Origin: a virus | Taxonomy: Duplodnaviria; Caudoviricetes | Virus record (IMG/VR): IMGVR_UViG_3300020149_000046 | Location: 1-38,538 of that record | Reading direction: 5' to 3' (one strand) | Length of the DNA: 38,538 nucleotides | In this document: piece after piece, positions 1 to 38,538 of the stretch | Numbering within the stretch: position 1 is the first letter of the stretch | Layout: each line of letters begins with the position of its first letter | The notes under the pieces: generated by a model | Seen by the model: the letters and a program-made list of their open reading frames with translations, nothing else | Database searches by the model: none | What the model was told of the DNA's origin: nothing | Translations under genes and position numbers: made by a program

Positions 1-3000
1 CTAGACCACGGCCAGTGCCGCCCAGCCGGTATTGCCGGCGCCGCTCTTCTTGATCCATAGCGCTACCTCGCCGGTCGCCACCTTGTCGCTGTAGAGCGAG
101 CCGACCACCGCCGTGACGACCCCCTCCGGCGAGCCCGAGCCCTTAATCCAGACGATATCGTCCTGGGCGTCCGAGAAGTGCTCGGCCCGGTGGCGCGTGG
201 TGCCGTCGCTGCCGCGCCAGCGGAACCGCATGATGCGGTTGCCGGCGTCCGCGGCGAAGTTGAGTTCGCCGTTGGCTGTGGGACTATCGCCCGAGCCGGG
301 AAACAGCCGCGCCCGCTGGATATTGGCCTGGCGGAACCGCTGCGTGGCCGAGCCCAAATCCTGCACGCCATCACCGCTCGGCAGCAGACCCGCGTCGGTC
401 AGCTTGATTACCTCGATCAGCGCCGCCGCCGCATTCATCACCTTGAACGAAATCGCAGAGCGCAGGGCGTCATTGACGGGCGCGCCGTTGAGCACGGCTT
501 CCACGGCCACGGCCCGGACCAGATTGCCCAGCGCGGAATAGCCATAGCCCTCAAAACTCACCAGCGGGTCGCTGGCCTGGGACGGGGTCGGCGCGTCAAC
601 GACGCCGCGGGCATGCACTCCGCGAAACACCGGGCGACCGCCATAGGCGATGGTCTCAAAACCCGTCGTGGTGTTGTCGGCGACCGTCGCCGGCAGCGAG
701 GCAAAGGGCGACGGGAAATCGCCGAGGTCCGCATAAACCGGATCGAAGCGGCGGCCGGCATAGCTGTTCTTGTAGCTCGAGACCCGGCCGGTGATGCGCG
801 GCGCCGGCTTGTCGGGCGGGGCATAGCGGGCCGAGACCATCGTGGCCATGCCGCGACCCGACACGTAATTGTTAAGGCTCGGCAGATCGAGCGAGAGCAG
901 GCCATAGCTGGCGCTGTTGTCCCAGCGAATGAGCGGCATGTCCTGCACCAGCGAGCCCTGGACATTGTGGAATTCGAGGCCGCTCACCAGGTCGCAGACA
1001 TAAATCTGCCCCAGCGCGTTGTCGGCGCGGCCCTCGAAGTCGCCACTGACATAGCCGGTGCAGCGGTCGAACACCGCGTGGAACAGGGAGGTTTCCTGGG
1101 TCTCCTGCGAATTGTACTCCCCATGCCATTTGCCCTCGGGGATGCGCAGCACTACCGCCGCGCTGATGAACAGGCCGATGCCTTTGAAGCGCTCGACGTG
1201 AAAGCCGCTCATCTCCAGATCGTTGGTTTCCGAATCGTCCTCGTCGAAAATGTCGACGGCCGGCGAAAAGCCGACATAAACGCCGCTGGCGTCGGCGGAA
1301 GCCGGGCGGTCGAGCGTGGCGGTGAGGCCGTCGCCGCTGACCGCGACGATCCTGGCCTGCAGCGGCCGCACGCCATCCGTACTGCCCAGCGCCCCGCCGG
1401 CCGAGCCGGCGCGTGCTTCGAGCACCTTGACATTGCGGCCCACATGGATGGCGGCATCAAGGACCGGCGTATCGAACACCAGGGCGGTCGCCCCCTCGTC
1501 GATCGAGGCAATGGCCCCTTCCCAGCACCCGAAAACAAAGTCGAGATCGTATTCGGCAATCGTGGTGGCCGTGGCCGCCGTGGCACTCTCCACCGATTGC
1601 AGGGTGACCAGCACGCGGCCATTGGGTGTGCGCAACAGCAGCGAGCGACCAACGCAGGCAGCGTCGAAATGATCTTCCGACGCTTCCACCGTCTTCGAGC
1701 CGGCGGTGATCTTGAACAGCACGTCGGTGGTATCGCGCCAGCGCCGGTCATGGCCGGCGCCCCAAACGACGACGTCGCTGAAGTCTGAATTATAGACGGC
1801 CGAGAGGCGCAGGGCCGAATTGCCCTTGTAATGGACGAACTGCAGCCGGTTCATCTTGAGGTCGGTGCAATAGCGCTTCTCGAAGATGATCGGGCCTTCG
1901 CCATCGGGCACGCTGTCGCTCACCACCCAGCTGAGGTCTTCGAGCTCCAGGCGCCGTCCGCGCAGCGAAGGCTCTGCCGCGTCGTGACCGGTCCAGGCGA
2001 CCGAATCCACGCCCGAATAGGTGATGGCGAAAATCGTGCCGCGCACCACGTCCCCGCGGATTTTGAGCGCAAAGGGTGAGACGGTCGGGTCGATGAAGCA
2101 GCTGACCGGACCCTTCTGCACGAAAACGCCGGGTCCAGGCAGCGCCAGCACAATGCCTTTGGCGCTGCAATAGGCCAGCCAGGCTTCGATCGCGGCCGTG
2201 TCGTCGGTGCCCGCGCCGGTCGGATAGCCCGACTCGTTGACGGCGCCGTCGCCGAAGGCCCCGAACATGCGCAGGGTGGGGTTGCGCTCCGCCAACTCGA
2301 ACCAGCTGCCATCGGCGGCCTGGAACTTGGCGCTGTGGGCGGGCTCGGCATCCGTCTTGACGTAGAGTGCCCGCTCCCGCGGGGCGGCGTCCGAGAAGCG
2401 ATCGATTTCGACCGTATCCACGGCCGCTAGGTTCAGGGCGGCGGCAGCGCTGCGCGAATTGGCGCGAAACCGGGAGCGCAGACCGATCATCGAACGAATG
2501 CGGGCATCGGCGTCGAGTTTGGGCACCAGAGCGCCACCCTCGACTTTGTAGAGCACACGGCCGCCCTCGGCCGTCTCGTCGGTGAACACGCCGACGACGT
2601 CGCCTTCGGCATAATCGTCCAGCGCGTCGACGGCATCGGCCTTGGTGTCTGCCCAATGGTCGACGCTGCTGACCTCGGAGGCGGCGATCGCGTCAAGCTT
2701 GGCAGCCAGGGCCGCCGCGGCATCGCCAGCGGCCTGGGTCCGGGCGGTCTGAGCCAGCACCCGTGCGGCGTCAGCCGCCGCGGCATAGCCGCCCGCCTCG
2801 GCCGCTTTGGCTTCGGCCGCCTGGCGGTTGATGATGCTGTCCGTGTCGGTGAGCAGGCGGTAGGCGGAGCCACCGTCGATAAAGGCCACCAGCATGCCCG
2901 CTTTCAGCCCGCCCGGCGGAATTGGCGTTCCGATGGCGCCGAGAAGCGGCTTGGCACCCGCCTCATTGAGGTCGAGCGTCACGGGGCCGGTATTGTCCGC

Positions 3001-3438
3001 CATAATCGGCAAGAGGCCGATCGTTGCCATGTCGCCGGCCAGGGACAGCAGCGTATTGGCCGTCAGGGCGTTGGCGTCGCCGCCGGCATTGGTGAGCCGC
3101 ACGACGCCATAGGGCAGCGGCATCGCATAGACCCAGGTCTTGGGCGCGCCATCGACCAGCCGGTAGATGCCGCGATTGGCGGCAATCGGATCGTCGTAAA
3201 CCCAGCCCATGAACGGCGCGTCGTGATCGAGATCGGCCAGCAAATCCGCCTTGCTCGCATAAAGACCGGCATTGGCGCCGACCGACTTGAGCGGGGCATG
3301 CTGGAGCAGCAGGTTGGCCAGCGCGTCGATATTGATGACCACTGTTTCCCGCTCGCCCAAGGCGTTTCGATTGCCCAGGACCTGGTCGACGACCGCGCGA
3401 GCGGTAAGAGCGGTGGACGTGACGCCGGCGAGAGACAT
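1..3438 (-). CDS. Tail fiber/tail spike with pectin-lyase-like beta-helix
   Basis: Last tail gene; Ala-rich linker; 'MFGAFGDG...TDDTAAIEAW' beta-helix start motif; C-terminal 'GSGSPEGVVTA..GSLY..K.SG.GNTGW' motif; AGGAG upstream. Confidence 0.8.
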   Translation of the reverse strand: MSLAGVTSTALTARAVVDQVLGNRNALGERETVVINIDALANLLLQHAPLKSVGANAGLYASKADLLADLDHDAPFMGWVYDDPIAANRGIYRLVDGAPKTWVYAMPLPYGVVRLTNAGGDANALTANTLLSLAGDMATIGLLPIMADNTGPVTLDLNEAGAKPLLGAIGTPIPPGGLKAGMLVAFIDGGSAYRLLTDTDSIINRQAAEAKAAEAGGYAAAADAARVLAQTARTQAAGDAAAALAAKLDAIAASEVSSVDHWADTKADAVDALDDYAEGDVVGVFTDETAEGGRVLYKVEGGALVPKLDADARIRSMIGLRSRFRANSRSAAAALNLAAVDTVEIDRFSDAAPRERALYVKTDAEPAHSAKFQAADGSWFELAERNPTLRMFGAFGDGAVNESGYPTGAGTDDTAAIEAWLAYCSAKGIVLALPGPGVFVQKGPVSCFIDPTVSPFALKIRGDVVRGTIFAITYSGVDSVAWTGHDAAEPSLRGRRLELEDLSWVVSDSVPDGEGPIIFEKRYCTDLKMNRLQFVHYKGNSALRLSAVYNSDFSDVVVWGAGHDRRWRDTTDVLFKITAGSKTVEASEDHFDAACVGRSLLLRTPNGRVLVTLQSVESATAATATTIAEYDLDFVFGCWEGAIASIDEGATALVFDTPVLDAAIHVGRNVKVLEARAGSAGGALGSTDGVRPLQARIVAVSGDGLTATLDRPASADASGVYVGFSPAVDIFDEDDSETNDLEMSGFHVERFKGIGLFISAAVVLRIPEGKWHGEYNSQETQETSLFHAVFDRCTGYVSGDFEGRADNALGQIYVCDLVSGLEFHNVQGSLVQDMPLIRWDNSASYGLLSLDLPSLNNYVSGRGMATMVSARYAPPDKPAPRITGRVSSYKNSYAGRRFDPVYADLGDFPSPFASLPATVADNTTTGFETIAYGGRPVFRGVHARGVVDAPTPSQASDPLVSFEGYGYSALGNLVRAVAVEAVLNGAPVNDALRSAISFKVMNAAAALIEVIKLTDAGLLPSGDGVQDLGSATQRFRQANIQRARLFPGSGDSPTANGELNFAADAGNRIMRFRWRGSDGTTRHRAEHFSDAQDDIVWIKGSGSPEGVVTAVVGSLYSDKVATGEVALWIKKSGAGNTGWAALAVV

Positions 3439-3449
3439 GGCTGGACTCC

Positions 3450-6400
3450 TTAAATGATGTCGATGACCGGCAGGCCGTGGGGCGGGCTTTCGAGCCCCTC
3501 GGCATTGGCGGTGGTGATGAAGTAGTAGTGCTGGCCCTGCGGCAATGTCGTCGCGGTCTGCTCGAAGAGCACGACGTCATCGAGCGCGCCGTCGAAATCG
3601 GCATCGGCCGCGAAGGTCAGGGCATCGTTGCCCGCGGCGGCGACCAGAACGCCGGTCCAGGCGCCATCGGCCGACCAGGCGGGCCCATCGACAGCGCTGC
3701 CGCCCGCAAGGCCGATACCGACCGCGCCATCCGCGCGATCTGTGACCAGAACCCGATAGCGATAGGTTTTGCCGGCCTCGAGCGCGATAGCCTGCTGCAG
3801 CGCCGCGGCGGTGCCGGGCGTCTTTGTCGCCCTCCCCGTGTCGATGGTCCAGCCGCTGCCCGTGTCCCAAGGTCCGGCGTCATCGAAGCCGGGCGCCGCG
3901 ACAAGGTTGATCCGGGTCGCGTCGCCATCGATATGGGCATAGCTTGCCGAGGCCAGCACGCCATCGAGAACGGCGACCAGGTTGGCGGTGCCGAACGAAT
4001 CGATGCTGTTGCGGTAGATGCGCACCTCGGTGACGCTCTCGTCGGCCGGGGTCGCCAGCACCAGGCTGGCGCTGCCCAATCCGGCAATGATCGAGGCGGA
4101 AACGACCGGATCGGGCGCGGCGGGCGGAACCGGCACGCCGACATGGGCAATGTCGGTCCAGTCGGAGCCGACGCCGCCGGCCGAAATGGCCTGCACCTGC
4201 CAGTCGATCAGGTCGCCCGGCGCGTAGCCCCCAACGGTGAGCGCGCCGGACCCGGCCGCGCCGGTGACTGGCGCCAACCAGGCCACCGCGCCATTGAGGC
4301 GATGGCGGAGGGCATAGCTGGCGACGACGACCGGGCTGGCGCCAGGCTCGAGCAGCACCGAAAAGCCATCGGCATAAGTTTCGAGGCCGCGCACCAGAGG
4401 CATTGCCGGGGCGGCGGTGTCATTATCGAGCGCGCCGCCAACACGGCCATCCCATGCCGGGGGCACTTCGGCGTCGGTCAATGCGTCGATTTCCGGAGCC
4501 TCGGCCACGGCGGTGACGATGGAGGTCATGTCTTCGCCCGCTTCGACACCGGTAACGATCAGCGCGACGCTTTCCTTGCCCGCTTCGCCGAAATGGATGG
4601 GCTCGCCCTCATCGGGCATGGCGCCGGTGCCCGTCAGCGTGATGGCGTCATGCCGGCCGGCATTGACGATGACGCTGCGCACCAGGCTCTGCAAGGCGTC
4701 ACCATCGCCGAAGACCCGATAGCGGCAGGCATAGGCCTTACCCTCGACCATATCGATCGGCCCATCGAGTTCGATCAGATTGCCGATGATGCGCCTGGCA
4801 CGGCGCACCGCCAGCGTGTGTTCAAGCGTATCGAACGCCCCGAGGACGCGGTCGCCCCGTGTCGCCTGCCGCGCGGCGCCGGCCTGCATGGCGGTGAACC
4901 GGTCCGGCCGCCAGGTCAGTTCGTGCATGCGCCGACGCGCCTCGATCCAGACCTGCGCCGGATCGGTGACGCCCGGCAGGTCGATGGCCTGGGTGACCTC
5001 GATGTCGCCGGCGCCGCCGGGCCAGGGCACGACGCGCTCGGCCGAGCGGTAGTCGGCCGTACTGTCGAGGAAGGTTACCCGAAAGGCGTCGGGTGGACGG
5101 AAATAGGTGCGCGACCAGCTAAAGCTGGACGCATTGATACCGTTGATGTGATCGATGATCGGCTCGCCGGCCCGGTCGATGATGACGCCCCAGCGCCGGC
5201 CGTCATGCCGGGGCGTGGCCCGGCCGGCCGCGGCGATATCGGCGAGAACGTCCCACTGGCTCGCCTCGAAATCGTGGATGCGGTCATATTTGAGGCCGCG
5301 AGCGGTACAGAATTCGTGCCATTCCGCCAGGAGGTCGAGATCGAGATTGGCGTCGGGCTCGGGGAAGGTCGCGGCCGCGCCCTGCAACGCAAAGCGGAAC
5401 AGTGAAGCCGGATTGCGTGTTTCGCGGGTAATCCAGGTCCCGCTGGCCTTGTCCCAATCGGGGCAGATGCGCGTGGCCACCACATTGACAGTATCGAGAG
5501 CGCCATTGAGCTGATGGGTGGCCTTGATGCGCAGGGCCAGCAGGGCCAGCGGCTTGTGGAACGCGATTGGATATTCCGGCCGGAACCCCTGCAGAGCGAC
5601 CCAGACCGAACGATCCGATTGTTGCGTGCTGGTACGTTCCTCGGTCACGCGGGTGAGGCGCACTTCGTAGCGGCCGCGTGCCGGCAGGGTCCAGCGATAG
5701 ACCCTGAAGAAACCTTCGGTCTGCCGCCCGGTAAAGGTCAGCGTGTGGACCGTCGCCCAGGCGCCGCCGATCGGCCGCTGCTCGACCCGGATCACCACGG
5801 ACAGGCTCTGGCGATTGCCGGCATTGTCGAAACTGATGAGGCCGGCGGGAAAGCCGACAATGATGGCTGCCTCGGCGATGTCGCTGGCCGTGGCGCGCGA
5901 GACCGGCGCCTCCGGGCCCGCGCCGCCACCGGTGACCGGAGCGCCGGCGCTGTCGCGCGGATAATCGCGCCGCAGTTCGACGCCAAGATTTTCCTCGAGA
6001 ACCTGGCTCGGGTACAGCCGCGACGGCGCATCGTCCGCATAGCCGCTGCGGATTTCGATCTCCACGTCGCTGAAACTGGCGATCGGCGTCTCGCCGATCC
6101 GCAGGTCTTCTATGGCCAAGGGGCCACAGCCCAACAGGAACAGCGCGCGCACATATTGATCGTCGCCGACGATCTCGGTCCAGTTGGAGGCGGCAAAGCA
6201 CGGGGCGACCCGGTGGCGGCCCATGATGGCCGGGACGATGCCGCCCGGATTGAGCGGATTGCGCCAGCCGGAAATGGCAAAGGTCGGCCGCTCCGCGTCG
6301 CGGCCGCGGCCTGTGCTCGAGGAGGATGAGCGCATAGGCACCAGCGCGTTGATGAGCAGGCCGCCCAGCGCATTGACGCCGATGGTGATGCCGGCGGAAA

Positions 6401-6779
6401 TCAGGCCCACGGCCAGGGCCGAGCCACCGAAGCCCAACGCACCGGCAATGACCGGAGCCCAGATCTGACCCAGGGCGATGGCCGCCACCGAAACCACGAT
6501 GGTCAGCACGCTTTTCAATGCATCCTCGGCCGGCACTAAACGCAACACCACCTGGATACCGGCCCTGGGCCGCACGCGCGACCAATTGGCGGCCGGCACA
6601 AGGGCAAAGCGGCCGCGGCCATCGCTCAGCGCCACCCGCAGGCGCAGGCGCTGGCTCTCGGCCAGCTCACCCAGAGCCAGATGGACCATTTCGGCCAGGG
6701 TCAGGCCCTCGGGCAGGTCGAGCCGCACCCGGCCCTGGCCGGGATCGAACATGGGCATGGCCAGCACCGGCACGCTCAT
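3450..6779 (-). CDS. Host-specificity/central tail tip protein (TipJ-like, with gpI-like N-terminus)
   Basis: Start revised to MSVPVLAM (overlaps NlpC/P60 stop); 'TRNPASLFRFAL', 'IDLPGVTDPAQVW' motifs; FN3-like C-terminus. Confidence 0.85.
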   Translation of the reverse strand: MSVPVLAMPMFDPGQGRVRLDLPEGLTLAEMVHLALGELAESQRLRLRVALSDGRGRFALVPAANWSRVRPRAGIQVVLRLVPAEDALKSVLTIVVSVAAIALGQIWAPVIAGALGFGGSALAVGLISAGITIGVNALGGLLINALVPMRSSSSSTGRGRDAERPTFAISGWRNPLNPGGIVPAIMGRHRVAPCFAASNWTEIVGDDQYVRALFLLGCGPLAIEDLRIGETPIASFSDVEIEIRSGYADDAPSRLYPSQVLEENLGVELRRDYPRDSAGAPVTGGGAGPEAPVSRATASDIAEAAIIVGFPAGLISFDNAGNRQSLSVVIRVEQRPIGGAWATVHTLTFTGRQTEGFFRVYRWTLPARGRYEVRLTRVTEERTSTQQSDRSVWVALQGFRPEYPIAFHKPLALLALRIKATHQLNGALDTVNVVATRICPDWDKASGTWITRETRNPASLFRFALQGAAATFPEPDANLDLDLLAEWHEFCTARGLKYDRIHDFEASQWDVLADIAAAGRATPRHDGRRWGVIIDRAGEPIIDHINGINASSFSWSRTYFRPPDAFRVTFLDSTADYRSAERVVPWPGGAGDIEVTQAIDLPGVTDPAQVWIEARRRMHELTWRPDRFTAMQAGAARQATRGDRVLGAFDTLEHTLAVRRARRIIGNLIELDGPIDMVEGKAYACRYRVFGDGDALQSLVRSVIVNAGRHDAITLTGTGAMPDEGEPIHFGEAGKESVALIVTGVEAGEDMTSIVTAVAEAPEIDALTDAEVPPAWDGRVGGALDNDTAAPAMPLVRGLETYADGFSVLLEPGASPVVVASYALRHRLNGAVAWLAPVTGAAGSGALTVGGYAPGDLIDWQVQAISAGGVGSDWTDIAHVGVPVPPAAPDPVVSASIIAGLGSASLVLATPADESVTEVRIYRNSIDSFGTANLVAVLDGVLASASYAHIDGDATRINLVAAPGFDDAGPWDTGSGWTIDTGRATKTPGTAAALQQAIALEAGKTYRYRVLVTDRADGAVGIGLAGGSAVDGPAWSADGAWTGVLVAAAGNDALTFAADADFDGALDDVVLFEQTATTLPQGQHYYFITTANAEGLESPPHGLPVIDII

Positions 6780-7210
6780 GAGATCAGCTCCCGGTGCCGC
6801 CAGAAGCCCGCAAGCCGTGGCGCCCAGCGCGCACCGGTCCAGGTTTCCGCGCGCGTGCCATGGCGCTCGGCCGCGTGCAGCATCAATTGACGTCGTGGAT
6901 CGACGACGAGGCCCACATGCGCATCGAACCGGCCGCGCCGGAACAATACGACATCCATTGCCCGTGCGTCCGCCGGGGCGATGCATTGCCAGGATGGGCT
7001 GGACTTTGCCGCACCGATGAGGCCGTCGATTTCCGCCATTTCGGCACTGGAAAGATAATCGCCGGCATAGGAGGGCAGATCAATGCCCGCCAGTTCGGCG
7101 AAGGCCAGCCTGACCAGGCCCCAGCAATCGACGCCGGCGCGGCTGCGGCCGCGATCGATAACGGGCAGGCCTACCAGTTCGGGCCAGCGGTGCAGTGCCA
7201 TCTCCCTCAT
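6776..7210 (-). CDS. NlpC/P60 tail tip protein (gpK-like)
   Basis: 'GRSRAGVDCWGLV', 'HVGLVV', 'MLHA' catalytic motifs; alternative start at 7201. Confidence 0.9.
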   Translation of the reverse strand: MREMALHRWPELVGLPVIDRGRSRAGVDCWGLVRLAFAELAGIDLPSYAGDYLSSAEMAEIDGLIGAAKSSPSWQCIAPADARAMDVVLFRRGRFDAHVGLVVDPRRQLMLHAAERHGTRAETWTGARWAPRLAGFWRHRELIS

Positions 7211-7725
7211 GGCCAGAGCCCCGGAAAACGCGAGCGCGTCATCTTGCCCGATGGCCAGGGTTCGGCGGTCAGCCTGTCCCGCGAGAGGCTGAGCGTAACC
7301 AGGTCATCGGCACCCTCGGCGGAGACCAGGTCGAGGCCGCGCTGCTCGAATTCGACCAGGTCGGGCGATGCGGCCAGCACCACCGCCATATCCACCACGG
7401 CCGGCGTGGTGAAGCCGCGCAGCAGCGCCGCGATGGAATTGTCGACATTGGCAAAGCTCAGCCGCGCCGTCGCCGGCGCGTCGGCCTTGTCGTCCGGAAC
7501 CAGTGCCGAAACCAGCACGAACAGGTAGGGCGAGCCATCTTCCGTCAGCCAGCTCGACCGGGTCCCATAGCGCAAGGGGTCGATCGAGAGCCGTTCGGTT
7601 GGATCGGTGGAGAGCCTGATCGGTGCGCCGAGGTCCGGATGCGTGATGCGGAAGAGCACCACTTCGATTTCGGCCGAGCCCTGGGCATCCGCCGCCAGGC
7701 GCGCATTGAGCGATACCGACCTCAT
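7207..7725 (-). CDS. DUF1833-like minor tail protein
   Basis: Start MRSVSLNAR; 'LFRITHPDL..PIRL' and C-terminal 'EPWP...FPGLW'; position before NlpC/P60. Confidence 0.75.
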   Translation of the reverse strand: MRSVSLNARLAADAQGSAEIEVVLFRITHPDLGAPIRLSTDPTERLSIDPLRYGTRSSWLTEDGSPYLFVLVSALVPDDKADAPATARLSFANVDNSIAALLRGFTTPAVVDMAVVLAASPDLVEFEQRGLDLVSAEGADDLVTLSLSRDRLTAEPWPSGKMTRSRFPGLWP

Positions 7726-8144
7726 GGCAAAACCCCCAGGGTGAACGAGACGCTGAACGACACGCCGACCGGCCGGCGGCTGGGCAGGCTCTTGCCGAAC
7801 AGGCACAACCAGGTGCCGGCGAGCAGGATCGGCCGACCATCGGCGGTCAGCAACGGCGCGCCATCGGCCGCCAGCAGCGGCCAGCCCTCGGTCGTGGGAT
7901 CGGGCATGATGAAAACCCGGGCGCCACGACCCAATTCGTCATTGTAGAACCGATCGAAGATTGCCAGTTGATTGCGGTCGAGGATCAAAGTCATGGCGAC
8001 CGGCCGCGCCGCGCTCGAATAGCGGGCCCGCGGCACCAGCGGCGCCGCGTCGGGCTGGAACAGCCGGCGTGTTTCGCCGTCGTCGAGCGAAAAGCCGTCG
8101 CGCAGCGGCCGATCCAGTTCGGGGGGAAATTGCGGCACGCTCAT
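7722..8144 (-). CDS. Distal tail / minor tail protein
   Basis: Directly after tape measure; 'FDRFYNDELGRGARVFIMPDP' pattern. Confidence 0.65.
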   Translation of the reverse strand: MSVPQFPPELDRPLRDGFSLDDGETRRLFQPDAAPLVPRARYSSAARPVAMTLILDRNQLAIFDRFYNDELGRGARVFIMPDPTTEGWPLLAADGAPLLTADGRPILLAGTWLCLFGKSLPSRRPVGVSFSVSFTLGVLP

Positions 8145-10090
8145 CGGGACACCAATGCGCCGGCGCCGGCCAGTGCGCGTTGCGCCGGACCGCGCGGCGT
8201 CGAAATCGCCTTGCCCACCGCTTCGCCCAACATGATATCGACCCGGCGCCCGCCTTTATTATTGTCGCTTTCCTCGACACTGGCCGTCTGGCCGGGCGTG
8301 GGATGGATATGGATTTCGACATTGGCGCCAGCGCCGCCATATTTGCGGGCCAGATCGGACGGCCAGCCGATCTCCTCTCCCGCCATGCCGATGAACGGCA
8401 CCTCGCCCGAGCCGAGCGCCGGCGTGCCGGTATGATGGCGTGGCGCTGCGGCAAAGACCGAAGGATCGACCAGGCGCGTCGTCGCGGCGGCCCCGATAAG
8501 GGCACCCTCATGACCGACGCCGACCTGGAAGCCCAGCCGCAACCCGGCGCCGCCGCCAAGGCCGGGAAGACCGCCGGTCAACGCCCCCAGCAGGAGATCG
8601 AAGACGCCGTTGACCACCATTTCCTGCGCCTTGCGCGCCAAAGAGGCCAGCACGTTGTTGGCCGCATTGCCCCAGGCCTCCCAGGTCGATTGGCCGGCCG
8701 CCTGCGCCTGCTCGACATCGGAGAAAAACGAGAGGACGGCCCCTCGCGCACCCTCGATCAGGCCCGGCAGGTCGGAAAAACCGCCCAGCAGCCAGGCCAG
8801 CGGATTGGAATTGCTCAACGATAGACCGGTACTCGGCCGGGCGGCTGCGGCGCCGACAACGCCGCCAGCCGCATAGCCGGGCAGGCTGCCCGAGCGCAGG
8901 GCCTCAAGCGTGTCGACGCCGATCCGCGCAGTGGCGGCCGCATCGAACACGAATTCATTCTTGTGGACGACCCCGGCAATTTCGTGCGCCGGGCCCTCCG
9001 GCGTCGCCCCGCCAGCCGCATAGCCCGGCAGCTCGAGCGGCAGCGCGGCGCTGCTTTGTTGCGGCACGCCACCCCTGGCGCCGATCGAGGCCAGCAATCC
9101 ATCGATCTGGCTCAGCGGCGCGATCGCCGCCTGCGCCGCATTGGCCGAGGCCTCGATACCGCCGGCGGCCTGGTTGAGGCCAATGCCGGCATTGCCGGCA
9201 TTGGTGCCCAAACTCGCATAATCATCGGCGGCGCCACCCAGGGCGGTCGCTGCCGCATCCGCATTGCCCTGCAGGCCGGCCAGCAAATCCTTGGCCCGCT
9301 CCAGTTCGGCCTGCACTTCGGCGAGCTTTTCCGTGTCTTCCAGGATCGCCGTGGCATAGCGCCGGCCGGGATCGTCCGTGCTGAGCGTTTCGGCAAGGTC
9401 GGTGACCTTGCCCCGAAACGCGATGACATCGGCCTCGCCCTCGGCCAGTTCACGGCGGAAATCGGCGACGAGCCGCTGCAGCGGCGAGCCGGCCGGCCCT
9501 TGCCCGGCCTGGATGGCATTGCTGCCCCAGAAGCCGCCCGACAGCAGGTCCTCCTGCTGGCGCGAAAAGGCGGACTGCAGATCGGTGATGGATTGCTGCT
9601 GCTCGAAGCGCAGCAGCGACGGGGTTACGGTGCCATAGTTCGACGCCGCGCCCTGGGCGCCCTCGAAAGCGCCCTTGATGCGCTCGATCAGTTCCGCCTG
9701 GTTTTTCAGCGCCCGTTCGACCTGCGGGCCCGAAGTGGTCACCTCGAGGACGTAATTTCGGACTGCGCCCGTAACCGCGCCGGTCGCCCAGCCAACGGCT
9801 TCGGAGGCCAGTGCGCCGGCAATGCCGCCGACCGCACCGAGCGCCAGATCGCGCAGCCCGCCGAATTTGGGGCTGGCCTGGTCGATGGCGCTGCCCAATG
9901 CCTCGACCTTGCCGGCGGCGTCGCCGCCCTTGTCGGCCACCAGAGCCAGACCATCGCCCACGGCATCGACCTTGGGCGCGGCCGTGCCGGCGGCCTTGTC
10001 GAGCTTATCAATGCCCGAGGCCGTGTCTTCCAGCGCCTGCTTGGCGCCGGTCTGGTCGCCATCGATGACCAGGGCAACGCGCAGGCTCAT
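8141..10090 (-). CDS. Tail tape measure protein
   Basis: 649 aa, Ala/Gly-rich; 'GYAAGG..AGVVHKNEFVF' motif; follows tail chaperones. Confidence 0.88.
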   Translation of the reverse strand: MSLRVALVIDGDQTGAKQALEDTASGIDKLDKAAGTAAPKVDAVGDGLALVADKGGDAAGKVEALGSAIDQASPKFGGLRDLALGAVGGIAGALASEAVGWATGAVTGAVRNYVLEVTTSGPQVERALKNQAELIERIKGAFEGAQGAASNYGTVTPSLLRFEQQQSITDLQSAFSRQQEDLLSGGFWGSNAIQAGQGPAGSPLQRLVADFRRELAEGEADVIAFRGKVTDLAETLSTDDPGRRYATAILEDTEKLAEVQAELERAKDLLAGLQGNADAAATALGGAADDYASLGTNAGNAGIGLNQAAGGIEASANAAQAAIAPLSQIDGLLASIGARGGVPQQSSAALPLELPGYAAGGATPEGPAHEIAGVVHKNEFVFDAAATARIGVDTLEALRSGSLPGYAAGGVVGAAAARPSTGLSLSNSNPLAWLLGGFSDLPGLIEGARGAVLSFFSDVEQAQAAGQSTWEAWGNAANNVLASLARKAQEMVVNGVFDLLLGALTGGLPGLGGGAGLRLGFQVGVGHEGALIGAAATTRLVDPSVFAAAPRHHTGTPALGSGEVPFIGMAGEEIGWPSDLARKYGGAGANVEIHIHPTPGQTASVEESDNNKGGRRVDIMLGEAVGKAISTPRGPAQRALAGAGALVSR

Positions 10091-10488
10091 GCTCGTGCCT
10101 CATTGAGCGCGCGGCGGGCCGCCTGTTCCATGACCATTAGCCCAGCCCAAAGGTCGGCATTGATGCGCAGTCGCCAGCCCGCGAGGCCGGCGCGGACACC
10201 GGCATAATCGAGGCCATCCCAAACCGTCGTCGGACGCCCATCAATGATGGCCAGGTGAGTGCGCCACTGGCTGGCAATGAGCAGGAAAGCGGTGACGATA
10301 TCGACATTGTGGCGCCAGACTCGCATTCCGCCGCCGGTGGCCGGCATGGCCAGGTGCCGGCGCAGGCCCGCCAGTTCCTCCGGCGTGGCGCCCCAGGCCA
10401 TGGCATCGGCGATGGCGCCGTCGCCATCAATCTGTTCCCGGGGCGCGGCGACCAGCTCTCCCGACACCCAGGCGCGGGCCGCCGCCAT
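10087..10488 (-). CDS. DUF1799-like tail assembly chaperone (frameshifted C-terminal part)
   Basis: 'FL.IASQWR...GLDYAGV...LMVMEQAA' motif; -1 frame relative to upstream chaperone. Confidence 0.8.
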   Translation of the reverse strand: MAAARAWVSGELVAAPREQIDGDGAIADAMAWGATPEELAGLRRHLAMPATGGGMRVWRHNVDIVTAFLLIASQWRTHLAIIDGRPTTVWDGLDYAGVRAGLAGWRLRINADLWAGLMVMEQAARRALNEARA

Positions 10489-10808
10489 CAGTTTCCCCGC
10501 GCAGCCGGCTGCAGACCATCGAGATAGGCCCGGACCAGCGCCGCGCGACACCAGGGCATGTTGGCAATGCGTGCGCGCAGCTCGGTGCTGTCGGGCACGG
10601 GATTGCCATCTTTATCGACCACGTCGTCAACCTTGAGCCAGGCGCGCTCGAGAAAGGCGGTGCAACCATCGGGGGTGGACAGATTAAAGCCGCTGAATTC
10701 GTCGATCATCAGCGCCTCGAACGAGGCTTGAAAACTCTGATCGATGCCCCCGGGCGCAATGACCGGGACCGGGACCTGGAAGACTGGAACTTCATCGACA
10801 TTGAACAT
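10488..10808 (-). CDS. Tail assembly chaperone
   Basis: Between tail tube and TMP; ends ...ARGN with slippery G GGA AAC. Confidence 0.8.
   Translation of the reverse strand: MFNVDEVPVFQVPVPVIAPGGIDQSFQASFEALMIDEFSGFNLSTPDGCTAFLERAWLKVDDVVDKDGNPVPDSTELRARIANMPWCRAALVRAYLDGLQPAARGN
10491..10497 (-). promoter_or_regulatory. Programmed -1 frameshift slippery site GGGAAAC
   Basis: GCG CGG GGA AAC TGA; -1 frame reads GGG AAA CTG ATG into the DUF1799-like ORF. Confidence 0.8.
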
Positions 10809-10829
10809 GACGCTTCTCCGGAAAAGGGG

Positions 10830-11768
10830 TCAGGTGAGCACCAGCGCCCACTGGTCGTTGCCATTGACGGGCTGAGGCACGTGGCGCAGCGGCCATTCGG
10901 TGATGTTCTGCTGGTTGGCGAGACCGCCCGGGCGCTGCGGCTGGGTGGCCGGGTGGGTCAAGGTAATGGTGCGGCCGGCGGTGTCCTCGTGCTGGATTTC
11001 GATCTCCAAGAACTCGTCCTCATCGAGCGCTGCGGCATAGGGGTCATAGGTGGCGAGCGGCACCGCCTCGACCTGGAAGCTGACCAGTTCGCGCGGCCGA
11101 TCGACGATCAGCACATTCTCCGCGCCGACGAGGAAACGGGTCTGCACGTCATTGCCCAGATCGGCCGCATAATTGCGCATCACCAGGGGGATGGCATCGA
11201 CCGTAAAGACTGGCGTATTGGCCGACGAGACGATTTTCGGCCGCAGAAACGCGGTAAGATCGGGCGTCGGCCGCGCCACGTCGCTGGGCTGGGCGAAAAG
11301 GCCGGTAAACGTGAATTCGAGGACGGCTATACCCTGCGCATTGAGCCGAATGACTGCCGTGCCGCGCGTGCCGCGCAGCACGTAACGGGTCGGGCCGACC
11401 CAGAAATGGATGGTGCCGCTCTCATGGCTGTCGGTCACCGGTCGATAGGTGACCGAGGTGTCGGTCACGACCGTCTGGCTGGCCGCGCACATGCGCAGCA
11501 GCACGCCCCAGGCTGGCGCGACACCGGCCGTTCCCGAGCCGACCAGCTCGACGCGAAAGGTGAGCCGCGAGAACAGGCCGGCCGGAATGGTGGCCTGGGC
11601 GGCCAGCCAGGGCAGCTCGAGTTCGCGGCTGACGTCCTGGCCCTCCATGGGGGAAAGACTGACATTGGTGGCCAGGATCGCATTGTCCGCGCCGGTCGGC
11701 GCCGCGTCGGTGCCGTAGCTGGCTTCGATCTTGGCGAGCAGGATTTTCGATTTCCAGAATATGGTCAT
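10830..11768 (-). CDS. Tail tube (major tail) protein
   Basis: 312 aa; 'KILLAKIEASYGTDAAPT' N-terminus; position before chaperones; AGGAGG upstream. Confidence 0.82.
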   Translation of the reverse strand: MTIFWKSKILLAKIEASYGTDAAPTGADNAILATNVSLSPMEGQDVSRELELPWLAAQATIPAGLFSRLTFRVELVGSGTAGVAPAWGVLLRMCAASQTVVTDTSVTYRPVTDSHESGTIHFWVGPTRYVLRGTRGTAVIRLNAQGIAVLEFTFTGLFAQPSDVARPTPDLTAFLRPKIVSSANTPVFTVDAIPLVMRNYAADLGNDVQTRFLVGAENVLIVDRPRELVSFQVEAVPLATYDPYAAALDEDEFLEIEIQHEDTAGRTITLTHPATQPQRPGGLANQQNITEWPLRHVPQPVNGNDQWALVLT

Positions 11769-11942
11769 TTATCGAGCCTCCTTCGCAGCCGTCTCGACGC
11801 TCTCTCGAACCAGCTTCCCGGTGCCATCGAGCCGATAGGCGCCACCCTGGGCCGGTGCCGGCGGCATCGCCGCCAGCCTGGCATTCCGCCGCGCCGACCG
11901 GGCGGCACGAATTTCTGCGGCCGACGGTTGTTTCTGGGCCAT
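11769..11942 (-). CDS. Small hypothetical protein (57 aa), not in ORF track
   Basis: MAQKQPSAAEIRAAR...QGGAYRLDGTGKLVRESVETAAKEAR; exactly fills the gap, coupled to both neighbours. Confidence 0.7.
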   Translation of the reverse strand: MAQKQPSAAEIRAARSARRNARLAAMPPAPAQGGAYRLDGTGKLVRESVETAAKEAR

Positions 11943-12397
11943 CAGACAATCCTCAATTGAAGCTGGAGCGCAAAATCGATCTGGTAGGTGACGAGGCCGG
12001 CCTTGAGCGCGAGGAGCTGGCCACCGACGAGGCGGAAGACGCCGGGAACGCCGTTTTCGTCCGGATCGGCACCGGCGACTGCCTCCACCAGCGACCAGAC
12101 GAGGACATTGAGCCGCGGTGCAGCCTTCCGGCCGGTACGGTCGCCGCCGCTGCGCAATGCGATGACCACGGCGAAATGCTCGTCCACCGCTTGTGTGAAC
12201 GCGCCGGCGCCGGCGTCGCCCTGGCTGCGCGGTCGCAAACCCGAGGGCAGCACCCAGGCCGATACCGGCCGGTTGGGCACCTGGCCGGTATTGAGCAGGG
12301 CCGCCAGGTCCAGTGCTTCTTCGGTGCGGCCCTGGCAGGCTTCGACCGTCTCGACCCGCGCCTTGAGCACGGACAACATATCGGTGGGATCAGCCAT
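11942..12397 (-). CDS. Tail terminator/completion protein (gp37-like)
   Basis: Start MADPTDML; position between gpG and tail tube; 'YQIDFAL' C-terminus. Confidence 0.65.
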   Translation of the reverse strand: MADPTDMLSVLKARVETVEACQGRTEEALDLAALLNTGQVPNRPVSAWVLPSGLRPRSQGDAGAGAFTQAVDEHFAVVIALRSGGDRTGRKAAPRLNVLVWSLVEAVAGADPDENGVPGVFRLVGGQLLALKAGLVTYQIDFALQLQLRIV

Positions 12398-12905
12398 CGA
12401 CGCTCTCCGCATCGGCCCCGCCCAGCGGAGCCACAAGGAAATCGCCGGTCAGGGCGACGATATCGCTTTCATCATCCTCATCGAGGCCGAGAAAGGCGCG
12501 GCGCGGCAGGGTGACCGACTGACGGGTGACCCAGGCCCCCTCGATCTCGAAGCGCAGGCCTTTGGCCGTCTTGGCGACAATGGTGGCGCCGGTCTGGTGC
12601 GGGCCGGCATAGATGACATTGGTGCCCACCGCCACGCCCTCGTCGCTGGCCTCATGCGTGATCGAGCCCATAAGATTGGAGGTATCGACGAGGGTCTTGC
12701 CGCCGGTCAGCCTGGCGCGCAGCGATTTGGGCCAGGAATTGCCCTCCGGGTCGATGCCCGCCTCGAAGCGTTTTTGGGTCGAAACGGTCAGCATGCGGCC
12801 GATCTCATCAAAGAGCGGCCCAGGCCGGTCCATGCGGGCCAGGGCTTCGCCCAGCGCGGCCAGGGCTTCGTCCTTGCCCGAGATTTCCATGCGCAGGCCG
12901 GCCAT
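12390..12905 (-). CDS. Virion morphogenesis protein (Mu gpG-like)
   Basis: 'RFEAGIDPEGNSW', 'LVDTSNLMGSI', 'VGTNVIYAGPHQTG', 'LPRRAFLGL'. Confidence 0.9.
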   Translation of the reverse strand: MAGLRMEISGKDEALAALGEALARMDRPGPLFDEIGRMLTVSTQKRFEAGIDPEGNSWPKSLRARLTGGKTLVDTSNLMGSITHEASDEGVAVGTNVIYAGPHQTGATIVAKTAKGLRFEIEGAWVTRQSVTLPRRAFLGLDEDDESDIVALTGDFLVAPLGGADAESVDG

Positions 12906-13345
12906 CAGATATAGCCCTTCATCGTCTGGTTGGTCATCGGCCGGTCCGGCGCGGTCATCTGCACGCCGCCGGCCAGGCCCGAGCCGGTGCTTTCGGCGCC
13001 ATCGAGGCCCGGCAGGCGGATGGCGCCCTGGGCAATCAGCAGCAGCGTCTTGAGCGCATCCTTGTAATCGTCGCGGATCTTCTCCGGCACGATGGCGGCA
13101 TGGGCCTTGTAGATGGCCATGCGCTGCGCCAGGTCGATCAGCAGCGGCGGCGGCGCATCGATGGGCAGGCGATAGCGGCCCAGCAGATAGCCGTCGATTT
13201 CGGCACAGGCGTCGGCAATCGCGCGATCGAACAGGCCGCTATCGACGGCCGGCGTCTCCGGCGCCGCATCGGCCCGGTCCGACAGTTCGACGAGGAACCG
13301 TTCGGAATAGCGGTCGATCAGTTGGGCAATGGTGCAATAGGGCAT
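12905..13345 (-). CDS. Mu gp36-like (DUF1320) head-tail adaptor
   Basis: 'MPYCT..LIDRY', 'AIADACAEIDGYL.GRY.LP', 'YKDALKTL..IAQG'. Confidence 0.92.
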   Translation of the reverse strand: MPYCTIAQLIDRYSERFLVELSDRADAAPETPAVDSGLFDRAIADACAEIDGYLLGRYRLPIDAPPPLLIDLAQRMAIYKAHAAIVPEKIRDDYKDALKTLLLIAQGAIRLPGLDGAESTGSGLAGGVQMTAPDRPMTNQTMKGYI

Positions 13346-13351
13346 TGCCAG

Positions 13352-13513
13352 TCAGCCCTCTTTCGCGGCGACGGTGTCCCGCGCGAAGACCCAGCAATCG
13401 CGCCCATCCAGGCGCACGATCTGGGTGTCGTCCGGCTGGACGGCGACGGCATCGATGCGGTCGTGGGCATTGGAGAGGCGATGGTCCACCAGGTCGCCAA
13501 TCTTGCGCTGCAT
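13352..13513 (-). CDS. Small hypothetical protein (53 aa)
   Basis: MQRKIGDLVDHRLSNAHDRIDAV...AAKEG; GAAGGGAG SD upstream. Confidence 0.6.
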   Translation of the reverse strand: MQRKIGDLVDHRLSNAHDRIDAVAVQPDDTQIVRLDGRDCWVFARDTVAAKEG

Positions 13514-13532
13514 CTGCTGTCTCCCTTCCGGT

Positions 13533-13578
13533 TGGTCCTCGACCCCAGCATGGAGCGTCAGCCATGCCGGAGCCGAGG
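13533..13578 (-). ncRNA. 17-bp hairpin ending A-CCA (minihelix-like unit)
   Basis: CCTCGGCTCCGGCATGG-CTGACGCT-CCATGCTGGGGTCGAGG-A-CCA; 3 G.U pairs that work only on the minus strand; preceded by GAATA. Confidence 0.55.
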
Positions 13579-13620
13579 TATTCGCCGTGGCGCCGGAGTG
13601 GGCAGACCATGGCAAACTGG

Positions 13621-13717
13621 TGGCGGATGGCGGGCTTTGCCCCGTGTCTCAGGTCTCCAATGTCCCTTGCGGGAGAGGTTGACCGCCGTGGGCCTTGCGA
13701 GCCGTACCGGACCATCC
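13621..13717 (-). ncRNA. 97-nt multibranched structured RNA ending G-CCA
   Basis: Closing stem GGATGG/CCATCC then GCCA; arms capped by GCAA loops (e.g. TCCC-GCAA-GGGA); GGTC/GACC and CGGG/CCCG stems. Confidence 0.55.
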
Positions 13718-13726
13718 TGGTTATTC

Positions 13727-13791
13727 TGGAAGAGCCGCCCTGCCGCTGCAGCCCGCTCCTTCAATGACGCGCAGATCGGCAGGCGCGCTCT
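13727..13791 (-). ncRNA. Irregular hairpin unit ending T-CCA
   Basis: AGAGC..CTGCCG..CTGC / GCAG..CGGCAG..GCTCT then TCCA; flanked by GAATA spacers. Confidence 0.45.
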
Positions 13792-13799
13792 GGGTATTC

Positions 13800-13877
13800 T
13801 GGTTGCGGGGGCAGGATTCGCACCCGGCGATCTCCGAGGGTATGAACCTGGTGGGATGGCCACTTCCCCACCCCGCG
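13800..13877 (-). tRNA. Degenerate tRNA-fMet-like gene (anticodon CAT), possibly pseudo
   Basis: CGCGGGG...CCCCGCA-ACCA acceptor with C1:A72 mismatch, D stem GGGA/TCCC, loop TTCATAC; altered T arm and bulged anticodon stem. Confidence 0.8.
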
Positions 13878-13883
13878 AAACTG

Positions 13884-14390
13884 TCAGTCGTTAAGCACCA
13901 CCGTCAGGGCCGGGTCGGCCTTGAGGCGGTCGAAGGTCCCTTTGCTGACACGCAACACCTGCCACGCCTCGACGAAGTGCCCGCCGCAACGGTAGCGGCC
14001 GGCCTTGGGGCCGCGCACGCTGACCTCGCGCAGCGCCTCGGCGGGCACATCCGCATCAACCGGCAGCACGACAGCTTGCGTATCCGGCCGGTCGGCGGGC
14101 GGGGTTTCCTGCGTCCCGACCGGCGTGGCCAGGTCAGGCAGGTCGGGCAGCGCAATAACGGCGGCGACCGCCGCTTCGACCAGCCCGATCGTCTCGGCCT
14201 GTTTGGCCTGGGCATTGTGTTTGTCAGCGTCGCTGGCATCCGCCGCCAGCGCCGCGATCGCCGCCTGCGCTTCGGCCGCCGCCACGGTGACCTGGCGCAA
14301 TGTGTCGCGTGCAGCCATCCACTCGGCCAGGATGCCGGCGGGCGGCGAAATCTTGGGGGCAGCAGCCTTTGCGGTGGGACGTTTGGCCAT
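13884..14390 (-). CDS. Mu gp35/HI1506-like protein
   Basis: Start MAKRPTAK with AGGAGG SD; C-terminal 'GRYRCGGHF...RLKADPALTV'; follows major capsid. Confidence 0.7.
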   Translation of the reverse strand: MAKRPTAKAAAPKISPPAGILAEWMAARDTLRQVTVAAAEAQAAIAALAADASDADKHNAQAKQAETIGLVEAAVAAVIALPDLPDLATPVGTQETPPADRPDTQAVVLPVDADVPAEALREVSVRGPKAGRYRCGGHFVEAWQVLRVSKGTFDRLKADPALTVVLND

Positions 14391-14517
14391 CAGGGCCTCC
14401 TTTCGGGTCTTGCGGCAGCCGTCGCCATGGACGGCTCTCGGAAGACCCGCCGCCCGGTTGAGACGGACGACGGGAACGGCCGGGGGGATGCGGACGAGGT
14501 GCCCCGGCCGAAGGTGT

Positions 14518-15417
14518 CTAGGAGGCGAGCCAGGGCACGACGACCAGCTTGGCCGTGCCGCGCCACGGATTGGTCTCGCCGCCGGCGGTGTTTTCCGAAT
14601 TGAGCAGCTTGCGCCCGGCTTCTTCATTGGCAGGGCCGACAATGAGCGTGTCGGGCATGACGCCAATCGGCCGGCCATAATCGCCCTTCATGCTGGTGAG
14701 GGCCTGCCGCGCCGCCTTGTAGCGGGAGGCTTCCAGCGTCTGCTTGGAGCCCCAGCACCACTGCCAGAAGCCATAGCCGACGGTCCAGCGGCCATCGGCG
14801 CCATAGACGAATTCGCCATTCATAAAGACCCGATCGTCGCGCGGATCGTCCTTGGCGACGAACTGGGCCTCCTTGCGCATTTGCAGGATGATCGGGTTGA
14901 TCGGCTGTTTGGAGTCGATCAAGAACCAGGGCTCCCCGGAACCGGCATCGGTATTGGCTACCGAGACCACTTCGCCCGCTTCGTTCAAGACCGGATGGTC
15001 AGTGTCGAAAAAGCTCTGCTTGTCGTAGCAGTCGGTCGAAAAGCCGTTCCGGAGCGCAGCGAAGACCAGCATATCCTTGGCTGCGCCGACCGCCCGGCCC
15101 ATGGCCGTGAAGCGCGGGGCGAAAATGCCTTCCATATCGTCTTCGATATTCTTGCGCGGGACCGCGATCGTGTCTTCCCAGTCCTCGTTTTCCAGGAAGT
15201 AGTTGTAGGCCTTGAGCGCATTGATCTGGCGCGGGCCGACCCACTTCTTCATGCCGGGGATGTCACCCAGCCAGGCATATTGGTTGGCGGCCCCGACCGA
15301 CGGCACCTGCGTGGCCACCAGCGGCCACTGGCTCGGCGCCTGGGCCAGGCCGTCGGCAAAAGCGGTGGAGAAGCCGGTATTGACGGCGGCCAGCACGGCC
15401 GAATTGATGACTTTCAT
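14518..15417 (-). CDS. Major capsid protein (Mu gpT family)
   Basis: 'YAWLGDIPGMKKWVGPR', 'CYDKQSFFDTDHPV', 'GYGFWQ'. Confidence 0.96.
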   Translation of the reverse strand: MKVINSAVLAAVNTGFSTAFADGLAQAPSQWPLVATQVPSVGAANQYAWLGDIPGMKKWVGPRQINALKAYNYFLENEDWEDTIAVPRKNIEDDMEGIFAPRFTAMGRAVGAAKDMLVFAALRNGFSTDCYDKQSFFDTDHPVLNEAGEVVSVANTDAGSGEPWFLIDSKQPINPIILQMRKEAQFVAKDDPRDDRVFMNGEFVYGADGRWTVGYGFWQWCWGSKQTLEASRYKAARQALTSMKGDYGRPIGVMPDTLIVGPANEEAGRKLLNSENTAGGETNPWRGTAKLVVVPWLAS

Positions 15418-15464
15418 GACGGAGTTCCTTGCTGGAGAGCGATCGAGGGACGGCGAAGCTGCGG

Positions 15465-15917
15465 CTAAATCGCCGGGTTAGCGACGCCGGCGAGATAGGC
15501 CTGCACGGCCGCCTCGTCGAAGACGCACCACACGCCCTGGTCATCGACATCTTCGACGAAGCCACCGATCGAGCGGGTATTGGTGCCGCTGGTTTTCGCC
15601 ACCGTCTCGTCATCGACGACGTAAAAGATCTTGCCGATATCGGCGATCGTGATGGCGTCGGTAGAGGTCGAATTTTTGAAGCGAAACCGGCCGGCGCGCC
15701 ACTCGATCACCTCGTCGCCGGCATTGGCGCCGCCGGTCCTGGCCTCCATGGCGACGCCAGCGCCAACCAGGTCGGTCGCCGTAGCGCCCTTGGTCAGGTA
15801 GCCCGCGGCGTTGCGCATCAGGATGGCGCCACCGAAGACGACGACGCTGGCCGCCAGGCCATCGACGCGGTTATCGCCTTCCCGGCGCGGGGTGTTGCGG
15901 TCGGCAGTCAGTGCCAT
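15465..15917 (-). CDS. Head decoration/cement-like protein
   Basis: 'MALTADRNT', 'ADIGKIFYVVDDETVAKT'; between protease and capsid genes. Confidence 0.65.
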   Translation of the reverse strand: MALTADRNTPRREGDNRVDGLAASVVVFGGAILMRNAAGYLTKGATATDLVGAGVAMEARTGGANAGDEVIEWRAGRFRFKNSTSTDAITIADIGKIFYVVDDETVAKTSGTNTRSIGGFVEDVDDQGVWCVFDEAAVQAYLAGVANPAI

Positions 15918-15973
15918 TTTCAAACTTCCTCGTATCCGGCGGCGGTGGCCGCGCCTGTTTTGGGGATCGGCGG

Positions 15974-16576
15974 CTACAGCGCGGCTTCGCGCTGCTCTTG
16001 GGCGTCGAGCTGGGCGATATAGGCGTCGCGGTTGAGCTGCATGGCGGAGACCACGGCCTCCTGTTCGAGGGTCAGCACACGCTTGCCATCGCCGCTCTTG
16101 CCCGGAGGCGTCGGCAGCGCAGCGCTGCGGCCCAGCGCCGGCAGATCGTTGATGATGGCCTCGGCGCCGGCCGGGTCGGCCATGTGCATGGCGATGAAGC
16201 GCTCGCGCTGCGCGGAGACGCCGACGCGCTTGGCGGCGATGGCCGCATCGACGAAGCTGGTGGCGGCCTTGCGGCGCCCTTCGTCGCGCAGCGCATTGAG
16301 TTCGGTGCCCAGCGTCTTCAGCTCGCCCTGGAGCGACACGATGGTCGCTGCGTCGGCATCGCTGGCAACCAGCTGCTTGATGGCCGCCACCACCTCCTCG
16401 ACTTTGGCCCCCTTGGCCAGGCCGGCCGCTTCGGCCAGCGGATCGACCTGTGCCTGCAAGGCGATCCTGTGATCGGCCTGCTGGCTGTGCAGGGTGGTGA
16501 TGGCGGTGACCAGCGCGTCTTCGCTGGTGTCGGTGGGCAGCTTCAGCGCTGCAATCAGCTTGGCAAGCAGGTCCAT
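15974..16576 (-). CDS. Nested scaffolding protein (Mu gpZ-like), internal in-frame start
   Basis: CAGGAG-caaaccgac-ATG right after the protease domain; helical Ala/Leu-rich product. Confidence 0.65.
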   Translation of the reverse strand: MDLLAKLIAALKLPTDTSEDALVTAITTLHSQQADHRIALQAQVDPLAEAAGLAKGAKVEEVVAAIKQLVASDADAATIVSLQGELKTLGTELNALRDEGRRKAATSFVDAAIAAKRVGVSAQRERFIAMHMADPAGAEAIINDLPALGRSAALPTPPGKSGDGKRVLTLEQEAVVSAMQLNRDAYIAQLDAQEQREAAL

Positions 16577-17083
16577 GTCGGTTTGCTCCTGGTGCAGGGT
16601 CACCAGACCCTTGAGATTGGGTTTATTCACGAGGCTGGCGCGCAGCACCGCATCGATATTGCCGGCCTTGTCGTGCAGAATGACGGGGCTGATGCCGCGA
16701 TAGGCGCGGCCGCCGACCAGGCGCCGGCCGCGCGGCGTCCATTCGGCCTTACCCCAGATGCCGTCGGCGCGATTTTCCAGCGCCACGATCCAGCCCATGG
16801 CCGGCGCGGGCAGGCCCTTGGGCGCCGCCAGGTCGGTCGAGTGGTTTTCGTCGATCACCAGGCGCTCGCCGGCCTGCAAGAATTTTTCCAGCAGCGCCTG
16901 CACATTGCGGATGCGATAAGGCCCACGGCCGTCGCCGCTGCGGATTTCGCCGGCGGGCAGCAGGTGAATATATTCAGGAGGTTCGGCGCCGCTCAGCCCG
17001 ATCGCCGCGCATAGCGCAACCGTACCGGCCGGGGCGGCCTCGGCCATGAGGGAGACGGTGAGGTGATTGACGCTGCTGTTCAT
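15974..17083 (-). CDS. Mu gpI-like head maturation protease with C-terminal scaffold
   Basis: 'IHLLPAG...DGRGPY', 'VIDENH', 'APAMGWI', 'WGKAEWT', 'YRGISPV', 'LVNKPNL'. Confidence 0.93.
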   Translation of the reverse strand: MNSSVNHLTVSLMAEAAPAGTVALCAAIGLSGAEPPEYIHLLPAGEIRSGDGRGPYRIRNVQALLEKFLQAGERLVIDENHSTDLAAPKGLPAPAMGWIVALENRADGIWGKAEWTPRGRRLVGGRAYRGISPVILHDKAGNIDAVLRASLVNKPNLKGLVTLHQEQTDMDLLAKLIAALKLPTDTSEDALVTAITTLHSQQADHRIALQAQVDPLAEAAGLAKGAKVEEVVAAIKQLVASDADAATIVSLQGELKTLGTELNALRDEGRRKAATSFVDAAIAAKRVGVSAQRERFIAMHMADPAGAEAIINDLPALGRSAALPTPPGKSGDGKRVLTLEQEAVVSAMQLNRDAYIAQLDAQEQREAAL

Positions 17084-17085
17084 GG

Positions 17086-17136
17086 CCGGCACATTGCCGT
17101 GGCGCCTCGGTGCTTCGCGCCCCGGAAGCGTTTCCG
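17086..17136 (-). promoter_or_regulatory. Putative activator-dependent late promoter (head operon)
   Basis: Minus strand CGGAAACGCTTCCGGGGCGCGAA-N14-CGGCAATGTGCCGG; near-identical copy at 25377-25427. Confidence 0.7.
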
Positions 17137-17142
17137 GTCAGT

Positions 17143-17583
17143 TCAACACCAGTTCCGGCGCTTGCCCTCCCAGGGCCGCGCCAGTTCTTCGGCGATCAGC
17201 ACCTCGCCCAAGTCAACACCGCCAACCCGCACATAGGCCAGCGTCCGTCCATTTCGATCAAAACCCGTCCGCCCCAGATAGAGCCGCCCGCCGCTCAGCA
17301 GTTCGGCCAGGCGCTGGGCAGCCACATGGCCCAGGCGCAATTCGGCGTCGCATTTGGCCGACTGGATTTCCGGCGTGTCGATATTGACGATGCGCACCTT
17401 CTCGCCACGCACCCAGAATGTGTCGCCATCGACCACGCAGGTGACCCGCTTGCCGCTGCCGCACTGCTCATAATCGAATGCAGCGGCGGCAATAGCCAGC
17501 ACAGCCCAGATGGCCATCGAGGCGAGGACAATGCGCGGCACGACAATCAAGGGGCGACGGGCGATCTTTCGAAGCTCCTTCAA
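17143..17583 (-). CDS. Thermonuclease (SNase-like) with N-terminal signal/TM segment; start uncertain
   Basis: 'VVDGDTF', 'VRIVNIDTPE', 'DRNGRTLAYV', 'LIAEELARPW'. Confidence 0.9.
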   Translation of the reverse strand: MKELRKIARRPLIVVPRIVLASMAIWAVLAIAAAAFDYEQCGSGKRVTCVVDGDTFWVRGEKVRIVNIDTPEIQSAKCDAELRLGHVAAQRLAELLSGGRLYLGRTGFDRNGRTLAYVRVGGVDLGEVLIAEELARPWEGKRRNWC

Positions 17584-17692
17584 AGGCTTTCAAATGGCCG
17601 GTGGCGCGTTTTTGGAGCCGCCGTGCGCCTTTGTCCAGCCCGGAAGGTTACGCGCACCAGCGGCCAGCCCGTCGCGCGATTGGGCATCGCGG

Positions 17693-17721
17693 TTGCAATT
17701 GAGCCCTAAAACTACGATATT
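17693..17721 (+). promoter_or_regulatory. Putative sigma70-type promoter, antisense to the late operon
   Basis: TTGCAA(17693-98)-N17-GATATT(17716-21); predicted +1 near G17728. Confidence 0.5.
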
Positions 17722-17727
17722 GCAGTT

Positions 17728-17794
17728 GCGCTCGAGCCAGAACAGCCGGCCCTAGTTGGCCGTGAGGGATCAAGGTTCGGCCCTCCGGGCGTCA
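17728..17794 (+). ncRNA. tRNA-shaped small RNA (D-armless) converging on MuF stop
   Basis: 7-bp stem GCGCTCG/CGGGCGT; arm CGGCC-CTAGTT-GGCCG; arm GAGGG-N12-CCCTC adjacent to the closing stem. Confidence 0.55.
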
Positions 17795-18904
17795 TTCCCA
17801 TCCCTGTCCCTGTCGCACCACCCGGCCGCTGCCGATCCGCCGTTTGGCCTGGCCGCGGTTGATGCGGTGCAGGCCCAAGAGCCGGAGGCTGCCATCCGCT
17901 TCCCGTTTGATATAGGCGGCCCAGAACTTCCCTTCGACCAGGCCGATCAGCCGGAAGTGATACGACCGAACCGGGTCCATGACCACGGTGGCATAGTCCA
18001 GCAGCGCCTGCGTCACGCTGCGATAGGCCCGCGCGGTCGCCTCTCGATGCTTGAAATGCCGGCGTACCGTATCGGCGGAGAGGACGATCGCTTCACCCGG
18101 CCGCGCACCCAAGGCGGCGGCCAGCGCGCGCGGCGGTTGCGCCACCGGCACGGAATAGCCACCGGCCAGCCGCATGGCGTCCCGCACCAGCAGGTCCACC
18201 TGCTCCGCCGCCGTGTCCGGCGGCCGCGTCTGGGCCGCCGGCAGCGGCTCTCCCCCGCGCAGCGTGTCCCAGGCCATGCCGACATTGCCCTCAAAGCCAT
18301 CGTCGGGCGGGATGGCCAGGCGCGGGTCATCATCGGCCGTCACCGTCCAGCCATAGCGCACCAGGTCGCGCTCAGAGACAATCATGACGTGGCAGCGGCA
18401 ATTGAAGCCGTTGGGCGGGAAATGCGTGCGCCAGAACCAATGGTCGATCGGCAGGATGACATCATGCCATTTCCGATGCGTGTCGCGCACGCGATGGTCG
18501 CCGGCTGTGACATAGCGGAAATAGTAACGCAGGCGCGGATTGGCCGCTTGCAGGCGCCTGGCCTGTTCCCACCGTCCTGCCGCCCGTGCCCCGAAGGTTT
18601 CCATCCGCCAGATCAGGTTCGAGTGCCAGCCAGGATCGCTGGGCGTGGCCCAGCCATAGCGGTCGGCTATGGCCTGGTAGCGTGCCTTGAAATCGTCCGG
18701 CGTGCCACCCTCCGCATAGATCTCGCCGGCCGCCGCCAAGAGGTCCTTGTGCATGGCCTCGGCTTGCGCATCCACCACCGTTTCCGCGCGGGCGCCGGCG
18801 GCGCGCAGCAAGGCGCGCCAATCACTATCGGCAATGGCCAGGCGATCCTTGAGATAGGCGATGGCCTCGACAAAGGGGACAGCGCCCCGCTCAACCGCCG
18901 GCAT
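17792..18904 (-). CDS. MuF (gp30) minor head protein with C-terminal putative BECR-fold RNase domain
   Basis: 'RYVTAGDHRVRDTH..WHDVILPIDH.FW..HFPPNGFNCRC' MuF core plus ~115 aa extension. Confidence 0.85.
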   Translation of the reverse strand: MPAVERGAVPFVEAIAYLKDRLAIADSDWRALLRAAGARAETVVDAQAEAMHKDLLAAAGEIYAEGGTPDDFKARYQAIADRYGWATPSDPGWHSNLIWRMETFGARAAGRWEQARRLQAANPRLRYYFRYVTAGDHRVRDTHRKWHDVILPIDHWFWRTHFPPNGFNCRCHVMIVSERDLVRYGWTVTADDDPRLAIPPDDGFEGNVGMAWDTLRGGEPLPAAQTRPPDTAAEQVDLLVRDAMRLAGGYSVPVAQPPRALAAALGARPGEAIVLSADTVRRHFKHREATARAYRSVTQALLDYATVVMDPVRSYHFRLIGLVEGKFWAAYIKREADGSLRLLGLHRINRGQAKRRIGSGRVVRQGQGWE

Positions 18905-20438
18905 CGACACGGCCAGCCAGTTCGGCCAGCACCAGGGCGCGGGTCATCAGCGCTTTCAGCTCGGCCAGCGGCAGGCCGGGCCAGCGCGCCCGCAAAGCGG
19001 CCTCACGCTCGGCCGGTGTGGCATGCTGCTCGACGATATCGGCAATAGCGTCGAGCAGGGCCGCCTCAGCCGCAGCCGATACCGTGGCGGCGTCCAGGGC
19101 CAGGCCATCCATATCCGGCACATCCATCTGCGCATGCCGTGACTCGTCCCTTGCCGGCAGCAGTGGCGGCGGCGGTGCGATGACTGACGCAGGCGCCAGA
19201 ACCTCTTCGCCATCCTGCGGCTCGGGCAGGCCGACCAGGTCGCGCATCGAGGATGCCGAAACCCGCAGCCCCATCGGCACCAGGCGCGACACGGCCGAGA
19301 CCGTCTGCTCCACGTCCTTCTGGTCCGGCCGGCCGATCTTGAGGCGCGGGCACGGCCAGTTCGGGCCGCGCTCCAGCATGATCCAGGTGCGGATCAGGTC
19401 GCGGTTGAGAATGGCGCTGATCGCCTTGGCGTCGGCCTTCTCGATATCCTCTTGCACCTGGCGGTGCTCCTGGCCCACCGCATGACCGCCGGCAATGGCG
19501 TCGGTCGTGGCCGTCTGGCCCAGAACGGCCTTGGACACCTGCTGATCGAGCCAGTCCGCGCGCTCCTTATACATGCCGGTCGAAGAGCCGATCGAGCCGG
19601 TCTGCTCGAAGTCGATCTGCATGGATTCGGGGATGATGGCGGCGCAGTCGCCGGCAATATTGGCGACGGCGCGGAACAGCGTGTCCTTCTCGGCCTGGCT
19701 GGCGCCGGGCCCATATTTGCCCACCCGCAGCGGCTGGCCATAGGTCTGGATGAAAATGGCCCAGTCCCGGTTGGCATAGGCCTTGAACATCCAGGCCCAG
19801 GCCACGATGCGGGCCAGCCCGCTGCGCAGCGGCAGGCCCGATTTGGCTTTCATCACCGCCGCGATGAACTTGCCGGGCGGCAGCTCGACCAGACCGCCAT
19901 TTTCGTCGAGCATCATCGGCGTGGTCAGGTTGTCCCGCGCCGGCTTGAACCAACGCGGGTCGCGCCATTCCAGACGCTCGGGCCGCCACTGGCCCGAGGA
20001 CGTGTCCCAGATGATTTCCGTATAGCTCACGCCCTTGCCGATGGCGTCGAGGATGTCGAACATTTCATCTTGCAACTCGTCGCGCATCAGCCAGTCGCGT
20101 ACCATGTCGGCCGTCTCGACGTCGCCGGCGGCGTCGCTGGCCGCCTCTACCGTGATGTCGAGCTGGCTCACCGAACGCTTGCGCGTGCCCAGCACGCCGG
20201 CATAGTGCAGGTCGCGCTCCTCGATCGTCTCGGCCAGTTCCAGATAGCGCAACGGCTCGCCCTGGTCGGCCTCCCGCAGGATCGAGGCCAGGCGCAGCGG
20301 GTTGAGCCCGTCGCCCGGATAGCCTGAAAGCGGGGTGCGCACGCCCGAAATGGTCGGCCCGGCGACTTCGGAGATCAGAACCTTCTTCTCGATCGGCCGG
20401 CCGCGATGATCGACCAGGCCCTTATAGGTTTCAGCCAT
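18891..20438 (-). CDS. Portal protein (Mu gp29, DUF935)
   Basis: 'EERDLHYAGVLGTRK', 'DWAIFIQTYGQPLRVGKY', 'SKAVLGQTATT'. Confidence 0.95.
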   Translation of the reverse strand: MAETYKGLVDHRGRPIEKKVLISEVAGPTISGVRTPLSGYPGDGLNPLRLASILREADQGEPLRYLELAETIEERDLHYAGVLGTRKRSVSQLDITVEAASDAAGDVETADMVRDWLMRDELQDEMFDILDAIGKGVSYTEIIWDTSSGQWRPERLEWRDPRWFKPARDNLTTPMMLDENGGLVELPPGKFIAAVMKAKSGLPLRSGLARIVAWAWMFKAYANRDWAIFIQTYGQPLRVGKYGPGASQAEKDTLFRAVANIAGDCAAIIPESMQIDFEQTGSIGSSTGMYKERADWLDQQVSKAVLGQTATTDAIAGGHAVGQEHRQVQEDIEKADAKAISAILNRDLIRTWIMLERGPNWPCPRLKIGRPDQKDVEQTVSAVSRLVPMGLRVSASSMRDLVGLPEPQDGEEVLAPASVIAPPPPLLPARDESRHAQMDVPDMDGLALDAATVSAAAEAALLDAIADIVEQHATPAEREAALRARWPGLPLAELKALMTRALVLAELAGRVDAGG

Positions 20439-20439
20439 T

Positions 20440-20682
20440 CTAGTCCTCGATCCGATGCGGTGGTGCCGATGATGGCAGCGATGGAATGAGTGCCAGTGTC
20501 CACCATCGGCAAGCAGTCGCGGCCTTGGGAAAGGGGATTCCGGTTGCTTCGAGCAACCAGATGTCGGCGCCGTCGGTGACCCAGATCAGTCGGCCGGCCG
20601 GTGGTATGTCGTCCCTCTCGCGCCAGCTCGGTTCGGGGTCGATATCGGCGGCGATCTCACGGCCGAGATAGAGCACCATCAC
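20440..20682 (-). CDS. Hypothetical protein (80 aa)
   Basis: Fills gap between terL and portal with overlapping start/stop. Confidence 0.55.
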   Translation of the reverse strand: MMVLYLGREIAADIDPEPSWRERDDIPPAGRLIWVTDGADIWLLEATGIPFPKAATACRWWTLALIPSLPSSAPPHRIED

Positions 20683-22370
20683 ACACTCCCCCGCAATCCA
20701 GCCCCCAGCGGCCCGGCGAATTCGTCACGACGACCGCCGCCATAGTCATCGCCATGATAGGGGCGCTCCATCATCCGGCCCGGCGCCGGCGCGCTGGCGC
20801 TGCCGGCACCGCGATAGTCGTATTCCACCACGCCCTGGACCGAGGCGAACCACATCAGCATGCCGGCAATGCCCACGTCGCCATGGCGCTCAAGCCCATC
20901 GGCCTCGCCCTTGTAGCGCATGTCGTCGGGCACCTTGATTACGCCGCCCTGGTAGATCAGCGCCTGGTGGTCGCGCACCACGTCGAGATCCATGGGCAGC
21001 ACGATGGTCCCGTCGGTGAAGGCCTCGATGTAGGGCACTGCATTGACCCGATACCATTCGGTCGAGAACTTGACCTCATAGACCCGTTCGCCGAATTTCT
21101 GGCGCAGCGTCTCGGCCAGATAGGCGCCGTTGCCGGTGGCGTCGCAGGCCCCGCCCGAAAAGCGCGGCAGGTGCTCGACGATAAAGAACATGATGTCGCG
21201 CTGTGTTTCGAACGGCACATTCCGCAGTTCGACCAGGAGCCGCGTTTCGCGGTCCAGGGTCTGGGTCAGCTCGGCAATGAGCACCGCCGTGGTGTCGCCG
21301 GATCGCGCAAAGTCCTCGCCGAAATAATGCGGCCGGTCGGCCCTCAGCTTGAGCAGGTGCGGCAGCAGTTTTTCCCGGCACCACGCCCTCGTCTCTGCCT
21401 CGCGCACATGCTTGGGCAGGTTCTTGAAGCTGTCCTTGAGCGCCCAGCGCACGACCGGAATATTGGGCCGCATGCAGGTCTCGATCTCCACCCGCGTCAG
21501 CGCCGCGCCGGCCATTTCGGCCGGAATGCAATCCAGCTCCTGTTTCATGGCCGCTTCGCGCACGCCATAGGAGCCGCGAATCTTGGCCTCCCAGGCCGCC
21601 TTACCCTCCGGCGTTGGGATGCGGTTGCGCACCAGGCAGACGCGCTCATAGAGCCCGTTTTCGACAGCTTTCGAGAAGGGGATGAAGTGCAGCGAATACG
21701 GCACCTTGCCCGCCTTGGCCTCGCGGATCAGCTCGTTGAAGGCATTGAGTACCCCGTTATGGGTCGAAATGATGCGGATGCGGCCGCCCCAGATCAGCAG
21801 CGCGTTCACCGCATCCAGCACCAGGCGCACATCCTTATGGAATGCCGCCTCGTCGATGCAGACCGTGCCCTGGAGCCCGCGAATATTCTCCGGCCGGCTC
21901 GACAGCGCCTCGACGCGAAAACCCGAGGCGAAGATGACCCGGAAGGCAGCAATGTGCTGGGTCGTGCCGTCGTCCCTCTGGTCGAGGAACATGAATTCCT
22001 CGATCGCCACCAGTTCCTTGGCCACCGTCTTGGCGAAGCTGGCCACATAGCCGATGAATTCGCGGCCCTTGTCCTTGGTGTCGCCGATATAGAAATAGTT
22101 CTCGCCGCCGGCCGAACGCGCGGCTGCGGCGATCAGCGTCGCGTCCAGCGCCTCGGCAAAGGTGATGCCGGTGCGCCGCCCTTTTTCGCCCAGCTTGAGC
22201 GCGCTCTTGTCGTCGATCCACTCGACCTGGTGCGCCATCAACACGCCATCGGCCAGCGGGTCGAAGTCCTCGGCAATATCGGCGCCGCGCGGCAGTTCGG
22301 CCATCAGCTCCGCCGTGACGCGCGGCATCACCGGATCGGTGAAGACCATCTGGGGCAGCGGGCTAGTCAT
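20679..22370 (-). CDS. terL: Terminase large subunit (Mu gp28-like)
   Basis: 'EKGRRTGITF', 'LSSRPENIRGLQG..CIDEAAFH', 'ISTHNG', 'GEDFARSGD', 'DATGNG', 'RHGD'. Confidence 0.95.
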   Translation of the reverse strand: MTSPLPQMVFTDPVMPRVTAELMAELPRGADIAEDFDPLADGVLMAHQVEWIDDKSALKLGEKGRRTGITFAEALDATLIAAAARSAGGENYFYIGDTKDKGREFIGYVASFAKTVAKELVAIEEFMFLDQRDDGTTQHIAAFRVIFASGFRVEALSSRPENIRGLQGTVCIDEAAFHKDVRLVLDAVNALLIWGGRIRIISTHNGVLNAFNELIREAKAGKVPYSLHFIPFSKAVENGLYERVCLVRNRIPTPEGKAAWEAKIRGSYGVREAAMKQELDCIPAEMAGAALTRVEIETCMRPNIPVVRWALKDSFKNLPKHVREAETRAWCREKLLPHLLKLRADRPHYFGEDFARSGDTTAVLIAELTQTLDRETRLLVELRNVPFETQRDIMFFIVEHLPRFSGGACDATGNGAYLAETLRQKFGERVYEVKFSTEWYRVNAVPYIEAFTDGTIVLPMDLDVVRDHQALIYQGGVIKVPDDMRYKGEADGLERHGDVGIAGMLMWFASVQGVVEYDYRGAGSASAPAPGRMMERPYHGDDYGGGRRDEFAGPLGAGLRGSV

Positions 22371-22557
22371 ACCAGCCCACCCAGTTTTCAGCCAGGGCGC
22401 GCCACCGCATATTGCGGAGCTGGACCCACCATTTATGCAATTTATGCACTTCGGCAGTATTGGCGCCGCGCATCCCGGCTTCCACCGCGCGCATCAGCGT
22501 CTGGCATTCGGCAGGCGAGCTGACCCACAGGCCGGCAATGACATGCCCATTTTTCAT
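22363..22557 (-). CDS. Hypothetical protein (64 aa)
   Basis: ATGA overlap with gp27 stop; overlaps terL start. Confidence 0.55.
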   Translation of the reverse strand: MKNGHVIAGLWVSSPAECQTLMRAVEAGMRGANTAEVHKLHKWWVQLRNMRWRALAENWVGWYD

Positions 22558-23219
22558 AGCTCCGTATCCAGCTTCATCGCTTCACCCGGCTTCTTCGGCC
22601 GCACGCCCAGGAATTCGCGCCGCATCTGCGCAATGGCCTCGGCCGAAACGCCCGCTTCGCGCACCACACTCTCGGCCTTGTCCAGCAGCTCATCCTGCGC
22701 CGCCTCGATGGCGGCCTGCGCCTTGGCCCGCGCGGCTGCTGACATCTGGCCCGTCTGCACGAGGGACTGCATGCCCCGCGCCAGTTCCATGGCTTCCTTA
22801 GGCTTCAACTCGCGGCCGCGCGCCCGCAAGATGTGGAAGAAGGCCGACTTGGCCATTTCCAGGATCATCACCGTCAGGTCTTCGTTCTCGACAGCGTCGA
22901 GCCGGCTCGCCAGTGCGGTGGCGATAGTGCGCGTTTCCTCCATGTCCCGCGCCAGTTCGGCCTGGAACACGCTGTAGCGGTGAAAGGACGAGAAGGCGGG
23001 AATGTCGAAATCCAGCCCCTGTTCGCCCTGCAGCGCGATCAGCTTTTCGCGGAATTCGGCATAGATATCGGTTAGCGTCCGCGTGCGTGACGCCAGCTCC
23101 TGGCTGGCCCACACCACGATATCGCCGGCCTCGGCCGGCAGCAATTCGATGGAGGAAAGACGGCCCCGGCCACGACGCCGGCGGCGGTCGGCCTGGGCCG
23201 GAGCGCGATCATCCGCCAT
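22554..23219 (-). CDS. Mu gp27-like (DUF3486), putative small terminase
   Basis: 'GRGRLSSIELLP', 'SSFHRYS', C-terminal 'GVSAEAIAQMRREFLGV'. Confidence 0.85.
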   Translation of the reverse strand: MADDRAPAQADRRRRRGRGRLSSIELLPAEAGDIVVWASQELASRTRTLTDIYAEFREKLIALQGEQGLDFDIPAFSSFHRYSVFQAELARDMEETRTIATALASRLDAVENEDLTVMILEMAKSAFFHILRARGRELKPKEAMELARGMQSLVQTGQMSAAARAKAQAAIEAAQDELLDKAESVVREAGVSAEAIAQMRREFLGVRPKKPGEAMKLDTEL

Positions 23220-23221
23220 CT

Positions 23222-23524
23222 CTATTCTCCCGGCCGGCCGGGGCGCTTGATACCGTCCAGGGCGATTTCCCGCCGCAAATGCCGATGGCCGCGCTCGGTC
23301 AGCGTCGCCACCTGGATGGAGCCGGCCTGCTGCACCACCACGGCACCCCGTTCGGCCAGCCAGGCGAATTCGTCATGCACCCAGCCCCGGTCGACCCAGA
23401 TGCCGAACACGGCGAGCTGCGGGATCATCAGGTCCGAGTTGAGGCTTTCCTTCGGCTGGCTCGCCAGTTCCTTGAGGATGACCAGCCGCGCCTGCTCGCG
23501 CATCAATGTGTCCATGTCGCTCAC
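23222..23524 (-). CDS. Mu gp26-like winged-helix protein
   Basis: 'ARLVILKEL', 'FAWLAERG', 'ATLTERG..H', 'GIKRP'. Confidence 0.8.
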   Translation of the reverse strand: MSDMDTLMREQARLVILKELASQPKESLNSDLMIPQLAVFGIWVDRGWVHDEFAWLAERGAVVVQQAGSIQVATLTERGHRHLRREIALDGIKRPGRPGE

Positions 23525-23958
23525 GGCCGGCTCCTCGTTGCGGGCTTCTGCGCTGCCGCCTGGGCGGCCGACTGGGCCTGCGCGGCCTGCTGGATCAGCA
23601 TTTCCTGCATCCGCTCAGCAATGGCGGCTACCGGCCGCAGATCGGCCCGCATTTCCTTGAACTCGCCCCGCATGTCGCTGACGCTCAGCTCCAGCCGGTG
23701 CTGGCTGTCCTTGTCCGGCATCTGCTGCATCATGGTTTCAAGGTGGCTCACCCGCCCGCCGATGGCGTCAGCCTTGTCATCGACCAGCTTGCACTCAGCA
23801 AAAGCCTCCCGCCGCAGCACGGCGATGGACTCCTTCACGCTGCCGATTTCGGTGGCATTCTTCTTCGCCGGCGACTGGAAAATGTTCCAAAGCGTCGTGC
23901 TTAAGGCCACGACCAAAGAAATGCCCGACAGCCACGGCACCATATCCAAAAACGTCAT
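23521..23958 (-). CDS. Mu gp25-like (DUF2730) membrane-anchored coiled-coil protein
   Basis: N-terminal TM; 'RVSHLE...MPDKDSQHRLEL'. Confidence 0.75.
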   Translation of the reverse strand: MTFLDMVPWLSGISLVVALSTTLWNIFQSPAKKNATEIGSVKESIAVLRREAFAECKLVDDKADAIGGRVSHLETMMQQMPDKDSQHRLELSVSDMRGEFKEMRADLRPVAAIAERMQEMLIQQAAQAQSAAQAAAQKPATRSRP

Positions 23959-23962
23959 GGGC

Positions 23963-24544
23963 CTACTCGATCCACTTCTCTTCGCTGCGGCCCCACTTGC
24001 CGCGCATCAGCTCCAGCACCGTATGGCCGCCCATATGCAGGCTGAGATAGGCCCCGGTCAGCGCCAGCAGATCGCCCACTTCGGGCGCCGGCAGCGGCTC
24101 GGCCAGACCCGCCAGCCGCATGCCGGCATTGGCCAGATGCACCAGAACCAGCGTCCAGGCCCAGGCGAACATCAGGAAATACTGCCACACATAGAGCCAG
24201 GCCCAGGTCCAGAGCGGCCCCTTGTTCATCGCCGCCAGCAGCAGCTCGTTGCTCTGTTTCTGCTGGTCGTTATGCGCGCGCTGCAATTCCGCCTGGGCCA
24301 GCAGCAGGTCCGGCATGGTCGCTTCGGCCGCCGCCACCTTGTTGCGCACGGTCTGGCTCGTGCCATTGCCGATGGCCACCTCGACCTGCTCGCGCGTCGC
24401 AATTGCCGGCTCCATGCCAAAGCTCTTCGCCAGCGCATCGATACCGATTTGCGCAATCGCCTCGGCATCCTGGCCGAAACGCTGGCCGATCACCTTGGCC
24501 AGGATAGGCGCACCCAGATTGAGCAGGATTTGGTCAAGCGCCAT
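23963..24544 (-). CDS. Holin-like membrane protein
   Basis: Follows endolysin; hydrophobic segments; 'YLSLHMGGHTV' C-terminus. Confidence 0.6.
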   Translation of the reverse strand: MALDQILLNLGAPILAKVIGQRFGQDAEAIAQIGIDALAKSFGMEPAIATREQVEVAIGNGTSQTVRNKVAAAEATMPDLLLAQAELQRAHNDQQKQSNELLLAAMNKGPLWTWAWLYVWQYFLMFAWAWTLVLVHLANAGMRLAGLAEPLPAPEVGDLLALTGAYLSLHMGGHTVLELMRGKWGRSEEKWIE

Positions 24545-25346
24545 GGCTGGCCTCCGATGCACGGGCAAAGGCCGTGGCCTGCTGCCGGTTGACGAAAGCG
24601 CGCCAGATCAGCCAGCACGCCAGGGCAAAAAGGCAAAGGCCGAGTCCCGTCGCCAGCCAGTCGGCCAGTTGTGGCGCCTGGTCAGTGATCCGGTCGGCCG
24701 GCACGGGTGGGTGGGTTACCGGGTCCACGACGACAGCGGCGGCGCCGCCCGTGCCGCTGCCAGCCGCCCCGATCGCCTGCTTTTTGGCGGTGGCACGCGC
24801 GGCCGCTGCTTCGTCATCCAGCCGCTGCTGCACGCTGGCCGCGTCGAGCGCCATGGCGGCCAGCGCCCGCGCCACGCTTTTGGCCTGGATATCGGCAATG
24901 CGATTTGTCCAGCCGCGCCCAAAACTCTGCCACAACGATTTGAGCGACTGCACGAAACCTAGCCGCCGCGAGCACAGGGCCTTGATCGTCTTGACGTGGT
25001 CGTTTTTGGCATCGAGCGCCGCCAGCAGCCAGGCGCGGCCGCGCACCGGCCCGGAATTGACCGAAGCATCATAGGTTGCCAGATCGACGCCCGGAAACAG
25101 CCGCTCGCACGAAGGGTTGCCCAACCAATAGCCGGTGAAGAAGATCATGAGCGCTTCGTCGCGGGTGATGAGGGCCACGCTGCGGCGAGGCTGCTTCTGG
25201 CTGTCGCGCCATTCGTCATAGCGTGCTTGAGTCACCCCACCCATGGTCTTGCCGCCAGGGTCTTTCAGGTTGTCGCTCCACCCGCCCTCCCACACCGCCG
25301 TGACCGCGTGACATTGCAGGAATTTCTGGCTGTAGAGGCTGGCCAT
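24534..25346 (-). CDS. Endolysin, glycosyl hydrolase family 108
   Basis: 'EGGWSDNLKDPGGKTMGGVT', 'DASVNSG', 'FGRGWTNRI'; C-terminal TM helix. Confidence 0.92.
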   Translation of the reverse strand: MASLYSQKFLQCHAVTAVWEGGWSDNLKDPGGKTMGGVTQARYDEWRDSQKQPRRSVALITRDEALMIFFTGYWLGNPSCERLFPGVDLATYDASVNSGPVRGRAWLLAALDAKNDHVKTIKALCSRRLGFVQSLKSLWQSFGRGWTNRIADIQAKSVARALAAMALDAASVQQRLDDEAAAARATAKKQAIGAAGSGTGGAAAVVVDPVTHPPVPADRITDQAPQLADWLATGLGLCLFALACWLIWRAFVNRQQATAFARASEASHGA

Positions 25347-25376
25347 CGGGTGGCACCTTGCGTGACGCTGAAACTA

Positions 25377-25427
25377 CCGGCACAGTGCCGGTGATATCCC
25401 GCTATTCGCGCCCCGGAAGCGTTTCCG
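25377..25427 (-). promoter_or_regulatory. Putative activator-dependent late promoter (lysis/packaging operon)
   Basis: Same bipartite motif and spacing as 17086-17136. Confidence 0.7.
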
Positions 25428-25824
25428 TCCCATCGCCAAACATGTCCGCCTGCCGCTGGCGTTCGCGTGCGCGGCGATAGCGCACGGCCCGATCGGTCAG
25501 GCCGAGCGCCCGCGCAATGCTTGCCTCCGTGCCCCCAGCCTGTTCCAGCTCTGCATAGCGCCGGTTGAGCTGCCGGCGAAAGGCGGCATAGCTGCCGGTG
25601 GGGCCGAGCGGGATATCCACCCGTCCATAGCCGATAGCCGCGACAATGGCGCGGGCTTGGCTCTCGCCCACCAGCGTCACCAGCCAGTTTTTCGGCCATT
25701 TGTTAGGGATATCAACGCGTCTTCCGCCATAATGCTCGGCCAGGCGCAGGGCCGTGTCGAGGTCGGTGGCCTCGGCAATGCGGATCAGCAAAGGCGGCAA
25801 GTCATCCAGGCGCGGATCAGTCAT
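25402..25824 (-). CDS. Mor/C-like transcriptional activator
   Basis: 'ALRLAEHYGGRRVDIP' and C-terminal HTH 'SIARALGLTDRAVRY'; just upstream of lysis. Confidence 0.8.
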   Translation of the reverse strand: MTDPRLDDLPPLLIRIAEATDLDTALRLAEHYGGRRVDIPNKWPKNWLVTLVGESQARAIVAAIGYGRVDIPLGPTGSYAAFRRQLNRRYAELEQAGGTEASIARALGLTDRAVRYRRARERQRQADMFGDGTETLPGRE

Positions 25825-26086
25825 GGCCGCCGCCCTTTTTTCGGCCCGGCCGGAACGCCATACTGCGCGACAGCGTGGTCACCACCACCGCCTGGTCCGG
25901 CGCCGTCTGCTTGAGCACCAGGCGCACGTTGTCGATGCACACGGCCAGCGCACCCAACTCGGCCCCATTGCGCGTCATATCCGCCATCAGCGCCTTGACC
26001 GCGCCGACATCGAGCCCGTGTTGGCGATCCAGCCAGCGCAGCACCGCATGGTCGCTCACCCGCACCGTGACCCGCCGCCGCTTCAT
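25817..26086 (-). CDS. Hypothetical phage protein
   Basis: Start MKRRRVTVRVSDHAVLRWLDR; ATGA coupling to upstream ORF. Confidence 0.7.
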   Translation of the reverse strand: MKRRRVTVRVSDHAVLRWLDRQHGLDVGAVKALMADMTRNGAELGALAVCIDNVRLVLKQTAPDQAVVVTTLSRSMAFRPGRKKGGGHD

Positions 26087-26307
26087 TTCTGCCACCAGCT
26101 CAGTTCGTGGCCGGGCTCCTCCGGCCATTCCGGCACCGGTGCTGGGCGCGCCGTCGATTCCGCCACCAGCTCCGCCCGTATCAGCTCCGCCAGTTCCCGC
26201 TCCAGCCGCCGGCGCACCAATGCGCGCGGCGAGACGTGCGCGACACGCGCCAGTCGCTGCTGCAATTGGTGCCTGCGCTGGCTGAAGCCGGGAAGCGCCA
26301 TCATCAT
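26083..26307 (-). CDS. Hypothetical protein (74 aa)
   Basis: Coupled to both neighbours. Confidence 0.6.
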   Translation of the reverse strand: MMMALPGFSQRRHQLQQRLARVAHVSPRALVRRRLERELAELIRAELVAESTARPAPVPEWPEEPGHELSWWQK

Positions 26308-27008
26308 GCCGCCTTGCGCGCGGCCGCGCGCCGCCTGGCCTCGCCCCTAACGGCCAGGGCTTCGTCCTGCGGCCGATGGTAGAGCTGCGCCATGCCCGGC
26401 CGGATATGCAAAATGGATGACCGCGCAGGTGCCGACGCCCGACAGTCCCAGACAAACCAGGCATAGGCCGTGGCCGAGCTGGCTTCCGGGTCCCAGCAGC
26501 CTTCGATCATCGGCACCCGCTCGGCGAAGGGACAGACCAATGCCGGCTTGCGCGTGCCGGAAAAAATCGTCTGATAGCGCTCGCCACCCTCCAGCCATTG
26601 CAGCCGCAGCAGCATGGAAACGCCGTCGCGCGCGATGGTGAGGGCCCGGTCCACGAACCGATCGGCCAGGGCAAAGGGCGGATTGGCGATGACCCAGTCC
26701 GGCCGTCCGATCACCTCGGCGCTGGCCATGGTAAAGTCCAGGTCGCGTCGCTCGCCATAGCCCCAGTCATGCACATCACTGGCGCGCACGCTGGCGAAAT
26801 ATTCCGCCAGCGGGATGGCCATATGGCCCTGGCCGCAGCACGGATCATAGGCGCTGGACGTGCCGGCATGGCCACCGCTCACCAGCCCTTCGGGCACCAA
26901 TACCTCTTCCACCAGCGCGCGGGTTGCCCATGGCGGCGTCGGGTAGAGGTCGAGAGCGCTTGCCGGGTCGCGTCGGCGGGCCATGACGGCAGTGCTGAGA
27001 TCGCTCAC
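26304..27008 (-). CDS. Orphan amino (N6-A/N4-C) DNA methyltransferase
   Basis: 'DLYPTPPWATRAL', motif I 'YDPCCGQGHM', motif IV 'IANPPF'. Confidence 0.85.
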   Translation of the reverse strand: MSDLSTAVMARRRDPASALDLYPTPPWATRALVEEVLVPEGLVSGGHAGTSSAYDPCCGQGHMAIPLAEYFASVRASDVHDWGYGERRDLDFTMASAEVIGRPDWVIANPPFALADRFVDRALTIARDGVSMLLRLQWLEGGERYQTIFSGTRKPALVCPFAERVPMIEGCWDPEASSATAYAWFVWDCRASAPARSSILHIRPGMAQLYHRPQDEALAVRGEARRRAAARKAA

Positions 27009-27580
27009 TTGCCGCCTCCCAACTGCTGCCGGATCAGCCGGCCCATGCGGGAGATTTCGGCGGTGACGCTCGGCAATTGCGTCAGGGGCGCGCCGGACCA
27101 GCCGAGCCGCCGCCGCTGCGCTGCCATCACCGCATATTGGCGTGCGCCCGGCGTATCGGCCTTGCCGCTGGGCCAGGCCACGCCGCCATCACGCGCCAGC
27201 CAGGCCTTGAGCCCGTCAACCACCGCGCTGCCATGCGCCGGGTTGTGCACCCAATTGGCGTGGTCGATATGCGTCTGTCGCTTGATCCAGGTCACAAGTG
27301 CCCGGTCGCTGCGGTTGCGCACCACGCCCAGGTGATAGCCCGAAATCCACAACGCCCGCGCGATCGCCACATAGGGTCCGTCCAGATCGAGCGCGCCATT
27401 GCCGTCGGCAAGCCCCTGCAAATGCTGGATCACTCTGCCGGCCTGCTCCACGCGCAGCCCCTTGGCACTGCGCTGGCCGGCCTGCTGCTGGAGCATGTCG
27501 CGGTAAGCATCGTCATCCAGTCCCACCTGGGCCTTGAGCGCATGGATGGCGCCGATCTGCGCCTTGCTGGCCAGCATCAC
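27005..27580 (-). CDS. gemA: GemA / Mu gp16 (DUF1018) protein
   Basis: 'IHALKAQVGLDDDAYRDML...GQRSAKGL', 'ARALWISG..LGVV', 'VVDGLKAW'. Confidence 0.9.
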   Translation of the reverse strand: MMLASKAQIGAIHALKAQVGLDDDAYRDMLQQQAGQRSAKGLRVEQAGRVIQHLQGLADGNGALDLDGPYVAIARALWISGYHLGVVRNRSDRALVTWIKRQTHIDHANWVHNPAHGSAVVDGLKAWLARDGGVAWPSGKADTPGARQYAVMAAQRRRLGWSGAPLTQLPSVTAEISRMGRLIRQQLGGGK

Positions 27581-27864
27581 ATTTCTCCCATGTCATCGAG
27601 CAGCGCTGTCGCGGCCTTGCGCGCGCGCAGCCAATTGGCATAAGCCCAGTCCTTTTCGGCTCTGGACTGGTCGATCCGGTACAGTGCGCGCCAGACGACC
27701 CGGATTTGCTGGGCCAGCCAGGCCGGCCCGAAGGCTTCCACCGCCTCAACGACCGTGCATTCCCTGATGGCCAGGCCTCGTGCCACCTCGGCAACGGAAA
27801 GGCCTTCGCCCAGCCCCCACAGCATCGGCTCGGCCAGCGCGCGTGTCATTTGGCGTCGCTTCAT
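27577..27864 (-). CDS. Hypothetical HTH-like protein
   Basis: 'GLSVAEVARGLAIRECTV'; coupled overlaps. Confidence 0.6.
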   Translation of the reverse strand: MKRRQMTRALAEPMLWGLGEGLSVAEVARGLAIRECTVVEAVEAFGPAWLAQQIRVVWRALYRIDQSRAEKDWAYANWLRARKAATALLDDMGEM

Positions 27865-28184
27865 GGTCCGGCTCCGCCAGCCATGAAGTCGGTCCAGAAG
27901 CGCAACTGCGCGGCCACCATGGCGGGCAGTCGGCCATCGGCTTCCCGCCGCGCCAGCAGCGCGGCCAGCCGCACATGCAGATAATTCGCACCAGCAGAAA
28001 AGCCGGCCTGCTCACAGGCGCGAACCAGCAGCCCGCCATGGGTCACCACCAGGCCGTCCGGCAGCCGCACCAACATGGCAGCACGGTCCCGGTTGTTTTC
28101 CGCATTGAGGATATGCGCTGCCGGCGGAAACATGTGTTCCTGGCCCTGCCTGACGCCGCGGATCGTCGGCAATGGATGGTTCAT
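27861..28184 (-). CDS. Hypothetical protein (107 aa)
   Basis: ATGA coupling on both sides. Confidence 0.65.
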   Translation of the reverse strand: MNHPLPTIRGVRQGQEHMFPPAAHILNAENNRDRAAMLVRLPDGLVVTHGGLLVRACEQAGFSAGANYLHVRLAALLARREADGRLPAMVAAQLRFWTDFMAGGAGP

Positions 28185-29974
28185 GCCGGACCTCCCGCCT
28201 GCCGGCGGAAGCGCAGCCCCATCCGCCGTGCTTCCGCCGCGACGGACGGATATGGCCGGCCGATCCGCGCGGCGACATCGACCAGCGCCAGGTCCTTTTC
28301 CGCCGCATCGGTCAAGAGCTGCCGCTCCTGCGGGGTCCAGGCGCGCCGCTGGCGGAAACCGAGCAAGCTGGCCTTGGTGGCGACGGCCGGGCGGGGACGC
28401 CCCAGTTCGGCAGCGATCTGCGCCACCGGCACATGCTGCTTGTAGCGCTCCTCGAGGATGGCGATCTCGGCCGGCGTCCAGGACTCGGCGGCCCTGTTGA
28501 CCCCATTTTTCTGCGCGAACTTGTAGATCGCCGTAATCCCGCGCTCGAAGCCTGCCGCTTTCAGGTCCTGCAGAATGGCCGCATAGGTCTTGCCCGCCTC
28601 GAGTCCGGCCAGGGCAATGGCCTTTTCCGGGTCTGACCAGTATTTTACCCGATCGCGCGTGAGCCCCAGGGCAATGGCCCGCATCTGGATGGCAACGCGG
28701 CCGCGCTGATAGCCGGCATCGGCCAGCAATTGCACGATATCGAATATCCGCACCTCGCGTTTATAGGCATCGGCGACGATCTGGTCTTCGTCATCGCTCC
28801 ATTGCTGGGCGGCGCGCGCGCTGGCAAAACCCAGGCTCTGCGCCCGCGAGGAAATATTGCCCAGCGAACGATGCCGATAGCCGGCCCTGGCCAGGTCCTC
28901 GGCAATCTGGCGTACGGTGCGTCCGCGCTGATAGCCCGCCGCGATGATCCGGTCTTCTTCGGCCAGGAAGCCGCGCCGGCCTGCATTTGGTACGGGCGCA
29001 GGCACCGCATCGGGCAGAGCGGAGAGGAGTCCGGCCACGCCCGCCGCACCCAGATCGGCGGGCGGCACGATGTCCGGCGCCCGGCCGCGATGCGCGCTTC
29101 TGACCGGGCCGCCGCGGAAACGCACGCGCCGCGGGCCGGCGATCGCTGGCCCGATGGCCAGGAATTCGCCATCCGCCAGCGTGCGCAGCGCCGCCGCGCG
29201 GGCGGCCGTAAACCCCAGAAGGCCGCCAGCGCGCTCCAGATCGCGGTCGAACATCGTCCGGCCGACAATGACATTGGTGGCCTTGGCGATGAGCGACTTG
29301 CTGGTTTCCGCGATGCGCTGGGTGGCGATGACCGCGCACAAGCCCCGTTTGCGCCCCCTGCCCATCAGTTCGGCCAGGGCAACGATGGCCCCTTTGCGCG
29401 CCGCCGGGGTGGCATCGCCATTGTCGTAATACGGCGCCAGGGCCTGGACTTCATCGATCAGCACCAGCATGGGCTGCCAATGAGCCGCCGGCACCTCGAC
29501 AAGGGCAGTTGCCAGGCGCGCCACCAGCCCCAATCGTGCATCGGCCGATGCGTCGGAAAGGTCGAGGACCGCCGAATAGCGGTGCTGGCGGATATGCTGC
29601 GCCAGCGCCTCGGGGCCCACCCGTTCGGCCTCCGCCGCACTGATGATTGCAAGATCGCAAACCTCGGCCAGGGTGACGAATTCGCCCTCGCCATCGATGA
29701 GCAATTGCTGGATATGACCGAAGGCCTGCTCGAACAGCCGCCGCAGCAACATGGACTTGCCGGCGCCGGAATTGCCCTGGATCAGCAGGCGGCCGGCAAT
29801 GAGCCGGGGCAGGTCCAGCACCAGCGGCTGGCCATTGTCGATCTGCATGCCCAGGGTGAGGGCGCCGGGTGCCGGCGCCTCTTCGCTGTAATCCGCACTC
29901 TGCGCCTGCCGCTCGGCGATCGTGGCGGGATGGCGGGCGATAAGATCGTTCAATTGCTGTCGATTGAGAGCCAT
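28181..29974 (-). CDS. HerA/FtsK-superfamily ATPase fused to five Myb/GcrA-like HTH repeats
   Basis: Walker A 'GNSGAGKS', 'LIDGEGEF', Walker B 'LVLIDEVQ', 'GRGRKRG', 'IATQR'; C-terminal W(S/T)xxE repeats. Confidence 0.85.
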   Translation of the reverse strand: MALNRQQLNDLIARHPATIAERQAQSADYSEEAPAPGALTLGMQIDNGQPLVLDLPRLIAGRLLIQGNSGAGKSMLLRRLFEQAFGHIQQLLIDGEGEFVTLAEVCDLAIISAAEAERVGPEALAQHIRQHRYSAVLDLSDASADARLGLVARLATALVEVPAAHWQPMLVLIDEVQALAPYYDNGDATPAARKGAIVALAELMGRGRKRGLCAVIATQRIAETSKSLIAKATNVIVGRTMFDRDLERAGGLLGFTAARAAALRTLADGEFLAIGPAIAGPRRVRFRGGPVRSAHRGRAPDIVPPADLGAAGVAGLLSALPDAVPAPVPNAGRRGFLAEEDRIIAAGYQRGRTVRQIAEDLARAGYRHRSLGNISSRAQSLGFASARAAQQWSDDEDQIVADAYKREVRIFDIVQLLADAGYQRGRVAIQMRAIALGLTRDRVKYWSDPEKAIALAGLEAGKTYAAILQDLKAAGFERGITAIYKFAQKNGVNRAAESWTPAEIAILEERYKQHVPVAQIAAELGRPRPAVATKASLLGFRQRRAWTPQERQLLTDAAEKDLALVDVAARIGRPYPSVAAEARRMGLRFRRQAGGPA

Positions 29975-29992
29975 GACGCTGGTCCTTCCGGT

Positions 29993-30256
29993 TCAGCTAG
30001 CCGTGTCGTCGAGCGCGGCAATGGCCTGCGCCGCCGTCCGCCGTCCCAACTCGGCGGCGGCCAGTTCCCGGCGCTCGTTCGCCTGTTCGCTTTGCAGGCG
30101 CTGGATTTCGGCCTCCCGCGCCTGGATGCGCTCCACGAGTTCGTTACTGGCGGCGATGCAACGATCCAGCTCGCAGACAAACCCGGATCGCACCAGCGCG
30201 ATATGGTCGGCCGGACCGGTGACCCGTGCGGCGCTGCTGGAAGATGTACTGTCCAT
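29993..30256 (-). CDS. Hypothetical coiled-coil protein
   Basis: GGAG SD before MDSTSSSS; heptad-like sequence. Confidence 0.6.
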   Translation of the reverse strand: MDSTSSSSAARVTGPADHIALVRSGFVCELDRCIAASNELVERIQAREAEIQRLQSEQANERRELAAAELGRRTAAQAIAALDDTAS

Positions 30257-30272
30257 GTGTGACTCCATTTTT

Positions 30273-30734
30273 CTAGGATTGGTCGCGGTCAGGCCCCGCA
30301 TGGCCTTCCACCGCCGTCATCGCCGGCAGGTCTTCCGACCGGACGGCAAGCGGCCGCTCGGCGAGCGCGTCGGGACGTCCGCGCAGGGCGTGGAGCTTGT
30401 CGATGTCGTAATGCGGGTCGAATACAGCCCGGCCGCGATAGGTGAAGACCTCGCGGGCCTCGTGCTCGATGGCGGTAATGACCGCCAGGAAGGCCGTCTG
30501 CACGATCTCGCCGCGCCTCATGTGGCGCGAAAGCAGCCATTTCCGACTCTTCCAGGTCAGCGCCGCGCCGCTCACATTGTCCCGGCCATAACAGATGATC
30601 TGCAAGGCCACGATGTCGTCGCCGCCCAGGGTCGGCGGCGGCTTGACGCCGATCCGGACCAGCCTGAAGTCGAAACCCGGATAGACCAGATCGTCCAGGA
30701 TGGCGCGGATCTCGTCGTCGGAAAGAAAATCCAT
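30273..30734 (-). CDS. Hypothetical phage protein (153 aa)
   Basis: 'RKWLLSRHM..GEIVQTAFLAV..AIEHEAREVFTYRG..VFDPH'; SD upstream. Confidence 0.75.
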   Translation of the reverse strand: MDFLSDDEIRAILDDLVYPGFDFRLVRIGVKPPPTLGGDDIVALQIICYGRDNVSGAALTWKSRKWLLSRHMRRGEIVQTAFLAVITAIEHEAREVFTYRGRAVFDPHYDIDKLHALRGRPDALAERPLAVRSEDLPAMTAVEGHAGPDRDQS

Positions 30735-30871
30735 CAGGACAGCCCTCCCAGGGCAGCAAGGGCGCGCCGGGCGATCTCGACCAGGGCAGTGCCGCCACCG
30801 ATCAGTGCGGCCCAGCTCACCAGCGTCGCCATGACGACGATCCAGCTTCGAGGCAGGTCGCGGCGGCTCAC
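30734..30871 (-). CDS. Small membrane protein (45 aa), not in ORF track
   Basis: MSRRDLPRSWIVVMATLVSWAALIGGGTALVEIARRALAALGGLS; GTGA and TGATG coupling. Confidence 0.7.
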   Translation of the reverse strand: MSRRDLPRSWIVVMATLVSWAALIGGGTALVEIARRALAALGGLS

Positions 30872-31395
30872 GTTGCGCTCTCCCCGGTCAGCTCGGCCTC
30901 GAACGGCTCGACGCTGAATTCCTCGCCGGCCGAGCCGATGGCGACACCGGCAATGGTGCGTGCCGTCGCCGGCTCTTTCAGCATCGCCTCCTTGTCCACC
31001 TCGACCTTGGTGCGCAAAAACCGCTTGAAGCCGAGCGCCTGGATGCGCTCGACCACGGCATCCACCCTGGTCAGCCGCACCGAGGGCGGCAGGCTGCGCC
31101 AGCGCAACACGCCGGTCCCCAGATCCACGGTCTTGCTCTTGTCGCCGCCGGTGAGCCGTGTGCGGTTGGCATCGGCCCAGATGCGCACGCCTTCGGTCTT
31201 TTCGCTGATGGCCTCGCTGAGCGGGGCCACCTTGGCCTCATACTCTTCCTTGATCGCGGCCAGCCGGTCATTCATGTCGGCTTCCAGCCGCGCTTTCTGC
31301 CGCTGCAAGGTGCCGATGGCGGTCACCAGCGCCGCCGCCTCGTCCCGGTCCTGCGGCACCGGCAGATTGGCCGCCCGCGTCTTAGCTTTCGCCAT
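30868..31395 (-). CDS. gam: Host-nuclease inhibitor Gam (Mu Gam family)
   Basis: 'VPQDRDEAA', 'WADANR..LT...KSKTVDLGTGVLRWR..PPSV', 'EVDKEAML', 'EEFSVEP'. Confidence 0.93.
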   Translation of the reverse strand: MAKAKTRAANLPVPQDRDEAAALVTAIGTLQRQKARLEADMNDRLAAIKEEYEAKVAPLSEAISEKTEGVRIWADANRTRLTGGDKSKTVDLGTGVLRWRSLPPSVRLTRVDAVVERIQALGFKRFLRTKVEVDKEAMLKEPATARTIAGVAIGSAGEEFSVEPFEAELTGESAT

Positions 31396-31624
31396 GGGGA
31401 AACTCCTGTTCAAAATGGTTCGAGAGGTCTTCGAGAGCCTGGCCGAGGTGATCCGCGTCGAGCGTGGCGCGGATGATGATGCCCAGCCGCTCGATCTGCT
31501 GATCGAGCCCGATCAGGCAGCTGGCCATGGCCAATTCCTCATGCGTCGAGACGCGATAGGTCTTGGGATTGTCCAGCACCCGCCGGGCCACAACCAGCGC
31601 GTCGATATCGTCGGGGATGTTCAC
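31382..31624 (-). CDS. Hypothetical protein (80 aa)
   Basis: GTG start overlapping upstream TGA (VNIPDDIDALVVARRVL...). Confidence 0.6.
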   Translation of the reverse strand: MNIPDDIDALVVARRVLDNPKTYRVSTHEELAMASCLIGLDQQIERLGIIIRATLDADHLGQALEDLSNHFEQEFPHGES

Positions 31625-31884
31625 TGCTGCCCCCCTTTGAAATGCGGCAGCATCAGCACGCCACTTTGCTGCGCGATGCGCTTGGCCTGGGCCTGTCGGG
31701 CGGGCGGCTTTTCCGGCGCCGGCTCCTGCTCGGCCACCTCGCGCTGGATCGAGGCGAGCAGATAGCCCAACGCGTGATGATCGGTGACCTCGATTTCCAC
31801 CCGCACGACGGTGCGCGTGCCGGTCGTCGCGGCACTGTATTTCCTGACGCGCGCCTCGCCGCGCTCCCACCAGATGCCGCTCAC
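31621..31884 (-). CDS. Hypothetical protein (87 aa)
   Basis: GTG start overlapping upstream TGA (VSGIWWERGEARVRKYSA...). Confidence 0.65.
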   Translation of the reverse strand: MSGIWWERGEARVRKYSAATTGTRTVVRVEIEVTDHHALGYLLASIQREVAEQEPAPEKPPARQAQAKRIAQQSGVLMLPHFKGGQQ

Positions 31885-32408
31885 AGGACCGGCCTCATGT
31901 CTATAATCGCGCCATAGGACGAGAAAACACGGTCGAATTTGTCGCCCGTTACCGCGAGCCAGCGCATCTTTTCGGGCTGCCGACCCTGTCCGACGGCAAC
32001 GGCCATGGCCATCACGCAAGCCTGCTCGACCAGCCAATCCACGACGACGGTGCTGGCCTGGTCAGCTGGGAGGCCAAGGTCGCCCAGCCGCTCGGCAATG
32101 TCATATGCGCCCACGCGCAGTTCGATGCGCATACCATCGGCATCCGGCCGCACTGTCTCGGGGAGAGAAAAGTCGGGAGGAATCGCTTTTGCAGAAACGA
32201 CGACGAAGTCAGTTTCCAGCTCAGCGCGCGTGGGGCGGATCGCAGCGCCGGTCGCTTCGCAGACCAGATCGTGCAGGTCGCCGTCGATGCGCACAATGCG
32301 CCAGATGCTGGCAACGGGCGTATAGCGCTCACGGCCTTCGTCGTCGTCCATTTCAACCCGACGATTGAACAGGATCATGCCAACGGCATAGGGCTGCGTT
32401 TTCCTCAT
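31881..32408 (-). CDS. Hypothetical protein (175 aa)
   Basis: Coupled ORF with GGAGG SD. Confidence 0.65.
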   Translation of the reverse strand: MRKTQPYAVGMILFNRRVEMDDDEGRERYTPVASIWRIVRIDGDLHDLVCEATGAAIRPTRAELETDFVVVSAKAIPPDFSLPETVRPDADGMRIELRVGAYDIAERLGDLGLPADQASTVVVDWLVEQACVMAMAVAVGQGRQPEKMRWLAVTGDKFDRVFSSYGAIIDMRPVL

Positions 32409-32701
32409 GGCCGGCCTCCACGCGCGGGCATCAGCCCGTCATCATTGGCCGCCGCCATGTCGATCATCAGCGCCGGCGCCAGAACGCCGAGCAGCGCCAG
32501 CTGCGCATCCAGCACCACGATGCGCCCCGCATCGATATGGGCCTGAACGGCCATCACATGGGCCTGGTGCTCGCAATCGGTCAGCAGGTCGGCAAAACGC
32601 CGTGCCTGCGGCCCGCTGAGGTCGAATTCACCCGCCTGGGCGCGGCGGAACCATTCGCGCACCACGGTCAGCTTGTTGTCGAGGCTCATGCCGTCCAGCA
32701 T
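32405..32701 (-). CDS. Hypothetical protein (98 aa)
   Basis: Coupled to MuB stop. Confidence 0.65.
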   Translation of the reverse strand: MLDGMSLDNKLTVVREWFRRAQAGEFDLSGPQARRFADLLTDCEHQAHVMAVQAHIDAGRIVVLDAQLALLGVLAPALMIDMAAANDDGLMPARGGRP

Positions 32702-33708
32702 CAGTGATCCTCCAGCCCACGGTTGCGGATGGCGGCCTTGACGTCGTCAATGCTGATGTCGCGCTGCTCGCCGGCCGCATAGATGCCGGCCAGCTGCAAT
32801 GTCTTGGTCATCTGCCGCAGCGCGCCCGGCTTGCGGGCAATGGCAGTGGCCAGCCGGCGAAGTGCCGGATCGTCGAGCTGCCAGGCATCGAGCAGCATGG
32901 AAATGTCATCGTCGCTCGGCTGCAGCTGCTGCAGGCGCATCCCGGTTCGGCCATGCAGCTGCGCATAGGCCGGTTTTGGCTTGGAGCCACCGAACCGCGA
33001 ATAGAGTTCTTCATTGCCCAAAAGGGCGATGCCCACCCCATAGAGGTCGAGATAGGAGCGCAGCTGGTTCACGGCCTGGTCGGTCAGCTCCTGCGCTTCA
33101 TCCACGATCAGCAGCGTGTTGCGGCCATTGCGCTTCAGCTTCTCCCCGATCGCGCGGTCCAGCTTGGCCGGGTCGCGTTCGCGGATGTCGAACACCTCGC
33201 ACAGCTCGCGCAGCATATTGTTGGTGCTGGCCGTGGTCGGCCGCATCGTCACCAGAAACACATGCGGCCGGTTATCCGCATAGTGTTTCGCCGTGATGGT
33301 CTTGGTCAGCCCGGCGCCCAGATTGACGATGACCATTTCCGGCATCATCTGGGCATAGAGCAGCGTGTCGATCATCTTGCGCGACGTCGGTAGCTCGACG
33401 AAGCCCGGCGCCGCCGGCACGCGCGCGGCCGCCACGCTCAGCTCTTCCACACTGTCCAGCCACTTGCGCAGCCGCTCGGCCGTCGTGTCATAGCGGCCTT
33501 TCGTCGTGCCATCGAGCCAGGGATAGAGCGTGCCGGCGGAAACGCCGCTGCGCTTGGCAATCTCGCCCCGGCTCCAGCCGAAGCGGCGCGCAAGCTCCAC
33601 AACGCGGCCGCGCACCAGCGTCCAGGTCTCAGCATGTTCGGCGGGCAGATTCTCCGGCTCGGCCGGTGGCGCCATCCAGTCTTCGGCGGTGGTCTCAATC
33701 TGGCTCAT
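32701..33708 (-). CDS. MuB-like transposition AAA+ ATPase
   Basis: N-terminal HTH; variant Walker A 'NLGAGLTKT'; Walker B 'LLIVDEAQ'; 'GIALLGN'; 'PGALR'; follows transposase. Confidence 0.93.
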   Translation of the reverse strand: MSQIETTAEDWMAPPAEPENLPAEHAETWTLVRGRVVELARRFGWSRGEIAKRSGVSAGTLYPWLDGTTKGRYDTTAERLRKWLDSVEELSVAAARVPAAPGFVELPTSRKMIDTLLYAQMMPEMVIVNLGAGLTKTITAKHYADNRPHVFLVTMRPTTASTNNMLRELCEVFDIRERDPAKLDRAIGEKLKRNGRNTLLIVDEAQELTDQAVNQLRSYLDLYGVGIALLGNEELYSRFGGSKPKPAYAQLHGRTGMRLQQLQPSDDDISMLLDAWQLDDPALRRLATAIARKPGALRQMTKTLQLAGIYAAGEQRDISIDDVKAAIRNRGLEDH

Positions 33709-33750
33709 GCACTTAACTCCATCGTGTTGAGCGGGGTTGACGTTTGGGGA

Positions 33751-35634
33751 TCACTCCCCGGCAAGGCTCCTCACCGCGCGGCCAAAACTGGCCTCGGCGC
33801 GTTGCTGTGGATCGGTATCTGTCCGTGTTTGGGTTGTTTGCTTGCCCACCAGCCGCAGGGCCGGCGCGGCCGGGCGCGGGTCGGGCGTGCCGCGCGGCAA
33901 CAATTCGGCCACCGCCGCAATGCCCAGGCGCTTTTCCAGGGCCAGCATGTCGCGCTTTGCCTTGAGCCAGCCGCGTTTCTTGCGCGCATCCTCCTGGGCG
34001 GCAGCGCTGTCGGCAAAGCCAGATGCCTCGATACAGGGCGCCTCGCAGATCAGCCGCCCGTCGCGGCTATAGATGGTCACGGGCGCATGCAGATCGTCCG
34101 GGTCGAAGCGCACCACCAGCTGGCGGCCCATATGCTCGGCCAGCGCCTCGTCCCAATAGCGGTTGCGGCCCAGCTGGATTTCTCCGGTCGGCTTGCGCGC
34201 CGTGACGCCCTCGGCCGCCAGCAGCAGCATGCGGCGTTGCGCCGGCGTCGCCAGGGCCGTCAGCCCGTCGCGCTGATAACTATCGGCAAAGGTCTGTGCG
34301 AAGCTGCGACCATTGCAAGTGCCGCCGCGCCGGCCTGGCCTTGCGTTGTGGCGCACGATTTCCCGATGCACCAGCGCCTTGAACTGCTCGAAGGGAATGG
34401 CCCGAGACCCGTAATTTTCGGGCTTGGCGTTGATATTATTGCCGGTATAGGCGCCCGCGCATTCGGGGTGCTTGGCAATTTCCTCGCACAGGTCGCGCCA
34501 GGCCCGTTCGATGGGTTTTGCCTGCCCGTGATAGGGTGTCGTCCAATGGACCGTCATGCCCAGCTGGGTCAGGATGCCACTGGGCTCGTCGTCGCGTATC
34601 GTGAAACGATAACGGGTCTTCATCCCGCCCGTCAGCCACTTGCTGGCAAAGGCGCGGCCATTGTCGAGCCAGGCATGTTGCGGGATGCCGAACCGCACCA
34701 CGACATCGGCAAAAGCCAGGCGCACCGAGGTCCAGTTTTCTGTTTCGGCCACGCGCCAACCCAGCACCATGCCGCTGGCCAGGTCCTGCACCCCCACCAT
34801 GACCGGCCGTCCGATCGAGCCGTCGGGAAAGCGGCAGAACACGTCGAACTGGTGCCCGTCGGCATTGACCGCCTCCATGGCGGCAAAACCCGAGCGGTCG
34901 CGGGTCTGGTGCGGATAGATGCGCGCCAGCGCGTCGCGGCCCTGGCGCGCCAGGGTCATCACGGGCTTCGGCAGCTTTTCGAGGCGCCTTTGCAACGTCT
35001 TCGACGACGGAATGGGTCCCCAGCCATGTTCGGCGGCGGCTTCCATCATCCGGCGATGACAGGCTGAAAAACTCGGCCGCTCCGGCCGCAGATAATCGGC
35101 GGTGATGAAGTCCCAGGCGCGTGGATCGCAATCGGCCGTCGTGCTGCGGCCGCGATGGCGTGGCGCCAGCGCTGCCAGCCAATGCGGGCGGGGCGCGGCA
35201 TCCACCAGCTTGCACCAACCCCACAATGTAGAGGTGGAGACGCCGGACCGCCGCGCTACCAGCGCCACCGCCTCGCCCGCCTTCATGCCACCGCCCTTGA
35301 GCGTGGCGACCTGGTCCATGATGCCCAGACGCCGCCGCGCCTCAGCCTTGGTTTTTTCCGGCAACGCCTCGAATTCCGCCCAGGCCGCGTTCTGGCTTTC
35401 TGGATTTCCGGCTTTCTGGCTCAGCGCGACCGCCTCGGAAGCGCGCGCCGCCAGTTCGGCGCGCGCTTCCGAGGGCAGCAGATTGGGGTGATATTCCCAG
35501 CCCCGTTCGCCCTCACGGGCGAAAGGGCTCAACCGCCAGCCCTGGCGGGTGATGAAACGAGACAAGGCCCCCTTGTCTCCCGGCAGACCGGGCAGACCAG
35601 CATCCACGATCTCGGCGGCGGTGAGCCAGTTCAT
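33751..35634 (-). CDS. MuA-like DDE transposase
   Basis: Start MNWLTAAEI..LPGLP; 'NADGHQFDVF', 'LDNGRAFASK', 'AKPIERAWRD'; C-terminal 'VVRFDPDDLH'. Confidence 0.96.
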   Translation of the reverse strand: MNWLTAAEIVDAGLPGLPGDKGALSRFITRQGWRLSPFAREGERGWEYHPNLLPSEARAELAARASEAVALSQKAGNPESQNAAWAEFEALPEKTKAEARRRLGIMDQVATLKGGGMKAGEAVALVARRSGVSTSTLWGWCKLVDAAPRPHWLAALAPRHRGRSTTADCDPRAWDFITADYLRPERPSFSACHRRMMEAAAEHGWGPIPSSKTLQRRLEKLPKPVMTLARQGRDALARIYPHQTRDRSGFAAMEAVNADGHQFDVFCRFPDGSIGRPVMVGVQDLASGMVLGWRVAETENWTSVRLAFADVVVRFGIPQHAWLDNGRAFASKWLTGGMKTRYRFTIRDDEPSGILTQLGMTVHWTTPYHGQAKPIERAWRDLCEEIAKHPECAGAYTGNNINAKPENYGSRAIPFEQFKALVHREIVRHNARPGRRGGTCNGRSFAQTFADSYQRDGLTALATPAQRRMLLLAAEGVTARKPTGEIQLGRNRYWDEALAEHMGRQLVVRFDPDDLHAPVTIYSRDGRLICEAPCIEASGFADSAAAQEDARKKRGWLKAKRDMLALEKRLGIAAVAELLPRGTPDPRPAAPALRLVGKQTTQTRTDTDPQQRAEASFGRAVRSLAGE

Positions 35635-35939
35635 TGCACTGGCCTCCGCCGCCGGCTGAGGCCCATCACGCAGGCGGTTGTTTTCAGGACATCGGGCGAT
35701 GTCCCGATCCGCTCGCTGATCTGGCGATAGGTCAGCCCCTGGCTGCGGAGCTTGCGGAGAGATCGGCGCATGTCCGATTCCCGCTTCGGTCTGGCCACCG
35801 CATAGCCGCCGTCGTACATCAATCGCGTGATATAGCTGACCTCCCGATCGAACAGGATGGCGATGTCCACCGCGTCGCAACCGAGCGAGACCAGTTCGCG
35901 TATCGCACAGATGCGGCGCAATGTGAGGAAGCCCTTCAT
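35631..35939 (-). CDS. Small double-HTH protein
   Basis: 'DIAILFDREVSYI' and 'QGLTYRQISERIGTS'. Confidence 0.65.
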   Translation of the reverse strand: MKGFLTLRRICAIRELVSLGCDAVDIAILFDREVSYITRLMYDGGYAVARPKRESDMRRSLRKLRSQGLTYRQISERIGTSPDVLKTTACVMGLSRRRRPVQ

Positions 35940-36427
35940 GACCGCCCTCCCGGCCGGCGCTGCACGTGCACCGGCTCAGCCGAAAGCTCGCGCTTGAGCG
36001 CGCGCATTTCGTCATCGAGCGCCTTGGATTGCTGCTGCATGAAACCGAGCTGCGCCAGCTTGGCTTCGCGCCCCTGCAGCACGACCAGCCCATCATCCTC
36101 GACCAGCATGTCCCAGAGCCACAGCGCCTTGGTGACGCGGACGAAAGCCACGAATTCCACCAGGTTGATCTGCCGGTCGGCCTTGCTGGGCGCCGTGAAC
36201 GTATAGAGCGTGTGGCCGGAGAGCCGCTGCCCGGTCATTTCGCTGATGCGCGCGGCGATGATCTCGGCGCTGTCCGGGCACTCCTTCAGCGCCTGACCGA
36301 GCCCCGTCTTGATGCGCAGCGACAGGTCCACCGGCCGCACCCGCTCAGCCGGCCGGCGCACCGGAAACAGCTCCTGGGTGCCAAACAGATCGCCCTGGCC
36401 CTCGGCCACTTTCAGCACCCGGCTCAT
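35936..36427 (-). CDS. Early regulatory/DNA-binding protein (CII-like)
   Basis: Start MSRVLKVAEGQGDLF; 'IAARISEMTGQRLSGHTLYTFTAPS'; upstream of transposase. Confidence 0.65.
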   Translation of the reverse strand: MSRVLKVAEGQGDLFGTQELFPVRRPAERVRPVDLSLRIKTGLGQALKECPDSAEIIAARISEMTGQRLSGHTLYTFTAPSKADRQINLVEFVAFVRVTKALWLWDMLVEDDGLVVLQGREAKLAQLGFMQQQSKALDDEMRALKRELSAEPVHVQRRPGGRS

Positions 36428-36684
36428 GGCGTACCATCCGCCAGCTTGCGCTGCGCTGCCGCGAGCCAATTGCTGAAAAGACCGACATAGCCGCCGGTGC
36501 TTGAGGCCGTAATCCCGGCCAGGGTCATGCGCATGGGCTCGCGGTCAACCGCGAAGCGGGCATCAAACCGTGTAGCCAGTTCTCGAGCGATACGCTGACC
36601 GGTCACCTTCTGTTGGCCATAGGTCCAGTCGCCCGCGTCATGCAGAGCCTTCACCGCTGCAATGATGGGGGCAAGGTCCGTCAT
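36424..36684 (-). CDS. Hypothetical protein (86 aa)
   Basis: ATGA coupling on both sides. Confidence 0.6.
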   Translation of the reverse strand: MTDLAPIIAAVKALHDAGDWTYGQQKVTGQRIARELATRFDARFAVDREPMRMTLAGITASSTGGYVGLFSNWLAAAQRKLADGTP

Positions 36685-37304
36685 TGCCCGCCCCGCTTGC
36701 GCCAGGCCGCGATTAACTGATCGGCCGCATCCCTATCGCACCCGATTTCATCCAGAAACCGCCGCCGCGCTTTGCTGCCCGCTCGTGTCCAGCCGTCGAA
36801 GAGGCGCGCAAAAGCAGCTTCTTCCGCATCCTGCTCGGCGCGCAGGCGTGCGCTCGCCATTGCGGCCTTGAACGACAGCTCCGGCTTGTCGCGCCAAACA
36901 CCAAACAGGGCCTGCCGCCCGTCGCTGTCGAGCGCGGCAACCGCCTTGAGCGCAGCCGCATTGTCATGGATAGCGCCGCCCCAAAGGGTGCGGATAGCAT
37001 CGACGCCCAGGCCCTCGGCTAGGGCCACATCAAGCTGGATGCTGCGCTCGCCCAGCCCTGTGGCTTCGGCCGCAATCGAACAAAACGAAATCTTTTCGGC
37101 TTGATCTTCTGCCCGGTAGCGGGCCGAACGACGGTCCCCGCCATGACGCGAAGCAGTAGCGCCACTCTCCCATGCCCGCTTCCAGACGTAAAGGGCCGTT
37201 GCGCGTTCCAATGCTTTGGGCGGCACAACCGCCAGGGCTTGGGGGATAGCCGCAATAGCGTCGCTGTCCGCGGCATCGAGCAGGGTCAACAGATCGCCCA
37301 GCAT
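36681..37304 (-). CDS. ParB-related HTH protein lacking the N-terminal ParB domain
   Basis: 'LERA..L..WKRAWE...RHGGDRRS...AAEATGLGERSIQ', 'WTRAGSKARRRFL'. Confidence 0.65.
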   Translation of the reverse strand: MLGDLLTLLDAADSDAIAAIPQALAVVPPKALERATALYVWKRAWESGATASRHGGDRRSARYRAEDQAEKISFCSIAAEATGLGERSIQLDVALAEGLGVDAIRTLWGGAIHDNAAALKAVAALDSDGRQALFGVWRDKPELSFKAAMASARLRAEQDAEEAAFARLFDGWTRAGSKARRRFLDEIGCDRDAADQLIAAWRKRGGQ

Positions 37305-37636
37305 CAGCGGACGCCTATCCGCTGCAAGGCAGCATCGATGCGCTGGTCGATCAATTCCATCAGCAGGTCGTTTGCTGGCGCGCTGGGCTCCGCGCTAAGG
37401 CGATAGCGCGCAGGAATGCCGGACTGCCGGAAGCGCAGAACCAGGCGGTTAAACGCATTGACGCTGATTTCACCGAGGCCAAGTCGCGCCAGTTCGCCGT
37501 TGAGCACGGCTAATGCGTCGCGCTGGGTTGCGCTGCCCCGGACGATGACTGCGTCCAACGCCGCTGCCACGGCTGCATCTGCCGCAGCTGGCAAGAGTTG
37601 GATGGTGGATGATCGCACCCGCCTAGCGCTGCTCAT
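37304..37636 (-). CDS. First early gene; resembles DUF3486 N-terminal domain
   Basis: 'RSSTIQLLPAAA...EISVNAFNR' aligns by eye with 'RLSSIELLPAEA...IPAFSSFHR' of 22554-23219. Confidence 0.65.
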   Translation of the reverse strand: MSSARRVRSSTIQLLPAAADAAVAAALDAVIVRGSATQRDALAVLNGELARLGLGEISVNAFNRLVLRFRQSGIPARYRLSAEPSAPANDLLMELIDQRIDAALQRIGVR

Positions 37637-37713
37637 GTCTAAAGCCGCCTTCCGATTTGACTCGACTCCGGCCGCAAGCCGGTGCGAAAACCCAGAGGGA
37701 AAATCCCAAGCAA

Positions 37714-37807
37714 TGACGCTTTATCCCGTCATATGCCGCGATTTCCCGTCAAACATAAGTGATTTGCCGTCAGTTGCGCAAGCGCCATTTGACGGCTTTT
37801 GCCGTCA
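37714..37807. promoter_or_regulatory. Operator array TGACG-N8-CGTCA
   Basis: Perfect sites 37714-37731 and 37790-37807, one-mismatch site 37734-37751, half site CGTCA 37768-37772. Confidence 0.75.
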
Positions 37808-38538
37808 TGCGGGAGGTGGTTCTGGTCCGTGAATTGAAAAGCTTTGGAGTTCCGGGCTTCAGCCTGCCTTTCCATGACCGCGTCGCCATGCTTGTGGAGA
37901 TGGTTGGAGGGCTGGTGGAGGCGGCGAAAATCGCCAAGGTTGACCGGGACACCATCAACAACTGGCGGAAGGAGGGTGCCCGTGTGCCTATCCTCGGTTT
38001 GCTGCCGCTGGCGATTGCGGCCCAGGTAACGCTCGACTGGATCGCTACCGGCTACCAGCAACGCCCGGACATCGAGGCGCTGGGGTGGAATCTCGGCATG
38101 AATGAAGCAAAGCCGGCTACCGGGCCGGCGCCTGGCTTCACCCAATTGTTGCCGTTGCGCCCCGAGCCGGTGAACGACGGGCGTACCCGGGTAGAGCGCT
38201 GGACGCCTTCCGAAATTGCCGTCAGCACGGCCTGGTTATCCAACCGGTTTGGTCTTACTGACGAAACGGCGCGCTACATGATTTTGGAAGAAAACGGCAT
38301 GGCGCCGGTGCTACCGGCGGGAACGATGGTCATGGTCGATAGTCGTTCTGGCCAGGAGCTGAAATCGGGAATCTACTTGCTTGAGGTCGGCGACGAGGTC
38401 ATGGCGCGCCGCCTATATGTGGGGCCGGATCGAAGCCTGTTCTTCGCGGCCGACGCTGACCCGAAATGGCGTTTCGGGGTACATCAGGGCACCGTGCAAG
38501 CCTGGCGCGTTGTCTGGTGGTGCTTCGCCTCAACCTAA
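37807..38538 (+). CDS. CI-like repressor (HTH plus degenerate S24 domain); start uncertain
   Basis: 'AAKIAKVDRDTINNW', 'VTLDWIATG'; C-terminal 'MAPVL..G.MVMVD...SGIYLL...RRL...RVVW'; divergent from early operon. Confidence 0.85.
   Translation: MREVVLVRELKSFGVPGFSLPFHDRVAMLVEMVGGLVEAAKIAKVDRDTINNWRKEGARVPILGLLPLAIAAQVTLDWIATGYQQRPDIEALGWNLGMNEAKPATGPAPGFTQLLPLRPEPVNDGRTRVERWTPSEIAVSTAWLSNRFGLTDETARYMILEENGMAPVLPAGTMVMVDSRSGQELKSGIYLLEVGDEVMARRLYVGPDRSLFFAADADPKWRFGVHQGTVQAWRVVWWCFAST

Follow-up and report, generated by a model that had tools for sequence, protein, structure and literature searches.

The closest described counterparts of the RNAs reported here include Mu-gpT-DE and the RAGATH motifs, which we take to be orphan structured RNAs located near ribozyme-associated genes of Mu-like phages. 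More generally, bacterial ribozymes associate most with Mu-like phage genes and cluster together according to the available part of PMC10085705, which calls the reason for this crowding of structured RNAs and ribozymes around Mu-like head genes unknown, and tandem hammerheads are documented in the excerpted text of PMC3088659. Two further classes, pistol and theta ribozymes, are compared with our RNAs below. Our literature search returned no description of units 2 and 3, the two main motifs of this study; they may be listed as unnamed candidates in the supplement of PMC5737381 or in the alignments of PMC10690425.

The head operon and its RNA cassette

The window analysed here is a stretch of 38,538 nucleotides corresponding to one whole virus record; a longer contig with the identical sequence (L024) was excluded from all counts. 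PHROG and Pfam scans identify a Mu-like transposable phage with a long-tail module, whose minus-strand genes include transposase, Gam, a late activator, terminase, portal, protease, the gpT capsid protein, gp36, and tail proteins. The major capsid gene gpT (14518..15417, minus strand; PF10124, E 4e-115; phrog_371) precedes a gp35-like gene of 168 aa (13884..14390, minus strand), which shows synteny with the FluMu_N genes of relatives and whose C-terminal domain (residues 114-168) gives an Atlas structure lead to FluMu_N clusters (TM 0.71); no Pfam match and no PDB relative were found for the protein. The RNA cassette lies in a 370-base gap that starts from the stop of this gene at 13884 and ends before an ORF of 53 codons (13352..13513, minus strand), which has a strong ribosome-binding site and is located 3' of unit 4 and ahead of the gp36 head-tail adaptor gene (12905..13345, minus strand; PF07030, E 3e-29). 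This small ORF has no Pfam match and Atlas matches that are all below 0.9, i.e. weak leads, and could represent accessory cargo. Neither a sigma-70 promoter nor a minus-strand terminator was detected between 13300 and 14600, from which we infer co-transcription with the head genes; the cassette is thus likely transcribed within the abundant late head mRNA. Elsewhere in the window, a staphylococcal-nuclease-like gene (17143-17583) is flanked by minor head and protease genes, and a 597-aa early gene (28181-29974) combines a D5-like regulator domain with a terminase-like ATPase stretch.

The initial annotation described the cassette as a late-operon array of four tRNA mimics, each ending in a stem, one unpaired base and CCA, with a repeated GAATA leader. 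All four units are present on the minus strand as annotated, and the 13-base junction reported to occur twice does so, at 13802-13790 and 13729-13717, with one mismatch. The array of separate structured RNAs, the leader and the tRNA-fMet-like head of the array stand, whereas the reading of units 2-4 as CCA-ended tRNA mimics does not: NCCA ends all four units here, but this ending is not kept in relatives. The three GAATA words are likewise in place, the third being predicted to be paired in a spacer hairpin. Three of the eight GAATAM words of the window fall within about 230 bases, with a Poisson probability of about 2e-6 per bin, or about 7e-4 over 335 bins (a post hoc figure); this clustering exceeds chance.

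Compared with shuffled sequences, units 1, 2 and 3 and the whole block show fold z values of -0.88, -0.77, -0.43 and -0.55, respectively, and better folding than that of shuffles is restricted to unit 4 and the spacer hairpin, so that the case for structure in units 1-3 is made by covariation and not by energy. The comparison with relatives indicates that the object is real and partly new: not four tRNA mimics, but a tRNA relic followed by representatives of two mobile families of phage RNAs that are uncatalogued and have a leader in common. The cassette is very probably a string of independent RNA modules occupying an accessory-cargo slot behind the capsid genes.

Unit 1 (13800..13877, minus strand) is a degenerate tRNA-fMet(CAU), identified from blastn, relaxed ARAGORN and the tRNA-Met genes of relatives. 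Like phage tRNA-fMet such as that of Rhizobium phage RR1-A, whose tRNA-Met it matches by blastn (E 1e-6), it has a CAU anticodon, an unpaired 1:72 position, an initiator acceptor stem and an encoded CCA. It differs from these relatives by one additional base in the anticodon stem, and by one additional base and a mismatch in the T arm. It falls below the default ARAGORN and Rfam thresholds: a default ARAGORN run finds nothing and an Rfam scan of the window gives no match, both searches having been suggested with the initial annotation, whereas ARAGORN relaxed to 95% recovers unit 1 and the print-out at 80% labels it 'possible pseudogene'. Intact phage copies of the tRNA share its variants in the T loop and the anticodon loop. 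Unit 1 may be non-functional, or its two extra bases may be assembly errors.

Of 84 viral gpT loci, 7 have an intact tRNA-Met gene located between gpT and gp36 (L004, L040, L066-L069, L106), and in L102 one is found just 5' of gpT. The tRNA-Met genes of L009, L066, L102, L106, L128, L157 and L167 present a recurring anticodon-loop change at position 38, often accompanied by one at position 32, which is shared with unit 1, and those of L009, L021, L216 and L278 have G55 T loops. Phage tRNAs have been proposed to counter anticodon nucleases, and the available portion of the same article states that phages generally avoid tRNA-fMet where the anticodon itself is the target (PMC10264068); on that account, a nuclease-countering role of unit 1 receives limited support here.

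The unit 2 and unit 3 families

Unit 2 (13728..13787, minus strand) corresponds, from model match and pair counts, to two hairpins, P1 (13787-13783/13772-13768) and P2 (13759-13752/13734-13728), connected by a loop-loop pseudoknot of 6 bp (13782-13777/13745-13740). Pattern scans matched 5 + 38 viral and 6 metagenome stretches, and 7 of 301 genomes, of which 2 were real. From 41 deduplicated candidates, 4 without P1 or pseudoknot were removed, which leaves a family of 37 distinct phage RNAs including that of the window.

The P2 helix was free of any search pattern, and 176 of its 185 cells pair; in 2000 shuffles the mean was 116 and the highest value 135, and sliding the helix off register leaves 60-97 paired cells. 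When 35 of the 36 members other than the window are aligned, pairing is seen in 96.6% of cells, with 64 double changes, a result that none of 500 shuffles equals, and the link between pseudoknot and P2 consists of five fixed bases in 35/35 aligned members. One pair of the pseudoknot is double-changed in three members and another is added by the window. In P1, compensatory changes are never seen and the core was partly fixed by the pattern, so the argument for this helix is its invariance. A model trained without the window scores the window at 60 bits (E about 1e-11).

The long hairpin initially drawn for unit 2 is the nested minimum-energy fold of the window; it keeps the pseudoknot helix and excludes both P1 and P2, which opens the possibility of a two-state switch. 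Among the nested minimum-energy folds of the 37 members, P1 and P2 appear together in 22 and the long hairpin in 13. In the family fold the two Cs of the CCA are paired in P2, which contradicts the description of unit 2 as a stem followed by one unpaired base and CCA.

Ten of the 37 members are located directly 3' of a tRNA-like CCA, and in 26 a ribosome-binding site and start codon follow 12-38 bases on. The 33 downstream ORFs include 8 gp36, 9 HNH or small terminase, 2 minor tail and 1 Acb2/Tad1-like genes, and 4 of the ORFs follow tail-tube or head-closure regions. A long open frame covers unit 2 in 8/37 members with mixed phases, i.e. with no consistent frame. Cultured carriers are Paracoccus phage vB_PbeS_Pben1, POA1180 and Mwe-Yong1. 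The last (L007) is recorded from Microcystis while the other named carriers come from Alphaproteobacteria, and its host label may merit checking. In L026, a tRNA-like element that had gone undetected (730-830, minus strand) lies directly 5' of unit 2.

Unit 3 (13625..13717, minus strand) is a multi-way junction, also identified from model match and pair counts, with a 6-bp closing helix P1, a P2/P3 arm that has a GNRA tip and a pyrimidine-pyrimidine internal loop, an arm of variable sequence length or form, and a short P4 whose loop is a Y-G-closed NNA triloop. At least 119 stretches (an estimated 200) were matched by the scan and gave 110 distinct cores, of which 104 were retained, the window being included by exception because of one P2 mismatch; P1 and P4 were found in 89, and minimal members are shorter than 80 bases. 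Outside the pairs fixed by the pattern, P2 varies between U-A (76) and C-G (28), and P3 shows G-C, G-U, U-A and A-U pairs. The opposed pyrimidines are U.C in 86 and C.U in 18 of the 104 members, with no exception, and in 104/104 the tip reads as a GNRA loop that is closed by C-G and has a bulged pyrimidine. Aligning 43 of the 62 short-insert members gives 99.9% paired cells and 109 double changes, a figure that is inflated for P1, since rows were picked for having it, and unaffected for P2 and P3. The model trained without the window scores the window at 45 bits (E about 2e-12). Neither family has a named match: no Rfam 15 model fits unit 2 or unit 3, in line with the initial annotation, which recognised no named family, and Rfam scans of 20 loci of each family return only tRNA at credible score.

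Genes neighbouring unit 3 include those of capsid, gp35, gp36 (9 of the 57 ORFs located downstream), terminase, primase, CII-like proteins and methylase. Unit 3 lies within an open, coding-scoring frame in one phase in 12 of 99 loci, compared to 2 and 0 in the other phases, and Pfam confirms real proteins for 7 of the 16 tested. It is found in frame between HHH_5 and FluMu_N in the gp35-like proteins of L034 and L176, and inside the GcrA match in L234; the leader of the in-frame copies is mostly intact. This tolerance of unit 3 and its leader within genes is more in keeping with an element that binds passively than with an efficient cut site.

In-frame insertion into unstructured linkers also recalls the Rickettsia and Wolbachia repeats, as far as these are described in the available part of PMC2996958, and the window's unit 2 is surrounded by a 13-base near-direct repeat; both features would be expected of selfish mobile palindromic elements bringing no benefit to the phage. 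We consider this very unlikely, given a single copy per locus, a sense-strand bias that extends to the copies between genes, conserved non-canonical pairs, and no mobilising enzyme seen adjacent.

Unit 4 (13533..13578, minus strand) is a true 17-bp hairpin followed by ACCA, with a fold z of -6.65 against shuffles. It follows the spacer hairpin that pairs the third GAATA (13580..13617, minus strand; z -3.15), for which no homologue was found in the fetched loci. No homologue of unit 4 was found either, in the fetched loci or among 109 other pattern matches (14 of 64 parts scanned). A continuous helix of 10 bp or more is present no further than 95 bases from the gp36 start in 20 of 68 relatives, compared to 11 of 210 coding windows, and unit 4 appears from this comparison to be a hairpin of a generic pre-gp36 kind. 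In four other loci this slot is occupied by additional intergenic RNAs that look structured and are uncatalogued (L103:3815-3930, L079:3829-4010, L029:3894-4020, L067:3725-3870). Among 20 gpT loci scanned with Rfam, only tRNA was credible, and the slot RNAs had no match at gathering score.

These alignments bear directly on the proposal that RNase P and tRNA-processing enzymes release four tRNA mimics with CCA ends. In its favor, all four units end in NCCA in this genome, and three non-tRNA units ending in CCA would be a low-odds coincidence that is not fully explained; CCA is also enriched near the end of P2 in the unit 2 family (within -2..+10 in 21/37 members, versus 8 and 4 in control windows), an enrichment that often includes the paired CC of P2. 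Nevertheless, the strict stem-N-CCA arrangement occurs in only 3/37 unit 2 members (the window is uncounted, its Cs being paired), in 12/89 unit 3 members measured from the pairing end or 10/89 with a 6-bp P1, versus 6.1 expected from composition, and NCCA follows 2/20 of the long pre-gp36 hairpins. The folds are unlike tRNA, and the T-loop word TTCRA is absent from the cassette. The conservation on which the tRNA-mimic reading depended thus exists as covarying families for units 2 and 3, in which the CCA end is not kept, and no homologue was found for unit 4. For units 2-4, this reading appears largely refuted by the comparison with relatives, and we regard it as extremely improbable. The decoy or mRNA-processing roles that the initial annotation also proposed would operate by way of the leader and the folds and not by CCA mimicry.

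The common leader and the accessory slot

Leader 1 (13788..13799, minus strand) is a single-stranded AAUACC-type sequence, recognised from the family leader counts, that also forms the 3' trailer of the tRNA, and leader 2 (13718..13726, minus strand) is a variant with TAA, which is found in 10/104 unit 3 members. Together they constitute the 13-base near-direct repeat around unit 2, which may record an insertion at the leader. AUACC or AUAACC is located 5' of 31/37 unit 2 and 78/104 unit 3 members, at 2 to 8 bases from P1, whereas the full GAATA is present only in 14 of the 37 and 38 of the 104. The leader is likewise present 3' of the CCA in 12 of 24 tRNA-Met genes of phages, most of which were found via the leader or the motifs, and of 3/13 among those found otherwise. 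A third module with the same leader is observed 3' of tRNA-fMet in L004 (4487-4585) and directly 5' of unit 3, in frame in gp35-like linkers, in L034 (3683-3790), L176 (786-880) and L280 (180-280). Its position beside the tRNA or unit 3 indicates that mixed arrays recur; the combination of units 2 and 3 was not seen outside the window, in 34 and 100 loci, respectively. An AAUACC leader common to unrelated folds is real, and these folds are used mix-and-match in many phage operons.

Such a leader could serve RNA processing in cis, RNase E cutting the AU leader and the fold shielding the new 5' end, which would set the ratio of capsid to downstream protein. The leader presents an A at +1 followed by a U at +2, within RNA that is GC-rich, and in this it matches the RNase E preference given in the available part of PMC6238624, which also provides the puf operon as a precedent for RNase E processing. 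The position of the leader after the CCA of half of the 24 tRNA-Met genes is consistent with this role, as is that of unit 2 after a tRNA-like CCA (10/37) and before a start codon (26/37). However, the modules occur in only 2-5% of relatives with equal gene order, the in-frame copies of unit 3 retain their leader, and the invariant cores exceed the needs of a stabilising hairpin. Units 2 and 3 were also not found as a common host element (no match for one and a single weak match for the other in 151 genomes, with about 30 candidates scored per genome; a weak test). RNase E processing explains the leader best in our ranking, yet as an account of the modules we find it rather doubtful.

Units 2 and 3 are accessory and patchy: of 87 gpT loci, 4 carry unit 3 and 2 carry unit 2. 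The window contains one copy of each, the other phages having been read as short loci. The modules are located after capsid, gp35, tail tube and head closure genes, before HNH or terminase genes, and close to primase and CII-like genes. Where a strand could be called, their orientation is sense in 73/78 unit 3 and 32/32 unit 2 loci; calls were made with a codon model trained on the window genes, which gave none in 21/99 and 4/36 loci.

Acb2/Tad1-like genes are found in 5/84 gpT loci, and PF24729 was matched by 5 of the 21 proteins tested. Such sponge genes are seen in the gp35-gp36 slot or right behind RNA modules at L034:4208-4564, L066:3793-4038, L133:979-1431, L189:729-962 and L207:595-828 (minus strand), and also in L037, L041, L055, L170 and L176. 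One lies directly 3' of unit 3 in L189 and L207, of unit 2 in L133, and of the tRNA in L066.

The sense-strand bias would also be expected of nut- or put-type antitermination, in which a boxA-like leader, a variable spacer and a fold make RNA polymerase processive through long operons. The series of leader, spacer and GNRA hairpin resembles lambda nut, and 9 of the 33 ORFs tested downstream of unit 2 are HNH or small terminase genes, with which a late operon usually begins. We judge antitermination quite unlikely, as many copies lie mid-operon, after and not before the untranslated tRNA, or inside ORFs; tandem arrays of differing folds would be unexpected, and no partner protein co-occurring throughout was seen among the neighbours.

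Possible roles and relation to known systems

Our best guess, which we hold tentatively, is that units 2 and 3 act as protein-binding RNA decoys against host defences, made at the abundance of capsid mRNA. The late head mRNA would carry the RNA modules at this abundance, RNase P and, at the AU leader, RNase E may release the tRNA, and a host RNA-binding or RNA-cutting effector would bind leader and fold and be titrated by them, whether they are cut from the mRNA or not. Sponge proteins work by amount. We favor the decoy because the slot is shared with tRNA-fMet and Acb2/Tad1-like genes, both counter-defence cargo that would act by amount, and because the modules are rare, interchangeable, on the sense strand and tolerated in ORFs. 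Phage RNAs that mimic antitoxin RNA (pseudo-antitoxins) or CRISPR repeats (RNA anti-CRISPRs) reportedly offer a precedent. The tertiary signatures of the cores, i.e. the U.C/C.U swap, the GNRA tip and a pseudoknot with compensatory changes, are consistent with a binding role.

Several observations weigh against the decoy. Acb2-like genes are no commoner near the motifs (6/104 for unit 3, 1/37 for unit 2) than among gpT loci in general (5/84), flank lengths differing between these sets. The leader fits the RNase E preference equally well, and the start codon soon after unit 2 in 26/37 members suits a role in cis. The window's own tRNA looks damaged, suggesting that this copy of the array may be decaying. 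Lastly, the slots are a known hotspot of self-cleaving ribozymes, according to what is available of PMC10085705.

This address and the invariant cores of units 2 and 3 are best explained, in our ranking, if one or both units are self-cleaving ribozymes belonging to new classes and cutting the late mRNA, with unit 2 trimming the tRNA 3' end as theta ribozymes do. The association of bacterial ribozymes with Mu-like genes argues for this, as do the helix order of unit 2, which is that of pistol minus P3, and its location right behind a tRNA in 10/37 members. Nevertheless, no Rfam ribozyme model fits the window or the 20 loci scanned for each family, no Rfam ribozyme was found in the 20 gpT loci scanned, unit 2 lacks the P3 and GU junction of pistol, the genes with in-frame unit 3 stay open, and the leader-to-P1 spacing varies. 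The hammerhead core words are CUGANGA and GAAA; these cores are absent from the cassette, and both words occur together in 2/104 unit 3 and 0/37 unit 2 members. A ribozyme function is in our opinion unlikely. Returning to the decoy and to the wider picture, it is plausible, if a little short of probable, that proteobacterial phages carry a mobile toolkit of unrelated compact AAUACC-flagged RNAs, strung in abundant transcripts or inside genes, at least one family of which is a counter-defence sponge or a new self-cleaving ribozyme class.

Other known RNAs were considered and set aside. An HDV-like or theta ribozyme, with its nested double pseudoknot, catalytic C in J4/2 and cut at most 5 bases from the tRNA end, has a different helix order and gave no Rfam match. 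SAM-II, c-di-GMP-I, twister-sister and TwoAYGGAY, considered for their likeness, had no Rfam match either. The RNA in section 8 of 10.64898/2026.09.22.753630 is, from the available part of that text, a different RNA.

Among described systems, Mu-gpT-DE (RF03012, 10.1101/2020.02.04.933952, in its available part) and RAGATH share with units 2 and 3 the same neighbourhood and small covarying folds. Their models, among Rfam motifs only, gave no match at E <= 10 in the window or at E <= 1 in 40 member loci. To our knowledge, a leader common to several folds, mixed arrays and in-frame insertion are not features of Mu-gpT-DE or RAGATH. As in pistol (PMC4604425, available part), the P1 loop of unit 2 forms pairs with the segment that follows P2's left side, in a phage context; pistol has in addition a P3 and a GU cleavage junction between P3 and P2, and the P1 loop is 4 bases longer in unit 2. 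Theta ribozymes, as presented in the accessible part of PMC10879173, resemble unit 2 in being structured RNAs directly 3' of a phage tRNA, whereas unit 2 has no HDV double pseudoknot, its first helix starts 8-12 bases after the CCA, and most copies are without a tRNA. The protein-coding palindromic elements of Rickettsia and Wolbachia (PMC2996958, available part) lie in frame in unstructured protein segments, a property shared by unit 3 only; in contrast to them, units 2 and 3 are found on phage contigs, are sense-biased and mostly intergenic, and have conserved tertiary-type features. What units 2 and 3 add to these systems is a pair of uncatalogued families that together exceed 140 members, have structures supported by covariation, and show a leader common across folds; the folds inserted in frame also explain some of the odd low-complexity linkers in gp35- and GcrA-like proteins.

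Follow-up and report, generated by a model that had tools for sequence, protein, structure and literature searches.

Type III toxin-antitoxin systems such as ToxIN/AbiQ, CptIN and TenpIN consist of an RNase toxin and a small pseudoknotted RNA, lack an antitoxin protein, and are found both in mobile elements and as stand-alone cassettes. Their antitoxin RNAs are tandem repeats that lie upstream of the toxin gene and are co-transcribed with it. RNAs that mimic tRNA are known from other settings, including the bacterial Y RNA YrlA and viral tRNA-like structures. In phages, toxins carried by MuF head proteins normally have a downstream immunity ORF, with 89.4% of MuF toxin genes having a small downstream ORF that is the presumed immunity gene; proteobacterial MuF tails (Ct_MAD and others) are left unexplained in the part of that report available to us (PMC5576092, Jamet et al. 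2017). For MuF-PBECR proteins it has been proposed that they are packaged and injected and that their targets are mRNA or CRISPR RNA, with tRNA perhaps spared; the accessible portion of the PBECR description mentions no partner RNA or immunity factor (PMC5512222). The targets of the characterised colicin-like BECR enzymes are mostly tRNA, according to the accessible text of a preprint (bioRxiv 10.64898/2026.08.28.747851).

The DNA analysed here, which we call the window, is the 38,538-nucleotide viral record IMGVR_UViG_3300020149_000046. It is a Mu-like transposable prophage that carries its transposase, MuB, portal, protease and major head genes on the minus strand. Behind the stop codon of its MuF gene, on the opposite strand, lies a predicted tRNA-shaped RNA with a promoter of its own.

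The MuF gene and the predicted RNA behind its stop codon

The features under study are as follows, in coordinates of the window.

17792..18910, minus strand: gene for MuF (Mu gpF-like minor head protein), 372 aa; PF04233, E 1e-15; phrog_220; between the portal and protease genes
17795..18163, minus strand: C-terminal PBECR-like domain of MuF, residues about 250-372; His288 retained, Gly346 in the family Ser/Thr column
17693..17721, plus strand: predicted sigma-70-type promoter facing the MuF gene; -35 TTGCAA (17693-17698), 17-nt spacer, -10 GATATT (17716-17721)
17728..17792, plus strand: core of the predicted tRNA-shaped RNA, short three-way form; best match of models made without the window; covariation in alignments A7 and A11
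17728..17734, plus strand: closing (acceptor-like) stem P1, paired with 17786-17792; two G.U pairs; two-sided changes at 6/8 pairs in A7 and 7/8 in A11
17737..17743, plus strand: D-loop-like segment with complementarity to 17775-17780, part of the P3 loop; predicted elbow between the two loops
17747..17762, plus strand: P2 hairpin, 5 bp with a 6-nt loop; length and sequence variable across the family
17764..17785, plus strand: P3 hairpin (T-arm-like), 5 bp with a 12-nt loop; directly against the 3' strand of P1
17884..17903, plus strand: weak terminator-like hairpin in the MuF coding end; 1 found against 0.8 expected in shuffles

The MuF gene is followed by a 209-nt gap, a staphylococcal-nuclease homologue and then the protease gene. 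One DNA sequencing run, possibly the source, is identical to the window over 17300-18300; no RNA run was listed as containing this stretch, which bears neither way on expression. The preliminary description had claimed that no immunity ORF is present, and this was borne out: no small immunity ORF is evident downstream of MuF, where the gap before the nuclease homologue is overlapped by program-made frames of 35-41 codons only. The elements homologous to that of the window differ by indels that break any reading frame. PADLOC returned nothing relevant. Judged by its sequence, the MuF protein is built like a polymorphic toxin, with a MuF domain and a C-terminal enzyme-like domain encoded in the head module of a temperate phage. 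The staphylococcal-nuclease homologue itself (17143-17583, minus strand) has a hydrophobic N-terminus and occupies the variable slot between MuF and protease, which is the position of Mu gene G; a gene resembling it is found near the solo module in L129. In the early region, 28181-29974 (minus strand) encodes an ATPase of 597 aa with an FtsK/HerA-like N-terminus and C-terminal helix-turn-helix repeats.

A BECR-fold C-terminal domain had been proposed for this MuF protein, and structural models and profiles (Atlas, profile and AlphaFold matches) agree on a PBECR/colicin-D-like fold. Residues about 250-372 have no direct Pfam match, and a Foldseek search with the model of the domain of homologue P0002 gave no match at E<=0.001. 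The AlphaFold model of the window's domain has a pLDDT of 94, and in it an N-terminal helix is predicted to be followed by 4-5 strands, as in the BECR fold. Its top PDB matches are all BECR RNases at Z about 5-7.7, every one below Z 8, and include BrnT (Z 7.7, rmsd 2.5, 76 aligned), CdiA-CT NC101 (Z 6.9, rmsd 2.9, 78 aligned) and colicin D (Z 5.7, rmsd 3.0, 82 aligned). Likewise, structure comparison in the Atlas places PBECR2/3 clusters at TM 0.74-0.80 to the MuF domain. A profile of the window's domain and its three close homologues, the only ones found (P0002-P0004, as proteins without DNA), matches the Pfam-PBECR3 members L040, L065 and L083 at E 2e-7 to 8e-6 in a search of a small set, and a widened profile collects 1,217 clusters at 50% identity from this branch alone. 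No relatives with DNA close to that of the window were found in phage records, viral contigs or GTDB, and a metagenome scan returned only the window's own contig.

The predicted site residues of the domain are partly retained. H288 corresponds to the family's helix His, which is His in 150/154 aligned rows. At the last-strand column, which is Ser/Thr in 150/154 relatives, the three closest homologues included, the window has G346. This substitution makes RNase activity of the window's copy less likely and leaves the fold assignment unaffected. By its sequence, then, the window's own domain may be an attenuated, weak or dead enzyme.

The promoter motif TTGCAA-N17-GATATT, the closing stem with G.U pairs and the two hairpins are all present where the preliminary description had placed them. 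Its T-like arm (17764-17785) lies directly against P1, and the 3' end of the RNA overlaps the MuF stop codon (17792-17794, minus strand). What did not hold is the anticodon-like arm: the middle hairpin is hypervariable with a loop of 6 nt, and the reading of P2 as an anticodon mimic was rejected. The candidate promoter ranks 6 of 76,984 window positions in a weight-matrix scan, and promoter-like motifs are found at the matching place and strand in relatives; a stricter consensus scan gave 0 sites within 17000-18500. The primary transcript may end at the hairpin 17884..17903(+), which is possibly a chance structure.

The minimum free energy structure of 17728-17794 is the three-way fold, with pair probabilities of 0.59-0.89. 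Folded alone, this segment is no better than shuffles (z = 0.04, 101/200 shuffles as stable), and adding 6 nt per side alters its minimum free energy structure. Rfam and ARAGORN were silent at the window's element, which they did not recognise as a tRNA cloverleaf with a 7-nt anticodon loop and canonical D and T loops, and which encodes no CCA. Because single-sequence folding, Rfam, ARAGORN and the strict promoter scan all gave no signal, the evidence that the element is more than chance is comparative.

Conservation of the fold and its association with the nuclease domain

We used covariance models from which the window had been left out. R1, made from 12 relatives, ranks 17727-17793(+) first in the prophage with 23.7 bits, against 23.3 bits for a chance match at 15686-15737; among 15 loci it recovered three held-out ones at the expected position (E<1e-3). 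R1 was too weak to separate the window element from 15686-15737. R3 was constructed after the R1 result from 14 relatives picked for likeness. The best match of R3 in the prophage is again 17727-17793(+), at 32.3 bits and E 5.7e-6, with the next match at 18.8 bits; it gave no match in 16 control loci and misses the Shinella-type variant (L056, L058, L062, L085, L086, L088 and L106). The segment 15686-15737 (minus strand), the runner-up of both short-form models with 23.3 and 18.8 bits, lies inside a coding gene and is taken as chance in GC-rich DNA. The junction sequence is near-identical between the window and L097, L119 and L124, and in a quick tree of the domain the window groups weakly with L102 and L103 (SH-aLRT 87), whose RNA type is identical. 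The long-form model R2 did not find the element in the window. Only position, architecture and protein kinship therefore connect the short form with the long one.

The preliminary description had called for an alignment downstream of related MuF genes and a test for covariation; this was run, and the fold covaries in A7, A8, A9 and A11. In A7, the short-form alignment of 13 sequences including the window, 97% of cells are paired and 8/13 pairs show two-sided changes (0/500 shuffles; slid controls 46-54%), and RNAalifold returns the stems expected from the three-way fold. P3 is paired in 98% of cells in A7, with two-sided change at 2/5 pairs there and at 3/5 in A11. The pairing of P1 is inflated in A7 and A11 because the sequence ends were cut at that stem, which is not so for A8 and A9. 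In A8, a long-form alignment whose 12 sequences were for the most part trimmed at set distances from a sequence motif, RNAalifold gives a closing stem, a D-like arm and a stacked hairpin, with 13/22 pairs compensatory. Paired cells amount to 94% in A8 and 87% in A9 (0/500 shuffles), with slid controls at 33-54% over A7, A8 and A9.

Three alignments show covariation in the closing stem and the stacked hairpin, and two show it in the loop-loop pseudoknot. The D-like loop forms a 5-bp helix with the T-like loop: it is 96.7% paired in A8, with two-sided change at 2/5 pairs, and 98% paired in A9, a separate Pasteurellaceae-type set, with two-sided change at 4/5 pairs. The short-form loop-loop signal is weaker: cognate against swapped loops gave p 0.02 (16 sequences) and 0.005 (12), and the pairing is absent in the short forms L100, L119, L095 and L098. 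The loop-loop duplex of the window has an energy of -4.9 kcal/mol, and 2/15 foreign loops are as good. Across the family, the element is 60-110 nt long and its stem lengths vary. Of the tRNA shape originally claimed, the closing stem, stacked hairpin and loop-loop elbow are therefore conserved, whereas the anticodon arm is variable; with the middle hairpin free to vary, what is conserved is the shape of an acceptor arm and elbow, without an anticodon. A canonical-looking tRNA T-arm is seen by eye in L033, L049 and L061, which belong to a deeper branch, and at the place of the L061 T-arm there is a sub-threshold tRNA-clan match (22.3 bits, E 4.9). We infer that the family element descended from tRNA.

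To compare the element with its neighbouring gene, we assembled 80 MuF loci from GTDB, 77 with a usable gene (L032, L037 and L043, without motif or stop, were left out), and added L002 and the window's own contig. L068 was left out for too little flank, and L039 as a duplicate in the 94-domain test. Loci were classed by Pfam (E<0.05) and tail length, and promoters were scored with a sigma-70 matrix at a threshold of at least 6. An antisense promoter at this threshold lies 55-150 nt behind the stop in 24/35 Pfam-PBECR MuF loci, compared with 7/35 on the sense strand, and 10/11 unassigned long tails, which are profile-linked to PBECR3, also have one. The corresponding counts in controls are 2/21 for short MuF and 4/11 for MuF with other tails (p 2e-5, kinship ignored). 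The seven MuF N-termini nearest to that of the window belong to short proteins without the element. A loose detector for a stem plus a hairpin also gave signals in many controls; it was discarded as evidence and kept for finding coordinates only.

Searching with the domain profile gave matches in 28/401 genomes of one alphaproteobacterial order and in 13/401 of the class. Twelve of the loci found in this way are short frames without a MuF motif, most of them stand-alone genes of 133-159 codons amid host or island genes; L132 and L134 may be gene remnants, and no plasmid match was found for a solo gene. An RNA-model match lies beside the gene in 12/12 of these short non-MuF loci (8 were seeds and 4 held out), and at most of these loci, by eye, the RNA is followed by a terminator-like hairpin. 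Since the stand-alone genes carry the RNA too, the RNA tracks the nuclease domain and not the virion. The module of a MuF RNase and an RNA, as first proposed, stands in that a covarying, separately promoted RNA candidate tracks the domain, but the partner is the domain itself and is not virion-specific.

The association can also be followed through domain decay. Across 94 domains, an RNA was called on a model match or a promoter of at least 6, the promoter alone being weak there (15/32 controls in the wide window); L132, L133 and L135, which are partial frames, were left out of the site-residue and RNA-call comparisons. An RNA call was obtained for 75/82 domains with intact predicted site residues, compared with 5/12 degenerate ones (p 2e-4, kinship ignored). 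The cultured phages SuMu and vB_MhM_3927AP2 have both promoter and element. In Mu gp30 and JBD25, the domain is degenerate and lacks the site residues, the next gene begins directly at the stop, and there is no element. In all, the element is lost with domain decay in Mu, JBD25, L015, L017, L018, L075 and L115. Seven intact-looking domains have no RNA call, and four of these show the element by eye. L094, with an intact domain, retains the element behind a 450-nt insertion; L123, also intact, has a transposase at the gene end and no RNA call; and L105 is the remaining exception. Arg replaces His in 14/73 domains, where the RNA is mostly retained, and neighbours on the domain tree tend to share an RNA type (18 changes of type, compared with 44 when shuffled). 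These sequence comparisons show that, across phyla, the predicted element faces genes of the PBECR-like kind head-on and comes and goes with the domain.

Two tandem RNA copies (L055, 3240-3351 and 3357-3458, minus strand) lie behind one MuF-PBECR3 gene in Spirabiliibacterium pneumoniae. In L124 (G614:C1, about 2804700-2805200), a window-type RNA overlaps the 3' end of a stand-alone nuclease-domain gene, and the module is flanked by genes whose motifs resemble those of type I-U/I-G cas genes. The RNA overlaps the last codons in L033, L034 and L082, where C-terminal residues are encoded by the antisense RNA, in L033 by its T-arm-like hairpin. Genome G595 has two related copies (L123, L133 and L135), both hit by insertions: L123 has the transposase at its gene end, and L133/L135 is a split gene with intact RNA and promoter. 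Finally, in the PBECR2-type MuF loci L013, L014, L022, L023, L027, L028, L041, L045, L051, L060 and L071, a promoter-like motif on the antisense strand and a structured segment of 60-120 nt likewise lie beyond the stop. These segments are of other sequence types, outside R1-R3, and are likely to be further RNA families.

Proposed function of the RNA

The reading that we favour, with a probability of roughly 0.6, is that the element specifies a constitutive RNA that mimics the tRNA elbow and would bind and block the MuF nuclease domain in the manner of a type III antitoxin. Host RNA polymerase would transcribe the 65-nt RNA constitutively from its own antisense promoter, both in the lysogen and, without delay, from phage DNA entering a cell. 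The closing stem and stacked hairpin, fixed by loop-loop pairing, would form an L-shaped mimic of the acceptor arm and elbow, and the nuclease domain, a relative of the tRNA-cutting colicin D and CdiA toxins, would take this mimic instead of host tRNA and be held inactive. The producing cell, the lysogen and the successfully infected cell would thus be safe, but the enzyme would poison a cell that takes in the capsid-borne protein and destroys or silences the phage DNA. As a stand-alone gene pair, the same module could serve as an addiction or abortive-infection cassette. More tentatively, the injected protein may represent a new class of phage weapon, a tRNA-cutting enzyme to which the tRNA-derived mimic made from phage DNA is the sole antidote, a dead-man switch that acts against genome-destroying hosts and spares lysogens, in a module that has also spread across bacteria as a stand-alone toxin-antitoxin cassette; we consider this wider scheme possible but doubtful.

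A ribonucleoprotein is an unlikely alternative. The PBECR-like domain would bind, mature or carry the RNA (into the capsid, in MuF fusions), and the mimic would act on another molecule altogether, for instance by decoying tRNA-cutting defences of the host, or would be a guide or cofactor of the nuclease. Retention of the RNA beside domains with altered site residues (G346 in the window; the Arg-type Pasteurellaceae) is consistent with it, as are the tandem copies in L055 and the RNA binding predicted for inactive MuF-C in the accessible part of PMC5512222. However, the RNA disappears along with the decaying domain in Mu, JBD25 and the five other loci listed above and is never found behind MuF without the domain, and the RNA changes with the domain, a pattern more in keeping with a private pair than with a mimic adapted to an enzyme of the host.

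We regard as improbable a cis-antisense regulator of type I-like design, whose convergent transcript would pair or collide with the late mRNA and silence the nuclease and downstream head genes in the lysogen, the fold merely stabilising the RNA. An antisense RNA could not neutralise a capsid-delivered protein, and a covarying loop-loop pseudoknot with fixed coaxial geometry is unneeded for antisense pairing and would hinder it. The layout is indeed convergent, and beyond the stop codon the RNA is fully complementary to the mRNA; the window has no good terminator after P1, such that the transcript may extend about 100 nt into the coding end, and the element overlaps the coding end in L033, L034, L082 and L124. 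At stand-alone loci, by contrast, there is hardly any overlap because a terminator-like hairpin, as judged by eye, lies between the RNA and the gene.

The element could also act on the sense strand, as a 3' mRNA structure that the domain binds or cuts and that tunes the downstream gene. Its inverted repeats fold on both strands (-25.3 kcal/mol for the minus strand of the window), and BECR enzymes such as RegB process phage mRNA, according to the available part of PMC5512222. Read on the antisense strand, the alignments contain 37 G.U cells, 11 of them from one conserved pair, compared with 6 A.C cells, and this excess favours the antisense strand as the functional RNA. The promoter motifs also lie on that strand at a fixed distance from P1, and the downstream genes vary between loci, leaving a sense-strand element highly improbable. 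We give equally little credence to the idea that the window's fold arose by chance in GC-rich DNA or is a dead relic. The z of 0.04, the slim R1 margin, the loose detector firing in control loci and G346 would speak for it; against it stand the R3 match (E 5.7e-6) at the exact place and strand, the near-identical junction in L097, L119 and L124, and the intact promoter and three stems.

Comparison with known systems

No Rfam family was found at the element in 20 loci, and ARAGORN made no call at it in 60 related loci, its one tRNA-Val in L107 lying elsewhere. In the literature that we searched, which included few subscription journals, we found no description of this module, of a tRNA-shaped antitoxin or of an RNA immunity factor for a virion-borne toxin. 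The element is apparently a member of a widespread, so far undescribed RNA family in many bacteria and phages. The family is new to Rfam, and its members apparently grade from near-canonical tRNA into an elbow mimic with kissing loops. If the favoured reading is true, it explains how proteobacterial temperate phages tolerate MuF-PBECR proteins without an immunity gene, a gap left in the accessible parts of PMC5576092 and PMC5512222, and it gives PBECR domains a first partner and a likely substrate class. With a size of about 135 codons and 100 nt, the module is directly testable.

Like tRNA (RF00005), the element has an acceptor-like stem stacked on a T-like hairpin and a contact between the D and T loops, with a canonical-looking T-arm in three relatives. 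Unlike tRNA, it has varying stem lengths, no CCA and no conserved anticodon loop, and its elbow is a Watson-Crick kissing helix. On the protein side, colicin D and CdiA-CT tRNases (PDB 5znm, 1tfk, 5i4q and 6cp9) are, together with BrnT, the best structural matches of the window's domain (Z 4.9-7.7), and their substrates are tRNA. These toxins are neutralised by immunity proteins, in contrast to what is proposed for the window's domain, and at 10-13% identity and Z below 8 the likeness is one of shared fold only. The predicted fold, the helix His (or Arg) and the occurrence as MuF fusions and solo genes are those of the PBECR domains (PF18810, PF18812 and PF18819), as far as the accessible part of their description goes (PMC5512222, Iyer et al. 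2017); the last-strand Ser/Thr of that family is Gly in the window's domain, which lies below Pfam detection.

As in type III systems, the predicted RNase has as its candidate partner a small pseudoknotted RNA in place of an antitoxin protein, in mobile elements as well as stand-alone. Here, however, the RNA gene is convergent, lies downstream with its own promoter, is normally single-copy (two in L055) and is cloverleaf-like, and the protein has a PBECR-like fold and is often fused to a capsid protein. No Pfam, PADLOC or Rfam match to the known type III toxin or RNA families was found in the present loci. Like the MuF polymorphic toxins, as presented in the available part of PMC5576092, the locus belongs to a temperate phage and encodes a MuF head protein whose C-terminal enzyme domain is of variable type; where those toxins have an immunity ORF, it has a predicted RNA element.
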